NCBI GenBank assembly: GCA_963813025.1
Contig: CAWEXO010000011.1
Location: 64,001-128,000, forward strand
Direction of reading: 5' to 3'
From: an uncultured Verrucomicrobiae bacterium
GTDB lineage: Bacteria > Verrucomicrobiota > Verrucomicrobiia > Chthoniobacterales > JAFAMB01
Length of the DNA: 64,000 bases
The translations under genes were made by a program, and so were the position numbers. The notes beneath the pieces are model-generated. The model was not told the DNA's origin. It made no database searches and was given only the letters and a program-made list of their open reading frames with translations. Shown one piece after another: positions 1 to 64,000 of this stretch. Numbering within the stretch: position 1 is the first letter of the stretch; each line of letters starts with the position of its first letter.

Positions 1-45
1 ACTGACCGCGCAGGCCGGTGCTGGCGGGTGAAGAAGATTTTTCAT

Positions 46-930
46 TCATAAATCTTTGCCAAAGAGTGCATCTAACTTTTCCTCGAATTGATAATAGTTG
101 AGTATCTCATAGAGCTGTTCTCGCGTCTGCATCTCCGGCAACAGGCTCGCCTGGGTTCCCGTCTGCCGGATCGCCGTATAGACGCGCTCGGCCGCGTGGC
201 CCATGGCGCGAAAAGCGCTGAGTGGGTAGAGCACCAGCCCGACCCCGGTGCTCCGCAGGTCCGCCAGAGAGAACAGGGGCGTTTTGCCGAACTCCGTCAG
301 GTTCGCCAGCACCGGCACATGGACCGCGCCAACAAACTTGCGTAGTTCGTCGAGTGACGTAAGCGCTTCCGCGAAAATCAGGTCGGCCCCGGCGGCGGCG
401 TACGCTTGAGCACGAGTGATCGCGGCGTGGAGGCCTTCTGTCGCGACTGCATCCGTTCGCGCCATGACGAGAAAGTCATGGTCCTGGCGGGCGTCAACGG
501 CGGCTTTGACTCGATCGACCATTTCCTCCGTAGTAACCAGCTCTTTGTTCGGCCGATGCCCGCAGCGTTTGGCGGCGACTTGATCTTCCAGGTGGCAGCC
601 GGCTGCGCCGGCTCTCCCGAGTTCGCGAATGCATCGGGCGATATTAAAGGCATTCCCCCAGCCCGTATCGGCATCCACGAGCAAGGGAAGTTCGGTTGCT
701 CCGGTGATTCGGCGGACATCTTCACAGACGTCGTTCAGCGTTGTTATCCCGAGATCCGGCAGGCCGAAGGAAGCATTGGCGACGCCCGCTCCGGAAACGT
801 AAAGAGCGCGAAACCCAGCGCGCTCGGCCAGCTTCGCGCTAAAGGCATTGATGACCCCGACAATCTGGAGGGGTTGTTCGGCCCTGATTGCCTCACGCAG
901 CCGGCTGGCAGGGGTGGCCAATTGGCTCAT
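46..930 (-). CDS. prpB: 2-methylisocitrate lyase
   Basis: 294-aa ORF with ICL/PEPM motifs DADTGWG, HLEDQ and KRCGH. Confidence 0.93.
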
Positions 931-1180
931 TGCGAAATACTAGCATCGAAAAGCATCCCGGGGTTATTGAATTTCACAGCGCGGAATAGCCGCGCTGTGA
1001 ACTGCTGGCAATTGTTTGGTGAGTGATTGTAAAAAAAATGCCACAATCCGAGTTTTTTGGGCTTAAAGCGTGCCTGCACCCGCGGAGGAATCCGATTCGG
1101 CTCGCTTTTCGAGAGAATCTTCGTTGGAATTTTCTCGGAAGAAAATCACTCGTTGGTAAATGAGAGCCAGGACGGGTCCA

Positions 1181-1777
1181 GCCTGGCAATACCGGCAGCC
1201 CAGTCAGTTTTATTGGTTTAATATGAATTCAGGTATGAAACATAAAATGCATCTAAATACCACGGCAGCCTCGGCCCTCGTTGTCCTGGCCTTGGCAGTA
1301 TGCCAGACGGCGCTTGCTGCGGACAAAGGGGGAGCACAACCTCAGCAGTCCATTTTGCTCGCGCAGAACGCCCCGGCCGCGAAAATGAGGGCGGGTAAAG
1401 TCCGGCCAAACGTCGATAAGCATGGCGTGATCCTGAAGGGTTACGATCCGGTTGCTTATTTCAAAGTAGGCAAGGCGGTTAAAGGGAGTCCGGCTCACAA
1501 GAGTTCCTTTGGAGGAGTCACGTACTTTTTTTCATCCGCTGCCAATAAAGCAGAGTTCGATAAGGACCCGACCAGATACCAGCCCCAATTCGGCGCCTGG
1601 TGTGCTCATTCGATGGCACACGGCAAAATGGCCGATATCGACCCGAACGCGTTCGCGATTTACCAGAACAAACTTTACGTTTGCTCGACACCCGCAGCCG
1701 CGGCTGATTTCAAGGCAAATGCCCCCAAGCTAGTACCTCAGGCGGACGACCATTGGCGGCAATGGGTCTCGGGGTAA
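1181..1777 (+). CDS. Secreted YHS-domain protein (start uncertain)
   Basis: Signal-like hydrophobic segment, then GYDPVAYF, YFFSSAANKAEF and YQPQFGAWCA. Confidence 0.8.
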   Translation, partial: AWQYRQPSQFYWFNMNSGMKHKMHLNTTAASALVVLALAVCQTALAADKGGAQPQQSILLAQNAPAAKMRAGKVRPNVDKHGVILKGYDPVAYFKVGKAVKGSPAHKSSFGGVTYFFSSAANKAEFDKDPTRYQPQFGAWCAHSMAHGKMADIDPNAFAIYQNKLYVCSTPAAAADFKANAPKLVPQADDHWRQWVSG

Positions 1778-1860
1778 TCCCGAGTAGCATAAGTTTCCAG
1801 CTTGTGCGAGTCCCGAGTCACTAGTCCCGGGTCCCGAGTAACGAGTGAAACTCTATCAAG

Positions 1861-2353
1861 GTGAGCCGCTTTAACCCCGATTCTCACATGGGGCCGCTCG
1901 TATCGGAAGAACAACTGAACCGGGTACTCGGCTTCCTCGAAGCCGGGAAGGCCAATGGGGTCAAAACGGTGTTAGGCGGCAACCGAATCGGCGATCGAGG
2001 TTACTTCGTCGAACCGACGATTCTCACCGGAACGCGTCCGGGGATGAAAGTCGTCGATGAAGAGATCTTTGGGCCGGTCGTTTGTGCGACGCCCTTTGAC
2101 GAATTGGACCAGGTAGCAACGCAAATGAACCAGACAACTCACGGTCTGGCCGGCGCCATCTGGACAAAACGTTAGCAAGGCACACCGCATGGCTCGCGCC
2201 ATGAAGGCTGGTACCGTCTGGATTAATTGTTATAACGTCTTCGATGCCGCATTACCCTTTGGCGGTTACAAACAGTCCGGTTGGGGAAGAGAAATGGGCA
2301 GAGAAGCGCTCGAACTCTACACCGAAGTTAAATCTGTCTGCCTGAAGGTTTAG
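1861..2353 (+). pseudogene. Aldehyde dehydrogenase, C-terminal fragment, frameshifted near 2170
   Basis: EEIFGPV in the first frame, then [10 protein letters not shown] and [15 protein letters not shown] in another frame; N-terminal two thirds absent. Confidence 0.85.
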
Positions 2354-3017
2354 GGTTAACCGCTCTCTTACCGGTTGCAAACTGCCCATTCGACAGGGGC
2401 CATCACAGCTTCGCCTATAGCTTCGGCGAAGCTGTGTTGCGCGTGAAACCAAGCTGGGGACGAGACAACGTAAGAAATTAACAGTAGATCGCGACGTCAC
2501 AGCCCGGCGTAGTCGTAACCGCATTGCTTCTGCCGCCCCGGAGGGGCTGGGGAAAAATAGGCCAACGGGACCCCGGCAAACCAGGTAAGACCGAGCGCCG
2601 ACGTAAGTCGGATTCCCCCGCTTTTGTGACCCGAAAGCGGCAGCTAAATCCACCGTACGCGCCGTCCCGCCGAAATCGACTGAGCTGAAGTCCACGGCGA
2701 TCCCGCCCGTCGAGCTGATAATCGTGAACTGCATTCCGGTCAGCACACTCGCGTAAGCTAGGCTGGCTGACGCCCAGAAGGACTCTAACGCTTGTCAGAA
2801 TACGTCAGTGCCCCTCCACACACACAACCCATGAAAAAGCGTCATAGAGTGATTGGCGGAGCAGTCCGGCGCGACTGCCCCAGGAGACGATGAGACCGTC
2901 GGTGCTATGCAGGCTGCATTTAAAGCTTCCAATTCGTTACTGCAATTGATAGGATTCTTAACGGTTTTTTCTGCACGCATTCCGTGTAACGCAAAGGACG
3001 TACTAACCCTAAGGATC

Positions 3018-6000
3018 ATGATGAACACGCAAGTTCCCCTTCTGCGCATGTCCTCTACCGTTCTGGCCATGACCGTCTTAGCCACGGCCTTCTCGACGAC
3101 GAAAGCGCTCCCCCCGCTAATCGCGCCTCCCAATCTCGGACCTCACATCGATCAATCCTTCAGCTCGACGGATACTTCGACCGTTACCGCGAATTCCAAC
3201 GGAATAATCACGCTGGAGGGTGGAACGGTCACGCTTGATGCCATTAGCGGAGGCCAGATTGCTGCTTTGCTGGCAACGGGCGCTAACGCGCAGATCACCG
3301 CGACCGGCGTCACCATCGTAAACGATAATCTCCAGGGCACTTCCTTTACTTTTGGCGTCAATGCTACCAGCACACCTACCGGTGCCGCGGCCGTCAATTT
3401 GTTCGGGGGAAGTATCGACGCGACGGCGATCGGCAATGGCAGGGCCGTCGGTATCAATGCGGGCGTCGGTGGGACTGTTCGTGCCTCCAACCTCACGCTC
3501 GATTCAACCGGACCAAATGCCCACGCTATTGTATCGGCCGGTGGCACAATTGCTCTGGTAGACGGCGCGATTACCACGAACGGCTCGTTTGCGCTAGGCC
3601 TCCAGGCTAACGGCAACGCAGGACCCGCCACGATCACTGTCGACGGCACTACCATTAGAACACTCGGACCGACGAGCTCTGGCGCTCGGGCGGAAGGTAC
3701 GAATGCTGCAACGATTAGCCTGACAAATGCTACAATCGATACAGAGGGCGATAACGCGACCGGGCTGATTGCAATCGGTACTGGCAAAACGATCACGACT
3801 ACCAATACGAACATCGAAACTGTTGGTTCCTCAGCTTCTGGAGCTGCCGATTTTAATGGAGCCCACATCAATGAGACAGGCGGAACGATGACGACCTCTG
3901 GCAGCAATTCTATCGGTATCTCGTCCAACGGTCTGGGGAGCACCCTAACGGCCGTAGGCTTAACGGTGACAACGACTGGGACGGATAGCAGCGGCGCCTT
4001 AGCGCACGAAGGTGCACTGCTTACCCTGCAAAATAGCATAGTAACGACCACTGGAGACAACGCTGTAGGACTGAAGGTGATTCCTGCCCCAACGCAAGGC
4101 TCGACGTTGATGGCGACGAACAGCACGGTAAGCACTAATGGATTAAACGGGGAAGGAATCCTGGTAAGCGGCCGCGTGCCGCTGACCGTCACGGACGTAG
4201 TCAGTCTGAACAGCACCAACGTGACCACGCAGCAGGGGGATGGAATTGATTGGGACGGCCAGTCCAATACGAATGTCAGCCTGACAAACGGGACTACGGT
4301 GGTTCCCGGGAACGGAGTGTTATTGCGTGCGCTTGCCGGGACCGGAGGCGGCACGCCGCGAGTCTTGAATCTGACAGCGGATGGGACCGTGGCCCTGGAG
4401 GGGGATGTGTTGGTGGGGCCCGACAGCGTGGTGAACGTGAACCTCCTTAGTAATTCGGTGTTAACCGGGGCGATGCAGAACGCAAATAATGTCGCAATCG
4501 AGACGGGTAGCCGATGGGATATAACGGGCAGCTCAACAATCGGATCGTTGACCTTCAACGGCGGGACACTGCAATTCAACAACGCCGTCAACCTGGGAAT
4601 TACGCGCCTCATCACGCTGAATGCCTCAGGCGGAACAATCAACACGAATGGGAATGACGCGACACTCTCACAGGCAATCGTGGGGGTCGGCGGGCTGACC
4701 AAAACTGGCGCCGGCACGCTGACGCTCTCCGGAACGAATACCTATAGCGGCGGCACGAGCTTCAATGGCGGAATTCTTGCAGTAAACAGCGACTCCAATC
4801 TGGGAACCGGGCCGCTCAGTTTTAACGGCGGGACGCTCGAAGCACTCGGAGATATTACTTCAACCAAAGCGGTCATGCTCAATGCCGGGGACGGCACGTT
4901 TTTGGCCGATGCCGGCACGACCTCGAGGCTCAGCGGAGCGATCAGCGGTGTCGGCGGGTTCACCAAGGATGGCGCCGGCGAATTGATTCTGACCGGTGTG
5001 AACAGCTATAGCGGCAGTACGGTCGTGAAGGGCGGCACGCTGAACATCCAAGATGGCGGTAAGGACTCCGATAGCACCGGCGTCGTTGGCACCCTTGGCA
5101 CCGCTACGGAGGCCACTGGGACGGTGAACGTCATCGGTCCAGATTCGACCTGGACCAACTCTGGCCGCCTCCTTGTTGGTGCTGGTAATGGTTTCCATGG
5201 TTTCCTGAACATTCAGAACGGCGGCACGGTGTCAGATAATGCCGGATCTGTCGGCGCTACTCCCGGCTCAACTGGAACAGTGACGGTGGATGGCGCGGGC
5301 TCGATGTGGACAAGCGCTGGCGGGCTGTTTGTCGGCGATTTCGGCACCGGCACCTTGAACATTCACAATGGCGGCCACGTCACGAATTCCCGCGGGGAGA
5401 TCGGCGTTTTCGCCGGCTCGGCTGGTACAGTGGCGGTGGACGGGACGGACTCGACCTGGACAAACACCGGCAATCTCTATATTGGCGGCATCGTAGCCGG
5501 GCCGCGTGGAACCGGTCTTCTGGAGATCACCAACGGTGGTACGGTGAGCGCCGCAGCAACCACGATCTGGAACACCGGGACACTGGCAGTCGGCGCCAGT
5601 TTTAGGTTGATCACCTCGCTAACCGTCAACGGCGGCACAATCCGCACCCTGGCCGATACCACTTTTCCGAACAACGCGACGCTCGTTGGGGGTGGCGTTA
5701 TTCTCGATTCGAACGGTTTTGATTCGGCGTTTTCGGGCGCGTTTACAGGCTCTGGCGGTCTCACCAAGATAAGCCCCGGCCTGGTGATCTTGACCGGGGA
5801 CAACACCTTCTCCGGCGGCACCACAATCCTCGGCGGAACGCTAGAGCTTGGTAACGACGGAACGACCGGAAGCATCAGCGGGAATGTCACCAATAACGGA
5901 ACCCTGGAGTTTGACCGGCGAGATCCTGTGACCTTTAGCGGCGTGATCAGCGGCAGCGGTGATTTGGTGAAGATAGGCGCCGGCACATTGACTCTGACTG

Positions 6001-7637
6001 CCAACAACACCTATAGCGGCGGGACTACCATCCAAGACGGTACTCTGGTTGCAGGGACACCAAACGCCGCTCAAGAAGTATCCTTCGCGCTAGGTGCAGG
6101 AGACGTCTTTTTGCAGGGAGGAACCCTGCGCACGTCAAGTTTGGAGACCGGCAAGCCACTGACAATCAATGTCGGCGGCAATTATACACAAGGTCCCGGC
6201 GGGACGCTGGCGCTCGGAGTCGCTGGCATCAATGGGGAGGATTATGATCACGTGCAGGTTGGAGGTAATGCGAGTTTGAACGGGACGCTGGCCGTGAGTT
6301 CTCTAAATAATTTCCGTCCTTCCACCGGAAACGGCTTTGAAGTACTTCATACCAACGGCGTGCGGAGCGGCCAGTTCTCCCAGGTCAACGATTCTTTGAA
6401 TAACAATTCCAACCTCCAACGGATCGATGTCTACGCGCCAAATGGAGTAGCTTTGGTCTACGTGGCAGCCGCGCCGACACCACCGACGCCTAGTCCAACT
6501 CCAAGGCCACCCATTATAGATGTCATCCCCGAGCCGCTTCCGCCCGTAAATCCCGAGGAACCGTTGCCGATTCCGCCTTTGCTTGCGATTCTGGACCCGA
6601 CTGCCGAACAGTTAACGTCTCTCTTTGAAATCAGCTTTTCGGGAGCCAATTCCCAAAGATTCAATCTGGAAGACCGTCTCGCGGAGATCCAAAGAGGTTC
6701 GACGGGATTTGAGTCCACGATTCCACCAGCGGCTTCGCCTTCCGGTAAGGAGACCATTTTTCAAAAAGATGGGAAGGGCGTCGTCTCTCAACCACCGGTC
6801 TTTCAGCCCACACCGGAAAACCGCTGGGGCGTGTGGGTCAACGGCTGGGGTGATTTCGTCTCAGTCGATAGCGATAACCGCGCAAAGGGCTATGACTTCA
6901 CCACGGGAGGGGCGACCGTCGGCATTGATTACAGGTTCACCGACCACCTGGCGATCGGGCTTTTTGGTAGCTACGCTCATACCTGGACCCATCTTCAACC
7001 CGCTGGAGACATTGACGTCAACACCGGACGCGGCGGTCTGTATGCTACCTACTTCGATCGCGGGTTTTATGTCAATGGCTCGGCGTCTGGCGGCTACAAC
7101 AGCTATGACACCAGCCGGCAAGGTTTGCTGGCGCTGGCCACCGGGAGCACCGAAGGCTACGAATTCAGCACCTTCCTTGAAAGTGGCTACGACTTTCATT
7201 TCGGAAATTTAGCGGTTGGCCCGCTCGCCTCGGTGCAATACACCAACGTGCATGTTAACGGTTTCAGCGAACAGGGTTCGTTATTGCCTTTGCGAATCCA
7301 TTCTGATTCGGAAGAGTCCTGGCGAACAGACCTTGGCCTGCAGGCTTCTTACACCTGGCATTGTGGAAGCATGTTGGTGGTCCCATCCGTACGAGCTGCC
7401 TGGGAACACGAATTCAAATACTCGGCTCTGCCGATAACCGTCAGTTCCGCGGCTTTTCCGGGAGCCACGGCAACGTTTTTCGGCCCGAGCCAAGGTCATG
7501 ATAGCGCTATTATCAATGCAGGTCTCGGGGTTCAATGGACACCGAGAATCTCAACCTATGTCGGCTATCAGGGACAACTAGGCCGGAGCAATTACGAGGC
7601 GAACGGTGTTACGGGTAATATTAGTTTTAGCTTCTAA
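3018..7637 (+). CDS. Autotransporter (type Va) with beta-helical passenger, PATR repeats, Pro-rich linker and beta-barrel
   Basis: Repeated GGLTKxGxGxLxLxGxNTYSGGT motifs; GTVTVDGxxSxWT repeats; PTPPTPSPTPRPP linker; ends ISFSF. ORF is open from 2853; ATG 3018 precedes a signal-like stretch. Confidence 0.92.
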   Translation: MMNTQVPLLRMSSTVLAMTVLATAFSTTKALPPLIAPPNLGPHIDQSFSSTDTSTVTANSNGIITLEGGTVTLDAISGGQIAALLATGANAQITATGVTIVNDNLQGTSFTFGVNATSTPTGAAAVNLFGGSIDATAIGNGRAVGINAGVGGTVRASNLTLDSTGPNAHAIVSAGGTIALVDGAITTNGSFALGLQANGNAGPATITVDGTTIRTLGPTSSGARAEGTNAATISLTNATIDTEGDNATGLIAIGTGKTITTTNTNIETVGSSASGAADFNGAHINETGGTMTTSGSNSIGISSNGLGSTLTAVGLTVTTTGTDSSGALAHEGALLTLQNSIVTTTGDNAVGLKVIPAPTQGSTLMATNSTVSTNGLNGEGILVSGRVPLTVTDVVSLNSTNVTTQQGDGIDWDGQSNTNVSLTNGTTVVPGNGVLLRALAGTGGGTPRVLNLTADGTVALEGDVLVGPDSVVNVNLLSNSVLTGAMQNANNVAIETGSRWDITGSSTIGSLTFNGGTLQFNNAVNLGITRLITLNASGGTINTNGNDATLSQAIVGVGGLTKTGAGTLTLSGTNTYSGGTSFNGGILAVNSDSNLGTGPLSFNGGTLEALGDITSTKAVMLNAGDGTFLADAGTTSRLSGAISGVGGFTKDGAGELILTGVNSYSGSTVVKGGTLNIQDGGKDSDSTGVVGTLGTATEATGTVNVIGPDSTWTNSGRLLVGAGNGFHGFLNIQNGGTVSDNAGSVGATPGSTGTVTVDGAGSMWTSAGGLFVGDFGTGTLNIHNGGHVTNSRGEIGVFAGSAGTVAVDGTDSTWTNTGNLYIGGIVAGPRGTGLLEITNGGTVSAAATTIWNTGTLAVGASFRLITSLTVNGGTIRTLADTTFPNNATLVGGGVILDSNGFDSAFSGAFTGSGGLTKISPGLVILTGDNTFSGGTTILGGTLELGNDGTTGSISGNVTNNGTLEFDRRDPVTFSGVISGSGDLVKIGAGTLTLTANNTYSGGTTIQDGTLVAGTPNAAQEVSFALGAGDVFLQGGTLRTSSLETGKPLTINVGGNYTQGPGGTLALGVAGINGEDYDHVQVGGNASLNGTLAVSSLNNFRPSTGNGFEVLHTNGVRSGQFSQVNDSLNNNSNLQRIDVYAPNGVALVYVAAAPTPPTPSPTPRPPIIDVIPEPLPPVNPEEPLPIPPLLAILDPTAEQLTSLFEISFSGANSQRFNLEDRLAEIQRGSTGFESTIPPAASPSGKETIFQKDGKGVVSQPPVFQPTPENRWGVWVNGWGDFVSVDSDNRAKGYDFTTGGATVGIDYRFTDHLAIGLFGSYAHTWTHLQPAGDIDVNTGRGGLYATYFDRGFYVNGSASGGYNSYDTSRQGLLALATGSTEGYEFSTFLESGYDFHFGNLAVGPLASVQYTNVHVNGFSEQGSLLPLRIHSDSEESWRTDLGLQASYTWHCGSMLVVPSVRAAWEHEFKYSALPITVSSAAFPGATATFFGPSQGHDSAIINAGLGVQWTPRISTYVGYQGQLGRSNYEANGVTGNISFSF

Positions 7638-7790
7638 CGGCGAAGAACTCTCGCAAGCGCCCAAGGATTGGGAAGAATCGTGTTTGGGGAAACTTCGTGT
7701 CACAAACAGGAATTGTCCGATGCCTCGCACCGAGGTCACAGCGCGGCCGCGCCGCAACCACATCGTCCGCGCAGACTCCACTTACAGGTT

Positions 7791-8147
7791 TCCAGGGCTT
7801 GTCGGACTTTGGAAATCTGCGGCAGCCACCCAAGCGATTGGTCGCCCGAGCGGTTAGAGATCGTCTCAGAATGCCGCACTGTCTTGTGGCTGTAGGGCGA
7901 AAATTTAGAGAATGTCTCGCAACATCCCGAAATCGGTAGGGCGAGAATTCATCTGAGCCTTCGGCGAAGACTCGTTCGAGCCGGGCGCTGCGGCAGGTCA
8001 CACTGAAGACGGCTCAAACAAGTTCTCGCTAAGGCTCGAATAAATTTTCGCCCTACCGGCGCAGGACCAAAGACGCTTTGGGACATGTCTCGAACCTTAG
8101 CTCGATTGCGCGAGCTACAGATTGGCCAAAGTCCGACAGACCCTGGA
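7791..8147. repeat. Composite palindromic repeat (REPIN/MITE-like) with outer inverted arms
   Basis: TCCAGGGCTTGTCGGACTTTGG (7791-7812) and CCAAAGTCCGACAGACCCTGGA (8126-8147); related arms at 18599-18618 and 20613-20632. Confidence 0.75.
7934..8058. repeat. GTAG-type REP doublet; empty IS110 target
   Basis: CGGTAGGGCGAGAATT...GAGCCG and CGGCTC...AATTTTCGCCCTACCG long imperfect inverted repeat; relatives at 16362, 18686 and in both IS flanks. Confidence 0.85.
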
Positions 8148-9275
8148 AGACGTTCTATTGGTCTTCAAGGGAGATTTTGCGCAAATTGGTTGCAATTAAT
8201 TGGTTGGAATTGAAGGACCCAAGAACCGTGTTTGATTTGGTTGCGTTGGTGGAACTCGGGATCATCGGGGGTGCGCTCTAGCCACATTTTGTAGATGATG
8301 TTGAGCCAACGCTGTCCCAGAGAGCGGATGGCGGTGGCATGGGAGTGGTCTTTGGCGCGGTGGGCTTGGTAGTAGGTCCGGGGCCCAGGGACAGCGCCTC
8401 AGACTATGTTGGCTAAACAGATGGATGGCGTGGCGCAGGAACTTGTCACAAGCCCAGCGCTGATGGCATTGGCGATGTTTGCCAGAGATTTTGGTGACCG
8501 GCGCCGTGCCGGCCAAGCACTGGAGACTTTGCGCTCCGCCCTCGAAGCGTTGGCGATCATCGCCGATCTGGGCTAACAAGCGGGGAGCCAGCTTGGGGCC
8601 CGCGCCCGGTAAAGAGCCAAAAAGCTCGTGATCGGGATGGGAGCGAAAAGTTCTTCGATCCGTTGGCGGTATTCGGCCAGCCGATCTTCTAAGGCAAAAA
8701 GCATTTTGAGCAAGCTCAGCGCCAGCAGGCTTTTAGCCTTGGTCGCCGGCTTGCTGCCACAGAACTGGGGTGGCATGGGCAAAGAGTTCCATCCGGCGGG
8801 GGCCGCTTTCGGTACGCCAGCGCCGATGGCTGTGCAGGAATTTTTGCCACTGCCGCGGGCCGGCCTGGGCCAGCAGTTGGGGCGTGGGGAAACGCTGCAA
8901 AAACATCCAGGCTGCAAGGGCACTCCAATCCTCAAAGGCTTCCAGAGCGCTCGGATAGTACTCGGCCAAGGCATGCCGGAGTTGATTGACAAAGGCGGTG
9001 CGCTGTTCAATCAAACTGACCTCATCGCGACACAATAAGCGCAGCTCTTTAATCAGGGGATCCTCCGGCCAAAGCGCCTTCCAGTGCTGACCCTCCATCC
9101 GCAGGGCGTCGGCAAAACTCCAGGCATCGAGCCGGTCGTCTTTAACCCCGCTGGGCGCCTTGCGTTGGCGGTAAGCTTGTGCGCTTTTAGGGTTGAGCGG
9201 ATAAACCTTCATCCCGGCTTCCAATAACTGCTCGACGGCCGCGCCTTGGCTGGTCTCGATCGCAAAAGGGATCGA
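8146..9275 (-). pseudogene. IS110-family transposase remnant, distinct from the intact pair; 5'-truncated and frameshifted
   Basis: AIETSQG, VYPLNP, KDDRLDA and LPGAGPKLAPRLL pieces in different frames; first catalytic Asp (GIDW) and upstream non-coding end not seen. Confidence 0.85.
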
Positions 9276-9499
9276 ACCGGGTGCATCGCCTCCCGGGATA
9301 CGGACGAGGCCGTCCGCGCTACGCCGGTGCGCTCGCGTGAACCCTTTTCAGCAGCCGGATATGTTCGAGAACGAGGACGATTTGGTTGCGGCTACGCCGC
9401 GCTGTACTACTGTCCGTAAAAATGTTGTTTTCCTGCGAGGATTTGCGAGGAGCTGAACAGTTTGAAGGTTGACCGGCAAGATGCCGGTGTCAGGGTGGA

Positions 9500-9830
9500 A
9501 AAGTGGCACAGGCGGTAACAAAGGCCGCCAGGCCGCCGGTTGAGGTATCAAAAAAGTTAACATGGCCGGCCGAGTTCGTGGTGACGTTCGCATGGTCCGC
9601 CGAACTGCCGTTGCGAAAATCCGTGACCGCCCCGCTCTCGATTAAGATGGTAGCCGTCCCACCAAGCGCCTCATCATGAAAGGTGGTCACACCACCTGAC
9701 ATGGTCGTGATCGTGGAGTTCCCAGCTGTTGAGCCGGTGAAAAAGTCCGTGCTCCCGGCATTCATGATTATGGCGTTTCCCGCAGTCGGGGAAGTGCCAC
9801 TCGGCACGCTGCCGCCAGGAGGATTGCCGC
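9500..9830 (-). pseudogene. Autotransporter passenger fragment
   Basis: STAGNSTIT / SSADHANVTT / STGGLAAFVT beta-helix-like repeats without signal peptide or barrel. Confidence 0.6.
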
Positions 9831-10329
9831 GTCGGGGGAATTTGCCGCGAGCGTACCGACTATGCTGAGAGACTGCAATTCCAGAAATTACGGATTTTAC
9901 GGTGCAAAGCGGAACCCTCCGTTGCTGCAGGGGTTGCACAGGTAGATCGTCCTGACATCGCGTTCCTGGTGCTGCGCAATTTGAATGTTCGCCCGGGCTG
10001 ACGGAAAAGCGGAATTCGCGCAATGAGTAGTCACTCCCCGACCAAAGCTTGGCTTTATGATCGGCTTGTGGCTGTTCGGTAAGCGATGAACCGAAAGAAG
10101 AGAACGACGAAGTCACCCCGTGAAAAGCAGCCGAGGAACTAACTTTCGAGCGAGAGTGTGTGTCGCGAATCTTTCGCATATCCGCCCAGAACGCCGGGCA
10201 CAGACGGGGACCGGGCGTGTGGGACTATGGTTCATGGGCGCGCCGATGATCGCCGTCCTGGCGGGATGATGGTGTAGCGTGCTTAGGTAGGCCGTATAGC
10301 TCCTAAAGAGACTGGCAGAGCGCGAGTAT

Positions 10330-10516
10330 GGACCGGCAGGAGCCGGTCCCTACCGGTGCGCAGCTATCATGGTGTGGTAGGGATGAGCTCCTGCTCGTCC
10401 CAGTGACAATTGTCCGGAAGGACAATCCCCGTCCCCGCAGGGACAATGGATTAATAGCCGGCAATTTATTGCTGGCAGTAGGACGAGCAGGAGCTCGTCC
10501 AGAGCTCGTCCCTACC
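10330..10516. repeat. Cluster of a second GTAG-type REP (GGTAGGGAYGAGCTCCTGCTCGTCC)
   Basis: Copies at 10330-10354 (reverse), 10376-10400 (forward) and 10481-10516 (reverse, partly duplicated). Confidence 0.8.
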
Positions 10517-10632
10517 CACTATGATAGCTCCCGGATCCTCGCACGCTAAAGTCCGCGACGCTTCGGGGGGGTCAGTCCGTGTTATTGGACAGGGTTGTTG
10601 GCAAGATTTACGGGGTAACTGAGCGGTGCCTT

Positions 10633-12165
10633 TCACCACAAACTCCGATCAAGCGTCCGGTATTGTACCGCCTCGGAGAGGTGCTCGACATTGATCGATT
10701 CGCTATTGGCGAGGTCCGCAATCGTTCGCGCGACTTTGAGAATTCGATCGTAGGCGCGAGCGCTCAGGTTGAGCGAACTGACCGCCTGTCGCAAGAGGTC
10801 GAGACTAGCAGCGTCGACCGCACAATGCCGCCGGATGAGCCGAGGCGTCATCCGGCTGTTACAACTGATGCGCGGCTCGCGCGCCAATCGTTTTTGCTGG
10901 ATGCAGCGCGCTCGCGCAACGCGCGAACGAATGACTTCCGAATCTTCTTCCGGGTGCGCCGAGGTGAGTTCCTGGAAATCGATGTCGGGCACGTCGATAT
11001 GGATATCGATTCGGTCCAGCAATGGACCCGAGAGCCGGCTCCGATACTTCTGGACCTGTGTGGGCGCGCACCGGCACTCGCGACGGCTATCTCCGAAATG
11101 ACCGCACGGACAGGGATTCATCGCGGCAACAAGCATGAATTCGGCCGGGAAAGTCAGCGACCCGGCAGCGCGCGAGATCGTGACCCGCCCGTCTTCCAAA
11201 GGCTGGCGCATCACTTCGAGGGTCGATCGATGAAACTCGGGCAACTCATCCAGAAACAGGACGCCATGATGAGCCAGACTCACCTCGCCTGGGTTAGGAT
11301 GAGCCGAGCCTCCGAGCAGGCCCGCGTCCGAGATCGTGTGATGCGGGCTGCGAAAAGGTCGTTCGGTCACCAGACCCCTTCCGCTCTCAAGCAAACCGCA
11401 GATGCTGTGTACCTTGGTCGTCTCGATCGCTTCTTCCCGCGTCAGCGGAGGAAGGATGGAAGGAATACGCTTGGCGATCATTGACTTGCCGGAACCGGGC
11501 GGCCCGATCATGAGCAAATTATGAGCGCCCGCGGCCGCGATCTCGACCGCCCGCTTGACGTGCGGTTGACCGCGCACTTCCGCAAAATCGCACTCAGAAG
11601 GGCAGAGAGCGCCATTGACTTCCCGCGGCACCGCCGGTGTCAGCTCAACTTCACCACGCAGAAACTGGACGACCTCAGCCAGACAACTGGCCGGATAAAC
11701 GGTGACGCCGCGCACGATAGCCGCTTCCGCCGCGTTCTGGACGGGAACGACCATAGTTGGCCGGCCGCTGCGCCGCGCTTCGAGCGCCAAGGCCAGCACG
11801 CCTTTGATCGGTCGCAGTGCCCCCGAGAGCGCCAGCTCACCGGCGACAAAGAACGAATCGAGTGGCGGTAACCGGTTTTCCTCCTGAAGTTGCAGCATGG
11901 CCAGCGCGATCGGCAGATCGAAAATCGGACCTTCCTTGCGCAGATCAGCCGGTGCGAGATTAATGGTGAGGCGACGCCCGGAAGGCCAACGCAGACCGCT
12001 ATTACTGATAGCGGACGTGACGCGGTCGCGGCTCTCCTTGACTGCCGTATCGGGTAAACCCACAACGGCAATCCGATCGACATTCCCCCAGCCCGCATGG
12101 ACCTCAATTTCGACTTCGTGCGCATCGACGCCAACTACCGCCGCGGAATAAACCTTTGAGGCCAT
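10633..12165 (-). CDS. comM: YifB/ComM family Mg-chelatase-like AAA+ ATPase
   Basis: [54 protein letters not shown]. Confidence 0.93.
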
Positions 12166-12310
12166 GAACAGCCTGGAGAATGAATGTTCATTACTTTTAT
12201 TGCAAATGTTTTATACATTGTATGTACGCGTTTTAACGTGACGTGGAGCAACATTCGGCAGACCTAGGGCCGGTAGGGCAGTATCTGAGCAGGTCTGGCA
12301 AGGGAAAAAG

Positions 12311-13585
12311 TTAAAGTTTTTCACCGATTGGTGAGTGGCGTTTTTTGAGGACTTGGAGGTAGCGCTCTTCGTCATAAGGGGTGCGGTCCTGCCAGAGCCG
12401 GAAGATGACGCGGATCCATTTAAAGGCCAAGGCGCGCACGGCAGTGTGGTGGGACTTACCGCGGGCCATTTGCTCTTGATAATAGAGCTTGGCCCATTGG
12501 GAATAAGGAATGGAATGAGCCGCGAATTCGTGGAAGCTCTGGCACAGGAATTTGGAGCGAAAGCGCCGCCGCTGGACGCTTTTGGTTTGCCCACTGCGCA
12601 CTTGGACCGGAGCGATTCCGCTTTTTTTCTGTACCTCCAGGGCTTCGGCAAAAGCCTGCCGATTGGAGCCAAAAGCCACCAACAAGCGCGGGGCTAATTG
12701 CGGGCCGGCTCCGGGCAGACTTTCAAAAATGTGCCGATCGGGATGTTTGGCAAACAGAGTGTGGATGGCTTTGTCAAAAGCCTTGATGGAATCTCGCAGC
12801 GGCAACAATTGACTGACCAAACACTTGCAACTCAGCACGGAGGGCTCCAGCAGAGAACGATCCTCGGTGACGGTTTGGGCCCGAGCGATCTTTTCCAGCC
12901 GCTCCTCAATCAAGCTTTGGCTCCGGCTGTGGTGTTGATAGAAAAAGGAGCGCAGGGTCTGGGACTTGGCTTTTTTTAAACTCTGCAGGGTCGGCCAGCG
13001 TTTCAAAAAATGTAGTGCCAGGGTCGTGTCCAGATCGTCGAGGACCTCCAGGGCCAGCGGATAGTAGACTTTGAGTAAGCTGGTGAGTTGGTTTTCGCAC
13101 ACCACGGAGGCCTCGACGGCTTTGCGTCGGTGCTGACCGAGCAAATCCAGTTCCCGCACTACCGGCTCCGGGGGTTGATAAAGCCGGAGCCGATCCCGAT
13201 GGTGATCAACGAGCTCTTCGATCAATTGGCTGTCGAGGGGGTCATCCTTGGCGCCACTGGTAAAGAAGACCTTGCGGTATTCGCTTAAACTCAAAGGATT
13301 GAGCGGATAGAGGTCGATCCAGTCTCCCTGGGTGCGAAGCATTTCAAAGAGTGCTCCCCGATTTTGTTCAAAACCAATGGCCACCCGCCCCTGCGGACCA
13401 GCCAAGCTTTTGAGCTCTTCGAGCCAGGTCCGAACCGAAACGGGATCGGCGCCCAGCTGGAATGTCCGGCATCCTCCCTCCGGACCAGAGCGTTGACAGA
13501 CAGCGTGTTCTTTATCAGCCCAATCGATTCCCACGCTGACCATATAATGGGGATCTGGGACCGGAAACGGATTTGATCGGTTCAT
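12311..13585 (-). CDS. IS110 DEDD recombinase/transposase
   Basis: VGIDW, IGFE, KDDPLD RuvC-like residues; C-terminal GIAPVQVRSG serine motif; AGGAG RBS. Confidence 0.95.
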   Translation of the reverse strand: MNRSNPFPVPDPHYMVSVGIDWADKEHAVCQRSGPEGGCRTFQLGADPVSVRTWLEELKSLAGPQGRVAIGFEQNRGALFEMLRTQGDWIDLYPLNPLSLSEYRKVFFTSGAKDDPLDSQLIEELVDHHRDRLRLYQPPEPVVRELDLLGQHRRKAVEASVVCENQLTSLLKVYYPLALEVLDDLDTTLALHFLKRWPTLQSLKKAKSQTLRSFFYQHHSRSQSLIEERLEKIARAQTVTEDRSLLEPSVLSCKCLVSQLLPLRDSIKAFDKAIHTLFAKHPDRHIFESLPGAGPQLAPRLLVAFGSNRQAFAEALEVQKKSGIAPVQVRSGQTKSVQRRRFRSKFLCQSFHEFAAHSIPYSQWAKLYYQEQMARGKSHHTAVRALAFKWIRVIFRLWQDRTPYDEERYLQVLKKRHSPIGEKL

Positions 13586-13618
13586 GCTTGCTCCTTTTTT
13601 CTGGTTTTACCCAGCGCG

Positions 13619-13840
13619 AAAAAAGCCGCTTGGCTTTGGCCGTCCGAAATCCGTATAGTTAAGTCGTCGAAGTGTGAAGTGCTCGACCTCAACTAGAGTA
13701 TTCGTTGTGACGAATCAAAGCGCGACCGGCTGGCTCGAAACTCTGCCCTAAAGATCTCGCGGACCCGAAAATCCTATTCGTAGCCAGCCGGCGCGTCCTT
13801 CTTCGCGTGGGCAGCGCGGGATTTTGCCCGACTGCCCTTG
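13619..13840 (-). ncRNA. Putative bridge RNA of IS110 copy 1 (ends approximate)
   Basis: 5' hairpin 13808-13837; loop 13726-13791 with AUUUUCG and UAGGGC matching the target; loop 13640-13713 with AUACU and CUAUAC matching the donor junction; terminator-like hairpin plus U-tract 13619-13637. Confidence 0.8.
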
Positions 13841-14408
13841 GCAATGAAAACCCTTTCTTTTTTCCAAAGCTTTCTTTTCTCCGGGCGGAGTTATTCACAA
13901 GCTGGAGCTCCGACCGGTAGGGCCTCCGACCACAGCTTGCTGAATAACTCCGGACTTGCTATACGGACTTGCTATACGAAAATTCATTCGAGCCTTGAAC
14001 TTGTTTGAGCCGGGGGTGCAAGTGGCAGCCTGGGTCGTTCCGTCACCGGATTCGCGCCCACGATAGCCCGGAAGCAAGGTACCAATATATGTCGCGAACC
14101 CGGTAAGGGCCGGCTTGAGCGACGCTGTGGCTCATTGGCCATTCCAAGGCGAGGTGACCCCATTTGCTGATTGGTGGTGACGACAAATTCACGGAGATAA
14201 TCTCGAAACCGCCGATCGCCGGATGCGAGCCTTAGCGAAAGCTTATTTGAGGCGTCCCAATTGTGGCGATTCCAATTTCAGATCCCCGAATTCGGTGCCG
14301 TACGACAAAGTTTCCAAGATTGGTCGACATCAATTCATCGGGCGAACGCTTCGCCAGATGATATAAAGTCCAAAACGCCGGGCAGCCTCGAACAGTGGAG
14401 TATCCGGC

Positions 14409-14975
14409 ATGCAAGCGTACGATCTACTTCATCCAGACCAGGCCACACCGTTCGAGGGGAGAGATGTTTTCGACCGGCGAGGCAAAAAGATCGGAGTTGT
14501 GGCGGCTCACTGGTTCAATCCGAGTACCGACCAAGTTGAGTTCCTCGGTGTTCGGCCAGGTCTACTGTTTGGCGGTTGCCATTTGGTTCCGGCACGGAGC
14601 GCATCAATCGATCCAGCCGACGACCGCGTCCACCTCGGCGTGGACGAAGAGATTGTCCTGAAGGCGCCGACTGCCATCCCGCACCAAGGTTTGGCTGAGG
14701 TTGAAAAAGAGGAAGTAAATGCCTATTACCACGAGTTTGTGCCCGTCGAGCGAGTGACTGATATCGCGGAAGTCCGTCCCGAAGAGGCGCTGAAGCCGCC
14801 ACCAGTGACAACCCCACCTCCGGGTAAGCTGGAAAACCAGTTTATTCCCAGCGAGCATACCGCCGTTGAAGAAGGGCTGCCGGCAGATGAGCTGACGGAG
14901 GAACGCCTCGAAAGCGGCCCGCAACCCGTGAAAGAACCGAACCCCAATGATCAACAGATTACCAAAAATTCTTAG
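14409..14975 (+). CDS. PRC-barrel domain protein
   Basis: GRDVFDRRGKKIGVV...G.LFGG.HLVP pattern with an acidic Pro-rich tail. Confidence 0.75.
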   Translation: MQAYDLLHPDQATPFEGRDVFDRRGKKIGVVAAHWFNPSTDQVEFLGVRPGLLFGGCHLVPARSASIDPADDRVHLGVDEEIVLKAPTAIPHQGLAEVEKEEVNAYYHEFVPVERVTDIAEVRPEEALKPPPVTTPPPGKLENQFIPSEHTAVEEGLPADELTEERLESGPQPVKEPNPNDQQITKNS

Positions 14976-15312
14976 CGTCCTGCTCCTCCTGTTCGGCACG
15001 GGCCTGGCGGTGGCTGCGTTCGAGTTGTCCATCCCAACCGTGATCGCGCAAACCACTCGGCATAGCCATCGAGCCACTCGGATCACCCAAAAACAAGCTG
15101 AACAAATCGCTCTCAGCAAAGTTCCCGGAGGCAAGATTCGAAGTTCCGAGCTGACCGGCGCCGGCCGGCAGCGCTTTTGGGCGGTGTTCGTGCTGAAACC
15201 GAACTCGAAAAACGCGAAGGAAATTCACGTTGACGCGCGATCCGGCCAAGTGCTGAAGTCGCAAACCGAAAAGCCGGAGGACCAGGCAGAAGAACCCGCG
15301 AAGACTCGCTAA
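14947..15312 (+). CDS. Secreted PepSY domain protein
   Basis: Signal peptide; ITQKQAEQIAL...PGGKI...EIHVDARSGQVL. Confidence 0.8.
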   Translation: MINRLPKILSVLLLLFGTGLAVAAFELSIPTVIAQTTRHSHRATRITQKQAEQIALSKVPGGKIRSSELTGAGRQRFWAVFVLKPNSKNAKEIHVDARSGQVLKSQTEKPEDQAEEPAKTR

Positions 15313-15356
15313 ACGGATAGCCAATAGCCGGATAGCCGATAGCCCCGGATTTGCTG

Positions 15357-16367
15357 ATGAGGTTTGTGGATTATGGATCCGGTGGCGGGCCGGACGCGAT
15401 GGTCCTGGCCGAAATGCCTGTACCTAAGCCGCAAGCAGGGCAGGTGTTAATCGAGGTGGCGTTCGCGGGGGTCAACCGACCGGACACTTTTCAGCGTGCC
15501 GGAAGCTATCCGCCGCCACCAGGAGCGTCGCCGATCCTTGGTCTGGAGGTATCCGGGAAGGTCGTGGACAAAGGTTCCCAGGTGACCTCATGGGACTTCG
15601 GGGACCAAGTCTGCGCACTGGTCGCTGGCGGCGGCTATGCGGAGTTTTGCGTCGCCGACGCCAGGCACTGCCTTCCGGTTCCTGCGGGCCTGAACTTAGC
15701 GGAGGCAGCGGCGCTTCCGGAAAACCTGTTTACGGTTTGGACCAACCTGGTTGATCGGGGCCGCTTGGCGCTGGAAGAAACGGTGCTGATTCATGGCGGC
15801 TCAAGCGGCATCGGATACCAGGCAATTCAATTGTCCAAAAACCGCGGAGCCAAGGTCTTCGCTACCGTGGGCACCCCGGAAAAAGCCAGGTTCTGCCGCG
15901 ACCTCGGCGCCGATTTACTGATCAATTACCAATCCGAAGACTTTGTGCAGGAAACCATGCGCGCGACGGATAACGAGGGCGTCGATATCGTGCTCGACAT
16001 GGTTGGTGGAGATTACATCCGGCGAAATATCCAGATCCTGAAGCTGGAAGGTCGGCTGGTGCAAATCGCGTTTCTCAAGGGCAGCATGGTCGCCGGCCTG
16101 GATTTCCGGCCAATCATGACTCGGCGCTTGACGATAACCGGGTCGACCCTTCGGCCGTTACCGGCGGAACGAAAGGCGGCCATCGCGTCCAATCTGCGGC
16201 AGCACGTCTGGCCGCTCCTGGAGCAAGGCAAGATCCGGGTTTGGATCGATCACGAATTTCCTCTGACACAGGTACAGGAAGCCCATCGTCTGATGGAGAG
16301 TGGCCAACACATGGGGAAAATCGTGCTCAGGGTGGGATGGGGTCAGTGCCAGTGCCAGTGTCGGTAG
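15357..16367 (+). CDS. NAD(P)H-quinone oxidoreductase (PIG3 family)
   Basis: AGVNRPD..QRAG.YPPPPGASPILGLE; HGGSSGIG; HMGKIVL. Confidence 0.9.
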   Translation: MRFVDYGSGGGPDAMVLAEMPVPKPQAGQVLIEVAFAGVNRPDTFQRAGSYPPPPGASPILGLEVSGKVVDKGSQVTSWDFGDQVCALVAGGGYAEFCVADARHCLPVPAGLNLAEAAALPENLFTVWTNLVDRGRLALEETVLIHGGSSGIGYQAIQLSKNRGAKVFATVGTPEKARFCRDLGADLLINYQSEDFVQETMRATDNEGVDIVLDMVGGDYIRRNIQILKLEGRLVQIAFLKGSMVAGLDFRPIMTRRLTITGSTLRPLPAERKAAIASNLRQHVWPLLEQGKIRVWIDHEFPLTQVQEAHRLMESGQHMGKIVLRVGWGQCQCQCR

Positions 16368-16505
16368 GGCGAGAATTTATTCGAGCCTTCGGCGAAGACT
16401 CCTTCGAGCCTGGCGCAGGAGTTGCCACCCGCTCCAGGCGGCTCCGCCTTCGCCAAGGCTATGGCGGACACGTTAAACGGGTTTTCGCCTACCGGCGCAG
16501 GACCA
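16362..16505. repeat. GTAG-type REP doublet, same family as 7934-8058; empty
   Basis: CGGTAGGGCGAGAATTTATTCGAGCCTTCGGCGAAGACT...TTTTCGCCTACCGGCGCAGGACCA. Confidence 0.8.
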
Positions 16506-16882
16506 TGGCAGTGGCCCCTGATAATCGCTTGACAAGCCGATTTTTATGGTGCTTTGTAGGGGTTCTGCCAAATTTGTGGCGATTTGCGTCGATTTCTAGG
16601 AGAAATCTGCCAGTCTGGGGCGAACTAGCAGGGGGATGGGGATGGCAGAGTGCGTAACCCCCAGACCTGCTGCCGGCTAACAGTCCCGGGGTGCGGCAGC
16701 GGGAGTGCTGTTGCGGCGGCCGTGCACGGGGAAGGGTGGCGGAGGATATTTTAGAAAAATACGTTGAACGCTGCATTGAGCAACGGTGTCAAAGCACAGG
16801 TTGCTTAAGGTAGTTAACCTTTTTGGGTGGGAAACGACGGGATTTCCCAGAAAACAACTGGTCGGTCTACAACAATACACGT

Positions 16883-17737
16883 ATGGCAGGTGAAGATTCA
16901 GATACGGGCATCAAGATTTACCTTCGGGAAATCGGGCAGATTGCACTGCTGACTCCCCAAGAGGAGATTGAGCTGGCCGCACGAATCAAGAAGGGCGATC
17001 GCGAAGCGCGCGCTCTGATGATCAAGGCTAATCTCCGTTTGGTCGTTAAAATAGCCCACGACTACGCAAATTTGGGGTTGCCTCTGCTGGACCTTATCTC
17101 AGAGGGCAATATCGGCCTGATGAAGGCGGTCGAGCGGTTTGACCCGGCAAAAGGTGGTAAACTTAGCACCTACGCCGCCTGGTGGATTAAACAATCCATC
17201 AAACGAGCCTTGGCAAATCAAAGTAAAACGATTCGGCTCCCGGTGCATTTGGTCGATAAGATCTCGAAAATGCGGCGCGTGTCGTTGCAGATGAGCGAGG
17301 AACTCGGACGCGAACCGACCGATGAGGAGCTGGCCGAAGAAATCGGTATCTCCAGCGGAAAAGTTTCCCAGCTTAAGACGGTCTCGATCCGTCCAGCTTC
17401 CTTGGATGCACCGATCAGTGACGATGATTCGACTGAATTTGGTGAAATCGTCGGAGACGAAGAGGCCCAAACGCCTTTCGAACTCTTGCGAGACAAGAAT
17501 CTCCGCGACGAGGTCAGCGATTTGCTCGAAGTGCTCGACGACCGCGAACGGAAGATCATCTTCCAGCGGTTCGGGCTGGATGGCGGCAAGCCAAAGACCT
17601 TGGAGGAAGTAGGAAAAAAATTTGGCGTGACCCGGGAGAGAATCCGGCAGCTGCAAAATATTGCCTTGGCCAAATTGCGTCGGGCTCTTGGAAAAAAAGA
17701 GAGACCGATCGATGTTTTGCAAGAAGCAATGTCGTAA
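16883..17737 (+). CDS. RNA polymerase sigma-70 factor, RpoD/SigA family, lacking region 1.1
   Basis: YLREIG, NLRLVV, DLISEGNIGLMKAVERFDP, STYAAWWIKQ, TLEEVG...TRERIRQ. Confidence 0.93.
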   Translation: MAGEDSDTGIKIYLREIGQIALLTPQEEIELAARIKKGDREARALMIKANLRLVVKIAHDYANLGLPLLDLISEGNIGLMKAVERFDPAKGGKLSTYAAWWIKQSIKRALANQSKTIRLPVHLVDKISKMRRVSLQMSEELGREPTDEELAEEIGISSGKVSQLKTVSIRPASLDAPISDDDSTEFGEIVGDEEAQTPFELLRDKNLRDEVSDLLEVLDDRERKIIFQRFGLDGGKPKTLEEVGKKFGVTRERIRQLQNIALAKLRRALGKKERPIDVLQEAMS

Positions 17738-17767
17738 ACTGGTTGACTCCTTGTCGAGCGAGTTTCC

Positions 17768-17800
17768 AAAAGGGCCGTCCTGCTGGGCGGCCTTTTTCTT
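17768..17800 (+). terminator. Intrinsic terminator after the sigma factor
   Basis: GGCCGTCC-TGCT-GGGCGGCC hairpin followed by TTTTTCTT. Confidence 0.7.
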
Positions 17801-17841
17801 GAGGAAAGGCAACGCCGAGTTATTCTTCCCTCCACACTTCT

Positions 17842-18576
17842 ATGAGAACTGGTAATCCGATTTTGACCGATTCGACCTTCGAAGCCGGCGGGCGCGCAAC
17901 CGAAACGATGACTTTAAGCGGGGTGATCAACCGCTCGTTGATTTTGCTGTTGCTCGTAGTTTTGTCCTCCATCGCGACTTGGAACGTGGCTGGCGCGCAC
18001 CCTTCGCTGGCCTATACCGCGTCGATCTTCGGCGCACTCGGGGGCCTGGTCGTGGGCGTGATTACGTCATTCAAGAAATCCTGGGCTGCAGTGACCTCCC
18101 CAGTCTACGCGGTGTTGCAAGGTTTCTTTATAGGCGCCATCTCCTGGTCGCTCGAGAGGCGGTTCCCTGGAATCGCGGTCCAATCGGTTTGCCTCACTTT
18201 TGCGGTGATGTTCGCTTTACTTGGTGCTTATCAGACCGGTTTGATTCGGCCGTCGCAAACCTTTCGTTCTATCATCGTTGGCGCGACGGGGGGAATTCTC
18301 GTGGTCTATTTGGTCAACATGGTTGCGGGTTTATTCTTTCACCGTCCCCTTTCTTTCATCACGGGAACGGGCCCGCTGGCTATCGGGTTTTCGGTCCTGG
18401 TGGTCGGCATTGCCGCGCTCAATCTCGTCCTCGATTTCGACTTTATTGCGACTGGCGTGGCGAATGGAGCGCCGAAAAGCCTCGAGTGGTTTGCCGCTTT
18501 CGGACTGACGGTTACGCTCGTTTGGCTCTACATCGAGATTTTGCGTTTGCTGGCCAAAATCCGCAGCAACGATTAG
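17842..18576 (+). CDS. Bax inhibitor-1/YccA family membrane protein
   Basis: Seven hydrophobic segments; NLVLDFD; TLVWLYIEILRLL. Confidence 0.88.
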   Translation: MRTGNPILTDSTFEAGGRATETMTLSGVINRSLILLLLVVLSSIATWNVAGAHPSLAYTASIFGALGGLVVGVITSFKKSWAAVTSPVYAVLQGFFIGAISWSLERRFPGIAVQSVCLTFAVMFALLGAYQTGLIRPSQTFRSIIVGATGGILVVYLVNMVAGLFFHRPLSFITGTGPLAIGFSVLVVGIAALNLVLDFDFIATGVANGAPKSLEWFAAFGLTVTLVWLYIEILRLLAKIRSND

Positions 18577-18598
18577 CGTGCATCGCTGATCGGGCCTA

Positions 18599-18845
18599 AG
18601 GGCTCTGTCGGACTCTGATCCTGTCCCGAAGGGGTCTGAGATGGTCTGTCGAGTCTTTTGGGGTGGAGTTATTCACTGCGCGAAGGGTAGGGCGATCCGC
18701 CTTGGCGGACGAGCGCCAGGCGCGAACTTGTTTGAGCCGTCCTGGGCGCGGCATATCCCAGGGCAGGGCTGGAACGAGTCTTCGCTGAAGGACTCAGATG
18801 AAGAGATTATGTCATAACGTGTCTCTGACCCTGTTGGGGTAGGGC
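18599..18845. repeat. Left part of a composite repeat interrupted by IS110 copy 2
   Basis: Outer arm AGGGCTCTGTCGGACTCTGA; degenerate REP 18686-18802; ends in the half-target GGTAGGGC. Confidence 0.7.
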
Positions 18846-18876
18846 AGTATCTGAGCAGGTCTGGCAAGGGAAAAAG

Positions 18877-20151
18877 TTAAAGTTTTTCACCGATTGGTGA
18901 GTGGCGTTTTTTGAGGACTTGGAGGTAGCGCTCTTCGTCATAAGGGGTGCGGTCCTGCCAGAGCCGGAAGATGACGCGGATCCATTTAAAGGCCAAGGCG
19001 CGCACGGCAGTGTGGTGGGACTTACCGCGGGCCATTTGCTCTTGATAATAGAGCTTGGCCCATTGGGAATAAGGAATGGAATGAGCCGCGAATTCGTGGA
19101 AGCTCTGGCACAGGAATTTGGAGCGAAAGCGCCGCCGCTGGACGCTTTTGGTTTGCCCACTGCGCACTTGGACCGGAGCGATTCCGCTTTTTTTCTGTAC
19201 CTCCAGGGCTTGGGCAAAAGCCTGCCGATTGGAGCCAAAAGCCACCAACAAGCGCGGGGCTAATTGCGGGCCGGCTCCGGGCAGACTTTCAAAAATGTGC
19301 CGATCGGGATGTTTGGCAAACAGAGTGTGGATGGCTTTGTCAAAAGCCTTGATGGAATCTCGCAGCGGCAACAATTGACTGACCAAACACTTGCAACTCA
19401 GCACGGAGGGCTCCAGCAGAGAACGATCCTCGGTGACGGTTTGGGCCCGAGCGATCTTTTCCAGCCGCTCCTCAATCAAGCTTTGGCTCCGGCTGTGGTG
19501 TTGATAGAAAAAGGAGCGCAGGGTCTGGGACTTGGCTTTTTTTAAACTCTGCAGGGTCGGCCAGCGTTTCAAAAAATGTAGTGCCAGGGTCGTGTCCAGA
19601 TCGTCGAGGACCTCCAGGGCCAGCGGATAGTAGACTTTGAGTAAGCTGGTGAGTTGGTTTTCGCACACCACGGAGGCCTCGACGGCTTTGCGTCGGTGCT
19701 GACCGAGCAAATCCAGTTCCCGCACTACCGGCTCCGGGGGTTGATAAAGCCGGAGCCGATCCCGATGGTGATCAACGAGCTCTTCGATCAATTGGCTGTC
19801 GAGGGGGTCATCCTTGGCGCCACTAGTAAAGAAGACCTTGCGGTATTCGCTTAAACTCAAAGGATTGAGCGGATAGAGGTCGATCCAGTCTCCCTGGGTG
19901 CGAAGCATTTCAAAGAGTGCTCCCCGATTTTGTTCAAAACCAATGGCCACCCGCCCCTGCGGACCAGCCAAGCTTTTGAGCTCTTCGAGCCAGGTCCGAA
20001 CCGAAACGGGATCGGCGCCCAGCTGGAATGTCCGGCATCCTCCCTCCGGACCAGAGCGTTGACAGACAGCGTGTTCTTTATCAGCCCAATCGATTCCCAC
20101 GCTGACCATATAATGGGGATCTGGGACCGGAAACGGATTTGATCGGTTCAT
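18877..20151 (-). CDS. IS110 DEDD recombinase/transposase
   Basis: 424 aa, one residue different from copy 1. Confidence 0.95.
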   Translation of the reverse strand: MNRSNPFPVPDPHYMVSVGIDWADKEHAVCQRSGPEGGCRTFQLGADPVSVRTWLEELKSLAGPQGRVAIGFEQNRGALFEMLRTQGDWIDLYPLNPLSLSEYRKVFFTSGAKDDPLDSQLIEELVDHHRDRLRLYQPPEPVVRELDLLGQHRRKAVEASVVCENQLTSLLKVYYPLALEVLDDLDTTLALHFLKRWPTLQSLKKAKSQTLRSFFYQHHSRSQSLIEERLEKIARAQTVTEDRSLLEPSVLSCKCLVSQLLPLRDSIKAFDKAIHTLFAKHPDRHIFESLPGAGPQLAPRLLVAFGSNRQAFAQALEVQKKSGIAPVQVRSGQTKSVQRRRFRSKFLCQSFHEFAAHSIPYSQWAKLYYQEQMARGKSHHTAVRALAFKWIRVIFRLWQDRTPYDEERYLQVLKKRHSPIGEKL

Positions 20152-20184
20152 GCTTGCTCCTTTTTTCTGGTTTTACCCAGCGCG

Positions 20185-20406
20185 AAAAAAGCCGCTTGGC
20201 TTTGGCCGTCCGAAATCCGTATAGTTAAGTCGTCGAAGTGTGAAGTGCTCGACCTCAACTAGAGTATTCGTTGTGACGAATCAAAGCGCGACCGGCTGGC
20301 TCGAAACTCTGCCCTAAAGATCTCGCGGACCCGAAAATCCTATTCGTAGCCAGCCGGCGCGTCCTTCTTCGCGTGGGCAGCGCGGGATTTTGCCCGACTG
20401 CCCTTG
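20185..20406 (-). ncRNA. Putative bridge RNA of IS110 copy 2 (ends approximate)
   Basis: Same sequence as 13619-13840. Confidence 0.8.
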
Positions 20407-20530
20407 GCAATGAAAACCCTTTCTTTTTTCCAAAGCTTTCTTTTCTCCGGGCGGAGTTATTCACAAGCTGGAGCTCCGACCGGTAGGGCCTCCGACCACA
20501 GCTTGCTGAATAACTCCGGACTTGCTATAC

Positions 20531-20632
20531 GAAAATTTAGCCGAGCTTCAGCGAGGACTCGTTTGAGCCGGACGCCGCGGTTGCCACCATCCAACCCGGC
20601 TCAAACAAGAAATCAAAGTCCGACACGTCCCT
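20531..20632. repeat. Right part of the REP/composite repeat interrupted by IS110 copy 2
   Basis: GAAAATTTAGCCGAGC..GTTTGAGCCGG / CCGGCTCAAAC and outer arm TCAAAGTCCGACACGTCCCT. Confidence 0.75.
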
Positions 20633-21225
20633 CAGGCCGGAGGAGCGGTGAAGGCTTTCTCTTTCCGCTCGCAACGTCCGCGTTCGCGGAGATCGATGCA
20701 GGAGGCCTCAATCCGGACGTTCAGTTTCACTGGGATAAAGCCAAAGCTGTTCGCGATAAATCGTTCGCGCAGGGTGACACATTGATCGTGCACCTGGACA
20801 ACTTGCCGGCAATCGGTGCAGATGATGTGGAAAGCGGCCGGCGATTGTTCGCGGTTCACTTCGTAATATCGATGCTCGCGGTTGAGCTCAATCTCACGGA
20901 TCAGCTGACTGTTCAAGAGCATCGGCAGCGTCCGATAAACCGTCGCCAGCGAAGTCAGCCGGTCAAGTTGCCGAGCTTTGGCCAAAAGGTCCTCGGCGTT
21001 AAAAGGCGCGTCGAAGGCAATGGCAGCGCGCACAATGACCTCGCGCGGTTTCGTCACTCGGAAACCGCTGGCCCGCAAGTACTCCAGCGCCTCGCAGAAG
21101 AGATCGTCGGGAAGCTTAGTCGTCTTCTGGTGGACTAATGCGCCGACATGTGCCGGGCGACGTTTCGCAGCAAAACTCCACGGAGAAATCTGATGTAGCG
21201 CACACTCGGTACGTTCAAATGCCAC
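20632..21225 (-). CDS. Fur-family transcriptional regulator (start uncertain)
   Basis: GFRVTKPR, SLATVYRTL, HIICTDC. Confidence 0.85.
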   Translation of the reverse strand: MAFERTECALHQISPWSFAAKRRPAHVGALVHQKTTKLPDDLFCEALEYLRASGFRVTKPREVIVRAAIAFDAPFNAEDLLAKARQLDRLTSLATVYRTLPMLLNSQLIREIELNREHRYYEVNREQSPAAFHIICTDCRQVVQVHDQCVTLRERFIANSFGFIPVKLNVRIEASCIDLRERGRCERKEKAFTAPPA

Positions 21226-21297
21226 GCGCGGCCTCCGGCAGTTCGGTTAACACCTAGCACGGTGAATCCAAATGGCGGGCGAGTCAATCGTCCCAAT

Positions 21298-22677
21298 TTA
21301 CTTCAGCTTGATATGGCGGCGGAGGAAGGTTGGCACGTCGAGATCCTGACCATCGATGATAGTTGGTTCACTCTTCTCAAAGCGCCCACGGGAGACGGGT
21401 TCAAACTGCAAAGTCTCCTGCTTTGGTTCGGGCTTTTTCGGAATGGGCGGTTTTGCTACTTCCGGTCGGGCGACAGCTTTCGGCGCGACTGCCCGTTCCG
21501 GTTCAGCGAGCGCAAGCACTCCTTCGATAGGCTTCGAAGGAGCGGGCGGAGCAGGTGCCTCGGTATTTGCCCGGATCTCGACCGCGGGAATCGAATTCAC
21601 CGAGGGCTCGGACCGGAGCGGTCCAAGCGCTGGACGATTCTCTTCGGCTGAACTTGGTTCGGGCAACGCCGCTCGAGCCGGTGGAAGCGGTTTTTCGGAG
21701 TCATCTCCCAGAGAACTTAAAATACTGACGGCCAGCCGTCCTCCCATGCGGGGATCCACGGCAATACCCATGAACAGATGGGTGGCATCGTTGATATGCC
21801 TGTTGAGCTCCTCCATGATGATTTGCACCTCTCCCAGGGTCACATTCGTGCCGCCGCGAATGTGGATAATGGCGTGAAAGGTGTTCTCGAGAAGCTCTCC
21901 GCGGTTCATGAGTGGATTCTTTAAGGCTTTCGCCAATGCCTCATGCGCCCGATTCTCGCCATCGGCGTCTCCGTAGCCAAAGAGCGCGCGCGCATCCCCA
22001 CGCCGGAGGACAGCGGCAACATCGTCGAAACCAATCTTGAGCAAACCAGGCCGCTGCAACAGGCCGGCGAGGGAACGAATGCTTTGGCTGATCGTAAGAT
22101 CGGCCGCGGCAAAGGCTTCATGCACACCCATTCGAGGCAAAGCGATTTCTGCCATTCGATCGTTTTCAAAGCAAACGACCGCATCGCACACCGAGCGCAG
22201 TTCGCGTAAGCCGGCCTCGGCTTGCGCGCAGCGCCGCCGGCCCTCAAATCCGAACGGCAAGGCCGCGAATGCCAGGACGAGCGCGTTTTCTTCACGGGCT
22301 AATCGCGCGACAAAGGGACCTGCACCTGAGCCAGTGCCGCCACCCAGGCCGATACAGAGGAAAATGGCCGTAGCGCCCCGCAGAACCGAGCGAATTTCGT
22401 CGCTGGCCTCATCCGCAGCGGCCAAGCCCATTTCGGGATCTCCTCCGGCCCCGAGTCCGCGCGTGAGGTTGCGCCCAAGTTGTACCTTTTGCGCGGCAAC
22501 CGACGCAGCCAAGGACTGTACATCGGTGTTAATCGCGACCATCTCCACCCCGTCGACACCGTCCAGCATCACCCGATCAAGCACGTTTGACCCTGCGCCG
22601 CCGATTCCGATGACTTTGATTGTCACTGAGCTATCCAGGCTGTCGCCCCGCTCGTACTGCCGATTTAGTTGCACCAT
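21298..22677 (-). CDS. ftsZ: Cell division protein FtsZ
   Basis: IKVIGIGGAGSN, INTD, GLGGGTGSG, C-terminal LDVPTFLR. Confidence 0.95.
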   Translation of the reverse strand: MVQLNRQYERGDSLDSSVTIKVIGIGGAGSNVLDRVMLDGVDGVEMVAINTDVQSLAASVAAQKVQLGRNLTRGLGAGGDPEMGLAAADEASDEIRSVLRGATAIFLCIGLGGGTGSGAGPFVARLAREENALVLAFAALPFGFEGRRRCAQAEAGLRELRSVCDAVVCFENDRMAEIALPRMGVHEAFAAADLTISQSIRSLAGLLQRPGLLKIGFDDVAAVLRRGDARALFGYGDADGENRAHEALAKALKNPLMNRGELLENTFHAIIHIRGGTNVTLGEVQIIMEELNRHINDATHLFMGIAVDPRMGGRLAVSILSSLGDDSEKPLPPARAALPEPSSAEENRPALGPLRSEPSVNSIPAVEIRANTEAPAPPAPSKPIEGVLALAEPERAVAPKAVARPEVAKPPIPKKPEPKQETLQFEPVSRGRFEKSEPTIIDGQDLDVPTFLRRHIKLK

Positions 22678-22684
22678 AGGTCAG

Positions 22685-23902
22685 TCAGTTTCGAAAAATT
22701 CCGCTAAGCTTTTGGAATGTGCGTCGGATCAAGCCGGCGGAAGAGGGTCGATCCAGCTGAACCAGATGCGCATAGCGCACCAGCCCCAGCGCGGTTGCAT
22801 ATTGAGGATTTTCAAAGGCAGATGTCACGCCGGCGATTGGTATCGGGCGCGCAATGCGCACCGGCAGTTCAAAGATTTCTGCGGCCAAGTGTTCCAGTCC
22901 GCGGATCTGGCTGCATCCCCCCGTGATAAACAAGCCTGCCCCAACGTAGTGCAGATTATGTTCGCTCTCGGTCTGGCGTTTGATGATCTCCAGAATTTCC
23001 CGAAGCCGCGCATGAATAATCTGATTCAGCAACTCCCGCTCGATTTCGCGGCCTGCGAATCCGGTTTCATCTTTCAATAAAATAGTTTCGCCCGGGAACG
23101 CCGTTCCTAACGTGGCGCTGCCCTCATCGATCTTGAGTTTCTCGGCCCTGGTCGTGGGTATCTTTAAGCCAATGGAGATATCGTTCGTGATGTGGTCGCC
23201 CCCAACCGCGACCACGCCGCTTTGCTTTACGGCGCCATCGACATAGACCAGGTAATCGGTTGTCCCGCCGCCGATGTCGATCACCAGCGCACCCAACTGT
23301 TTCTCATTCTTATCGAGCACCGCTTGTGCGGTCGCGAAAGAATTGATGACGACGTCCGCCGGTTCCAGCTCCAGCTCCTTGACGCAACGAATCGCATTTT
23401 GCACCCGGGTGCGAATCCCATAGACAATGTGGAAGTCCGCTTCCAACCGCTTTCCCAATAGGCCCACTGGGTTCAGCACTCCGTCCTGCCCGTCGACAAA
23501 ATAATGTTGAATGATCGTATGCAGAATACAATCCTCCGCCGGCAGGCTGACTTCCCGAGCGTTGGTCCGAACATCTTCGAGATCCTGTTCGTCGATCTCC
23601 TCCCGCCCTTCCTCCAGCAAGATTTGGCCCCGATTGTTAAAACTTCGGATATGACCGCCGGTGATGCCCAGATATACTTCGCTGATTTCAACGTCACTTT
23701 TTTCTTCGGCATCGACCACCGCGTCGTGCACGCAACGGCGGGCGGTATCAAAATCAACAATCTCGCCCTTACGGACCCCCCGGGAAGGAGCGCTGCCTAC
23801 CCCGAGCACCTTCAGCGAACCGTCGTGCTTGGCTTCCGCGACCACGACACATATCTTAAAAGTTCCGATCTCCAGGCCGACAAAGATATTTTCTTTACCC
23901 AT
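22685..23902 (-). CDS. ftsA: Cell division protein FtsA
   Basis: VGLEIGT, GVRKGEIVD, IDIGGGTTD, ITGG; upstream of ftsZ. Confidence 0.95.
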   Translation of the reverse strand: MGKENIFVGLEIGTFKICVVVAEAKHDGSLKVLGVGSAPSRGVRKGEIVDFDTARRCVHDAVVDAEEKSDVEISEVYLGITGGHIRSFNNRGQILLEEGREEIDEQDLEDVRTNAREVSLPAEDCILHTIIQHYFVDGQDGVLNPVGLLGKRLEADFHIVYGIRTRVQNAIRCVKELELEPADVVINSFATAQAVLDKNEKQLGALVIDIGGGTTDYLVYVDGAVKQSGVVAVGGDHITNDISIGLKIPTTRAEKLKIDEGSATLGTAFPGETILLKDETGFAGREIERELLNQIIHARLREILEIIKRQTESEHNLHYVGAGLFITGGCSQIRGLEHLAAEIFELPVRIARPIPIAGVTSAFENPQYATALGLVRYAHLVQLDRPSSAGLIRRTFQKLSGIFRN

Positions 23903-24965
23903 TGGCTCGAGCTTTCTCCACCGGCAACGCCCGGCGAACACGGGGTGGTCGGGTCCGCGGCGGTTTGGCTGGTTCCGCCTTCCTTTCCTCTTTCTGGTCG
24001 CCTACGGGAGCTACCGTTTTTGCCGCTTCTTCGGAGTTATCGACAGGCAAGCCCGGGCTCGCGACTGGCTCGGCGGCCTGCACGAAGGTGACTGGAATGT
24101 TGCGCTCGGGCATTAAGTTAACTGACTGCAGTTCCTTGCCGTTGTGTTCGCAATAGTTCAGGATCGGCTCGAGCCGGTGCAACTGCTCCTCGATCTGGTC
24201 AGGACGAAACGTTATGCTCGTGTGTTGTTTGTCCGTCGCAACCAGGGCGTAGGCCTTAGAAACGTCGATCGTCTGGAATTGAAGCCGGCCCGGCAGAATC
24301 TCGGAGGAGGCACGCAATATTTCCAAGGCCGCCTTTACTTCATCGGCCTCGACCGGCTTCCCCGGAAGGCAGCCGGTCACGTTAGCTCCAATGATCAAGG
24401 GCAACGTAAGGTATTCCGGCACCAAGGTTTTGGTCTTCAAGAGAATCCCGCGTCGATCGACGAGATAAGCATTATTGAAATTGAACGAACCGGCGCTTGC
24501 TTCCGGCATCAGCCACGCAACTGGCCGCCGCTCGCGAATCGAGATTACGACCTTATCTGGAAGGACGCGCTCGATACGGCTTTCCTCGACTTGCGGAAGC
24601 CTGCCTAACTTTTCCTGAATTTGTGGCAGGTTGACCGAAAAAATGTTAACTCCTTCATTCAATTTCGCCGCCTGCAAAACTGCGTCACGAGTTAGTTTAC
24701 CGTCGACGCTCACCTCAATGTTTTTGACCGCATAATCCGGGTTGGCGAAAAAAAGCGCATTCAGGGCGTTCTTGGCTCCGAAGACAACGGCGCCCACACC
24801 TGCGCCAAGGAGAATGAACAAACAAAATCCAAAGAACATCTTCTGGGTTCGTTTCGCCGAAGCTTTCCGGGCGCGAACCTTGACATCGAGAAGATGTTGC
24901 TGACGCCGTTGCCGTGAGGTCGACAGGCGTCGATTTTGTCGCCGCGTTGTTTTCTTCGCTATCAC
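23895..24965 (-). CDS. ftsQ: Cell division protein FtsQ/DivIB
   Basis: Basic N-tail, single TM, POTRA-like region, ERVLPDKVVISIRERRPVA; dcw position. Confidence 0.85.
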   Translation of the reverse strand: MIAKKTTRRQNRRLSTSRQRRQQHLLDVKVRARKASAKRTQKMFFGFCLFILLGAGVGAVVFGAKNALNALFFANPDYAVKNIEVSVDGKLTRDAVLQAAKLNEGVNIFSVNLPQIQEKLGRLPQVEESRIERVLPDKVVISIRERRPVAWLMPEASAGSFNFNNAYLVDRRGILLKTKTLVPEYLTLPLIIGANVTGCLPGKPVEADEVKAALEILRASSEILPGRLQFQTIDVSKAYALVATDKQHTSITFRPDQIEEQLHRLEPILNYCEHNGKELQSVNLMPERNIPVTFVQAAEPVASPGLPVDNSEEAAKTVAPVGDQKEERKAEPAKPPRTRPPRVRRALPVEKARANG

Positions 24966-25122
24966 TACCTTTACTTCTCTTGCGTGCCTACTCCGCTGCG
25001 CATCTCTCATCGGCTACGCAGGGAACCCTTGCGCGTGCCCGAGGACACCGCCGACTCTCGTCGCTATAACAGAGACCCACCGGATATCCAAGCCTTGATC
25101 GCGTATTTTCCCGCCAACCGCT

Positions 25123-27441
25123 TCAAACTATCTCGTCCGTTCCCACAATCTGAACTTCTGTCTCCAACCGAATGCCGCGGCTTCGTTTGGCGACATCCTG
25201 GATCTCGGAGATTAAATTCAGAATGTCCTGTGCCCTGGCTCCTCCATCATTGACGATAAAGTTACCGTGGACTTCCGATATTCGCGCCAAACCGACCGAG
25301 CGGTTTTTCAGGCCTAGTTCCTGGACGAGACGTCCGGCTGGGCATTCAGCGGGATTCTTAAAAATGCAACCGGCGCTCGCGGCGACAGGTTGGGTCGCTT
25401 TGCGGTGCGCCATCGACTCAGCGAGCAGCCGGTCAATCTCCCGCCGATCGACCGGGACACCGGTAAACGTAGCCGCCACCGCAAACTGCTCCCGGAGCGT
25501 CGGAACGTTCCGATAATGAATCGTCATCTGAGCTGGAGTAAGCGTCTCAAATTCGCCTTTGGCGTTCACCACTTGCACCTCCACAACCTGACCGAACGTC
25601 TCTCGCCCCATGGCTCCGGCATTCATGCGCAAGCTTCCACCAACATTGCCGGGAATACCCTCCATCCACTCAAATCCGCCAAGCCCGGCTGACGTGGCCA
25701 GGGCGGCCAATTGCTTGAGGCGCACACCGGCACCGGCTCGAATACGGTTTCCCTCTACGATCGCTTCGCTGAAGTGACCCCGATTGAGATGAATGACGAC
25801 ACCGGCAATCCCCCCGTCGCGCACCAGCAAGTTCGAACCCCGGCCAACAAAGAAAACCGGCAACCGATTCGCGGAACAATACGCCAGGACGTTTGCTAAT
25901 CCGCCGCGGGTCTCGGGTTCCAGCCAAAACCGCGCGGGTCCGCCGACCCGTAAGGTCGTATGCTTGGAAAGCGGTTCATAAAGGCGCAGCTCGCCCCGGC
26001 CCATGTTCTCCTGGAGTTCCGCGGCAATTTGGAAATCCGCCGCCAGCCGGGCTGCTTCTTCGTGGACGTCACCGGCTCCCAGGCTCAACAGGAGATCACC
26101 CGGGCGAACAATCCGCCCAACTTCACTATGCAGCAGCTCGCGTCGAGCGACGTACGATACCGCCGGATGCTGAGCTGTCTTCACCGCTTGCACGATGATG
26201 TTACCATCGACTCCCGGGATCGGCTGTTCACCAGCGGAATAAACATCGGTGATGTAAACCACGTCCGCCAGGTTAAACGCCTCTCCAAACTGTTCCCGCA
26301 GCGCCTGGGTACGACTGTACCGGTGCGGTTGAAACATCACCACTACCCGGTTGCGTTGCATTGCTCGGGCGGTGGTCAGAGTCGCCCGAATCTCCGTCGG
26401 GTGATGCCCGTAATCATCGACCACCAAAAAGTCCGATGCGCAATAGCGCACCTCGAATCTTCGACGTGCTCCGCGAAACGTCTCGAGTCCGTAAGCGATC
26501 TTCGAAAACTGGATTTCGAGCCGGTCCGCCAGAGCGATCACCGAAAGCGCATTGCTGACATTGTGAACTCCCGGCACTCCAAGACGGACTCTGCCGAGAC
26601 ATTCGCCGCTTCGGCGGTACACTTCGAATTCCGATGCCGCAGTGTCGGCGGTCATCATTTGAAAATGATAGTCGGCCTCCTGGTTACAACCAAATGACAC
26701 GGTGTTGGGAAGACCTCCGCAAATCCGCGTCGAGTGGACATCATCGGCGCAGTAGAAGATCGTGTTGCGGGTTTGCGCGATGAGCTGACAGAATACCCTT
26801 TCGATTGCAGCCAGATCCTCGTAGTAATCGAGATGTTCTTCCTCGATGTTGAGAATGATGGCGTATTCCGGACAGTAGTTCCGCAAGCTACCGTCACTTT
26901 CGTCGCCTTCCGCGACGAACAGTTCGCTCGCTGCTTCCCAGTGTGCATTTGTCCCCAGCAGCGGGATCTCTGCTCCCACGTAGTGGGATGGTTTTGCTCC
27001 ACCCACCCGTAGAACATGAGCCGCCATGGCCGCCGTGGTGGTCTTTCCGTGCATGCCGGCGATGACAACGCCCTTTTTCGTCGACATGACTGCCGCCAGC
27101 GCTTCCGCTCTCCGGATCATCGGCAGACCCAGGCGCTCTGCTTCGTCGTAGGCTGGATTGCCGGATCTGATGGCGGACGAGTAGATAACAACCTCCGCGG
27201 TTCGAACAGTTTCCGCAGTCTGCGGTAGATAAAAGGTCAATCCCATTTGCTCAAGGCGGCGGGTCTCGAGCGTACTGACCCGATCGGATCCGCTGACCTG
27301 GTGACCCAGCTCGAGGAGCAATCCTGCGATGCCGCTCATACCGGAACCGGCAACACCTATCAGGTGGACTCGCCGCGGAACGCCCAGTAGCAGTTTGGTC
27401 GCGCTTATCATTCCGTCGGGTATCATCATCGACTTTGGCAA
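25123..27441 (-). CDS. murC: Fused MurC (UDP-MurNAc-Ala ligase) - MurB (UDP-N-acetylenolpyruvoylglucosamine reductase)
   Basis: GVAGSGMSG, GMHGKTTT, EGDESD, DDYGHHPTE, then HTTLRVGGPA, GRGSNLL, MNAGA, SAGCIFKNP, HGNFIVN in one frame. Confidence 0.93.
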   Translation of the reverse strand: MPKSMMIPDGMISATKLLLGVPRRVHLIGVAGSGMSGIAGLLLELGHQVSGSDRVSTLETRRLEQMGLTFYLPQTAETVRTAEVVIYSSAIRSGNPAYDEAERLGLPMIRRAEALAAVMSTKKGVVIAGMHGKTTTAAMAAHVLRVGGAKPSHYVGAEIPLLGTNAHWEAASELFVAEGDESDGSLRNYCPEYAIILNIEEEHLDYYEDLAAIERVFCQLIAQTRNTIFYCADDVHSTRICGGLPNTVSFGCNQEADYHFQMMTADTAASEFEVYRRSGECLGRVRLGVPGVHNVSNALSVIALADRLEIQFSKIAYGLETFRGARRRFEVRYCASDFLVVDDYGHHPTEIRATLTTARAMQRNRVVVMFQPHRYSRTQALREQFGEAFNLADVVYITDVYSAGEQPIPGVDGNIIVQAVKTAQHPAVSYVARRELLHSEVGRIVRPGDLLLSLGAGDVHEEAARLAADFQIAAELQENMGRGELRLYEPLSKHTTLRVGGPARFWLEPETRGGLANVLAYCSANRLPVFFVGRGSNLLVRDGGIAGVVIHLNRGHFSEAIVEGNRIRAGAGVRLKQLAALATSAGLGGFEWMEGIPGNVGGSLRMNAGAMGRETFGQVVEVQVVNAKGEFETLTPAQMTIHYRNVPTLREQFAVAATFTGVPVDRREIDRLLAESMAHRKATQPVAASAGCIFKNPAECPAGRLVQELGLKNRSVGLARISEVHGNFIVNDGGARAQDILNLISEIQDVAKRSRGIRLETEVQIVGTDEIV

Positions 27442-28508
27442 ATTACTTCCGCGATCCGAGCAGCGGCGTCCGCCGGAGCAAGCACGCGCATGCGTTCGCG
27501 CATCGTCTCTCTTCGGCCCGAATCATTCAGGATGGCCTGGATGCTGCCCGCCAGCGCCCCTCCGTTTACGCGCGACTCCTCTATTACCTCGGCGGCGCCT
27601 CCGCGCGCAAATATTTCCGCATTGAGCAGTTGATGGTTCTCGGCAGCAAAAGGATACGGGATGAGAATACTTGGGACTCCAAAATAAGAAATCTCAGTCA
27701 GACTTGCTGCGCCCGAACGAGCAATCGCGAGATCGGCGACCGAGTAGACTTCCTCCATCCGATGGTAAAAAGCGGAAACATACGCCGGTAAACCGTCCCG
27801 GCGATACTGATCTCGCACAGCGGCTTCATCCTCCTTGCCGGTAAGGTGAACAAATTGAACCGGCCAGCCCAGGAACCGGGGTAGCAGCTGGAGGACAGCC
27901 TGATTTAGCGCATGAGCACCCTGGCTGCCGCCCATCACCAGGACCGTCTGAAGGTTTGGTTTGAGATTCAAAGAAGCGAGACTAGCGCTGCGATCCAGCG
28001 GCCGACGTAACGAACTGCGAATCGGCGTGCCAGTAATTTCGACCGCCGCCTCTGGAAAATGTTTGGCGCACTCAGCAAAGCCGAGGAGGACCCGATCGCA
28101 GAACTGCGCATTTAACCGATTCGCTTTTCCCGGTATCGCATTTGATTCGTGCAGATAGGTGCGCAGCCGGAGTAGCCGGCCAGCGATAATCGGACCGGTG
28201 GACGTAAATCCGCCCATCCCCAGAACAGCCTGAGGACGGAATTTCCGAAACAGAGCCCGGCAGCGAGCGAGTCCGTGCAGGAATTTTCCAGCGAAGCTGA
28301 CCACCTGCAGCGAATTCCAGCGAGGCAGCCCAACCGCCGGGATTTTGTCGATCTGAAATTCCGGCCAGGCGCGCACGGCGGTGGCGTCGATCTCCCTCTC
28401 AGAAATCAATACCAAGACTTGATGCCCCTGGGCGCGCAAAGTTTCCGCTACTGCCAACCCGGGAAACAAATGGCCTCCCGTTCCTCCGCAAGCAATGGCG
28501 ACATTCAT
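27426..28508 (-). CDS. murG: MurG glycosyltransferase
   Basis: GGTGGHLFPG, HESN, GGSQGA, RSGAAS. Confidence 0.95.
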   Translation of the reverse strand: MNVAIACGGTGGHLFPGLAVAETLRAQGHQVLVLISEREIDATAVRAWPEFQIDKIPAVGLPRWNSLQVVSFAGKFLHGLARCRALFRKFRPQAVLGMGGFTSTGPIIAGRLLRLRTYLHESNAIPGKANRLNAQFCDRVLLGFAECAKHFPEAAVEITGTPIRSSLRRPLDRSASLASLNLKPNLQTVLVMGGSQGAHALNQAVLQLLPRFLGWPVQFVHLTGKEDEAAVRDQYRRDGLPAYVSAFYHRMEEVYSVADLAIARSGAASLTEISYFGVPSILIPYPFAAENHQLLNAEIFARGGAAEVIEESRVNGGALAGSIQAILNDSGRRETMRERMRVLAPADAAARIAEVICQSR

Positions 28509-28533
28509 TCGGCTTCCTGCTCACTCGGACGTC

Positions 28534-29679
28534 TCAGATGCGTGAGAGATGTCTCACGCGAACCATCATTTGATTCTGCCCTCCGGGCTTCTCCTCTTTG
28601 CCCTGGCGATAGATATTAATGAGGACACCGATACACATGAGGCAGAAAAACAGGTTCGACCCGCCATAGCTGATAAAAGGCAACGGGAGCCCTTTGTTGG
28701 GCAGGAGCGAAGTTGTCACTCCAATATTAATCGCCGCCTGCAAACCAATGATGGATGTACAGCCAAAACCCAGCAGCAGACCGAATCGATCCTTGGCGTT
28801 GAGCGCGATCAATGTGCCAGCCGTGAGTACCAGCAGATAACAAAAGACGATTATCAAGGTAACCCGCAAGCCAAGTTCCTCACCAACAACTGGAAAAATA
28901 AAGTCGGTGTGCGCATAAGGAAGATAGAGCATTTTTTGCCGGCCGTTTCCAAGACCGAGACCCTCAATACCGCCTGAGCCGAATGCAATCAGACCCATCA
29001 ACTGCTGGTGACCTTCTGTCTCCTGGTATCGCTCCGGGTTCAGAAACGCGAGCAACCGGCCTTGTCGTTGCGAGATATGCCAGGCAAGCAGCAGAATTCC
29101 GCCAACTCCTGAGCAGACCAGCGGCCCAAGGAAGCGCAGACTCGATCCACCGACGAACATCATGAGAAAGACCGTCCCTCCGATCAAGAGAGTGGTCCCG
29201 AGATCTGTCTCCATAATGATCAAGGTCAGGACTGCGCCCACCGTCGCCAGCGGATACAAAAATCCTTTGAGTAATTGGTTACGCTCGGTCTCGAACCGGG
29301 AGAACCACCAGGCGACGAAAACGACTATCGCAAATTTGGCCAGCTCCGATGGTTGAAAAGTAACCGGCCCCGCATGAACCCAGCGCCATGACCCATTGAT
29401 CCGCATGCCAATGGGTCGAACAAAACACAGGCTCAGAAAGATGACGGCAGCGAGCAGCCAGATTATCCAGGTCCGTTGCCAGAAATGATAATCGAGAATC
29501 GCGCAAACGACCGCGTTGAGAAAACCGATGACCAACCAGAAACTCTGTTTCTTCAGGAAACTGAATTCATCACCATGGCTATCTGGCGCATACGCGCCTG
29601 TGCTGAACAGCATGACAATCCCGATCGTAACCAGCGTTGCTACCGCAAGGACGAGAAGATAGGCGCTGTGTTTACGCAT
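28534..29679 (-). CDS. ftsW: SEDS peptidoglycan polymerase FtsW
   Basis: FQPSELAK, LPYAHTDFIF, GEELG, LPFISYGGS. Confidence 0.93.
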   Translation of the reverse strand: MRKHSAYLLVLAVATLVTIGIVMLFSTGAYAPDSHGDEFSFLKKQSFWLVIGFLNAVVCAILDYHFWQRTWIIWLLAAVIFLSLCFVRPIGMRINGSWRWVHAGPVTFQPSELAKFAIVVFVAWWFSRFETERNQLLKGFLYPLATVGAVLTLIIMETDLGTTLLIGGTVFLMMFVGGSSLRFLGPLVCSGVGGILLLAWHISQRQGRLLAFLNPERYQETEGHQQLMGLIAFGSGGIEGLGLGNGRQKMLYLPYAHTDFIFPVVGEELGLRVTLIIVFCYLLVLTAGTLIALNAKDRFGLLLGFGCTSIIGLQAAINIGVTTSLLPNKGLPLPFISYGGSNLFFCLMCIGVLINIYRQGKEEKPGGQNQMMVRVRHLSRI

Positions 29680-29708
29680 TGCTTTCGGTGTTCAAGGACT
29701 CTAGTGCA

Positions 29709-30413
29709 CTAGTTGTTCGATGGTATGAGCAGCTTTTGCCCGATCTGCAATTTCTTCGGGTCGGCGATGTTGTTATTCCTCAATAACTCGGTGTAATTCA
29801 CTTTGAAACGCTTCGCGATCCCGGCGGGGCTATCGCCCCGCTGCACGACATAAGTGCGTTCGAGTTGATCGTTTGCCGGCGGAGAAGTGGTCCCGGACTT
29901 TGCCGCTACTTTTGGTGAATCAATCAACTTTTGCACGTCCAGCGGGACCGGTTTGAGCCTGGACTGGTTGGGAATGACTAGTTCCCGGCCAACCGGAACG
30001 CTGCTCCCCGGCCGTAAATTGTTTGCCTTTTCCAAGTCTCGCACTGCCAATCCGTACTGCGATGCGATGCCAGCCAATGTTTCGCCAGACTTAACCCGGT
30101 GAGTTCTGTTCTCGACCTTGTTGATGCCGCTCGCCTGATCATTGCCGGTGTTTTGGCTTCCTGCTGTTTCTTTTGCCATGGCATTGTTCGCCCCTTCCCG
30201 ATTTTCTGTTTGTTGGCGATCCTTCAGCGCGCTGAAAGCAAAAATTCCGCCGACCGCGACGACGTGCAAAAGAAGGACCACGACAAATGCCCGCGAGAGA
30301 CGCACGTTGGGTTCGTCCAGTTCCTGATCCGCATCGGCGTAACGTGAGGCGGCACGTTGTGCAGCGGTTCGCAATTTTCGTGTTTGACTCATCGGCCTTC
30401 GGGTCATTTTCAC
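29709..30413 (-). CDS. Membrane-anchored protein with two LysM domains
   Basis: One TM; HRVKSGETLAGIA and YVVQRGDSPAGIA. Confidence 0.88.
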   Translation of the reverse strand: MKMTRRPMSQTRKLRTAAQRAASRYADADQELDEPNVRLSRAFVVVLLLHVVAVGGIFAFSALKDRQQTENREGANNAMAKETAGSQNTGNDQASGINKVENRTHRVKSGETLAGIASQYGLAVRDLEKANNLRPGSSVPVGRELVIPNQSRLKPVPLDVQKLIDSPKVAAKSGTTSPPANDQLERTYVVQRGDSPAGIAKRFKVNYTELLRNNNIADPKKLQIGQKLLIPSNN

Positions 30414-31735
30414 GGCGTTAACTCCTGAACGATTTTGCGAAATTGATCTCCGCGATCGGCGTAATCGCGAAACATATCGAACGACGACGTACCTGGAGAG
30501 AAGAGCACCACATTTCCGGGCTTGGCTTGGGCGCGGGCTTGAGCGACGGCTTCCCGCAAGCTCTTGGCTCGAGAACTTTTGATCGCTCCAGCCCAGGCCT
30601 CGTCCATCGCCGGTGCCATCTCCCCCAGCAAAACGGCATGCTGGACTTTGGTGCGGATGAGCTCTCTCAACGGCTGGAAGGCAAACCCTTTGTCCTTGCC
30701 GCCGGCAATCAGAATGACCGGCTTGGTTTGAGCTTCCAGGGCCTTGGCCAGAGCGTCCGGATTCGTGGCTTTGGAGTCATTGATATAGAGAACGCCATCG
30801 CTAGTCCGGACCAGTTCGCAGCGATGGGGCGGGAGTTGGTAATCCAGCAGGCCTCCTCTCGCTTCCGACCACGGGATCTTCAAGGCGGCGGCCACCCCCA
30901 GCGCTGCCATAAGGTTCTCGGCATTGTGCGGACCGGTTAAACGCGTCTCGTCAAGGCTCAGAATCGGATCGCCCTGAAACAGAATTCTTTTCTCGTGCAA
31001 ACAAAGGTCTGCTCTCCGGTCATAGGCACTGAAGGTTATCCGAGTCGCCGCAAACGGCGGAAGCCGGTCGTAGGAATTCACCACCGCATAGTCTTCCTTC
31101 GTCAGATTTTCGAAGATACGCAATTTCGCGCGCCGATAGGCATCAATCGAAGGATAACGATCGAGGTGATCCGGAGAAAAATTGAGCCAGACCGCAACAC
31201 GAGGCCGAAACGCGCGGATTGCCTCCAGCTGGAAAGAACTGACTTCGACCGCGAAGAAATCCATTTCGTCCTGGCGATCAAGCGCGGCCGACAGCGGTGT
31301 CCCGATATTTCCGCAAGCGATTGCCCTCCGGCCGGCTCGGTTCAACATTGCCTCGATGAGTTGGGTGGTGGTGGTCTTCCCGTTTGTACCCGTGATCGCG
31401 ACAATGGGTTTCGCACAAAAGCCAAAGGCTAACTCCAGTTCGCCAATGCGCTCGGCCGGCACCCAGTTAAAGGCTTTGACCAAAGGCGAGGTCGGATCGA
31501 TCCCCGGGCTCAAGACAAGCAGGTCAAACTGTCCCGCGTCGATGTTGCGGACTGGACGTCCAATGCGCACGACAACCCCTAACTTCTGCATTCGGGCCAG
31601 CTTTGGCGCCAGCTCGCCTGGATCGCCATCATCAAAGACAGTAACCCGCGCGCCTCGTCGCGCCAGCAGCTTCGCGGCCGCTTCTCCGCTTACGCCGAGT
31701 CCAAGCACTGCCACTGATCTCTGCCGCAAATTCAT
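30410..31735 (-). CDS. murD: MurD ligase
   Basis: GLGVSG, SPGI, GTNGKTTT, EVSSFQL, DHLDRY, NDSKATN. Confidence 0.95.
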   Translation of the reverse strand: MNLRQRSVAVLGLGVSGEAAAKLLARRGARVTVFDDGDPGELAPKLARMQKLGVVVRIGRPVRNIDAGQFDLLVLSPGIDPTSPLVKAFNWVPAERIGELELAFGFCAKPIVAITGTNGKTTTTQLIEAMLNRAGRRAIACGNIGTPLSAALDRQDEMDFFAVEVSSFQLEAIRAFRPRVAVWLNFSPDHLDRYPSIDAYRRAKLRIFENLTKEDYAVVNSYDRLPPFAATRITFSAYDRRADLCLHEKRILFQGDPILSLDETRLTGPHNAENLMAALGVAAALKIPWSEARGGLLDYQLPPHRCELVRTSDGVLYINDSKATNPDALAKALEAQTKPVILIAGGKDKGFAFQPLRELIRTKVQHAVLLGEMAPAMDEAWAGAIKSSRAKSLREAVAQARAQAKPGNVVLFSPGTSSFDMFRDYADRGDQFRKIVQELTP

Positions 31736-32844
31736 CGCAGTTTTAAGGTGGCCAATCCCAGAAAGGCGAACATGAGCGACATGACCCAAAATCGGACGAT
31801 GACTGTGTTCTCCTTCCAACCTTTGAGCTCGAAATGGTGATGGAGCGGCGCCATCAAGAGAACGCGTTTGCCGCGAAGCTTGAAGCTGCAGACTTGCAGG
31901 ATGACCGACATCGCCTCGATAAAGAAGATCCCACCGACCACAATCAGGAGCAGCTCCTGCTTGCAGCAAATCGCGACCACTCCCAACGTGCTGCCGATCG
32001 ACAATGAACCGGTATCGCCCATGAAAACCTGTGCCGGGTGACAGTTGAACCAGAGGAATCCCAAGCCGGCGCCCACCAACGCGGTGCACAGGATGGTGAG
32101 CTCCTGGGCCTGTTGGTAAAACGGCAGATCAAGATAAGTCGCAACGGCGACAGTCCCGGCGGCGTACGCGAAAATCGCGTAAGCTGAGGCGACTGTGACC
32201 GTGCAGCCGGTTGCCAATCCGTCGAGACCGTCTGTCAGGTTCACCGCATTGGAACATCCCATGATGACCGCGGCAAAAAAAAGGAGGGTAAACCAGCCGA
32301 GGTTCTCGATGAGCGGCTCTTTGAAGAACGGGATGTAAAGTTCCCTCGCCTGAATTTCGAGCGTCGGATTCAGGAGAAAAAAACTGGTCACGAGCAGGGC
32401 CAACCCGAACTGACAGATCAGTTTCACGCGGCCAGGAATTCCGCTCGATTTCCGTTTGGTTACCTTGAGGTAATCGTCGGCAAATCCCAGCGCCGCGGTA
32501 GCGACAATGGTGAACAGACAGAGCCAGATAAAACTATTGTCCCACCGCGCCCAAAGCAGTGTCGACACGACGACAGATCCCATCAGAAACACGCCCCCCA
32601 TCGTGGGTGTTCCCTTTTTTGCCCCGTGTAGTTCGTACAGGCGATGCACTTCCTCTGCAGTTCGAATCGGCTGCCCAAATTTTAAGGAGACCAGGCCGCG
32701 AATAATAACGTCTCCAAAAATCAGGCACAGCAGAAATGCGGTAATCGCCGCGCAAACCGCGCGAAACGAAACGTATTGGAAGACGTTAAATCCGGTTTCC
32801 AAAGGCCTGGGGCCCTGGCTGAGAAAGTACAGATAATACATCAT
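31732..32844 (-). CDS. mraY: Phospho-N-acetylmuramoyl-pentapeptide transferase
   Basis: KKGTPTMGG, DD, NAVNLTDGLDGL, FMGDTGS, APLHHHFE. Confidence 0.95.
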   Translation of the reverse strand: MMYYLYFLSQGPRPLETGFNVFQYVSFRAVCAAITAFLLCLIFGDVIIRGLVSLKFGQPIRTAEEVHRLYELHGAKKGTPTMGGVFLMGSVVVSTLLWARWDNSFIWLCLFTIVATAALGFADDYLKVTKRKSSGIPGRVKLICQFGLALLVTSFFLLNPTLEIQARELYIPFFKEPLIENLGWFTLLFFAAVIMGCSNAVNLTDGLDGLATGCTVTVASAYAIFAYAAGTVAVATYLDLPFYQQAQELTILCTALVGAGLGFLWFNCHPAQVFMGDTGSLSIGSTLGVVAICCKQELLLIVVGGIFFIEAMSVILQVCSFKLRGKRVLLMAPLHHHFELKGWKENTVIVRFWVMSLMFAFLGLATLKLR

Positions 32845-34229
32845 GGCGCGATCCATTTAGCCTGCTTTTCCGCCGCTTCAAGGCCGGCGATCACGCGATC
32901 CATTCGGGCAGAGAAGCTACCCTTCACAAGGACAACGTCACCGGCCTGGAGAAGGTCGCTCAAGACGGCGACTCCGCCGGCTTGATCGGGCGCCGCCAAA
33001 GCATCCTTCAGGCCTCGTTCCCGTGCGGCCTCAGCGATTAGACTCGCCTCTTTTCCGATCGTCACCAGGAACTGAAAACCGAGATCCGCTACGGCGGCCC
33101 CCACACGCCGGTGCCCGGCGACGCCCTCCCGACCGAGTTCAGCCATCCGTCCAAGCACAGCGATTCGGCGGCCGGCGATCGGGAGTTCCGCAGCAGTCCG
33201 CAAAGCGGCGATCATCGAGTCGGGATTCGCGTTATAGGAATCGTTGATCAGCGTGATCCGACCAAGTTTTTGAAGCTTAAGGCGACCGCCCGGAATAACG
33301 GTCTTGTGCAGGCCCGCAGCGATCTGTTCCGGCGACAGGTTTAACGCGTGCCCCATCGCCGCCGCCAAAACCGCGTTTTCTACCATGTGCTGGCCGACCA
33401 CGGGTAGTTCGACTTTGAAAACAAAATCCGGTCCGCGCAGCGTGAAGCTTTCGCCACTGGCTCGATGGACCAGATCGGTTGCTCGGAGGTCGCCTCGGCC
33501 AAGGCCGGCTTGTACGACTCGGGCCCGACAGCGGGCCGCGATCGCCGGGGTAAACTCATCATTCGCATTGAGCACAACCACCCCCTGCGGAGGTACTCGC
33601 TCGGCCAGCGCGGCTTTTTCGTTGGCAATCGCCTTTTTGCTACCCAGAAATTCGATATGAGCGACGCCGACATTGGTGATCAACCCGAAATCGGGCTCAA
33701 TCAGAGCCGTCAGAGCGGCGATTTCCCCCGGCTGATTCATTCCGAGCTCGATCACCGCGAATTTGTGGCACCGATTTGCCCGAAGCAGCGAAAGCGGGAC
33801 GCCCAGATGGTTATTGAGGTTGCCTTCAGTTTTCAGTACTCGGAACTTCTCGCCGAGGATAGCGGCCAGCATTTCTTTGGTGCTGGTCTTTCCATTGCTG
33901 CCGGTAATTCCAACAAAACGAGTGGGCAACGCCTTCCGCGCAGACCGGGAAAGCTGCTGGAGGGCAGCTACGGAATCGGAAACAACTATTTGGGGAAATG
34001 CCCGGAGCTCTATTGCCAGACTCTCAACCAGCGCTCCCGCTGCTCCGGCTTGAGCCGCCTCCGCCAGAAAATTGTGTCCATCGTGATTTGGCCCCCTGAG
34101 CGCGACAAACAGCTCTCCCGGCAGAACGCGACGGCTATCCGTACAGACGGCCGTTACTTCGAGATTGCTTTCTCCGTGCAGCTTTCCCCGGACGACCTCA
34201 GCGATGGAAGAAAGGCTCTTAGGATCCAT
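32841..34229 (-). CDS. murF: MurF ligase
   Basis: GSNGKTSTKE, NLNNHLG, NDSYNANP, LVKGS. Confidence 0.95.
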   Translation of the reverse strand: MDPKSLSSIAEVVRGKLHGESNLEVTAVCTDSRRVLPGELFVALRGPNHDGHNFLAEAAQAGAAGALVESLAIELRAFPQIVVSDSVAALQQLSRSARKALPTRFVGITGSNGKTSTKEMLAAILGEKFRVLKTEGNLNNHLGVPLSLLRANRCHKFAVIELGMNQPGEIAALTALIEPDFGLITNVGVAHIEFLGSKKAIANEKAALAERVPPQGVVVLNANDEFTPAIAARCRARVVQAGLGRGDLRATDLVHRASGESFTLRGPDFVFKVELPVVGQHMVENAVLAAAMGHALNLSPEQIAAGLHKTVIPGGRLKLQKLGRITLINDSYNANPDSMIAALRTAAELPIAGRRIAVLGRMAELGREGVAGHRRVGAAVADLGFQFLVTIGKEASLIAEAARERGLKDALAAPDQAGGVAVLSDLLQAGDVVLVKGSFSARMDRVIAGLEAAEKQAKWIAP

Positions 34230-35727
34230 GTCTGATTAATTCTACCGGCCGCCCCTCCAATGCGCGCCCCGCGATCTCGACGTCGTCAAAAGGAATCGTG
34301 TGGTCGGCAAACTCCTGGTACTTCTCATGTCCTTTACCCGCGATCAGCACGATGTCGCGCGGCTCAGCCAAGGAAATAGCCCGGGTGATCGCCGTCTTTC
34401 GATCCAATATTTTCTCGTACTGTTGGGAGCGAAATCCTCCTTCAATTTGTTTTAGGATACTCTCCGGTTCCTCTTTCCTCGGATTATCCGAGGTAATGAT
34501 CGAGTAATCGGCATGTTGTTCAGCTGCCGCGCCCATCAGTGCTCGCTTGGCCCGATCGCGATTGCCGCCGCAGCCAAATACGACGATGAGACGATGAGGA
34601 TTAAGATCGCGACAGGTGGCCAAAACGTTCATCAAGGCGTCGGGCGTGTGGGCGTAGTCGACAAAAACGTGAAACTGTCGCTTCGCCGGGACGACTTCCA
34701 GCCGTCCCGGCACTTGCGGCGCGCGCGAAAGCGCGAGTACAGCAGAGCGGAGGTCCAGGCCCAAGGCAGTTACCGTGGCCAAAGCAGCCAAGGAATTGTA
34801 AATGTTGAATCGCCCGATCAAGGGTAAGCGGACGAGATAGCTCCGATCGCGGGCATCCAACTGATAGGAGGTGCCCGTCAGTTCAATCTTGAAGTTACTG
34901 GCCCGAAACTCCGCGCGCGCCCCCATGCCGTAAGTCAGAACCGGAAGATCTCTCCCGAATCGGGCAACGAGCTGCTGCCCATAAGGGTCGTCCAGGTTGA
35001 GTATTGCGCAGCGTTGCTCCTTCCGGCTCTCGCACAAGCCGCTAAACAGGCCGGATTTGGCTTCAAAATAGTCCCGCATGTCCCGATGAAAATCCAGATG
35101 GTCCTGGGTCAGGTTGGTAAAGACTCCCGCGTCAAACTCAATCTCGCTTACCCGGTCTTGCGCCAACGCGTGCGAAGAAACCTCCATCACGACGTCGGAG
35201 CAGCCGGTATCCCGGCACTGTGCGAGCAGATGCTGTAAGTCGAGAGACTCTGGCGTGGTTCTCTGCGCAGGGAGGATACGTTCGCCGATTTCGTAGTTTA
35301 CCGTGCCGAGCAGACCTGACCGGTGGTTAGCTCGTTCAAGCAGATGTTTAATCAGGAAGGCCGTCGTCGTTTTCCCGTTCGTGCCAGTCACGCCAATCAT
35401 CTGCAGCTTCCGGGACGGATTCCGGTAAAAAGCCGCGGCAATCGTCGCCAACGCCCGGCGAGAATCCCTTACCCGGATCACGGTGGCTTTGCCGGTAGCG
35501 GCCGTTTCCTGGGCAACGATCGCCACCGCTCCCCGGTCGATCGCGTGCGGAATAAACGAATGGCCGTCCGCGTGTTCCCCTCTCATCGCCACGAACAAGC
35601 CTCCGGGCAAAACGCTCCGCGAGTCGTAATAAATTCCCGAGATTTGCCGATCAAGGATCCCTGTAACCGACGTTGTCTCCAAACCTTGCGTTAATTCGGC
35701 CAAGTGCATAAACGATCGATTACTCAC
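34219..35727 (-). CDS. murE: MurE ligase (mDAP type)
   Basis: GTNGKTTT, MEVSSH, DYAHTPD, DNPR, AGKGHE. Confidence 0.95.
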   Translation of the reverse strand: MSNRSFMHLAELTQGLETTSVTGILDRQISGIYYDSRSVLPGGLFVAMRGEHADGHSFIPHAIDRGAVAIVAQETAATGKATVIRVRDSRRALATIAAAFYRNPSRKLQMIGVTGTNGKTTTAFLIKHLLERANHRSGLLGTVNYEIGERILPAQRTTPESLDLQHLLAQCRDTGCSDVVMEVSSHALAQDRVSEIEFDAGVFTNLTQDHLDFHRDMRDYFEAKSGLFSGLCESRKEQRCAILNLDDPYGQQLVARFGRDLPVLTYGMGARAEFRASNFKIELTGTSYQLDARDRSYLVRLPLIGRFNIYNSLAALATVTALGLDLRSAVLALSRAPQVPGRLEVVPAKRQFHVFVDYAHTPDALMNVLATCRDLNPHRLIVVFGCGGNRDRAKRALMGAAAEQHADYSIITSDNPRKEEPESILKQIEGGFRSQQYEKILDRKTAITRAISLAEPRDIVLIAGKGHEKYQEFADHTIPFDDVEIAGRALEGRPVELIRHGS

Positions 35728-37480
35728 GCTTTAATCGGGCTAACGCCACCTTTTTTGTGGGTAGCGGCATCGGCACAGGTTCTGTCGGGGTGAGATCGAG
35801 GTAGCGAGCAGCTTTCTCGGCAATTCTTGCAAAGACCGGTCCCGCCACCAAACCCCCGTAAGCTTCTCCCGCTTTCGCGACCGGATCATCTAAAAGAACG
35901 AGCAGGGTAAACCTGGGATCGTCAGCCGGCATGAACCCGACAAAAGACACCACATACCTGCCGGGAAGATAGCCGCCGCGCGGATCGATCTTTTGAGCGG
36001 TCCCAGTCTTGCCCGCTACCGCAAAGCCGGGCACCGCAGCTTTCTGCGCCGTACCGTTTTTGCTGACGACGTCCTTTAAGGCAGCGACGATTTTACGGCT
36101 TGTTTCCCTCGAAACGACCTGTCGAACAACCTCTGGCCCGAACGAAGCGACGATCCTCCCGTCCGGATCCGTGACTTTGGAGAGAATCAACGGCTTCATC
36201 AGCTTGCCGCCATTGGCGACGGCCGACATGGCCATCACCGCCTGAAGCGGCGTCACCGCGACCGATTGCCCCATGGGTATGCGAGTAATATCCAACTTGT
36301 TCCAGCGGTAGGGCGGATTGACCAGTCCCGGAATTTCGCCAGTCATTGCTACCCCGGTCCTCTCGCCAAAACCGAACCGGCGTATGTATTCATAAAGCTT
36401 GGTGTCACCGAGTTGCAGCGCCAGTTTGGCTACACCGATATTGCTCGATTTTTCGAGGATCTGATGCACGCTGAGAATCCCCATCGGGTGCGCATCGCGG
36501 AGGACCCGCCCGGCATAAAGGAAGTGACCGTTCTCGCAAAAAACCTTCGTTTCCGGCGTGACCAACTTTTCTTCGATTACGGCGGAGGTAGTCACAATCT
36601 TGAACGTCGACCCAGGTTCAACCATATCGACGATGGGCCGGTTTTTCGTTTGATCCGGCGAGGCGTTCCCGGGGCGATTCAGATCGAAAGTCGGCCAGCT
36701 GGCCATCGCAAGAATTTCGCCGGTCTGCGGCCGTACCATCACGGCGCTCCCATCCTTTGGTTTGTATTGGGCGCAAGCCGCCGCTAATTCACTCTCGACG
36801 ATATCCTGAAGCCCTAAGTCGACGGTTAAAGTGATGTCGCAACCATCTTTGGCCGGCGTTTCCAGGCCTCGATACGGGACAATTTCGCGTCCAGTGCGAT
36901 CACTCTCGATATAACGGCTGCCGTCGGCCCCATGAAGGAATTCCTGCATCGTTTTTTCGATGCCGAGAACACCCCGATGGTCGTGATCGAGAAAACCCAA
37001 AGCCTGGGACAGCATCGATCCATTCGGGTAGATACGAACGAAATCCTGTTCGAAATAGACGCCCCGGAGGTCTTGGTTCCGAAGGATCTCCTTTAACCGC
37101 TCAGCTTTGTCTTCCGGAACTTCTTTCTTGAGGACAATGTATTGCCGGCCGCTTTTCAGCTTTTCCGCGAGTTCCCGCGGATCCATTTCCAGCTGAGTTG
37201 CGATTGCCTCAGCCACAGCCAGTGGGTCCCGTACGTGCGAAGCATCGGCAATGACTGTTTTGACTGGTAAGTTCTCGGTAAGGCCTTCGTTCCGGATGTC
37301 TCGGATAATTCCCCGCCTGGCATAGATAGTTTCTTTGTGAACGTGTTTTTCAGCGGCAAGCGCGGTGTACTCGTCGTGCTTCACGATCTGCAAATCGATC
37401 AGCCGAAACGAGTAGACACTGAAAAGGCCGACCAATCCGAAGCAAATGGTGACGGCGCGCGCTTGTGCATCCCACCTCAT
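35720..37480 (-). CDS. ftsI: Class B penicillin-binding protein FtsI
   Basis: EPGSTFK (SxxK), SSN, GKTGTAQ. Confidence 0.92.
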   Translation of the reverse strand: MRWDAQARAVTICFGLVGLFSVYSFRLIDLQIVKHDEYTALAAEKHVHKETIYARRGIIRDIRNEGLTENLPVKTVIADASHVRDPLAVAEAIATQLEMDPRELAEKLKSGRQYIVLKKEVPEDKAERLKEILRNQDLRGVYFEQDFVRIYPNGSMLSQALGFLDHDHRGVLGIEKTMQEFLHGADGSRYIESDRTGREIVPYRGLETPAKDGCDITLTVDLGLQDIVESELAAACAQYKPKDGSAVMVRPQTGEILAMASWPTFDLNRPGNASPDQTKNRPIVDMVEPGSTFKIVTTSAVIEEKLVTPETKVFCENGHFLYAGRVLRDAHPMGILSVHQILEKSSNIGVAKLALQLGDTKLYEYIRRFGFGERTGVAMTGEIPGLVNPPYRWNKLDITRIPMGQSVAVTPLQAVMAMSAVANGGKLMKPLILSKVTDPDGRIVASFGPEVVRQVVSRETSRKIVAALKDVVSKNGTAQKAAVPGFAVAGKTGTAQKIDPRGGYLPGRYVVSFVGFMPADDPRFTLLVLLDDPVAKAGEAYGGLVAGPVFARIAEKAARYLDLTPTEPVPMPLPTKKVALARLKRE

Positions 37481-37839
37481 TAGTTAAAAACGCGATTGGC
37501 AACGACTCTGAGTTCATTTTGAGCCGCCTCATGCCGCTGATTGAGGCGAACGACTTGTTCGCTCGCAATCGGCACCAGCCCGAGCGAGTTTTTTGTCAGC
37601 TTCTTTTCCAGAATCACTCGTGAACTGAGCGATGCGATCTGGGCTCGAGCGACTTCGTTTTCCGACCGCAATTCGGCCAGTTCACGTTCCAGCCGGCGCT
37701 GAATATCTCCGTACTGGTAGAGCTGGTTCTTCAGGTAAACATACGTCAGGCCGGCCAGAGCCAGGAGCGCCGTGCAAACGACGACGCGAAGAATCGAGGC
37801 CGCTCTGATGGAATGGGTAATCTGCTTTTGTTTGTTCAT
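37480..37839 (-). CDS. ftsL: FtsL-like cell division protein
   Basis: TM plus coiled coil, between rsmH and ftsI. Confidence 0.7.
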   Translation of the reverse strand: MNKQKQITHSIRAASILRVVVCTALLALAGLTYVYLKNQLYQYGDIQRRLERELAELRSENEVARAQIASLSSRVILEKKLTKNSLGLVPIASEQVVRLNQRHEAAQNELRVVANRVFN

Positions 37840-38807
37840 ACATCGATCCTCTCAATGGCGCGGAGCTTGGCACTGCGAGCCCGCGGGTTTTCCGAAAGTT
37901 CCTGCGCTGTGGGTTCGATGGGATGCGCAGTGATCAGCCGAAACCGGTAGCTCGGGTTCGGCCGCGGCTCCGGCCACTCCGGCCGGTCAATCCACTGCCG
38001 AGTGACCGATCGGAAATAATTCTTCACGATCCGATCTTCCAGCGAGTGAAAGGCGATTATAGCGAAGCGTCCGCCGGGCCGGAGCAATCGGCTCAGGCTC
38101 GGCAGTGCTTGCTCCAAATGTTCCAACTCCCGATTCACCGCCAGACGCAACGCCTGAAATACTCGCGTCGCCGGATGCCGGGATCCCCTTCGGGGAATCA
38201 CCTTCTCGACTGCTCGGGCCAACTCGCCGGTAGTGGAGAATCGTTGAGAGATTCGGCTTTTCACGAGATATGCGGCAACCCGGCGCGCCTGTCTTTCTTC
38301 GCCGAGTTCAAAGAAGATGCGGACCAGGTCATCTTCTGACGATTCGTTGACGAGATCGGCCGCCGTCGGAAGGTTCGCCGACGGCGACATGCGCATGTCC
38401 AGAGGACCCTCATGTTGAATGCTGAAGCCTCGGCCGGGGCTATCGAACTGGTGCGACGAGACACCGAGATCCAGCAGAATGCCGTCAAGCGCTGAGACGC
38501 CAAGAGCGGGCAACCGGTCAGCGGTTTCCGCGTAATTCATTTCCACCAGCCGGATACGCTCCGAATAGGCGATCAGCCGAGTGGCCGCGGCGGCCAACGC
38601 GGCAGAATCGCGGTCTCCGGCAATGACCATAGCCCCGGCCCTGAGCAGCGCTTCAGTATGTCCTCCGCCCCCAACTGTCCCATCGAGGAAAATTTTGCCC
38701 GGCGCCGGTTGCAGCAGAGCTATAGTCTCCCGCAGCATCACCGGGCGGTGAAACGCAGGCTCTTGGCTGCTTGCTGTCATCGAGATCTCGTCAATTAAAC
38801 TAATCAC
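37836..38807 (-). CDS. rsmH: 16S rRNA m4C1402 methyltransferase
   Basis: HRPVML, GGGGH, DLGVSS, LDMRM, FHSLEDR, NPRARSAKLR. Confidence 0.95.
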   Translation of the reverse strand: MISLIDEISMTASSQEPAFHRPVMLRETIALLQPAPGKIFLDGTVGGGGHTEALLRAGAMVIAGDRDSAALAAAATRLIAYSERIRLVEMNYAETADRLPALGVSALDGILLDLGVSSHQFDSPGRGFSIQHEGPLDMRMSPSANLPTAADLVNESSEDDLVRIFFELGEERQARRVAAYLVKSRISQRFSTTGELARAVEKVIPRRGSRHPATRVFQALRLAVNRELEHLEQALPSLSRLLRPGGRFAIIAFHSLEDRIVKNYFRSVTRQWIDRPEWPEPRPNPSYRFRLITAHPIEPTAQELSENPRARSAKLRAIERIDV

Positions 38808-38844
38808 TGCTGTTGTTCCTGTTCGACCTCTGCTCGTCGGCTTT

Positions 38845-39300
38845 TCAGAGGCCGATCATTCCTAAAACGTGTTTAAACGTGGGTGAATCGGCATCGAAGG
38901 CTGCTTTCCAATTGTCCGGGTTCCAGATTTCGAACCGGCTATGGCCACCCACAAGGACCACTTCACCCGTCAATTGCAGCGATCGGCAATGCTCCTCCGG
39001 GAGAACGATCCGGCCCTGTTTGTCGCTCACGAGATGCTGAGCGCGGGAATAAAACTGCCGAATGAACTTTCGTCTTTCCTGCGGCCGTAATCGGGCGTCC
39101 TGTTCCACCCGTTCTGCCACCCGCTGAGTTTCCTCGGGCGGCATCACCATCAAACATCCGTTCTCCACGTCGGGAATGGCAAAGAACTCGTCTAGCTCCC
39201 CCCGCCGCCACCGCGCCGGGATTGTGACCCGGTTTTTGGCGTCCATGGCGTGCCGAAATTCGCCGGCAAAAATGGGCTGGCTTGTCCGGGACGACTCCAT
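38845..39300 (-). CDS. mraZ: Transcriptional regulator MraZ
   Basis: DAKNRVTIP and DKQGRIVLP, FEIW; first gene of the dcw cluster. Confidence 0.93.
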   Translation of the reverse strand: MESSRTSQPIFAGEFRHAMDAKNRVTIPARWRRGELDEFFAIPDVENGCLMVMPPEETQRVAERVEQDARLRPQERRKFIRQFYSRAQHLVSDKQGRIVLPEEHCRSLQLTGEVVLVGGHSRFEIWNPDNWKAAFDADSPTFKHVLGMIGL

Positions 39301-39320
39301 AGGTACAGCGTGGTCAGATT

Positions 39321-39358
39321 AACCATTTTACCCCACTGCACCCCACTTGTATCCACTT
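39321..39358 (-). promoter_or_regulatory. MraZ binding repeats
   Basis: Minus strand GTGGA / GTGGG / GTGGG / ATGGT at exact 10-bp spacing just upstream of mraZ. Confidence 0.75.
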
Positions 39359-39410
39359 CGCTCTCTCCAGGTCAATTCTATTTTGCGCAAATTCCGCTTT
39401 CTTTTATTAT

Positions 39411-39476
39411 GGAGTGCGTGCGACTTGTCGCCGCTTTGAGACCGCGCGGAGCGCGGCGACAAGTCGCACGCACTCC
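39411..39476. repeat. Perfect 24-bp inverted repeat (REP-like)
   Basis: GGAGTGCGTGCGACTTGTCGCCGC ... GCGGCGACAAGTCGCACGCACTCC. Confidence 0.8.
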
Positions 39477-39636
39477 ACGATGCCAGGCTAAAAAGACTGC
39501 GACAAACAGCTGACATTTTCCCTCTTTCGGTTATCTTCCAAGGGAAAATCCCCTGATCGGCCATCAATTTGTCAACTGATCAGCGGTTTTCTTTCTCCTC
39601 GTCTTCGGGCCTTTCTGTGTTATATTTCCGGCCTCT

Positions 39637-39960
39637 ATGGCTATTCAGAAGAAAAACGCTTTCTCTCGTCGCCTCCCTGACCTGGTCACCGAAGAATTGG
39701 TGTCAGTTCTGTCTCAAAAGAAATCCTTCGAATTCAAACAATTGTTTGAGATTGTGCACGAGAATCTCCGCCAGCGGAATGCGGCAAGTGGTGGCGAAGA
39801 AATGTTGCGTTTGCGCGCCTATGAGAAGCTGCAGAATCTGGTAGCCCGAGGGGCCGTGAAGAAGACCGGGAAGATTTACAAAGGCGATTCTTCCGCCTTG
39901 GCGGCGATGGTTGCGGCAAACACGGCTCAGGCGGCAGCCTTGGCTGCTTCGAAGTCCTAA
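39637..39960 (+). CDS. Small basic hypothetical protein, possibly winged helix
   Basis: 107-aa ORF; LRLRAYEKLQNLVARGAVKK; coupled to nuoA. Confidence 0.65.
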   Translation: MAIQKKNAFSRRLPDLVTEELVSVLSQKKSFEFKQLFEIVHENLRQRNAASGGEEMLRLRAYEKLQNLVARGAVKKTGKIYKGDSSALAAMVAANTAQAAALAASKS

Positions 39961-39966
39961 CGACTC

Positions 39967-40344
39967 ATGCTCCGGGATTATCTCCCTATCCTGCTGCAGG
40001 TCATCGTCGCGATTGGATTCGCGGCTGTTGCTCTCCTGATCAGCGTCGTAGTCGGTCGTGTTGGGAAAAGAAATCCAACGAAAGACTCTGCTTACGAATG
40101 CGGGATGATCCCGGTGGGCGAAGCGCAGCCGCGATTCAGTGTGAAATTTTACCTGGTCGCGATGCTTTTCATTCTTTTCGATATCGAGATCGTGTTTATG
40201 TACCCGTGGGCGGTGGTCTATCGGGATTACATCGCGCAGTTCGGCAGCCTGACCATCCTCAGCAGCATGTTCGGTTTCATTGCTATCCTGATGGTGGGGT
40301 TCGTCTACGCGATAAAAAAGGGCGCTCTCGACTGGAGAAGATGA
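39967..40344 (+). CDS. nuoA: NADH-quinone oxidoreductase subunit A
   Basis: YECG, FYLVAMLFILFDIE, KKGALDW. Confidence 0.93.
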   Translation: MLRDYLPILLQVIVAIGFAAVALLISVVVGRVGKRNPTKDSAYECGMIPVGEAQPRFSVKFYLVAMLFILFDIEIVFMYPWAVVYRDYIAQFGSLTILSSMFGFIAILMVGFVYAIKKGALDWRR

Positions 40345-40456
40345 GAGGGGAAAAGGCAATAAGGCAGCGGAATTCGCCGGCGTAGCTGGAGCATTCCGCG
40401 CTGCTACGGCCTGCATCGCTTGCAAATGCCTGAGGATCTGCGAGCAACGCAGGCTC

Positions 40457-40726
40457 CTATCGAATCCGAAAGCCTTTCAGGTTCTCGTCGACTGGCACTT
40501 CTCGCCTCGTGAGACGGGCAATAAACGGCCGCAACGAGCTGGCCTGAATTTCGTCAACGAACGCCTCGACTTCCGCAGGCTCGCCTTGGACGTACATCTC
40601 GACTCGGCCATCGAGCAGATTTCTGATCCATCCGCAGATGTCATATCCCTGGGCCAACTCTTTGACGCTGAACCGAAAACCAACACCCTGAACGCGACCT
40701 TCAAAAAGTATGAGTTGCGCGATCAT
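40457..40726 (-). CDS. acyP: Acylphosphatase
   Basis: GRVQGVGFR, GWIRN. Confidence 0.92.
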   Translation of the reverse strand: MIAQLILFEGRVQGVGFRFSVKELAQGYDICGWIRNLLDGRVEMYVQGEPAEVEAFVDEIQASSLRPFIARLTRREVPVDENLKGFRIR

Positions 40727-40840
40727 TTCGATACGTAACCAAAATAAACACCGGGAACTAGCCCGAACTGCTCACGAATCCTCAGAGACTTGTGACCGAT
40801 GCTGGACCTTACTGAACTTCGAAACGATTATGCGCGCAGA

Positions 40841-41563
40841 ATGCGATTCGCAATCTTCGGTGATATTCATGCGAATCTCGAAGCGCTTAACGCAGTTTTG
40901 GCCGATGCCAAAGATCAGGCGTGCACCGGCTATGTCTGCCTGGGCGACGTTGTCGGTTACAATGCCGATCCGAACGAATGTCTCCGCATCGTTCGTTCGA
41001 TGAATTGTGCGGTGGTGAAGGGTAATCACGATGAATACGCCTCGACCGAAGAGTCACTCGATTCGTTTAATCCACTCGCCGAAGCGGCGATCCGTTGGAC
41101 TCGGAAGACGCTTTCGTCGGCGGAAAAGGAATGGCTCAACGGACTGCCGCTCGTCATGAAGGTAGCTGGATTTACTGCTGTGCATGCCAGCCTCGAGCAA
41201 CCCTCCGACTGGATCTATATCCTCAACCAAGCCGAAGCAGCGGCCAGTTTCGCCTACCAACAAACCCAAGTTTGTTTTGTTGGGCATACTCATTCACCCC
41301 GGGTTTACGTGCATAACCATTCGATCATCGGACAGCCACTCACTGTGGTCCGGCTTGAGCCCAAAAAATTTTACCTGATTAACGTCGGCAGCGTCGGTCA
41401 ACCGCGCGATGGCGACTGGAGGGCTTCATATGCCATTTTCGATCAACAATTTGGAAAAATCGCGCTGCGCCGTATCCCTTACGACATCACCCGAACCCAG
41501 GAAAAAATCTATCGTGCCGGGCTTCCGGGAAAATTAGCGGAAAGACTGTTGTTCGGCCGATGA
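40841..41563 (+). CDS. Metallophosphoesterase
   Basis: DIHAN, LGDVVGY, GNHD, GHTH, NVGSVGQPRDGD. Confidence 0.9.
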   Translation: MRFAIFGDIHANLEALNAVLADAKDQACTGYVCLGDVVGYNADPNECLRIVRSMNCAVVKGNHDEYASTEESLDSFNPLAEAAIRWTRKTLSSAEKEWLNGLPLVMKVAGFTAVHASLEQPSDWIYILNQAEAAASFAYQQTQVCFVGHTHSPRVYVHNHSIIGQPLTVVRLEPKKFYLINVGSVGQPRDGDWRASYAIFDQQFGKIALRRIPYDITRTQEKIYRAGLPGKLAERLLFGR

Positions 41564-42531
41564 GCGCCTTGGAGATTCTGATCATCAAACCGAGCTCGCT
41601 CGGAGACGTTTTGCATACGCTCCCTGCGGTTGCTGCACTCAAACAAACTTTTCCTCAAGCGTTGATTCGCTGGATCATCAACACCGAGTGGCAGGTTTTG
41701 CTCGATGGCAATCCGCATGTGGACCAGGTCATTCCCTTTCCCCGCAGACAATTTCGGGGAATTCGTGCTTTTCTTCGTTATTTGAGCTGGTGCCGATCAC
41801 TGGCCGGGTTACGACCGGGCTTGGTTCTTGATTTTCAAGGTTTGCTGCGCAGCGCCTGGATGGCCCGGAGTTCGGGTGCGCAGCGGATCTACGGGTTGGC
41901 CGATGCGCGCGAAGGCGCTCGCATTTTCTACGATGGAGTCGCTCCGGTCAGGCGCGACCAGCATGCCGTGGAACGCTATTTGAGTCTTGCTCAACTGGCC
42001 GGCGCCGAGACCGAACGGCCGCTTGATTTCCAGCTTCCCGCCGGAAAACCTTTCACGGCAGTTCCTCTCCCCAATCCGTTGGTCGTCTTGCATCCGTTTG
42101 CCCGCGGGAAAGGAAAATCACTGAGCCTCCAGGAAGTCACTCAACTGCGGAAGGCACTGCTTCCCCTCCAAACGGTTGTCATTGGTCGTGGCGCACCTAC
42201 CCCCGGCGCACCAGCAGATTCACTCTGGCTAGTCGATCAGACCGACATTGCCCAGCTCATTTGGCTGCTCCGCAAGGCCGATTTCGTCATCAGCGTCGAC
42301 AGCGGTCCAATGCATCTGGCCGCCGCGCTTTCCCACAAATTGCTGGCGATTCATTTCTGGAGCAATCCGGCACAAGTTGGCCCTTACCGAAAGGATGCGT
42401 TTATCTGGTACAATAACCAGATTATCTCGTTTGCGCAGGTTTCCGGTGTTGCTTCCTCGCCCTACAACCGCCAGCGGCCATCTCCATTGAAAATCGCCGA
42501 TTTTGTTCGCGCCCAGCTTGCACTAGGATAA
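41560..42531 (+). CDS. GT9 LPS heptosyltransferase
   Basis: KPSSLGDV, DFQGLLRS, DSGPMHLAAA. Confidence 0.88.
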   Translation: MSALEILIIKPSSLGDVLHTLPAVAALKQTFPQALIRWIINTEWQVLLDGNPHVDQVIPFPRRQFRGIRAFLRYLSWCRSLAGLRPGLVLDFQGLLRSAWMARSSGAQRIYGLADAREGARIFYDGVAPVRRDQHAVERYLSLAQLAGAETERPLDFQLPAGKPFTAVPLPNPLVVLHPFARGKGKSLSLQEVTQLRKALLPLQTVVIGRGAPTPGAPADSLWLVDQTDIAQLIWLLRKADFVISVDSGPMHLAAALSHKLLAIHFWSNPAQVGPYRKDAFIWYNNQIISFAQVSGVASSPYNRQRPSPLKIADFVRAQLALG

Positions 42532-42539
42532 GAACTGGT

Positions 42540-43028
42540 ATGCCCTCTTTCGACATCGTTTCGGAAGTCGACCGTCAGGAGATTACCAACTCCCTTGACC
42601 AGTCGCGCAAAGAGCTGGCCACTCGCTTCGACTTCAAAGGAAGCAATGCCCGGATTGAGATAAAAAGTCCGGATCTGGTGGAGCTTCATGCGGAGGATGC
42701 CGCTCGCTTGAAATCATTACAGGAAATCGTGATCGGCCGAATGGCCAAGCGCTCGATCGATCTACGAAACATAGAGCGGAAAGACCCGTCGATCTCTCCC
42801 CTCGGGCACGCTCGCCAAGAGCTGCGTATCAAACAAGGCCTCGACGGCGATACAGCCAAGAAAATCATCCTGGCGATCAAGGATCTCGACGTGAAAGTGC
42901 AGAGCCAGCTGCAAGACCGCCAGATACGCGTTACGGGAAAAAAGCGAGACGATCTGCAAGAGGTGATCCAATTCCTCCGCAGCCGCGATTTTGGGGTTGG
43001 TTTGAATTTCAAAAATTTCCGCGATTAG
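42540..43028 (+). CDS. yajQ: YajQ family nucleotide-binding protein
   Basis: MPSFDIVS, RFDFKGS, RVTGKKRDDLQ, NFRD. Confidence 0.95.
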   Translation: MPSFDIVSEVDRQEITNSLDQSRKELATRFDFKGSNARIEIKSPDLVELHAEDAARLKSLQEIVIGRMAKRSIDLRNIERKDPSISPLGHARQELRIKQGLDGDTAKKIILAIKDLDVKVQSQLQDRQIRVTGKKRDDLQEVIQFLRSRDFGVGLNFKNFRD

Positions 43029-43230
43029 CAGTAACTCTGGGGTGCAGGAGTCCAGGAGTCGGGAGTTCAAGGAGTCAGAGTCGAGGAGGGCACTCCCGGG
43101 TAGTGTCGGCTTTTTTGTGTGTGGGTCGTTTGTTGCTTTGCCGTCTAACCTCCGGGCAAGTTGTTCTGAGGACGGCAGCTCGAGCCGGCGAGACCGCCCG
43201 ACTCCGGACTCCCGACACCTGGCTCCTTAA

Positions 43231-43470
43231 TCACCCCCCCTGCACCGGCGGCATCAGGGAGACTAGATCGTCCGGTTCGAGAGTGTCACTTCTGGAAGCG
43301 TACTCCTCCGCCACGGCGATAAGGAGGTGGCGGTCCCAGCCGCGCAGGCCAGGCACTCGTGCGAAGAGCTGCTCGAGCATTTCACCGATGGTGGCACCTT
43401 CGCGGACATCCAACTCGCCCGGAGCCCCAAGCTCCCGCAGCGCTGAGAAATATTGCAGACGGACTCTCAT
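43231..43470 (-). CDS. moaD: MoaD/ThiS family sulfur carrier
   Basis: 79 aa ending PPVQGG. Confidence 0.85.
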   Translation of the reverse strand: MRVRLQYFSALRELGAPGELDVREGATIGEMLEQLFARVPGLRGWDRHLLIAVAEEYASRSDTLEPDDLVSLMPPVQGG

Positions 43471-43994
43471 GGTTCCAGAACCCCGATCAGAGGCAGATTG
43501 CGGTATTGCTCCTGGTAATCCAAACCATAACCGACGACAAATTCATCCTCGATATCGAAACCAACATAGTCGGCTTCGATCGGCACGGCTCGATCCTTCC
43601 GTTTTCGCAAGAGAACACAACTGCGAACGCTTCGGGGACGACAATCGCGAGTGATCGCGTCGATGATCACCGAAAGAGTGCGCCCGCTGTCCAGGATATC
43701 GTCCAGCAACAGTACGTGGCGTTCGCGCAAATCGGGTAGTGCGTCTCGATCAAACTCGACGCGGCCTGTCGACGTCGTACCCCCACAGTAGCTTTGCACA
43801 CGCACACAATCCAGTCGCAATGGCAATGGAATGCGCCGAAGCAAATCGGCCATGAAAATCAAGCTTCCGTTGAGAATCGCAAGGACGGTCAAATCCTTAC
43901 CTTGGTAATCGCGGGTGATCGCCGCCGCGATCTGGTCGAGTCGAGCCGCGATTTCCTCCTCTCGATAGAGTATTCTGGTCAGGTCTTGTTTCAT
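43467..43994 (-). CDS. hpt: Hypoxanthine phosphoribosyltransferase
   Basis: ILNGS, VLLLDDILDSGRTL, FVVGYGLDY. Confidence 0.93.
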   Translation of the reverse strand: MKQDLTRILYREEEIAARLDQIAAAITRDYQGKDLTVLAILNGSLIFMADLLRRIPLPLRLDCVRVQSYCGGTTSTGRVEFDRDALPDLRERHVLLLDDILDSGRTLSVIIDAITRDCRPRSVRSCVLLRKRKDRAVPIEADYVGFDIEDEFVVGYGLDYQEQYRNLPLIGVLEP

Positions 43995-44121
43995 CCGCTC
44001 CAACCATCCTCCAGAGATAATGATCCGACGGGCAGCCCCGCTCTTCCGGTTTTAAGCTCCGGTCTGTTCCTCGTTTTGCCGAACAGCTTTATCGAGTGCC
44101 GCGAAGTTTGCTTCAAGCACG

Positions 44122-44742
44122 TCAGGCAGCAAGCGGAATATTCAAGGCGGCACGCTGGGCATACCGCCGGATCATTAGAATAAGACGCTGTTTTGAGGTC
44201 TTATCGGTAAACCGTAGTCCGTTTGCTTCAGCCAGCCGCCGCAGCTCGCCGAACGTCCGGCGGGCTATCTCGCCGCCAAATTCGTCATCGGCTAATCGCC
44301 CCAGCCGGATAAACTCCTGTTGTAATCCAGCCTTCTGCTTGCCCCCCGAAGCGACGCGGGCAGCATCGGCAAACTCGTTTCGCAGGCGCTTGGCTACCTC
44401 CTGAGCGCAGTTCTCACGGTGAACGGTGTCGACAAATTCGTGTTTCGCCGCGGAGAGATTGTCGGCTTTCACTCGCTTGCCTGCGACCTCGCGGAGCATC
44501 CTGCGCAAGAGATCGAGGGTTAAGTGACGCTTTGCCGACGGCGAGCGCAGGAGAATCTCGAGCATCAGTTCGCCCGATTTACGGCTCGAGACGAATGCGT
44601 CGAGCGCTTCGGCAAACCGATCAACCTCCCGTTCGAGTCGCCGGGCGGAGCGGGCAAAATCGTTTCCTTCAATCTTGCCGGCTTGCTTGGTCAGGCGAGC
44701 GGCGATCAGGCTAAGTTTTTCGGACAGTTCCGGGTAATTCAT
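44122..44742 (-). CDS. Hypothetical helical basic protein coupled to ParA
   Basis: 206-aa ORF with ATGA overlap to the ParA gene. Confidence 0.7.
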   Translation of the reverse strand: MNYPELSEKLSLIAARLTKQAGKIEGNDFARSARRLEREVDRFAEALDAFVSSRKSGELMLEILLRSPSAKRHLTLDLLRRMLREVAGKRVKADNLSAAKHEFVDTVHRENCAQEVAKRLRNEFADAARVASGGKQKAGLQQEFIRLGRLADDEFGGEIARRTFGELRRLAEANGLRFTDKTSKQRLILMIRRYAQRAALNIPLAA

Positions 44743-45635
44743 CGTCTTCCATCCAGATGATCAAGGAGTGCTTGAGTCAAATCGCAATAATCCTGCGCCC
44801 CGATGCTTCCGGGCGCATAAAGAATGACTGGAAGATGCTCGCTCGTCGATTCCGCTACCCGCACACAATGCCGGATATAAGGATGCAGAACCTGGGTTTT
44901 GGCCGACAAAAAGCCCGCATTCTTGAGCTGACCGAGGGCAAGTTCCAGCTCGTTGACTGCCAAGCGAAAGACATTTCCGCTGTGCCGGTAATGGCTGACG
45001 ATTAGCGCTCCGATATTCGGCCTATGCTTGTGCGCAAAGTGATCGGAAAACCGCTGCCGGAATTCGCGAATTTGTTCGGCTAATACCTGAAACCCGGAAA
45101 GGGACAAGTAATCAGGCACATAGGGAACGATACAACTTTCGGCCACAAACATGGCATTCTTCGTCGTGGTGTAGAGATTCGGCGGACAGTCGAGCAAAAC
45201 AAAATCGTAATCCTTAAATCGCGGACCCAGTGTCTTGGCGATCACTTCGTAAGAACGCGGCGGCCGCAGTTCATGCAATCCTTCCTCCGCCTTCAGCAAC
45301 TCGACCGAGGCGGGGAGGAGATGCAGCCGCGGTAAGTCAACAAAGCCGGTCCAGGTGACAACCCCTCGCACCAGCGTCTCGTCAAAGCCAAACTTCTCTT
45401 TGCCCTCGATCGCGTCATCGAAAATTTGAAAGGTCGACCTGCGCCCTTTGGCGACGTGCTCCCGCCATCGATCGGGCCGCATCAGCCAGAGGCTGGCATT
45501 GGATTGCGGATCGAGGTCCACCACCAATACTTTTTTTCCATGGAGCTTGGCTAAAGTCGCTCCGATGTTAACTACCGTGGCGGTCTTGCCAACGCCTCCC
45601 TTGAAATTGATAAAAGCGAGAATTGTTGCGCTCAT
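44739..45635 (-). CDS. ParA/Soj family ATPase
   Basis: KGGVGKT, DLDPQSNAS, DCPP. Confidence 0.92.
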   Translation of the reverse strand: MSATILAFINFKGGVGKTATVVNIGATLAKLHGKKVLVVDLDPQSNASLWLMRPDRWREHVAKGRRSTFQIFDDAIEGKEKFGFDETLVRGVVTWTGFVDLPRLHLLPASVELLKAEEGLHELRPPRSYEVIAKTLGPRFKDYDFVLLDCPPNLYTTTKNAMFVAESCIVPYVPDYLSLSGFQVLAEQIREFRQRFSDHFAHKHRPNIGALIVSHYRHSGNVFRLAVNELELALGQLKNAGFLSAKTQVLHPYIRHCVRVAESTSEHLPVILYAPGSIGAQDYCDLTQALLDHLDGRR

Positions 45636-45730
45636 CCGCGAGCCCCATTATAACGCGCCGAGTTAGCTCGATCGATCAAGCGATTTATTTCCATTTGGTC
45701 ACCAACACGCACGTTCTCACGCGCTTTTTT

Positions 45731-46278
45731 ATGAAGTACACCGCACTATCGGCCGCCGATTACGACCAGAAGCTTCGCGAAATCGGAAACTACCTTTGGG
45801 ATCTGGAGCAATGCGCGGACTTGGCAAGTGCACGACCGGAGACCTCCCGAGTAGCCGATCTCGAAAACCGAATCAGCAGGCTGACGGCCAAAGCGGAGCG
45901 CTTTGCCCGGCAGCCCGGTGATCATCAGACCCTGGTTTTATGTCTCCGGTTTGGGGAACAGAATGCTGCGCGACTGGTCGCGCGCCGCCGCTTTCTTTGA
46001 TCGGATCGTCCAGGCCGATCCACGAAATGGAGAGGCGTGGCTCGAATTGACCTGGTGCCTGGCCGAGCTCGGCCAGTGGCCAGCCGCAGCAGATGCCGCT
46101 CGCCGATCGACCGAGATTTTTCCAAAAGCGGCGGCAAGCTGGAGCAAACCTGGCGCTGACACTCGCGCAGATCGGCCGCTCGGATGAGGCTCGGTTCGCC
46201 GAACAGCGCGCCGTCGAGCTCGCAGAGGGTCAGGTCGAAGTGACGGGTCCCAAGTCCCGAGTCCCGGGTCCCGAGTGA
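45731..46278 (+). pseudogene. TPR protein split by two +1 frameshifts (about 45931 and 46148); possibly sequencing errors
   Basis: DPRNGEAWLEL..CLAELGQW and WSNLALTLAQIGR TPR patterns in successive frames. Confidence 0.6.
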
Positions 46279-47561
46279 CCGGTCCCGCATACCTCTTCGA
46301 TGGCCGTGCTGAGCGCCGACTCCGCCAAAGCAATCTCCTCTTCTGTTGCACACAGCGGGAGCATCAGGACAATCACGTCGCCAATCGGCCTGGTGAGCAA
46401 CTGATGTGCGCGCGCCCGCTGGCAAATCAGGGCGCCTATTTGTTTTTCCGGCAAAAACGCAGTGCCGTCCGGCTTCCCGAGCTCAACTCCCGCAATGAAC
46501 CCGCATTGGCGCGTCGCCCGAACAAAGCGGCTAAGGCCGATGCGCTCAAGCCCGTCCGCTAATCGCCGAATTTTGGGCAGAAGCCCGTCGAGCGTGCCTT
46601 CCGCTCGAAAAACGTCGAGGTTCGCGAGAGCCGCCGCACAGCCAAGCTGATTGCCTGCATAGCTGTGCCCGTAGAAAAAAGTTCGTTCCGTTCCGCCGAG
46701 AAAACCCTGAAAAATCTTTTCCGTCGTCAAAGTAGCGCCCAGCGGCAGATATCCGCCGGTCAGCCCCTTGGCCAGCGCCAGGAAATCCGGGGCGACGCTT
46801 TCGTGCTGGAAGGCGAACATTTTTCCGGTTCGGCCAAAGCCGGTCATAACCTCGTCGAAAATGAGAAAGACCTTATGTTGATCGCACCATGATCGCAATT
46901 TGCCGAGAAGCCCAGGCGGCCAGAGTCGCATGCCGGCTGCGCCTTGGATCAAAGGCTCGATGACAACCGCCGCAATCTCAGAGGGGTCCAGCGCGAGCAA
47001 GTCAGTCGCCGCCGCGATATGCTGAACCGGAAAGTGCCACGGGGCAAACCTGGCATGAAACGCCGGGATGCCTCCCAGGCTCGACGCGCCCATGGTGTCA
47101 CCATGGTAGGCATTTGAAAAAGCCACCAGACGCTTCTTTTTTGGGAATCCATTCTGAAAAAAATACTGGAGACACATCTTGATGGCTACTTCGATCGCCG
47201 TTGAGCCATCGTCGGAAAAAAAGACCCGCCTCAAGCGAGCCGGGTCAACCAGGTTCACGAGTTCTTCGGCCAGCCGTGCCGCAAGTGGATTGCCCAATCC
47301 CAAAAACGAGGTATGCGCCACCCGGCCCAGCTGATTGCGGATTGCCTGGTTTATCGACGGATGATTATGCCCATGGATATTAGTCCAGATCGACGAGTTA
47401 CCATCCAGGTAGTTCCTTCCATCCGCGTCGAAAACCCAGGCTCCCTGTCCGCGTACGAGCATCAGGGGTTCGTACTCCGGCCGAAGCCAATCCAGCATCT
47501 GGGTGAACGGGTGCCAGACAAACTCTTTATCAGCTGCAACAAAGGATTTAGCAGTCTTCAT
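46230..47561 (-). CDS. bioA: Adenosylmethionine-8-amino-7-oxononanoate aminotransferase
   Basis: WHPFTQ, YHGDT, EPLIQGAAGM, DEVMTGFGRTG, AKGLTGGYLP. Confidence 0.93.
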   Translation of the reverse strand: MKTAKSFVAADKEFVWHPFTQMLDWLRPEYEPLMLVRGQGAWVFDADGRNYLDGNSSIWTNIHGHNHPSINQAIRNQLGRVAHTSFLGLGNPLAARLAEELVNLVDPARLRRVFFSDDGSTAIEVAIKMCLQYFFQNGFPKKKRLVAFSNAYHGDTMGASSLGGIPAFHARFAPWHFPVQHIAAATDLLALDPSEIAAVVIEPLIQGAAGMRLWPPGLLGKLRSWCDQHKVFLIFDEVMTGFGRTGKMFAFQHESVAPDFLALAKGLTGGYLPLGATLTTEKIFQGFLGGTERTFFYGHSYAGNQLGCAAALANLDVFRAEGTLDGLLPKIRRLADGLERIGLSRFVRATRQCGFIAGVELGKPDGTAFLPEKQIGALICQRARAHQLLTRPIGDVIVLMLPLCATEEEIALAESALSTAIEEVCGTGHSGPGTRDLGPVTST

Positions 47562-47823
47562 CTCCAGAGTTTCGGCTTTGGCGCGCCAATTCACGTTCGG
47601 CCCAAACGTAGTCCTCGTACGAGGCGCGCCGATGCTGATACTTGCGAAAAAGCCGCTCTTTGAACTCGCGCAAATCTTCCACCAACGGACTGTCGTAGTA
47701 TGTCCAGGCGTGTTCATCCGACCTTTTTGCCTGGAAACGCCAGCGCTTTGCTTGTTTGGTGACCCGGACCTCCCGTTTGAATCCGTCCGCGGTGCGTTCA
47801 GTCCAAATGTGCTGATTGCGCAT
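47548..47823 (-). CDS. Small hypothetical protein
   Basis: KREVRV..WRFQ..WTYY..RKYQHRR; overlaps the bioA start. Confidence 0.65.
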   Translation of the reverse strand: MRNQHIWTERTADGFKREVRVTKQAKRWRFQAKRSDEHAWTYYDSPLVEDLREFKERLFRKYQHRRASYEDYVWAERELARQSRNSGDEDC

Positions 47824-47864
47824 CGGCTGAACTTTAGTTTGCGGCCCTTGTTCGTCCACGGTAA

Positions 47865-48767
47865 TTGCTTCCCTTGATTTTAAAGCTACTTTGCTATCTC
47901 TTTTTCACCGTTCTATTGGGGGCTGCTTTTGCGCCGGTGCTCTACGAAGCCGGCCAATGGAGCGCGCATTGGCCTCCGTTCGCGGCGCTCGCCGACAGCG
48001 ATTTCAGCCGATTCTTTGATCGATCGGTTCTCCTGGCGGCTCTAGTATTGCTTTGGCCGACCATTCGCTGGACCGGACTTAGCCGCCTCGACCAGCTCGG
48101 GCTGCGCCGCAATCCCGCCCGGTGGCGGGACTTGGTAATCGGCTTTGGCTTGGCGGCGCTCACTATTGCGGTGCTTGGCAGCGGACTCTTAGCCGCCGGA
48201 GCGTATGCGGTGAAATGGCATCCGCCCCTGAACGCTCTTCCTCGTCTTTTCTTATCTTCATTCGTTGTCGCTTTGCTCGAGGAATTCCTCTTTCGCGGGG
48301 GGATTCTTGGGCTCCTCCGGCGCTCCCTGCCCGTGTGGGGCGCCCTCCTGGTCTCCTCATTCTTGTTTGCTATCGTGCACTTTCTGAAACCCGCGGACAA
48401 TACGGTGTCCTTGGTCAGCTGGCACTCTGGTTTTGATCTTCTGCACGCACTGTTTTTTCGCTTCGCGGATCCGCTGCTGGTAGCGGGCGCCGGCCTCACC
48501 CTGCTTCTGCTTGGACTCGTCCTGGGTTATGCCACTATTAAAACCTCTTCACTTTGGCTGCCGGTTGGGCTTCACGCCGGCGTGGTCTTCGCCAAAATGG
48601 GCTTTAACAAGCTCACTAAACGATCCGGCGACCTTTTCCCCTGGTTTGGCGCAGACCTGACGGTCGGTTTGGGCGCTATTCTCATCATCGTTTTCCTTTG
48701 GTGTGCCGTCTGGTTTATTCTGCGGGTGAGCAGACCCCTTCCCTCCGATGTGGCACACAGCGCTTGA
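47865..48767 (+). CDS. CPBP (Abi/CAAX) intramembrane metalloprotease
   Basis: EEFLFRG, FAIVH, SLWLPVGLH. Confidence 0.88.
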   Translation: MLPLILKLLCYLFFTVLLGAAFAPVLYEAGQWSAHWPPFAALADSDFSRFFDRSVLLAALVLLWPTIRWTGLSRLDQLGLRRNPARWRDLVIGFGLAALTIAVLGSGLLAAGAYAVKWHPPLNALPRLFLSSFVVALLEEFLFRGGILGLLRRSLPVWGALLVSSFLFAIVHFLKPADNTVSLVSWHSGFDLLHALFFRFADPLLVAGAGLTLLLLGLVLGYATIKTSSLWLPVGLHAGVVFAKMGFNKLTKRSGDLFPWFGADLTVGLGAILIIVFLWCAVWFILRVSRPLPSDVAHSA

Positions 48768-49455
48768 GCTTTTTTATCCAGAACATTGCGTCGTCTGCGG
48801 GTCAGCCCAGACCGTCGCGCCATTGCTCTGTAAATCCTGCCACGAGACGGCTCAGAAGGTGACCGCACCCTTTTGCGAAATTTGCTCCCGGCCTTACGAC
48901 GGCCAGATTCCCGCTCCCTTCTCCTGCCCAAACTGCATCAGCCAATCTTTTGGGTTTGCCTGCGCCGTCGCTCCCTATCGCGCGCGCGGAATCGTGCGCG
49001 AGTTAATCCATCGTTTCAAGTACAACGGTGATTTTCATTTGCGCCACATTTTGGCCAGGTGGGCCGCTGAGGGTTTGGCAGATCCTCGGCTGCAACAATC
49101 GAGCTTCGACGCTATAGTCCCGGTGCCGCTCCATCCGGCGCGACAGCGAGAGAGGGGCTTCAACCAAGCCCAAGCCATTGGCGAACTCCTTTCAAAAAAA
49201 AGTAACATCCCCCTGCAAACGTGTTTGCGCCGGGTTCGCTACACTGAGACCCAGACCCATTTCGATCGGGCAACCAGAATGCGAAATCTCCGAACCGCTT
49301 TTCGGGCCGCCGGCGACCCCATTTCGCTCGCGGGCAAAAAACTGCTGCTGGTCGACGATGTTTTCACGACGGGGTCTACCTTGGATGAATGCTCTCGTGT
49401 CTTGCTGGAAGCCGGGGCCGAATCGGTCAGTGCGATTACGATCGCCCGTGGGTGA
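48748..49455 (+). CDS. comF: ComF family protein
   Basis: Double zinc ribbon, VPVPLH..RQRERGFNQ, LVDDVFTTGST. Confidence 0.9.
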   Translation: MWHTALELFYPEHCVVCGSAQTVAPLLCKSCHETAQKVTAPFCEICSRPYDGQIPAPFSCPNCISQSFGFACAVAPYRARGIVRELIHRFKYNGDFHLRHILARWAAEGLADPRLQQSSFDAIVPVPLHPARQRERGFNQAQAIGELLSKKSNIPLQTCLRRVRYTETQTHFDRATRMRNLRTAFRAAGDPISLAGKKLLLVDDVFTTGSTLDECSRVLLEAGAESVSAITIARG

Positions 49456-49494
49456 ATGTTCTAACGGAGAGGCTTTTGATCACGCAGCCTAAGT

Positions 49495-50343
49495 ATGGCA
49501 ATTTTTCCAAAACCAAGTCTTAAAACCGGACAAAAAAGGAAACGCGACATGCCCGAGGGTCTCTGGCAGAAATGCCCAAGCTGCGGTGAGGTGATTCACC
49601 ACCTCGAGCTTACGCAGAACCTCGAGGTTTGCCCAAAGTGCGACCATCATTTTACCTTTTCGGCCGAGAAACGGATTACCAGCCTGGTCGATCTCGGTTC
49701 GTTTACCGAACTTGATCCAAATCTGGAATCGGTCGATGTCCTCAATTTCACCGGAGTGGTCGCCTACACCGATCGACTCAAGAATTACCAGGAAAGAACC
49801 GGTCTTACAGATGCGGTCATTACCGGTTTCGCCACTTTGGAGTCGCGTCCAATCGCGTTGGCCGCCATGGACTTCAACTTCCTGGCGGCGACCATGGGTT
49901 CGGTTGTCGGCGAAAAAATCACGCGCCTGATCGAGAAGGGTACCGAGGCCCGCCGTCCGATCGTTATTTTCTGCGCTTCCGGGGGTGCCCGGATGTACGA
50001 GGGAATGTTCAGCCTCATGCAGATGGCAAAGACCAGCGGCGCTCTGGCCCGGCATGATCAAGCGAAGCTGCCGTACCTCGCCGTGCTGACTCATGCGACC
50101 ACCGCCGGCGTTATGGCTAGCTTCGCTTCACTCGGCGACGTCATCATTGCTGAACCGAAAGCCATGATCGGCTTCGCGGGACCACGGGTGATCCGGGAGA
50201 CGACCCAACAGGAGTTGCCGCCGGGATTTCAGACAGCCGAGTTTTTGCAGGAACACGGTCTGATTGACCTCATCGTTCACCGCCGATCCATGCGCAGTGC
50301 TTTGAGCGGCTTACTCGGCTACCTGGATGCCGGACGCCGGTGA
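49495..50343 (+). CDS. accD: Acetyl-CoA carboxylase carboxyltransferase beta subunit
   Basis: LWQKCPSC, MGSVVGEKI, SGGARM, GFAGPRVI. Confidence 0.95.
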   Translation: MAIFPKPSLKTGQKRKRDMPEGLWQKCPSCGEVIHHLELTQNLEVCPKCDHHFTFSAEKRITSLVDLGSFTELDPNLESVDVLNFTGVVAYTDRLKNYQERTGLTDAVITGFATLESRPIALAAMDFNFLAATMGSVVGEKITRLIEKGTEARRPIVIFCASGGARMYEGMFSLMQMAKTSGALARHDQAKLPYLAVLTHATTAGVMASFASLGDVIIAEPKAMIGFAGPRVIRETTQQELPPGFQTAEFLQEHGLIDLIVHRRSMRSALSGLLGYLDAGRR

Positions 50344-50347
50344 CTAA

Positions 50348-51559
50348 ATGAACTCCTACCAAAAGGCGCTTGAGTGGTTGTATGGCACTCAGGACCGGGG
50401 GGTGAAACTCGGTCTCGAGAATGTCCGGCGGTTACTCGCTCGTTTTGACAACCCCCACCGTCGGCTCCGTTGCGCCCATGTCACCGGCACTAATGGCAAA
50501 GGCTCCGTCTGCGCCATGATGGCGTCCATTTGCCGAGCTCAAGGTCTGCGGACCGGATTGTTCACCTCTCCTCATTTGGTTCGCTTTAATGAGCGGATCA
50601 ACATCGACGGCCACGCCATCACCGATGATTTCGTCGTTGAGGGGCTGGAGCAAATCCGTGGGGCGATCGAACCCGAGACGCATCCCACCTTCTTTGAAAT
50701 CACCACCGTCCTGGCCTTCAACTTCTTTGTCCGAGAGGGGTGTGACCTTGTCGTGCTGGAGACCGGACTGGGTGGACGACTTGATGCGACAAATGTCGTC
50801 TCGCCTTTGGTCACCGTTCTGACTTCGATCGATCTGGACCATCAAAAACTGCTGGGAAACACGCACGCGGAGATCGCCCGGGAAAAAGCCGGTATCATTA
50901 AGCCGGGAATTCCCGTCGTCTCCGCGCCGCAGTGTCCCGAGGTGGAGAGCATCATTCGAGAGGTCGCGCTTCGACACTCCGCGCCGGTGAGATTTATCAG
51001 GAAGCCCGTCGAAGAACTGACGATAGCTCTCGCAGGATCTCACCAACGGCTGAACGCCGCGATCGCTATTGGCGCGCTTGAATCGGCTCAAGTTGTCCTC
51101 TCGGACGGCGCGGTCCGTCAGGGTTTAGCGACAGTCCACTGGCCCGGCCGTTTCCAATGCATCGATGCAAACCTGGTCCTCGACGGCGCCCACAACCCAT
51201 CAGCCATTGCTCAACTGATTCAGACCTGGGAAGAACATTTCGGCCCGGTGAAGCCGGCGATTCTTTTTGGCGCACTTCGTGACAAAGCGATCAAGGAAAT
51301 GCTGCTTCTCCTGAAGCCTCTGGCCGCCGAGTTGGCGGCAGTCCCGGTCAATAGCCGCCGGGCCGCTTCTCCGCAGGAGATCCAAGCCCTGGCAGGACCG
51401 GACGTGGATCTTCGATCCTTTTCCTCCGTACCGGCTGCTCTCGCCGAGCTGCGGTCTCGCCACGAAATGATTCTGGCAACGGGTTCTCTTTTCCTCGTCG
51501 GGGAACTTCTTGCGATATTTGAGCCAGCTTCGGGAAATTATCAGCCGAGTTTACAATAA
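50348..51559 (+). CDS. folC: Folylpolyglutamate synthase/dihydrofolate synthase
   Basis: GTNGKGS, FTSPHL, GLGGRLDATN, DGAHNP. Confidence 0.95.
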   Translation: MNSYQKALEWLYGTQDRGVKLGLENVRRLLARFDNPHRRLRCAHVTGTNGKGSVCAMMASICRAQGLRTGLFTSPHLVRFNERINIDGHAITDDFVVEGLEQIRGAIEPETHPTFFEITTVLAFNFFVREGCDLVVLETGLGGRLDATNVVSPLVTVLTSIDLDHQKLLGNTHAEIAREKAGIIKPGIPVVSAPQCPEVESIIREVALRHSAPVRFIRKPVEELTIALAGSHQRLNAAIAIGALESAQVVLSDGAVRQGLATVHWPGRFQCIDANLVLDGAHNPSAIAQLIQTWEEHFGPVKPAILFGALRDKAIKEMLLLLKPLAAELAAVPVNSRRAASPQEIQALAGPDVDLRSFSSVPAALAELRSRHEMILATGSLFLVGELLAIFEPASGNYQPSLQ

Positions 51560-51570
51560 CATTTGCATAG

Positions 51571-51939
51571 ATGGTTACTATTTGTTTGATTGAGGGAATG
51601 GTCGGCCGTCACCAGATCCTGCGTCCGGAGTTGCAGGCTTATCTCTGTCATTCCGGTAGTCAGCCCGGCCAGACTTGTAGTTTTGTGCTCGCCGCGCCAC
51701 CGCGGAGCCGAACCATCCCTTACAGTCATCTCCTGGTTATCGATTCCCTGGGCGATCGCTTGATCACCGTGCGGTATTCGTTTGCCGACGTCGAAGTTTC
51801 TCTCGGGCGCGACTTTTCCGGTAAACGCCAGTTTCTGGATGATCTGGCCAGTTTCCGGGTGGCTCTTGTGCGGGAAGGACCACAGCTGCGTCTCCGCATC
51901 GTGGCGGAGCCATTCGTCGATAAATCGGTCGAATTCTAA
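51571..51939 (+). CDS. Hypothetical protein
   Basis: 122-aa ORF directly after folC; no family recognised with confidence. Confidence 0.55.
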   Translation: MVTICLIEGMVGRHQILRPELQAYLCHSGSQPGQTCSFVLAAPPRSRTIPYSHLLVIDSLGDRLITVRYSFADVEVSLGRDFSGKRQFLDDLASFRVALVREGPQLRLRIVAEPFVDKSVEF

Positions 51940-51977
51940 ACCGCGTTTTTGGGCAAAGAAGATGCGAAGCCGTCAAT

Positions 51978-52529
51978 TTACGGCGAAGCGCTCGACCTCT
52001 GGCGAATTCCCCAGCGATTCATAATGGCGTTATTCAATGCGCGCCGGATGACGGGATTTTTTGCACAGACAAAGAATTGCTTCCACGGCGAGAGCGCCTC
52101 CAAAGCATCGAATTTCCGTGCTAAATCCAACAGCTGATCCATAACGTCTTCCGCGGTCGGGCTCAATATCCCGCGCAGTTCGGGAAGAGATTCGCGGGTC
52201 GATTCCGCGATTTGCAGGCAAAAGGCAATCAGCTTCGCGGTGCTGATCACACTCAAGTATCCAGGCCGGCCCATTTGTGCGGCACTAAAAAGACGCGCGA
52301 AATTATCCATTGAGATAACGCTGACCTCCCACTTGTCGCCGGCATCCGCGAACGCAAACGGGAATCGTGCATTGGCCAGATAATCACTGAGGCTCACTTC
52401 GACTTGCGGATCCGGCGGCTCCGCGAAATTATAGGTATGCTCGGGCAAGATCGACCGGATATCCAGCAGTTCGTCCGCGGTCAGATCACGCAAGCCTGGG
52501 ACGTTTGTCCGACGGTCTTGATCATTCAT
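51978..52529 (-). CDS. Hypothetical protein, paralogue of 53346-53786
   Basis: Shares NF, (F/Y)CL and A-x-x-NA-x-x-NRWG blocks with the other copy. Confidence 0.7.
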   Translation of the reverse strand: MNDQDRRTNVPGLRDLTADELLDIRSILPEHTYNFAEPPDPQVEVSLSDYLANARFPFAFADAGDKWEVSVISMDNFARLFSAAQMGRPGYLSVISTAKLIAFCLQIAESTRESLPELRGILSPTAEDVMDQLLDLARKFDALEALSPWKQFFVCAKNPVIRRALNNAIMNRWGIRQRSSASP

Positions 52530-52545
52530 CCCAGTACCGCGGGAC

Positions 52546-53280
52546 TCAGGCGCTCGGCTTTGATCCGTTTGCGCGAGCTTTTTTCTTCTTTTCCTTGATC
52601 TCGAAAGCCAGCGACAAGACCCGTCGATACTTGGCTTGGCCAACCGCAACCAACCGGATGCCCAGATCAGTTTTCTTGTTGATCTCCTGGAGAGCCCGAT
52701 CAATCGCCCGCTGCTTGAGATTCGGCCAATGAACCAGGCATCTTTCGCTGACTACGTTGCCCTCGGCGTCCCTGACTTCGTCAACACCCAGGATCTTCCG
52801 AATCTGAGGAATCGAAATCCGTTTCAGCCCGACGTGCCGCCAGCGCCACGCCCATTCGTAGAGGCGAATGGAATATTGGCTGGCCAATTTCACGCTGGCT
52901 CTTTCCGAATCGACCTTCTGGTGCGCTTTCAGACGCTCGAAATGCGGCAAGAGACCCGGATCGACATGCAGGAACATCTTCTTATCGACCATCACGATCG
53001 AACTCAACCAGCGGGCAAACAACACCGAGTTTTGCGGGTCGTTGTTATGCAAAACGAGCCGGTGATAGGTCAGGAGCTTCAGGGCCGCCGGTTCGAGCTT
53101 GAGATCGGTCCATTCGAAACTGATCAATCCCGGTTTCAAACGATCAACGATACTCATGACAATCGCCCGCTCGTCTGGACTGAGTTTATAATAAGCCTCG
53201 ATCAGGTCGTCGCCGAAACCGAGTTGCTCGGCCGATTCGGTTGAGGGCAACGTACCGAAAACTTTGTTGTATTTACGCAC
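52546..53280 (-). CDS. Rep_3/RepB-like replication initiator (winged helix)
   Basis: YKLSPDERAI, LASQYSIRLYEW, ISIPQIRKILGV, NLKQRAIDRALQEINKKTDL. Confidence 0.8.
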   Translation of the reverse strand: MRKYNKVFGTLPSTESAEQLGFGDDLIEAYYKLSPDERAIVMSIVDRLKPGLISFEWTDLKLEPAALKLLTYHRLVLHNNDPQNSVLFARWLSSIVMVDKKMFLHVDPGLLPHFERLKAHQKVDSERASVKLASQYSIRLYEWAWRWRHVGLKRISIPQIRKILGVDEVRDAEGNVVSERCLVHWPNLKQRAIDRALQEINKKTDLGIRLVAVGQAKYRRVLSLAFEIKEKKKKARANGSKPSA

Positions 53281-53345
53281 TTTACTTTCTCTGGATTAGA
53301 GTGTTACAACATTCTATACATTTTTTATTTTTAGAGAAGACAAAA

Positions 53346-53786
53346 ATGGTTAGCACCAAAGAAAGCCGCGCGACGACGACAACCGAAGCTACCCAGTGGT
53401 CATTTTCCGCTGATGGAAAACCACTCGGTCTGGATGAGTTCCTTGATAGCTACCGCGAGCAAGGGACTTTTTTCGAAGGCAAGGAGCAATGGCTGAAAGG
53501 AGTGAATAAGGTTACCTGGGAAAATTTCTTTTTGGTTTGCACTGAAGAATTGGACGACCTTTCTCAGCGAGCCGCTCGGATGCTTATCCTTTATTGCCTG
53601 GAAATCGTCGAACAGGTGGTCTCGCGAATGAAAGGGCCGGTTTCGGCGGCGCGGATTGCCGAGGCAATGAAGCGGGAATTTGATGAGCAATACGACAACC
53701 CGGTGTACCAATTCCAGTGGGCAATGCGCCACGACGCCGTGCGCGAAGCGGTCACCAATGCGGTCGTCAACCGCTGGGGACGTTGA
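53346..53786 (+). CDS. Hypothetical protein, paralogue of 51978-52529
   Basis: 146 aa ending AVREAVTNAVVNRWGR. Confidence 0.7.
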   Translation: MVSTKESRATTTTEATQWSFSADGKPLGLDEFLDSYREQGTFFEGKEQWLKGVNKVTWENFFLVCTEELDDLSQRAARMLILYCLEIVEQVVSRMKGPVSAARIAEAMKREFDEQYDNPVYQFQWAMRHDAVREAVTNAVVNRWGR

Positions 53787-53992
53787 GGAACCCATCAGTC
53801 GCATCGGGTAGTACACCTTCAGCGAACCTACGGGGCAGCGCGCATAACTCTTTCTAGATTGTGTAGAGCTTATTGGGTTTGCGTTGCCAACCCAAAATCC
53901 TCATAGCTTCTTCGCCTGTCTATTGTGACTTTGCAGTCGCGAATAACAATGTTCCTTGACAAATATTATTACATTTATTTATATAGTTCCTA

Positions 53993-55819
53993 ATGATCGC
54001 CGAAACTGCTGCGCTTGGTTCACCGTCCCGGGTCCAGTCCCTGCCACAGTTCGATCGACTGAGCTGCCGAAATGCGCAGGGCGCTTTGATTCGTTTGTCT
54101 TTCGAACCGGCGTCAGCTCCGATCGTTCTCGAGCAGCATGGCGATTTCCGAATCTGCGCTGCGCTTTTGGAGACGAGCGGGCAATCGGCCGGCAGCGCCG
54201 GTTGTCTGTTCAGCGTGCGGATTTATCAGGGCAAAACCTGCATTCACGCTCGCACCTGGAGCACCGCCGAAATCTCGCTGGAAGAAGCGCGCCAAACTGC
54301 GCGAAGCTGGCTGCGGCAGCGCCGGCTGGGAGACCGAGTGGCGTTCGTCCTTTCGCCGGCATTGCTTTTACTTTGGTTTTGCTGCCTGGCTGCCGCCTGG
54401 TTTCTCTTTCCGCTCATCGCGTGGTCGGCTTTGTTGCCCCTGGCGGTTTCTTCTCCTCTCGCCTGGACTTTTGCGCCGCCGCGACGGCTACCGCAGACCT
54501 CAGCCCGCCTCGCCGGGCTCGCCTGGGATCGCAATGACTTTTGCCGCGGCTGGCTCATCACCGGCGATACTGGGTCCGGCAAGACCTTTGCCGTTAATGC
54601 GTTGTTACATTCTGTTTTTCAGCACGAACCCGATTGGGGCGGTCTCTGCTGCGATGAAAAAGGGGTTTATCACGAAATCCTGGCCGCCATGGTGCGCCAC
54701 TACGGCCGTCAAAATGATCTGCTCCTTTTGCAGACCCGGCCAGACCAGGCGCGGGATAATTGGGCACCCCCCGCTCGATACAATCTGCTGTCGGATGACA
54801 CGATTCCCCCCTCCACCTACGCTACTGTGATCGTCGATACCGCGTCTGCTTTAAACACCGGGAAAGAGGATCAAGGCTTTTTTAAGACCCAAGCCCACTC
54901 TTATATCGGCCGCGGTATCCAGCTCTTCCGCCTTCTCGGCCTGCGCCCGACTATGCATCATCTGCTGGAAATGCTGCAGTACCAGCCGGTCCTGAAAGCG
55001 ATGTTACAGGAACTGGAACCAAAAAAGAACGCGGGCGATCCCGACGCTAGCGATTGTCATGACCATTTCCTCAATGGTTTTCTGCGCCAGCCAGCCGAGC
55101 AACTGGGCGGGGTTATCTCGACGATTTATAACTACTTGAATTACTTCACCAATCCGGATATTGCCGAGGTATTCGGCACCGAGGAAAACACGTTTGATTT
55201 TAAAGCTCTGGATCGAGGAGCGATCATCTGCTTATCGATGCCGCAGAAGTATCAGACTGAGCGCCGCTACGTCACCACCATCCTGAAGCTTCTTTTTTAC
55301 ACACACGCCCTGCGTCGATTCGATCCACGCGACAACCGGCAGCGGAGCCGCGAACAGGACAACCTTCTGATCTGTTGGCAGGACGAGGCCCAACGATTCG
55401 TTACTGACTCGGACGGCAATGTCGATGTGCTTCGGCAGAGCAATGCGACCACCGTTATGGCCACACAATCAAAGATCTCCTTTTTTCCAGTGCTGGGTGG
55501 CCGGGAGAAAGCCGAAGTAACGATCCTTAACCTACGTAACCGGATAATCTTCAAGGCAGCTGACCGCGTTTGTGCAGAAAGCTCGGCTGATTTCATTGGC
55601 CGGCACCTGTTCTGGAAAAAATCGTACACGCGCGCGAAAGGCGGGATCAGCACGACCCGTTCTCGCGAAGAAGAATATCTGGTTAAACCATACCAGATAA
55701 TGAGCCTTCCCAAGTTCACGGCGATTATCAAGCATTGTGAACGCCCTTTTGTGCGGCGCCGGATCCATCCATTGGATCCGCAGGGCCGCACGCCTCGCTG
55801 GTACTCGCGCTGGGGATAG
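53993..55819 (+). CDS. VirD4/TraG/TraD-like type IV coupling ATPase
   Basis: Hydrophobic segment, Walker A GDTGSGKT, DEKG, Walker B WQDEAQ, ATQS, NLRNRIIFK. Confidence 0.82.
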   Translation: MIAETAALGSPSRVQSLPQFDRLSCRNAQGALIRLSFEPASAPIVLEQHGDFRICAALLETSGQSAGSAGCLFSVRIYQGKTCIHARTWSTAEISLEEARQTARSWLRQRRLGDRVAFVLSPALLLLWFCCLAAAWFLFPLIAWSALLPLAVSSPLAWTFAPPRRLPQTSARLAGLAWDRNDFCRGWLITGDTGSGKTFAVNALLHSVFQHEPDWGGLCCDEKGVYHEILAAMVRHYGRQNDLLLLQTRPDQARDNWAPPARYNLLSDDTIPPSTYATVIVDTASALNTGKEDQGFFKTQAHSYIGRGIQLFRLLGLRPTMHHLLEMLQYQPVLKAMLQELEPKKNAGDPDASDCHDHFLNGFLRQPAEQLGGVISTIYNYLNYFTNPDIAEVFGTEENTFDFKALDRGAIICLSMPQKYQTERRYVTTILKLLFYTHALRRFDPRDNRQRSREQDNLLICWQDEAQRFVTDSDGNVDVLRQSNATTVMATQSKISFFPVLGGREKAEVTILNLRNRIIFKAADRVCAESSADFIGRHLFWKKSYTRAKGGISTTRSREEEYLVKPYQIMSLPKFTAIIKHCERPFVRRRIHPLDPQGRTPRWYSRWG

Positions 55820-55833
55820 TGGCCACATTTCAC

Positions 55834-55875
55834 GTTTCAAGTTTCGCGTTTCAAGTTTCGCGTTTCAAGTTTCGC
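55834..55875. repeat. Tandem repeat (GTTTCAAGTTTCGC)x3
   Basis: Read directly, just after the ATPase stop. Confidence 0.9.
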
Positions 55876-56027
55876 GTCGCTCGTTCTTGCACCATCGGTG
55901 CTATCAGGAGGCTCGAATTCACTGCTCCGGTCAGTTCTCTCCGCCGTCTCGGCTGAGGTCTTTTCCCTTTGCAAACCTGGAGGGCACGCGAAGTTTTTCC
56001 GGCCTAGTCGTTACCATGGAGGAACAT

Positions 56028-56650
56028 ATGTTACAAAGAAGTGCCTTAGCTGTAATGGTAGCCTTTCAGTCGGCTGCCGCATTTGCCGGAGAGCCGGTTA
56101 CGTCATCGAAAGAAGTCGTGCCCCCACCGCCTCCGCCGGCCCCAACCTCCTACTTTCGTGCCAACGAGTGGAGCTTGGGCGCATTCGCAACTTATAATGC
56201 TACGTGGGATAAGAATCGCCGCGTAACGGGTTCACACGCCTGGGGCGGCGGTGTCAGTGTCAGCTATTTTCCGTGGCTCTATGCGGGCTTTCGCCTCAGG
56301 GAAGCGTGGTGAATGCGAAACCGGAAGATAACACGGTCGGAGATGTAACCGGGGATTTCGTTTTACGCTATCCTCTCGATTTGATAAATCCAAAATTGCA
56401 CCTTGCGCCCTATGCGTATGCTGGCGTGGGCGGCGTCTTCGTTTCCGAGGACAGCTTCGGGACCTTCGTCAGCGATAGATTTCGCCGCAACAATAATACG
56501 GACGATCGGGTCTTAGGAGATTTCGGCGCCGGTCTCGAGTACCGTTTCACACCTCATATCGGGCTTTTTGGCGAGTGCGAGTATGATGTTGTCGACGGTC
56601 CCAAAAACAACTACTTACAAACGAACTTTGGGTTGAAGTACGCGTTTTAA
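56028..56650 (+). CDS. Small outer-membrane beta-barrel protein, frameshifted near 56297
   Basis: Signal peptide, Pro-rich linker, GGGVSVSYF; second frame APYAYAGVGG, GAGLEYRF, terminal YAF. Confidence 0.75.
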
Positions 56651-56673
56651 GGACCGATTACGAAAAGATCATT

Positions 56674-56709
56674 AAGCCGACCGGAACGTTCCGGTCGGCT
56701 TTTTTGTTT
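56674..56709 (+). terminator. Intrinsic terminator
   Basis: AAGCCGACCGGAACGTTCCGGTCGGCTT palindrome followed by a T-tract. Confidence 0.85.
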
Positions 56710-56779
56710 CCGGATTGCGATCTCTGATTTGCTATTGGTCAATTGGTGGGACTGTTTGTAAGCTGCTCATGTTCTCAAC

Positions 56780-57919
56780 ATGACGGCAAATGTCCCACCT
56801 CATCCTCGCCTGGACAATCGCCGGCTGGTTTCCGTCGCTCTGACCCTCGGGATTCTCCTCGCCGCTTTTTTCATTCTCGGTAAAGGCAAAAGTTTCTTCA
56901 TCCCATTGGCAATCGCTTTCATTGCCGTTTACCTCGTCGAAATACTGGCTCGGGCGATCCGCCAGGTGCGGATCGGTCACGCGCACCTGACAACCTTTCT
57001 TTCCCTCGTCCTGGCGTTCGGGGTCATCTTTGGCCTCGGCTACTGCTTCGTTCTGATCTTGGCAAATAATGCCGCACACGTTGCGGGAGCGGCGCCACGT
57101 TACCAGGCGCGCTTCCAGCATTTACAAGCAGCGCTATTTGCCACAGCAGGTCTCGAGGAGCCAGCGGAAATACGGCAGCTCATTCGAACACTCGATCTCC
57201 GAACCGTCTTTACGACCGTCGCCGCCGGCATCGCTGGTCTTCTGGAAAACATCAGTCTGGTGGCGGTTTACGGATTTTTTATCCTTCTCGAACTTCGCTT
57301 TGCCGGGACGAAACTAAACGCTCTTCTTCCCGATCCCGAGAGACGCACGAAAGCGCTCGCCCTGATGCAACGGATCGACCGCGATATTCATACCTATCTC
57401 GGGGTGAAAACGGTCGTCAGTTTTACAAGCGCGATCCTGGCTTATGCCCTAATGCGTTTTGTCGGCCTCGACTTTGCCGAATTCTGGGCTCTGCTGGTCT
57501 TTGTCCTGCATTTCATTCCAACTTTTGGAGTGATTGTGGCGGTTTTCCTGCCGACCGCTCTTGCTCTCGTGCAATTCGACTATTCTGGCCCAGTCCTCAT
57601 CATTGGCATCGGACTCACCGCCATCGCTCAGGTTATGGGAAATATCATTGAACCCAACATTATGGGAGAAAGTTTGAATCTTAGTCCACTGGCCGTTATC
57701 ATGGCTCTGATATTTTGGGGAACACTTTGGGGGATTACCGGTGCTTTCCTTTGTGTTCCTCTCACCGTAATTCTTGTCATTATCCTCTCGAATTTTCGGA
57801 CCACTCGCTGGATCGCGATTCTCCTCTCGAAGACCGGTTCGTTGCAATTCGCTCCAGCCGACGAGCAACGAGTAATTCGCCGGAGCGCTCCCCGGGTCAG
57901 CGCAGTCAATAAAGACTGA
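56780..57919 (+). CDS. AI-2E family transporter
   Basis: Multi-TM; FIPTFG, IEPNIMGESLNLSP, FWGTLWG..GAFLCVPL. Confidence 0.9.
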   Translation: MTANVPPHPRLDNRRLVSVALTLGILLAAFFILGKGKSFFIPLAIAFIAVYLVEILARAIRQVRIGHAHLTTFLSLVLAFGVIFGLGYCFVLILANNAAHVAGAAPRYQARFQHLQAALFATAGLEEPAEIRQLIRTLDLRTVFTTVAAGIAGLLENISLVAVYGFFILLELRFAGTKLNALLPDPERRTKALALMQRIDRDIHTYLGVKTVVSFTSAILAYALMRFVGLDFAEFWALLVFVLHFIPTFGVIVAVFLPTALALVQFDYSGPVLIIGIGLTAIAQVMGNIIEPNIMGESLNLSPLAVIMALIFWGTLWGITGAFLCVPLTVILVIILSNFRTTRWIAILLSKTGSLQFAPADEQRVIRRSAPRVSAVNKD

Positions 57920-58024
57920 CGCCGGCACGGGGCGCTGAGATCCAGCGCACACGCACGAAGAATCCTGCTCCGCCGGCGATTAATAAATTATCGTCACTTA
58001 AGCATTGTCGAGGCAAACTGTGAC

Positions 58025-58423
58025 ATGCCCCTGCCCATTCGATTTGATCACTGTGTTGTTCATGTTTCCAACTGGGCCCGCTCCAATGAGTTTTATCGCC
58101 AGATACTCGGAGCAGAACTCATTCAGAGTTCTCAGGGACGTTGGTCTTACCGTTTCTCCAACGCTCAGCTGAATTTACACGGTCCGGGCCTGAACTCCCA
58201 TCCGCTGGCCGGAATTCCAGTCGCCCCCGGAGGAAGCGATCTCTGTTTCGAGTGGACAGGGTCGATTGAGGACGCAATCGATCATCTCAGACGTCACGGC
58301 GTTTCGATCGAATTGGGCCCGACTGCTCGCTCCGGGAGAGGCGGACAAGGAACATCGATTTATTTCCGGGATCCGGATGGTTCATTGCTGGAGTTGATTT
58401 CTTATCAAAAACCGGCTGAATAG
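58025..58423 (+). CDS. VOC/glyoxalase family protein
   Basis: FDHCV, PGGSDLCF, SIYFRDPDGSLLEL. Confidence 0.9.
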   Translation: MPLPIRFDHCVVHVSNWARSNEFYRQILGAELIQSSQGRWSYRFSNAQLNLHGPGLNSHPLAGIPVAPGGSDLCFEWTGSIEDAIDHLRRHGVSIELGPTARSGRGGQGTSIYFRDPDGSLLELISYQKPAE

Positions 58424-58447
58424 TCCGCACAGGTTTTTCAACGTCGT

Positions 58448-58981
58448 ATGAAAGCTCAAATCTTAGGGGTTCTTTTCTGTATGTCGATCAACCCGCTCTT
58501 TGCAGCCGATTTTCGCCTGCAAAGCCCAAGCTTGCGGGACGGCGGTTCTGTACCGGTTGAGCATCTTTTGACAAAGTGCGGCGGCCGCAACCTTTCTCCG
58601 GCTTTAGCTTGGTCCGGCGCCCCGGCGGGAACAAAATCCTTCGCGGTGACTTTCTTCGACCCCGATGCTCCTGGCGGCCGTGGCTTTTGGCATTGGGCTA
58701 TCTTTGATCTGGCCCCGAAGATGGTGCGCCTTCCCGCCGGAGCCGGTGCGAGTACCGCCGGAATCCCCGGAGCAAAGCAAGCACGCAACGATTACGGATC
58801 GATCGGCTATGGCGGACCATGCCCGCCCGCCGGAGCCACTCACCGGTACGTTCTTACCGTGACGGCGCTCGACGTGGAAGATCTGCCCATATCGCCGAAC
58901 GCGAGCGCCGGACAGGTGGCCGCGCTGGTGTCCAAGCATGCTCTGGGCAAGGCTACGATCACCGTCCGCTATGGCCGCTAA
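58448..58981 (+). CDS. YbhB/YbcL (PEBP) family protein
   Basis: NLSPALAW, DPDAP, FWHW, YGGPCPP, HRY. Confidence 0.9.
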   Translation: MKAQILGVLFCMSINPLFAADFRLQSPSLRDGGSVPVEHLLTKCGGRNLSPALAWSGAPAGTKSFAVTFFDPDAPGGRGFWHWAIFDLAPKMVRLPAGAGASTAGIPGAKQARNDYGSIGYGGPCPPAGATHRYVLTVTALDVEDLPISPNASAGQVAALVSKHALGKATITVRYGR

Positions 58982-60323
58982 GACAGCTCCATCGCGGAAG
59001 CCGGCCGCTGCCCACTGGCAGAGTTTTCAAGGCACACTCGACGATTGCGAGTTGTTCGACGTATTGCAAATGGCCTGCCTGGCCCAACAAACCGGACGGC
59101 TATTCGTCAGGCACCAACGGCGCCGGGGAATGGTTGTTCTCGAAGGCGGCAGTATCATCGACGCTCAAGCCGGCTATCTCTCGGGCGGAGACGCTCTGGT
59201 CGAGATTTTCTGCTGGCGAAGCGGCCGATTTCGCTTCACCAGAACCCAAACCTCTGAGCCCGGGCGAATAACGATCACCAACTCCTGGGAGCATGCGTTG
59301 ATGGAAGCCATCCGGAAACGGGACGAAAAATTGCCTTGGGCCGAGCGACCGCGTTTTGCCGGGGGATTAGCTCGTCGCCTGAGCCCGGCGGCATTGCAGA
59401 AAATCCGCCGAGCCAACCAGCGTGCGGTTATTCGGCATCTTTTGTTCCGGCTCGGAGTCCTGGTGGTTTGCGCCGGTCTTCTTCTGGGCGGCATTCACTT
59501 GTACCGGCACCGGGCAGCGTTGCTGTCGTCGTGGTGGAACAGCTCTTTTCTTGCGCAGAAGAATAACAGATTATTCGGGTGGAAAAAACGGGAACCCCGC
59601 AGTGTCGCCATACCAGCCGGCAGCTTTATCGACCAACGCGGCCGCGAAGTGACGTTGCCTGCCTTTGAAATAGATGATGTCGAGGTCCCAATTTGGCAAT
59701 ACCAAGAATTCCTCGATGCAATCGGCCCGAGTCATGCCTTCGATCATCCCGACCAACCTTCTTCCAAGACACACAGCAATCCGGAGTGGGTCGCGTACTC
59801 ACAGGCCGCGTTCCAATTCAAAATGTTCCACGGCACGAAACTGACGCCGAACCATCCAGCCGCCTATCTCGACTGGTTTGACGCCTACGCTTTCGCTGCC
59901 TGGCGCGGTCGCCGACTTTCTTCGGAGGAAGAATGGGAGAAAGCGGCCCAAGGTGTCCCGGACCTTCGATCGCGCGAACTTGCCCAAGATCCGGCGCTAG
60001 CATCGTCCGGCCGGCCGACGCAGCTCGGCGGTCCCGAGCCGGTCGGATCGAATCCAAACGATCGAAGCTCCATGGGAGTCTATGACCTGGCCGGAAACCT
60101 CTCTGAATGGTCTGGCACTCTGGACGCGGACGGTTCACCGATCGTTCGCGGAGGTAATTTCGAAAATGGTGGGGGCGACATTACTGAACGCGTCCTCCAT
60201 CTTTCGCCATTTCATCGGGATGGCCGAATCGGTTTTCGAACGGTAAAACCAGCTTCCGGCTTGGCCGGTCAGGCGCCGTCGGCCAAACCAATCTCCCCGG
60301 CCGAGGGAGCAAATCGCAAGTAG
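58971..60323 (+). CDS. DUF4388 (PatA-N-like) - TM - FGE-sulfatase-like domain protein
   Basis: FQGTL..LFDVLQM..TGRL..W..GRFRF; TM; RL.SEEEWEKAA, YDLAGNLSEW, RGG, IGFR. Confidence 0.8.
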   Translation: MAAKTAPSRKPAAAHWQSFQGTLDDCELFDVLQMACLAQQTGRLFVRHQRRRGMVVLEGGSIIDAQAGYLSGGDALVEIFCWRSGRFRFTRTQTSEPGRITITNSWEHALMEAIRKRDEKLPWAERPRFAGGLARRLSPAALQKIRRANQRAVIRHLLFRLGVLVVCAGLLLGGIHLYRHRAALLSSWWNSSFLAQKNNRLFGWKKREPRSVAIPAGSFIDQRGREVTLPAFEIDDVEVPIWQYQEFLDAIGPSHAFDHPDQPSSKTHSNPEWVAYSQAAFQFKMFHGTKLTPNHPAAYLDWFDAYAFAAWRGRRLSSEEEWEKAAQGVPDLRSRELAQDPALASSGRPTQLGGPEPVGSNPNDRSSMGVYDLAGNLSEWSGTLDADGSPIVRGGNFENGGGDITERVLHLSPFHRDGRIGFRTVKPASGLAGQAPSAKPISPAEGANRK

Positions 60324-60406
60324 TGCAAAGCCGCCTTGAATACGTTCAATCATTTTGTTAGGAAATGAGCAAAACGCAATTCCTCGGCTGAGTATAACTG
60401 CCACAC

Positions 60407-61032
60407 ATGTCGTTCATCAATTTTGTTACCGGTGAGGTAGAGTTCAAAATCGTCTATTACGGCTGCGCCCTTGGCGGAAAGACAAGCAGCCTGGGTTACA
60501 TCCATGAACGGGTCGACGCGAATGACCGCGGCGACCTGCTGCTGTTGCCAACTCAGAACGATCGAACCTTGTTCTTTGATTTCTTACCGATTGATGGAGG
60601 TAGCGTTAAAGGCTTCAAGGTTCGCTTCAAGCTTTGGACCGTACCGGGTCAGGTGATGTACAATGCGACCCGTCAGTTGGTGCTGCGCGGTGCGGACGGG
60701 ATCGTTTTCGTCGCCGATCACAGTGGGAACGCATGGAAGCCAATATCGAAAGTTTGCGGAACCTGGAAGAGAATCTGGCTGAACTCAATTCCTCCGTCAG
60801 CCAGATCGCGTGGATCCTCTTTTACAACAAGAGAGATCTGCCGATGGAGACGATCGCCCCGGTCGAAGCTTTGGATCTGTTGCTCTTGACTGGGCGTCAA
60901 CGGGTTCCGCGATTTGCCGGCAGTTGCCTTGATGGTACCAACGTATTCAACGCGCTGAATGACGTGAGTCAGCGCGTCCTGCGCGAGTTTTTAGTCAAAG
61001 ACGATCTCGAAAATTACGAGGCTTACCGCTAA
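60407..61032 (+). CDS. mglA: MglA-family small GTPase, -1 frameshift near 60718
   Basis: KIVYYG..LGGKTS, DRTLFFDFLP, TVPGQV.YNATRQLVLRGADGIVFVAD; continues as SQWER..N..NKRDLP in the next frame. Confidence 0.85.
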
Positions 61033-61155
61033 CGAGGCGTACCTCAGACCGGCGAGATTTACTGGACGAAAGGGGAAGTACGATTCGTGAAAGAAAAAAA
61101 GTTGCTTAAAAAAGGTGATTCATTCACATCCTGCCAGTCGTTAAGGACTCTGGAC

Positions 61156-61533
61156 ATGATGCTCACCCCGAACTGGCGCACCGCGTGCACTTCCCGATCA
61201 GGCTTCACTCTCGTGGAGTTGCTGGTTGTTCTGTCCATTGTCGCGGCGATGGCAGGGTTAATCAGCTTTGCCGTCGGTCGAACACTCACAAAACAGGACG
61301 AAAAGATGTGTCTGAACAATATGACGATGATCGAAGCGGCCAAGGATGAGTATGCTCGCGATCATGTCGGGCAGCCGATCGACCCGGTGGAGTTCGCGCG
61401 TTACTTCAAATTCTCCATCCCGCGGTGCCCCGACAATCCGCAGGAAGACTACGAAAACCTCTACAATCTCAACGCGCCGGTCGCCTGCCGAGTCCATCAG
61501 AACAATAGTGCGCTGCTCAATTCTGGAAAGTGA
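61156..61533 (+). CDS. Type IV pilin-like protein
   Basis: G|FTLVELLVVLSIV prepilin motif; cysteines in a small globular head. Confidence 0.88.
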   Translation: MMLTPNWRTACTSRSGFTLVELLVVLSIVAAMAGLISFAVGRTLTKQDEKMCLNNMTMIEAAKDEYARDHVGQPIDPVEFARYFKFSIPRCPDNPQEDYENLYNLNAPVACRVHQNNSALLNSGK

Positions 61534-62588
61534 CTCCTCCACCGCACGCGACCAGGCAAGCGATCGAAGACAAACTTCGCTCCATTGTCAGCTTTGTCCG
61601 GCATCATCCGGTCAGTGATGTCTCCTTATTCGACACCCACATCATGGCCCGTGACGACGGGCAAGTGATCCGCCTCTCCGAAGAGGGCGCTCTGTCCAGC
61701 ACAGAGATTCAGGAGCTGATCGCTTACCTGCTAGCGCGCAACCCGTGCTCGCCGCCCAAGAGTTCTTTGTCGGCTCAGGACTTCACGCTGGAGCTTTTTG
61801 GGAAACGGTTTCGGATAAATATCGCCCGAGCGCAAGGCTCGCCTTTTGCCTCTCTGCGACCTTTACCCGATGCTCCCCCGGCCGGCTCTGAGCTTGGTTT
61901 GCCGACCAAGCTGCTGCAGCATGTTTCGGCTTTGCGGGACGGCCTGGTTCTGGTCACCGGTCCGACCGGGTCAGGGAAGACCTCGACCATTGCGGCCTTC
62001 GTCGAAGCAATCAACGAAACAAGGCCAGTCAAAATTATTACCATTGAGGATCCGATCGAGTTTCAATTCACCGGCCGGAGGGCGGAGATCATTCAACGGG
62101 AAGTTGGCCGTGATACTGCTTCTTACGATGTTGCGACGCGGGAAAGCCTGCGCCAGAATCCAGATGTTATTGTGATCGGAGAGATCCGGGATCGGGATAC
62201 CGCGCTGTCCGCTCTGCAAGCCGCGGAAACGGGTCACCTAGTGATCGGCAGTCTTCACGCCACGAGCGTCGTAGAAACCATCTCCCGCTATCTTTTGCTT
62301 GGTCCAGCCGAGCGAATGAACGAGACGCGCTATATCCTGGCCCGCACGTTGCGGGTCTTGATTAACCAACGGCTTCTCAGGAAACGCGCCGGCGGTCGTC
62401 TCGCCGTGCGCGAGATCTGTTTACAGATCCCGAAAGTAGAAGCGGTGATTTTGAAAGGCGATGAACAGGAGTTGATAAGCCATATGTTGGCTGGACGCGA
62501 TATTGGTATGATCGATTTTCAGAGCGCCCTCAAAGGAGTCCAACACCTGGTTGATCCGGCAGAATACCAGTTTTATCTGAGCCGTTAG
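61530..62588 (+). CDS. PilT/PilU-family secretion ATPase (divergent)
   Basis: GPTGSGKT, TIEDPIE, LRQNPDVIVIGEIRD, AETGHLV..LH. Confidence 0.88.
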   Translation: MTPPPHATRQAIEDKLRSIVSFVRHHPVSDVSLFDTHIMARDDGQVIRLSEEGALSSTEIQELIAYLLARNPCSPPKSSLSAQDFTLELFGKRFRINIARAQGSPFASLRPLPDAPPAGSELGLPTKLLQHVSALRDGLVLVTGPTGSGKTSTIAAFVEAINETRPVKIITIEDPIEFQFTGRRAEIIQREVGRDTASYDVATRESLRQNPDVIVIGEIRDRDTALSALQAAETGHLVIGSLHATSVVETISRYLLLGPAERMNETRYILARTLRVLINQRLLRKRAGGRLAVREICLQIPKVEAVILKGDEQELISHMLAGRDIGMIDFQSALKGVQHLVDPAEYQFYLSR

Positions 62589-62596
62589 TGCGTCGC

Positions 62597-64000
62597 TCAA
62601 AAATCCGGGGGATTTTTGAGCGACGCAGGCTTCCGACGTAAAACGCTTCCGATTTGGTCAAGGGGGAGACAGTTAACGACATCGTCGCGCGTCAACCAGC
62701 CTTTCCGTGCGATCTGTACGCCGAACCAAAGATCGTGCAGCCGCCCCGTTGAATGGGCGTCCGGATTGATTGCGCACTTCACTCCCTCCTTCTTGGCGAG
62801 CGGCCAATACCGCCAGTCCAACTCCAGACGCCGCGGATTGGCGTTGAGTTCGATCAAGGTCCCGGTTCGGGCGGCGGCCTTAATAACCGCCGGGATATCC
62901 AGCGCATACGGTTCGCGAGAGAGCAGCATCCGCCCGGTCAGATGTCCCAACATTGTGACAAAAGGGCTTTCTATCGCGCGAATCACTCGCTCTGTCATTT
63001 CCTTCTCGGAAAGGGTGAAAGCGGCATGGACGCTAGCGACTACGTAATCCAGCTGCGCCAGGACTTCGTCGGAAAAATCGAGGCTTCCATCGCGGAGGAT
63101 GTCGCATTCCACTCCGGCAAAGATCCGGAATTCATCCCCGTAGCGCCGGTTCATTTCCCTGATCCGGCTGACTTGGTCCAGCAGCCGTTTTTCATCAAGT
63201 CCGTATGCTTGAACCGAGCTCTTGCTGTGATCGGCTATGCCCAGATAACTCAGGCCCAGTTCCCAGGCCGCATCCGCCATTTCGATCAGTGAATTGCGGC
63301 CGTCGGATTCAGTCGTGTGACAATGAAATGTCCCCCGCAAGTTCGACCACTCAATCAGCTTGGGAAGGCCGCCTGACTCAGCCGCTTCGATCTCACCGCT
63401 GTATTCCCGGATCTCGGGCGGGATAAATGCGAGGCCAAGCGCCTGATAGAGTTCCGCCTCGGTGTTGATCGCTGGGATTTCTTTAACCGCGCGTTTTGTG
63501 TTGGGATCCGGGCCGAGCCGGTATTCATTCAGGGTCCAGCCGTTAAGCAGGGCTCGTCCGCGGAGCGCGACATTGTGCTCTTTGCTGCCGGTGAAATATC
63601 CAAGAGCAAAAGGAAACTGCTGATTGCTCACTACGCGCAAATCCGCCTGTATACCAGAGCGCAGCAGCACGCTCACTTTGGTATCTCCTTGGGCGAGAAC
63701 TCGATCGATTGCAGGGTAGGCCACGAAATGGGCCAGGACATTTCCCGGCGCTCTCGTTGCTACGAGAAAGTCGAGGTCGCCAACGATCTCTTTGCTCCGG
63801 CGCAAACTGCCGGCCACGCTAATTTGCAAGACATCCGGATGATCGCGAAAATGTTCGAGGAGTTGGTCTGACCAGTCGACCGCATCCGAGAGCAGAAACC
63901 GGCCAGCGTGCTGCCGGCGCCGCTCAATCGAGCGGAGCAGGTTATCTGCGGTCTTCTCTCCAAACCCGGGCAACCCGGCAACTCGCCCGTCCCTGCAGGC
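62597..64000 (-). CDS. polX: DNA polymerase X - PHP domain protein (5' end outside the window)
   Basis: GSLRR..GDLD, FTGSKEHN, HCHTTESDG, DHS, INPDAH. Confidence 0.92.
   Translation of the reverse strand, partial: ACRDGRVAGLPGFGEKTADNLLRSIERRRQHAGRFLLSDAVDWSDQLLEHFRDHPDVLQISVAGSLRRSKEIVGDLDFLVATRAPGNVLAHFVAYPAIDRVLAQGDTKVSVLLRSGIQADLRVVSNQQFPFALGYFTGSKEHNVALRGRALLNGWTLNEYRLGPDPNTKRAVKEIPAINTEAELYQALGLAFIPPEIREYSGEIEAAESGGLPKLIEWSNLRGTFHCHTTESDGRNSLIEMADAAWELGLSYLGIADHSKSSVQAYGLDEKRLLDQVSRIREMNRRYGDEFRIFAGVECDILRDGSLDFSDEVLAQLDYVVASVHAAFTLSEKEMTERVIRAIESPFVTMLGHLTGRMLLSREPYALDIPAVIKAAARTGTLIELNANPRRLELDWRYWPLAKKEGVKCAINPDAHSTGRLHDLWFGVQIARKGWLTRDDVVNCLPLDQIGSVLRRKPASLKNPPDF

What the first reader, a model, noticed from the sequence alone, without database searches (positions are those of the whole stretch)
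12272..20545. Both IS110 copies sit at the same nucleotide of a host GTAG-type palindromic repeat
Seen: removing either copy restores GGTAGGGC|GAAAATT(CATTC/TAGCC)GAGC, the start of the repeat found empty at 7934-8058 and 16362-16505. Perfect empty sites exist at 7892-7905 and 8043-8057. Both occupied sites are the GAAAATT variant that matches the left guide exactly; the two GAGAATT variants (7935, 16363) are empty. Known: IS621 targets E. coli REP sequences. Inference: independent use of an abundant intergenic repeat as a safe harbour in this lineage; the copies differ by only two substitutions that I could see, so movement was recent.
Basis: partly seen in the sequence, partly recalled or inferred. 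Interest (0 to 1): 0.75.

Follow-up and report, generated by a model that had tools for sequence, protein, structure and literature searches.

The report
IS110 element guided into REP repeats
A jumping gene sits ten times in this bacterial genome, always at the same base of a common between-gene repeat, likely steered there by its own guide RNA; the habit is already known from E. coli, and the extras are a likely one-base crossover, a lean to one spelling of the repeat, and a 13-base doubled end in three copies.

Summary
Observation confirmed and extended. The element is a 1,685-bp IS110 (10 full copies, 1 fragment). All 11 left and 10 right junctions fall at one base of a GTAG repeat with 176 empty arms; no junction and 4 of 176 arms lie in called genes. 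Three RAYT-like genes are flanked by this repeat, so it behaves as a REP. The leader folds as a bridge RNA whose guides match the site, and in 16 relatives the left guide is the best match to the flank in 13. Occupied sites are 11:0 for GAAAATT against 129:47 empty (p=0.037); a second IS110 here uses both spellings (7:6). Target and element ends share one base, not a CT core. REP targeting is known (IS621, ISPpu9, ISPpu10); the scan had already noted the one-base core and the RAYT link on other copies in this genome. Safe-harbour benefit and activity are untested. Verdict: new variant of a known kind.

The parts
12280..13977 (-). IS110 copy 1, with the 13-bp duplicated left end
18846..20530 (-). 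IS110 copy 2 (1,685 bp counting one copy of the shared base)
12311..13585 (-). Recombinase gene of copy 1, 424 aa; PF01548 + PF02371; NF033542 above cut-off
18877..20151 (-). Recombinase gene of copy 2; motif residues D21, E73, D115, D118, S331
13952..13977 (-). Two tandem copies of the element's terminal 13 bp (copy 1 only in this window)
20195..20372 (-). Predicted bridge RNA core (target-binding and donor-binding loops) of copy 2; same sequence in copy 1, 6566 bases lower
20332..20341 (-). Left target guide (copy 1: 13766-13775)
20307..20316 (-). Right target guide plus handshake bases (copy 1: 13741-13750)
20257..20264 (-). Left donor guide, pairing with one bulge (copy 1: 13691-13698)
20216..20224 (-). 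Right donor guide plus handshake bases (copy 1: 13650-13658)
20452..20518 (-). Clade-conserved hairpin starting at base 13 of the element (copy 1: about 13886-13952)
18862..18867 (-). Predicted -35 box, 17 bases from the TATAGC -10 box once the ends are joined (copy 1: 12296-12301)
   Evidence: inference
12272..12279 (+). GTAG end of the repeat split off by copy 1
13978..14013 (+). Rest of the repeat interrupted by copy 1 (no complete far arm)
14014..14182 (+). 3' remnant of the RAYT-like gene, 80% identical to the intact copy on C14
18838..18845 (+). GTAG end of the repeat split off by copy 2
20531..20609 (+). Rest of the repeat interrupted by copy 2 (no complete far arm)
7892..7905 (+). Empty repeat arm, GAAAATT spelling
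7935..8057 (.). Empty full repeat doublet, 123 bases; GAGAATT arm at 7936, GAAAATT arm at 8043-8057; folds as one long hairpin (z -4.8)
16363..16502 (+). Empty repeat, GAGAATT spelling, far arm degenerate

Best explanation
This is an IS110 insertion sequence whose copies all sit at one base of a RAYT-linked GTAG repeat, likely because its left end encodes a bridge RNA whose target loop pairs with that site. Steps: (1) shown: fixed junctions, repeat abundance, intergenic position, RAYT-like genes flanked by the repeat. (2) Shown by sequence, function inferred: two-loop RNA with four guides that match target and element ends and change together with the flanks in relatives. (3) Inferred from IS621, CazIS110 and ISPpu10 work: the element is copied out as a circle, the joined ends form a promoter for the RNA, and the top strand is exchanged at the site. 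(4) Shown: target and element ends share only one base (G on the element strand); the base before it is C in the target and T in the element, and both right-hand guides match the state after exchange; inferred: this base acts as a third handshake position and only the top-strand sequence is fixed. (5) The lean to GAAAATT likely comes from a base 3 nt from the crossover, where the other spelling gives a U-G wobble. (6) The 13-bp doubled end likely gives two usable left junctions, so it can be kept or dropped at each move.
For: Junctions 11 of 11 and 10 of 10. 129+47 empty arms; 0 of 11 and 0 of 10 junctions and 4 of 176 arms in called genes, 77% coding (my own crude gene caller). RAYT-like genes at C14, C15, C11 flanked by the repeat. 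Two stem-loops with open guide loops, 13 of 38 pairs with two-sided changes in 10 sequences. Left guide versus flank: four guide types; own guide best in 13 of 16 relatives, tie in 1, not best in 2. Genome G023, whose elements carry the AGGTTTTC guide, has the repeat spelled GGTAGGGCGAAAACC (4 copies); G000 has none. Left junction CG in 16 of 16 and right junction TG in 18 of 19 relatives; other subclades share only A (L006) or only T (L045, L123), many share CT. Spelling bias p=0.037 against empty sites, p=0.008 to 0.016 against the second IS110. Duplication present in C13:92657 but absent in three identical copies, and present in one of the two window sisters. Papers: top-strand-only integration (10.1101/2025.10.25.684509), target-independent excision (10.64898/2026.08.31.748434), left guide strict near the crossover (10.64898/2026.03.19.712850).
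Against: No RNA, circle or activity was observed; no circle junction is in the assembly (0 hits) and no RNA run was listed. L110 carries a guide that matches its flank at only about half the positions and L043 matches our guide better than its own. Relatives are not independent (14 distinct left flanks, four guide types). The spelling bias rests on 11 events, p=0.050 with full copies only. Two sites outside the repeat match the left guide better than the repeat does and are empty, too few to weigh. The crossover register is ambiguous by one base. RAYT score is below the NCBIfam cut-off (68.2 of 80 bits) and Pfam found nothing.
Confidence: 0.85

Rival explanations
1. The element targets the repeat as described, but the lean to GAAAATT is chance or a side effect (age, location or protection of GAGAATT arms), not guide discrimination.
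For: Only 11 events; p=0.037, or 0.050 for full copies. U-G wobbles are tolerated in IS621 and ISPpu10 guides. GAGAATT arms flank two of the three RAYT genes.
Against: The second IS110 family reaches GAGAATT-type arms in 6 of 13 insertions, so they are accessible; single-arm hairpin energies of the two spellings are alike (-2.4 and -2.5 kcal/mol).
Confidence: 0.3
2. The 13-bp doubled end is ordinary replication slippage: polymerase stalls at the hairpin that begins at base 13 and slips back on the short CG match at the junction; the recombinase plays no part in making it.
For: The duplicated unit ends exactly where a strong hairpin starts (z -5.2) and is bounded by a CG match. None of 16 relatives' left ends has it. 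The site matches neither target guide nor the left donor guide well.
Against: The new junction matches the right donor guide plus handshake over 9 of 9 bases, better than the normal junction; it begins exactly at the element's first base in 3 of 3 cases; its state differs between copies with no substitutions, which is fast for slippage alone. One-sided donor matches mark IS110 expansions (10.64898/2026.08.14.744561, passages), though there tandem units keep almost only left-donor matches.
Confidence: 0.45
3. The site is chosen by protein or by the hairpin shape of the repeat, or insertions are loose and only intergenic ones survive; the guide match is incidental.
For: A target stem-loop raises ISPpu10 efficiency (10.64898/2026.03.19.712850). 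All sites are intergenic.
Against: Selection cannot fix one base and one orientation in 11 of 11. Only 5 of 11 occupied arms have a strict far arm, and both window sites lack one. Guide and flank change together in relatives. Other GTAG repeats of this genome hold none of these copies.
Confidence: 0.07
4. GGTAGGGC and GAAAATT belong to the element, and the 'empty repeats' are its footprints or non-autonomous derivatives.
For: The element's own leader hairpin holds a GGTAGGGC match (13916-13923).
Against: The repeat flanks RAYT-like genes, occurs in G001 and G007, where the protein search found no match, is interrupted 4 bases away by an unrelated IS110 (24% identity), and continues seamlessly into variable repeat bodies.
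Confidence: 0.02

Closest known systems
IS621 of E. coli and its bridge RNA (PMC11208160 passages; PMC11208158 passages; PMC13626964 part 1 of 8 and passages)
   Same: DEDD plus serine recombinase, long upstream leader with two guide loops, insertion at one position of a GTAG REP (144 of 173 experimental sites in REPs), handshake bases matching the exchanged state, promoter across joined ends.
   Different: Only distantly similar protein (E 8e-6 over the C-terminal half), 424 aa; no shared CT core; cuts 4 bases further into the repeat than the CT-AC position, which the second IS110 family of this genome uses.
ISPpu9 and ISPpu10 of Pseudomonas putida (10.1101/2025.01.17.633520 abstract and outline; 10.64898/2026.03.19.712850 part 1 of 8 and passages)
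   Same: Multi-copy IS110 elements in REPs; left guide strict near the crossover; alternative circles from alternative ends (ISPpu9).
   Different: ISPpu10 has a CT core; ISPpu9's alternative ends delimit modules, not a 13-bp doubled terminus.
CazIS110-1 (10.1101/2025.10.25.684509, parts 1-3 of 5) and half-match recombination (10.64898/2026.08.31.748434, parts 1-3 of 6)
   Same: Top-strand-only transfer and donor-only excision would explain the fixed CG-left, TG-right junctions and loss of the doubled end.
   Different: Those are experiments on other elements; here only the genomic record is seen.
GTAG REPs, REP doublets and REPtrons with RAYT (PMC3733652, passages)
   Same: Terminal GTAG, short imperfect stem, inverted doublets, intergenic, high copy, flanking a HUH tyrosine transposase gene.
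   Different: Doublets here are about 125 bases with nested arms; I could not compare with the numbered GTAG families because their consensus figure is not held.

Membership tests
IS110 family, IS110 group | N-terminal DEDD domain PF01548 and C-terminal PF02371 with catalytic serine | tested here: met
   NF033542 148.4 bits, cut-off 140
IS110 family, IS110 group | Long non-coding end upstream of the gene, short end downstream | tested here: met
   379 bases upstream, 31 downstream
IS110 family, IS110 group | No terminal inverted repeats, no target duplication beyond the core | tested here: met
   ends unrelated and one shared base only; no end pair among the 25 longest inverted repeats
IS110 family, IS110 group | Bridge RNA: two stem-loops with guides matching target and donor arms | tested here: met
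   predicted fold with two-sided changes; guide-flank matches
IS110 family, IS110 group | RNA expressed and bound; circular intermediate; junction promoter active | not testable with these tools
   no RNA run listed; no junction in the assembly; promoter boxes seen in sequence only
IS621-type CT-core bridge recombinases | CT dinucleotide core shared by target and donor | tested here: not met
   CG at left, TG at right junctions; not filed in this subgroup, though it works like it
GTAG REP family | Terminal unpaired GTAG followed by a short imperfect stem-loop | tested here: inconclusive
   such folds are predicted but weak (z -1.4 to -1.8)
GTAG REP family | High copy, intergenic, often in inverted doublets | tested here: met
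   176 arms, 172 outside called genes, 129 with an inverted partner within 40-230 bases, 40 full doublets
GTAG REP family | RAYT gene flanked by the same repeat | tested here: met
   three loci flanked on both sides, HUH and tyrosine motifs visible; NF047646 E 6.8e-19 but below the curated cut-off, hence 'RAYT-like'
GTAG REP family | Cleavage or spread of the repeat by the RAYT | not testable with these tools
   needs biochemistry

The most novel reading that the evidence does not exclude
This clade of bridge recombinases needs only one shared base: the neighbouring base is encoded as an extra handshake that drives the reaction forward, the clade has stayed on GTAGGGCGA repeats by retuning only its left guide as the repeat's spelling changed, and the 13-bp doubled end is a natural record of donor-only recombination in which circles form at either left junction without any target match.
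Probability: 0.35. Interest if true: 0.65.

Novelty: new variant of a known kind. Interest (0 to 1): 0.4.

Why it matters
REP targeting by IS110 elements is textbook, so the headline claim is ordinary. The useful part is the natural experiment: 11 insertions, two repeat spellings and a second IS110 as control give an in vivo readout of guide strictness; relatives show the guide following the repeat; and an enzyme that works without a shared CT core would loosen a design limit of bridge editors. The doubled end offers a simple test of the current dispute on whether excision needs target pairing.

Tried and rejected
Orthologous empty sites: G001 (same genus, about 85% identity) has neither the element nor this repeat in either spacer. 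Circle junction or excision footprint in the assembly: 0 hits each. Sequencing runs: no RNA holder listed; one DNA run has contigs of a 9-letter-different element ending in the same flanks and showing no doubled end, but contigs drop rare variants and the run may not be independent, so not used as evidence; two other runs laid nothing. PF01797 search found three RAYT-type genes with other repeats or none and missed the three linked to this repeat; 0 of 25 relative loci had more than one arm; they were found by tblastn with a G007 protein. My first reading of the left donor guide was replaced after comparing relatives. Idea that the two IS110 families partition the two spellings: dropped, because the second family is indifferent (6 C: 7 T, p=0.12 against empty sites; guide base and site base do not agree copy by copy). 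Idea that the leader hairpin is a captured REP: dropped, the hairpin is conserved in relatives with other loop sequences. Preference for G one base further out: p=0.11. Promoter scan of the linear copy found nothing at the ends. No tree, no structure prediction. Not-in-print searches: IS110 + bridge RNA + 'single nucleotide core' 0 papers; IS110 + REP + Verrucomicrobi + bridge RNA 0 papers; and passages show only engineered AT, GT, TT cores. Two supplements of PMC11208160 searched for 'core' gave no table of natural cores (one file cut); bioRxiv supplements and ISfinder could not be seen and may list one-base cores.
Full report
Observation. The window lies at G000:C11:64001-128000. Two copies of one element lie on the minus strand at 12280-13977 and 18846-20530, each between GGTAGGGC and GAAAATT on the plus strand. 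The 424-aa gene has PF01548 and PF02371, passes the NCBIfam IS110 cut-off and aligns weakly with IS621 and ISCro4.

Genome-wide census. There are 10 full copies and one 219-bp left-end fragment. All 11 left junctions have the same flank; all 10 right junctions continue into CCCTACC, nine through G and one (C4) through A. Empty arms number 129 (GAAAATT) and 47 (GAGAATT) against 0.024 expected for the first. With a simple gene caller of my own (3,861 genes, 77% coding) 0 of 11 left and 0 of 10 right junctions and 4 of 176 empty arms fall in genes. Of nine copies compared (C16 left out for a one-base deletion), four are identical, the window pair differs at 2 positions, and the two groups differ at 23-29, mostly in one block at positions 628-1078. 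Movement is therefore recent.

The repeat. 129 of 176 arms have an inverted partner within 40-230 bases; 40 full doublets were extracted and the 12 folded form long hairpins; the window doublet folds at z -4.8, single arms only weakly. Three near-identical genes (96-100%) with HUH and tyrosine motifs are flanked on both sides by the repeat; one scores E 6.8e-19 to the RAYT model, below its cut-off, with no Pfam match. A 3' remnant of this gene lies right behind copy 1, at 14014-14182. The repeat occurs in 6 of 41 genomes searched, including G001 and G007, where the transposase search found no match. In G001 the two orthologous spacers have neither element nor repeat. It behaves as a GTAG REP as defined in PMC3733652 (passages), which reports GTAG repeats in a verrucomicrobium; the host's phylum is not given, and two of the three closest titled relatives of the element are labelled Verrucomicrobiota.

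The guides. The 379-base leader holds a 5' hairpin and two stem-loops with open internal loops; in 10 sequences 13 of 38 pairs show two-sided changes. The first loop carries a left guide identical to the 7 bases left of the crossover and a right guide complementary to the GTAGGGC side; the second loop matches the element's own ends. Among 23 loci at 58-72% identity, 16 have a left end (14 distinct flanks). Their own left guide is the best of four guide types in 13, ties in 1 (L108) and is not best in 2 (L043; L110, which matches poorly and may be a recombinant). The right guide stays fixed. G023, whose elements carry the AGGTTTTC guide, has the repeat spelled GGTAGGGCGAAAACC 4 times; G000 has it 0 times. 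These loci are kin, so this is a pattern, not a statistic.

Spelling bias. Occupied 11:0 against empty 129:47 gives one-sided p=0.037, or 0.050 with full copies only. A second, unrelated IS110 family (336 aa, 24% identity, CT core) inserts 4 bases away in the same repeat, with 13 left and 12 right junctions; it uses both spellings (4:5 on strict arms, p=0.008 against ours; 7:6 on all, p=0.016). For our element the variable base is 3 nt from the crossover, for the other it is distal, which fits the rule that the left guide is strict only near the crossover (10.64898/2026.03.19.712850, passages). The other spelling would give a wobble, not a full mismatch, so the effect may be partial.

The crossover. 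On the element strand the left junction reads CG and the right TG, so target and joined ends share only G. The same holds in 16 of 16 left and 18 of 19 right ends of relatives (L112 differs); L006 shares only A, L045 and L123 only T, and many more distant relatives share CT. The right target guide matches the donor's T and the right donor guide the target's C, the state after exchange. In IS621 the CT core is shared and T is nearly invariant, while positions 6-7 are handshake bases (PMC11208158, passages); engineered AT, GT and TT cores work less well (PMC11208160). CazIS110 integrates through the top strand over 1,300-fold more than the bottom (10.1101/2025.10.25.684509), which would explain why every junction keeps the top-strand base; ISEc21 inserts with no duplication (PMC11187229, passages). 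So a one-base core is a modest extension. Earlier scan reports on other copies in this genome reached the same reading; I had it before looking.

The doubled end. It stands in 3 of 11 left ends: window copy 1, C13:92657 and the C1 fragment, and in 0 of 16 relatives. It is present in one of two sister copies and in one of four identical copies, in both sequence groups, so it is gained or lost faster than point mutation. Its inner junction matches the right donor guide plus handshake at 9 of 9 bases, and the unit ends where the leader hairpin begins. Origin by slippage or by a one-sided recombination cannot be told apart. The simplest history is one origin and repeated loss when circles form at the inner junction, which needs no target match, as shown in vitro for IS621 (10.64898/2026.08.31.748434). 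One-sided donor matches also mark IS110 expansions, but with left-donor matches at tandem units and units of 50 bp or more (10.64898/2026.08.14.744561, passages).

Verdict. REP targeting by IS110 is known (IS621: 144 of 173 sites; ISPpu9 and ISPpu10). The element belongs to the IS110 group but fails the CT-core test of the IS621 type. Activity, RNA expression and any benefit to the host are inferred, not shown. My searches found no paper on a single-nucleotide core or on this host group, but ISfinder and several supplements were not seen. Interest 0.4.

Noticed in passing
window 14014-14182: 3' third of the RAYT-like gene, 80% identical to the intact copy, fused directly to the repeat that copy 1 interrupts.
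   Followed up: partly
G000 C14:454609-455073, C15:124761-125225, C11:604996-605458 (L181-L183): Three 96-100% identical RAYT-like genes flanked by the repeat; the C11 copy has an altered 3' frame; the second IS110 family sits in repeats beside two of them.
   Followed up: partly
G000, 13 left junctions, e.g. C14:356942 and C8:82857: Second IS110 family (336 aa, CT core) inserts into the same repeat 4 bases from our element; two versions of its left guide differ at one base.
   Followed up: partly
G000 C4:2773-4457: Right junction has A where the other nine have the shared G, while the left junction keeps G; two empty arms with A exist. One case; may show the cut side or a later mutation.
   Followed up: partly
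G000 C1:207767-207998: Left-end fragment with the doubled end, broken off inside the target loop; right part missing.
   Followed up: partly
G000 C16:83670-85353: One-base deletion in the left donor arm, which would also shorten the predicted promoter spacer.
   Followed up: no
element positions 628-1078, window copies and C13:131626: Block of about 22 mostly silent substitutions sets three copies apart from seven; looks like recombination with a diverged relative.
   Followed up: no
window 13887-13951 and 20453-20517: Leader hairpin conserved across the clade; in this element its loop holds a GGTAGGGC match to the target's right arm, absent in relatives.
   Followed up: partly
window about 8150-9280: Broken IS110 of another family (33% identity to ours), with one 83% relative on C13.
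   Followed up: no
window about 10377-10516; G000 C13:21012-21395 and C5:185071-185694: Other GTAG repeat families, two of them beside their own RAYT-like genes; the genome has 40 PF01548 matches.
   Followed up: no
L110:250-520: Relative whose left flank and first bases are of one subtype and whose guide is of another; recombinant, move in trans or assembly chimera.
   Followed up: partly
window 2853-7637: 1,594-aa ORF with glycine-rich repeats that looks like an autotransporter (label from my own knowledge; not scanned).
   Followed up: no

Follow-up and report, generated by a model that had tools for sequence, protein, structure and literature searches.

The DNA analysed here, referred to as the window, is a stretch of 64,000 nt (C11:64001-128000) from an assembly of 16 contigs and 4.42 Mb (G000). 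It contains, on the minus strand, a complete insertion sequence (IS) of the IS110 family, composed of a left end of 391 nt (378 nt without a duplication at its tip), a recombinase gene and a right end of 32 nt. A second copy of the element, 99.9% identical and in the same orientation, lies 6.5 kb away within another copy of the host repeat. Target and donor positions are numbered after IS621 (PMC11208158), in which the left arm comprises positions 1-7, the core positions 8-9 and the right arm positions 10-14, the top strand of IS621 being cut after position 9. In this numbering the target reads GAATTTT-CG-CCCTA and the donor CAGATAC-TG-TATAG. The features listed below were all assigned to the minus strand, and coordinates given in descending order follow that strand.

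12279..13977, minus strand: whole IS110-family element, this copy, delimited by comparison of 10 genomic copies and uninterrupted target sites.
13977..13985, minus strand: GAATTTT with the core CG, the left target half as found in the flank (IS621 positions 1-9), belonging to a repeat with 45 exact uninterrupted 14-mers.
13952..13977, minus strand: left tip, two tandem 13-bp units with CG-TATAGC, from the copy comparison.
13885..13952, minus strand: long hairpin with imperfect pairing, located in the left-end 5' leader, predicted by folding, its stem shared with the relative L022.
13630..13796, minus strand: bridge RNA core, full-length covariance-model match (117.3 bits, E 4.2e-25).
13726..13791, minus strand: target-binding loop with a 10-bp outer stem and a CGAA/UUCG closing helix (helices 1-2, 16 of 17 pairs compensatory).
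13766..13774, minus strand: left target guide GGAUUUUCG, the same as target positions 1-9 except for one G in place of A (G-T wobble with the bottom strand).
13753..13765, minus strand: inner hairpin of the target loop, GGUC/GAUC (helix 3, 4 of 4 pairs changed on both sides).
13743..13750, minus strand: right target guide, UAGGGC (13750-13745) followed by AG.
13633..13721, minus strand: donor-binding loop with basal stem GCUUUG/CAAAGC and closing helix CGAA/UUCG (helices 4-6 and folding).
13688..13698, minus strand: CUC[U]AGUUGAG, the left donor guide as placed by homologs (family register), facing CTCAGATACTG at the right end.
13651..13658, minus strand: right donor guide, CUAUAC followed by GG; its complement CCGTATAG corresponds to right donor TATAG, the core G, target C8 and, by wobble, T7.
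12311..13585, minus strand: recombinase gene, 424 aa, with DEDD RuvC-like and Tnp domains (open reading frame and Pfam).
12279..12310, minus strand: short right end, with the -35 box TTGCCA at 12301-12296, the left donor CTCAGATAC at 12289-12281 and core TG at 12280-12279.
12272..12278, minus strand: CCCTACC, the right target half as found in the flank, from the copy comparison and empty sites.
About 18838-20531, minus strand: second copy of the element in the window, with its bridge RNA at 20196..20362.
20196..20362, minus strand: bridge RNA of the second copy, covariance-model match.

The assembly contains ten full copies of the element (97-100% identity, two of them nearly identical to each other), plus one truncated left end, and all ten interrupt a host repeat at one and the same base, with a common orientation. 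In the window copy the left junction reads AATTTTCG/TATAGC, with core CG at 13978-13977, and the right junction AGATACTG/CCCTACC, where the TG core occupies 12280-12279; G, the core base common to both, thus stands at 13977 and again at 12279. The left flank (...AATTTT, then CGTATAGC) is the same in 10/10 copies; on the right side, ...CAGATACTG is followed by CCCTACC in nine copies and by ACTA instead in one. The 4.4-Mb assembly has 45 exact uninterrupted copies of the 14-nt target, GAATTTTCGCCCTA, together with 122 that differ at one position and 117 that differ at two, where about 0.03 exact 14-mer matches would be expected from length alone (arithmetic estimate); the target forms part of a longer repeat of the form ...GGCTCAAACAAGTTCTCGC..GCTCGAATGAATTTTCGCCCTACCG.... 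Taken together, the flanks of the copies and the uninterrupted repeat sites show that the initial annotation had rebuilt both the target and the circle junction correctly and had rightly identified the target as a repeat. Its description of the element as intact also agrees with the copy comparison, since all ten copies have full open reading frames (424 codons) and identical RNA regions, with 0 variable columns in the 167-nt RNA region vs 28 in the 1275-nt CDS. The REP-like repeat carrying GAATTTTCGCCCTACC is very abundant genome-wide (for example at window positions 13977-14030 and 12240-12278), and often has two sub-units spaced by about 51 nt; only ten of its sites are occupied by the IS.

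The insert in the window copy measures 1698 bp, or 1685 bp without the 13-bp duplication of its left tip, and the latter value is therefore taken as the usual length of the element. The duplication (CGTATAGCAAGTC twice), overlooked in the initial annotation, was found in 3/11 left ends, namely the window copy (13952-13977), a copy at C13:~92664 and the truncated copy at C1:~207976, most copies having one unit. It doubles the right-donor sequence together with the putative -10 box of the junction promoter, both of which reside in the TATAG of the left tip; slippage and secondary recombination at CG are two possible origins.

The deduced protein of 424 aa contains the domains DEDD_Tnp_IS110 (PF01548, E 1.8e-20, residues 18-176) and Transposase_20 (PF02371, E 1.3e-8). 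Comparison of a 17-homolog profile with transposases of solved structure yielded matches to IS621 (8.5e-12) and ISCro4 (PDB 9t56, 1.1e-12); the latter, the best solved-structure match by sequence, has the same domain order, with a similarity limited to the Tnp domain and weak N-terminal motifs. The predicted catalytic residues D21, E73, D115, D118 and S331 are invariant in the 17-sequence alignment, and the profile alignment places the GID, DxxD and ESG motifs of IS621 at D21, D115/D118 and S331, respectively. S331 aligns with the serine of the ESG motif, whose number in the structure chain is, by our own count, offset by 2 from S241. The N-terminal alignment to the IS621 structure is weak when taken alone (i-E 21), and the assignment of the DEDD domain accordingly depends mainly on Pfam. 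Both the domains and the aligned catalytic residues agree with the IS110 recombinase of 424 aa proposed initially. The nearest proteins are 72% identical in metagenomes and 69% identical in a Verrucomicrobiota MAG, values which suggest that this is probably an IS without an existing name.

A search with nhmmer revealed similarity between the left-end segment of the window copy and the upstream regions of 21 homologous genes, and RNAalifold, applied to 17 of those left ends, predicted two stem-loops in which 21 of the 34 pairs are compensatory. The covariance model constructed from the 17 left ends (155 positions, 38 pairs) was searched over the window and 79 homolog loci (protein identity 41-69%). 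It produced 78 matches with E<=0.01 in 72 of the 79 loci, nearly all of full length and located just upstream of the gene, and two further matches in the window (13630-13796 and 20196-20362). The seven loci with no match to the model were L042, L055, L077, L078, L047, L040 and L058; in the first four the upstream sequence is too short or the gene is partial, and in L047 the protein similarity covers the C-terminal part only. In the alignment fitted to the model, and for this reason favoured to pair, 95.0% of cells are paired and 34 of the 38 pairs show changes on both sides. These values were reached by none of 500 shuffles, and sliding the partners by 1-3 columns left 33-44% of cells paired. 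When folded alone, the 167 nt of the window copy adopt the same two domains (z -4.04, 0/200 shuffles as good); the minimum-energy structure of the whole left end mixes in long-range pairs, and the informative folds are the shorter one and that of the alignment. No Rfam family reached its gathering score in the window, and at E values up to 10 the region 13500-14050 gave chance matches to eukaryotic families only.

In the first domain, the outer stem CCGGCUGGCU (13791-13782) pairs with 13735-13726 and the closing helix CGAA/UUCG joins 13780-13777 with 13739-13736. The second domain is closed by the same motif (13704-13701 with 13648-13645) and has an inner hairpin at 13687-13666. Two loops sharing a CGAA/UUCG closure were what the initial annotation had described, and it had proposed folding and a covariance model of homologous elements as checks. 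Both recovered the structure, the former in the 17-sequence fold as well as in the 167 nt of the window, the latter in the 72 loci mentioned above, and the stems and closing helices are maintained by covariation. A comparison of 55 distinct elements showed a hypervariable internal loop in the first domain and a conserved one in the second, as has been described for relatives of IS621 (PMC11208160). Weak matches to the model on the opposite strand (E ~5e-4 to 1e-3; L085:640-778 and 3326-3438, L092:2226-2364) overlap the true RNA and probably reflect partial palindromy of the target-loop stem. Upstream of the RNA, the loop of the long leader hairpin contains GCCCTACCGGTCG, which the right-hand part of the host repeat carries in identical form; a role as decoy or captured target was considered but not retained, as in L022 the stem is conserved and the loop is not.

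The two guides of the donor loop differ in how well they fit the ends of the element. The right donor guide is exact: CUAUAC (13658-13653) complements G-TATAG, and CGTATAG is present without mismatch at both left-tip units. In homologous elements the corresponding 7-mer was found exactly within 330 nt upstream in 30/47 cognate comparisons vs 7/564 non-cognate ones, and variants covary with their ends (e.g., CUGUAAG with CTTACAG).

For the left donor guide the register was set by right-end homology (CTCAGAT.. in all). In that register CUC (13698) is the beginning of the guide, which pairs with the CTCAG... stretch at the right end, as seen in relatives such as L049 (CCUCAGAUG with CCTCAGATG) and L085 (CUCAGGG with CTCAGGG), with exact matches in L026 (CUCAGGUG), L099 (CUCAGGGA) and L050 (CUCAGAUA). 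Several apparent mismatches place a G or U against an A or C and would be wobble pairs when read against the bottom strand. Of 49 distinct elements, 23 have an exact left-donor 8-mer and 37 have one with at most one mismatch, compared with 22/882 and 250/882 for non-cognate 8-mers. The window element is one of the 12/49 with more than one mismatch in this ungapped test: pairing at seven of the first eight positions requires a bulged U, a mismatch and a G-T wobble. The same bulged U occurs in the closest relative, L021/L022 (69% protein identity), whose own right end, CTCAGTTAC, fits better. Complementarity in the second loop is therefore exact for the right guide and imperfect here for the left guide, the register of which is supported by the family. 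The left donor guide is the weakest of the guides and the least secure part of the assignment, the donor loop itself being real.

The initial annotation had instead assigned the left donor guide to AUACU (13701-13697), a string that lies inside CGAAUAC, which is largely conserved in the family whatever the right-end sequence. Its register could nevertheless be right for the sub-lineage of the window element, with AAUACU (13702-13697) pairing with GATACT at the right end. This would provide five contiguous matches adjoining the core, and the relative L021 has UACU against TACT. We consider it unlikely: besides the conservation of CGAAUAC, the two or three bases preceding CUCAG in relatives pair with those preceding CTCAG (CAC/CAC in L062, CC/CC in L049), which fixes the register 6 nt away from the one first proposed. 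Moreover, the A-to-T difference between the right ends of the window element and L021 is not mirrored in AAUAC, and the base opposite the core G would be C. The family register, starting at CUC, is retained in what follows.

At the right end, TTGCCA is located 17 nt before the tip, so that a circle would read TTGCCA-N17-TATAGC. A -35 box matched in at least 5/6 positions at this fixed distance of 17 nt was found in 30/41 distinct elements, and in most of the others it is shifted by one base. The -10 box of the window copy, TATAGC, matches 4/6 positions and is weaker than the TATAGT of most relatives. From these motifs, a promoter is predicted to be reconstituted where the right and left ends meet in the predicted circle, an arrangement known for IS621 (PMC11208160). 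The promoter and terminator scan detected no promoter-like or terminator-like site on the minus (RNA) strand inside the left end. A hairpin followed by a U-tract had initially been put forward as a terminator, an assignment that we abandon: its stem has 4 bp, was not called by the terminator scan and is not conserved in the 17-sequence alignment, and it overlaps and competes with the basal stem of loop 2.

The imperfect left donor guide, which fits the right end of L021 better than its own, the -10 box matching 4/6 positions and the existence of one truncated copy could together indicate a bridge RNA element that is now crippled in donor recognition or expression, its ten copies being relics. 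Such decay appears very unlikely, given that the open reading frames are intact in 10/10 copies, that the copies are 97-100% identical, with two nearly identical, and that the RNA region is invariant among them; IS621 itself tolerates some donor mismatches (PMC11208160), and the bulged U is common to L021/L022.

The guides of the target loop correspond to the flanks of the element. On the left, AUUUUCG (13772-13766), already recognized in the initial annotation, belongs to an extended guide that matches the left flank in 8/9 positions; on the right, UAGGGC (13750-13745), likewise recognized, complements G-CCCTA, and the right guide matches its flank in 7/9. The complement of 13743-13750, CTGCCCTA, equals the right junction, that is, donor C7, donor core TG and right target CCCTA. 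Scores as high as these were reached in 1/1478 non-cognate comparisons on the left (at least 8/9) and in 35/1402 on the right (at least 7/9).

The same correspondence was evaluated in the homologs, whose left ends were located by the 7-mer complementary to the right donor guide and whose right ends were located by the left donor 8-mer. Among 55 distinct target loops, 39 left and 38 right ends could be placed in this way, 16 and 17 being dropped, and because the patterns used are derived from loop 2, the flank tests are independent for loop 1 only. The left guide matched its own left flank with a mean of 6.26/9, compared with 4.22/9 for non-cognate flanks, and 7 or more of 9 positions agreed in 22/39 cognate vs 23/1478 non-cognate comparisons. 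For the right guide and right flank the means were 6.92/9 and 4.31/9, and 7 or more of 9 positions agreed in 26/38 cognate vs 35/1402 non-cognate comparisons. The covariation of guides with flanks, which the initial annotation had also proposed as a check, is thus present across about 40 distinct homologs, the same level of agreement being reached in about 2% of non-cognate comparisons. Some of the low cognate scores come from misplaced ends, as in L048. At L056:~2148-3840 and in L080 a homologous element interrupts a tRNA-Asp(GTC) gene, with the D arm on one side and the anticodon stem on the other, and its target-loop guides match the tRNA sequence. ARAGORN called no tRNA in the interrupted L056 and L080 loci. 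When L056 was cut in silico at the predicted ends, the tRNA-Asp(GTC) was restored, a check of the boundaries that is independent of loop 1; after in-silico removal of the element from L080, no tRNA was called by ARAGORN. As an alternative, the left-end structure might act solely in cis, as a leader or as DNA bound by protein, for instance controlling translation or transcription of the recombinase, with flank matches due to coincidence or mis-set ends. This would accord with an RNA that immediately precedes the gene, its end lying about 45 nt from the start codon, and with the long hairpin in the left end, but is extremely improbable, since the loop sequences track their own flanks in relatives inserted at quite different sites, the ends are fixed by ten copies, 45 empty sites and the restored tRNA of L056, and the paired regions covary while the loops vary freely.

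The left end of this active-looking IS110-group element therefore very probably encodes its bridge RNA, as judged from the sequence comparisons above. The protein family, the position of the RNA in a long left end, its structure and the covariation of its guides all agree with the target-loop and donor-loop layout that had been recognized at the outset. By analogy with IS621, the element would be excised as a circle, in which the joined right and left ends would create the promoter (TTGCCA, 17 nt, TATAGC) transcribing the left end. The RNA is expected to fold into two stem-loops, each with an internal loop, the first pairing with the host repeat and the second with the joined ends of the element. 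The 424-aa DEDD/serine recombinase would then exchange strands adjoining the shared G. Insertion occurs in a single orientation, with ...TTTTCG on one side and CCCTACC... on the other. Each right-side guide is followed on its 3' side by two bases that would pair with positions 7-8 of the other partner and thereby accommodate the C of the target and the T of the donor. The circle, its transcription, the RNA-protein complex and the strand-exchange chemistry are all modelled on IS621, as is the suggestion that the system is potentially programmable.

The core differs between target and donor. The left junction has CG in 10/10 copies, and the right junction TG in nine and TA in one; empty target sites have CG, so that only the second core base (G) is shared with the donor TG, and the dinucleotide identical in target and donor, CT in IS621, has no counterpart here. 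In all ten independent insertions the target C was kept at the left junction and the donor T at the first core position on the right. The AG located 3' of the right target guide complement donor positions 8 and 7 (T, C) and not those of the target, and the GG located 3' of the right donor guide pair with target C8 and, by wobble, T7. These additional bases resemble the handshake guides described for IS621 (PMC11208158) and may be regarded as handshake-like, here reaching the first core position, which fits a core with only its second base shared. In IS621 the first core base is less conserved, and GT, AT and TT cores work (PMC11208158); CG vs TG can therefore be seen as a relaxed version of the same arrangement and not as an exclusion from it.

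According to our own reading of the bottom-strand numbering in PMC11208158, the two strands of IS621 are cut four bases apart. With such a stagger, positions 6-7 are already mismatched in natural IS621 recombination and the inherited junctions are derived from the top strand; the differing position 8 extends this mismatch and is a modest variation, not a new mechanism. Strand exchange on either side of the C/T base followed by random segregation of the mismatch should give mixed outcomes. The uniform junctions would thus be evidence either that only the top-strand product is inherited or that the crossover spans a single base, and top-strand-only inheritance fits the single-strand copy-and-paste transfer that a 2026 preprint has proposed for IS621 (10.64898/2026.08.31.748434). 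It is possible, if rather doubtful, that this sub-family needs only one base in common between target and donor at the crossover, with the handshake bases covering the first core position. In L064, L068, L071, L073 and L085, the ends of which were placed by pattern, the left-junction bases are AA, GA or CA vs TG on the right, and non-identical cores may be common in the family.

The element is a well-preserved further example of a known bridge RNA system, described in 2024, and not a system of a new kind. Bridge RNAs have been predicted in 85.7% of ISfinder IS110 elements, and IS621 targets REP repeats (PMC11208160). As in IS621 (PMC11208160, PMC11208158), the recombinase combines DEDD RuvC-like and Tnp-serine domains, the RNA lies in a long left end opposite a short right end with the target loop first and the donor loop second, and insertion into a host repeat occurs in one orientation; handshake-like extra bases and a promoter split across the circle junction are also common to both, here as read from the DNA. 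Unlike IS621, the protein has 424 aa vs 326-328 aa and is distantly similar, with only the C-terminal domain aligning significantly; the left end, of about 380-390 nt, includes a leader of about 180 nt with a long hairpin; the core is not CT, with one base (G) common to target CG and donor TG; and the left guides begin at a point 2-3 nt more distant from the core. Among the IS110-group features that could be tested, all were found except a core dinucleotide common to target and donor and a left donor guide of clean fit.

ISPpu9 (PMC12288879) and ISPpu10 (10.64898/2026.03.19.712850) of Pseudomonas putida are also multi-copy, REP-targeting IS110 elements with an intergenic repeat as target, but their host repeat and guides are different, and for ISPpu9 an sRNA downstream of the transposase gene is described (PMC12288879). 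Elements of the IS1111 group share the recombinase family and RNA-guided site choice (PMC11208160; under the name 'seekRNA' in PMC13604230). In that group the RNA lies downstream of the gene in the right end, and there are long sub-terminal inverted repeats (PMC11208160), unlike the present element, in which the RNA is upstream of the gene and the right end has 32 nt, an arrangement that places it outside IS1111. One 20-nt target-loop string and two donor-loop strings had 0 occurrences in seven supplementary files of PMC11208160, a weak test given that alignment columns are removed there.

With this locus, an environmental bacterium supplies a further bridge RNA system that can be read cleanly, with ten intact copies and hundreds of natural target sites. 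Its recombinase is distant from that of IS621, and such orthologs are raw material for engineering bridge recombinases, while the one-base shared core and the extended handshake pairing could help to define the real sequence requirements of the crossover. For genome annotation, the element explains a set of insertions in the abundant repeat of its host and opens no new question. The truncated copy is a left-end-only remnant (C1:207772-208038, 95.9% identity), broken inside the target-loop hairpin at GCGAGA; this hexamer is present also in the host repeat, which suggests a deletion by short homology.
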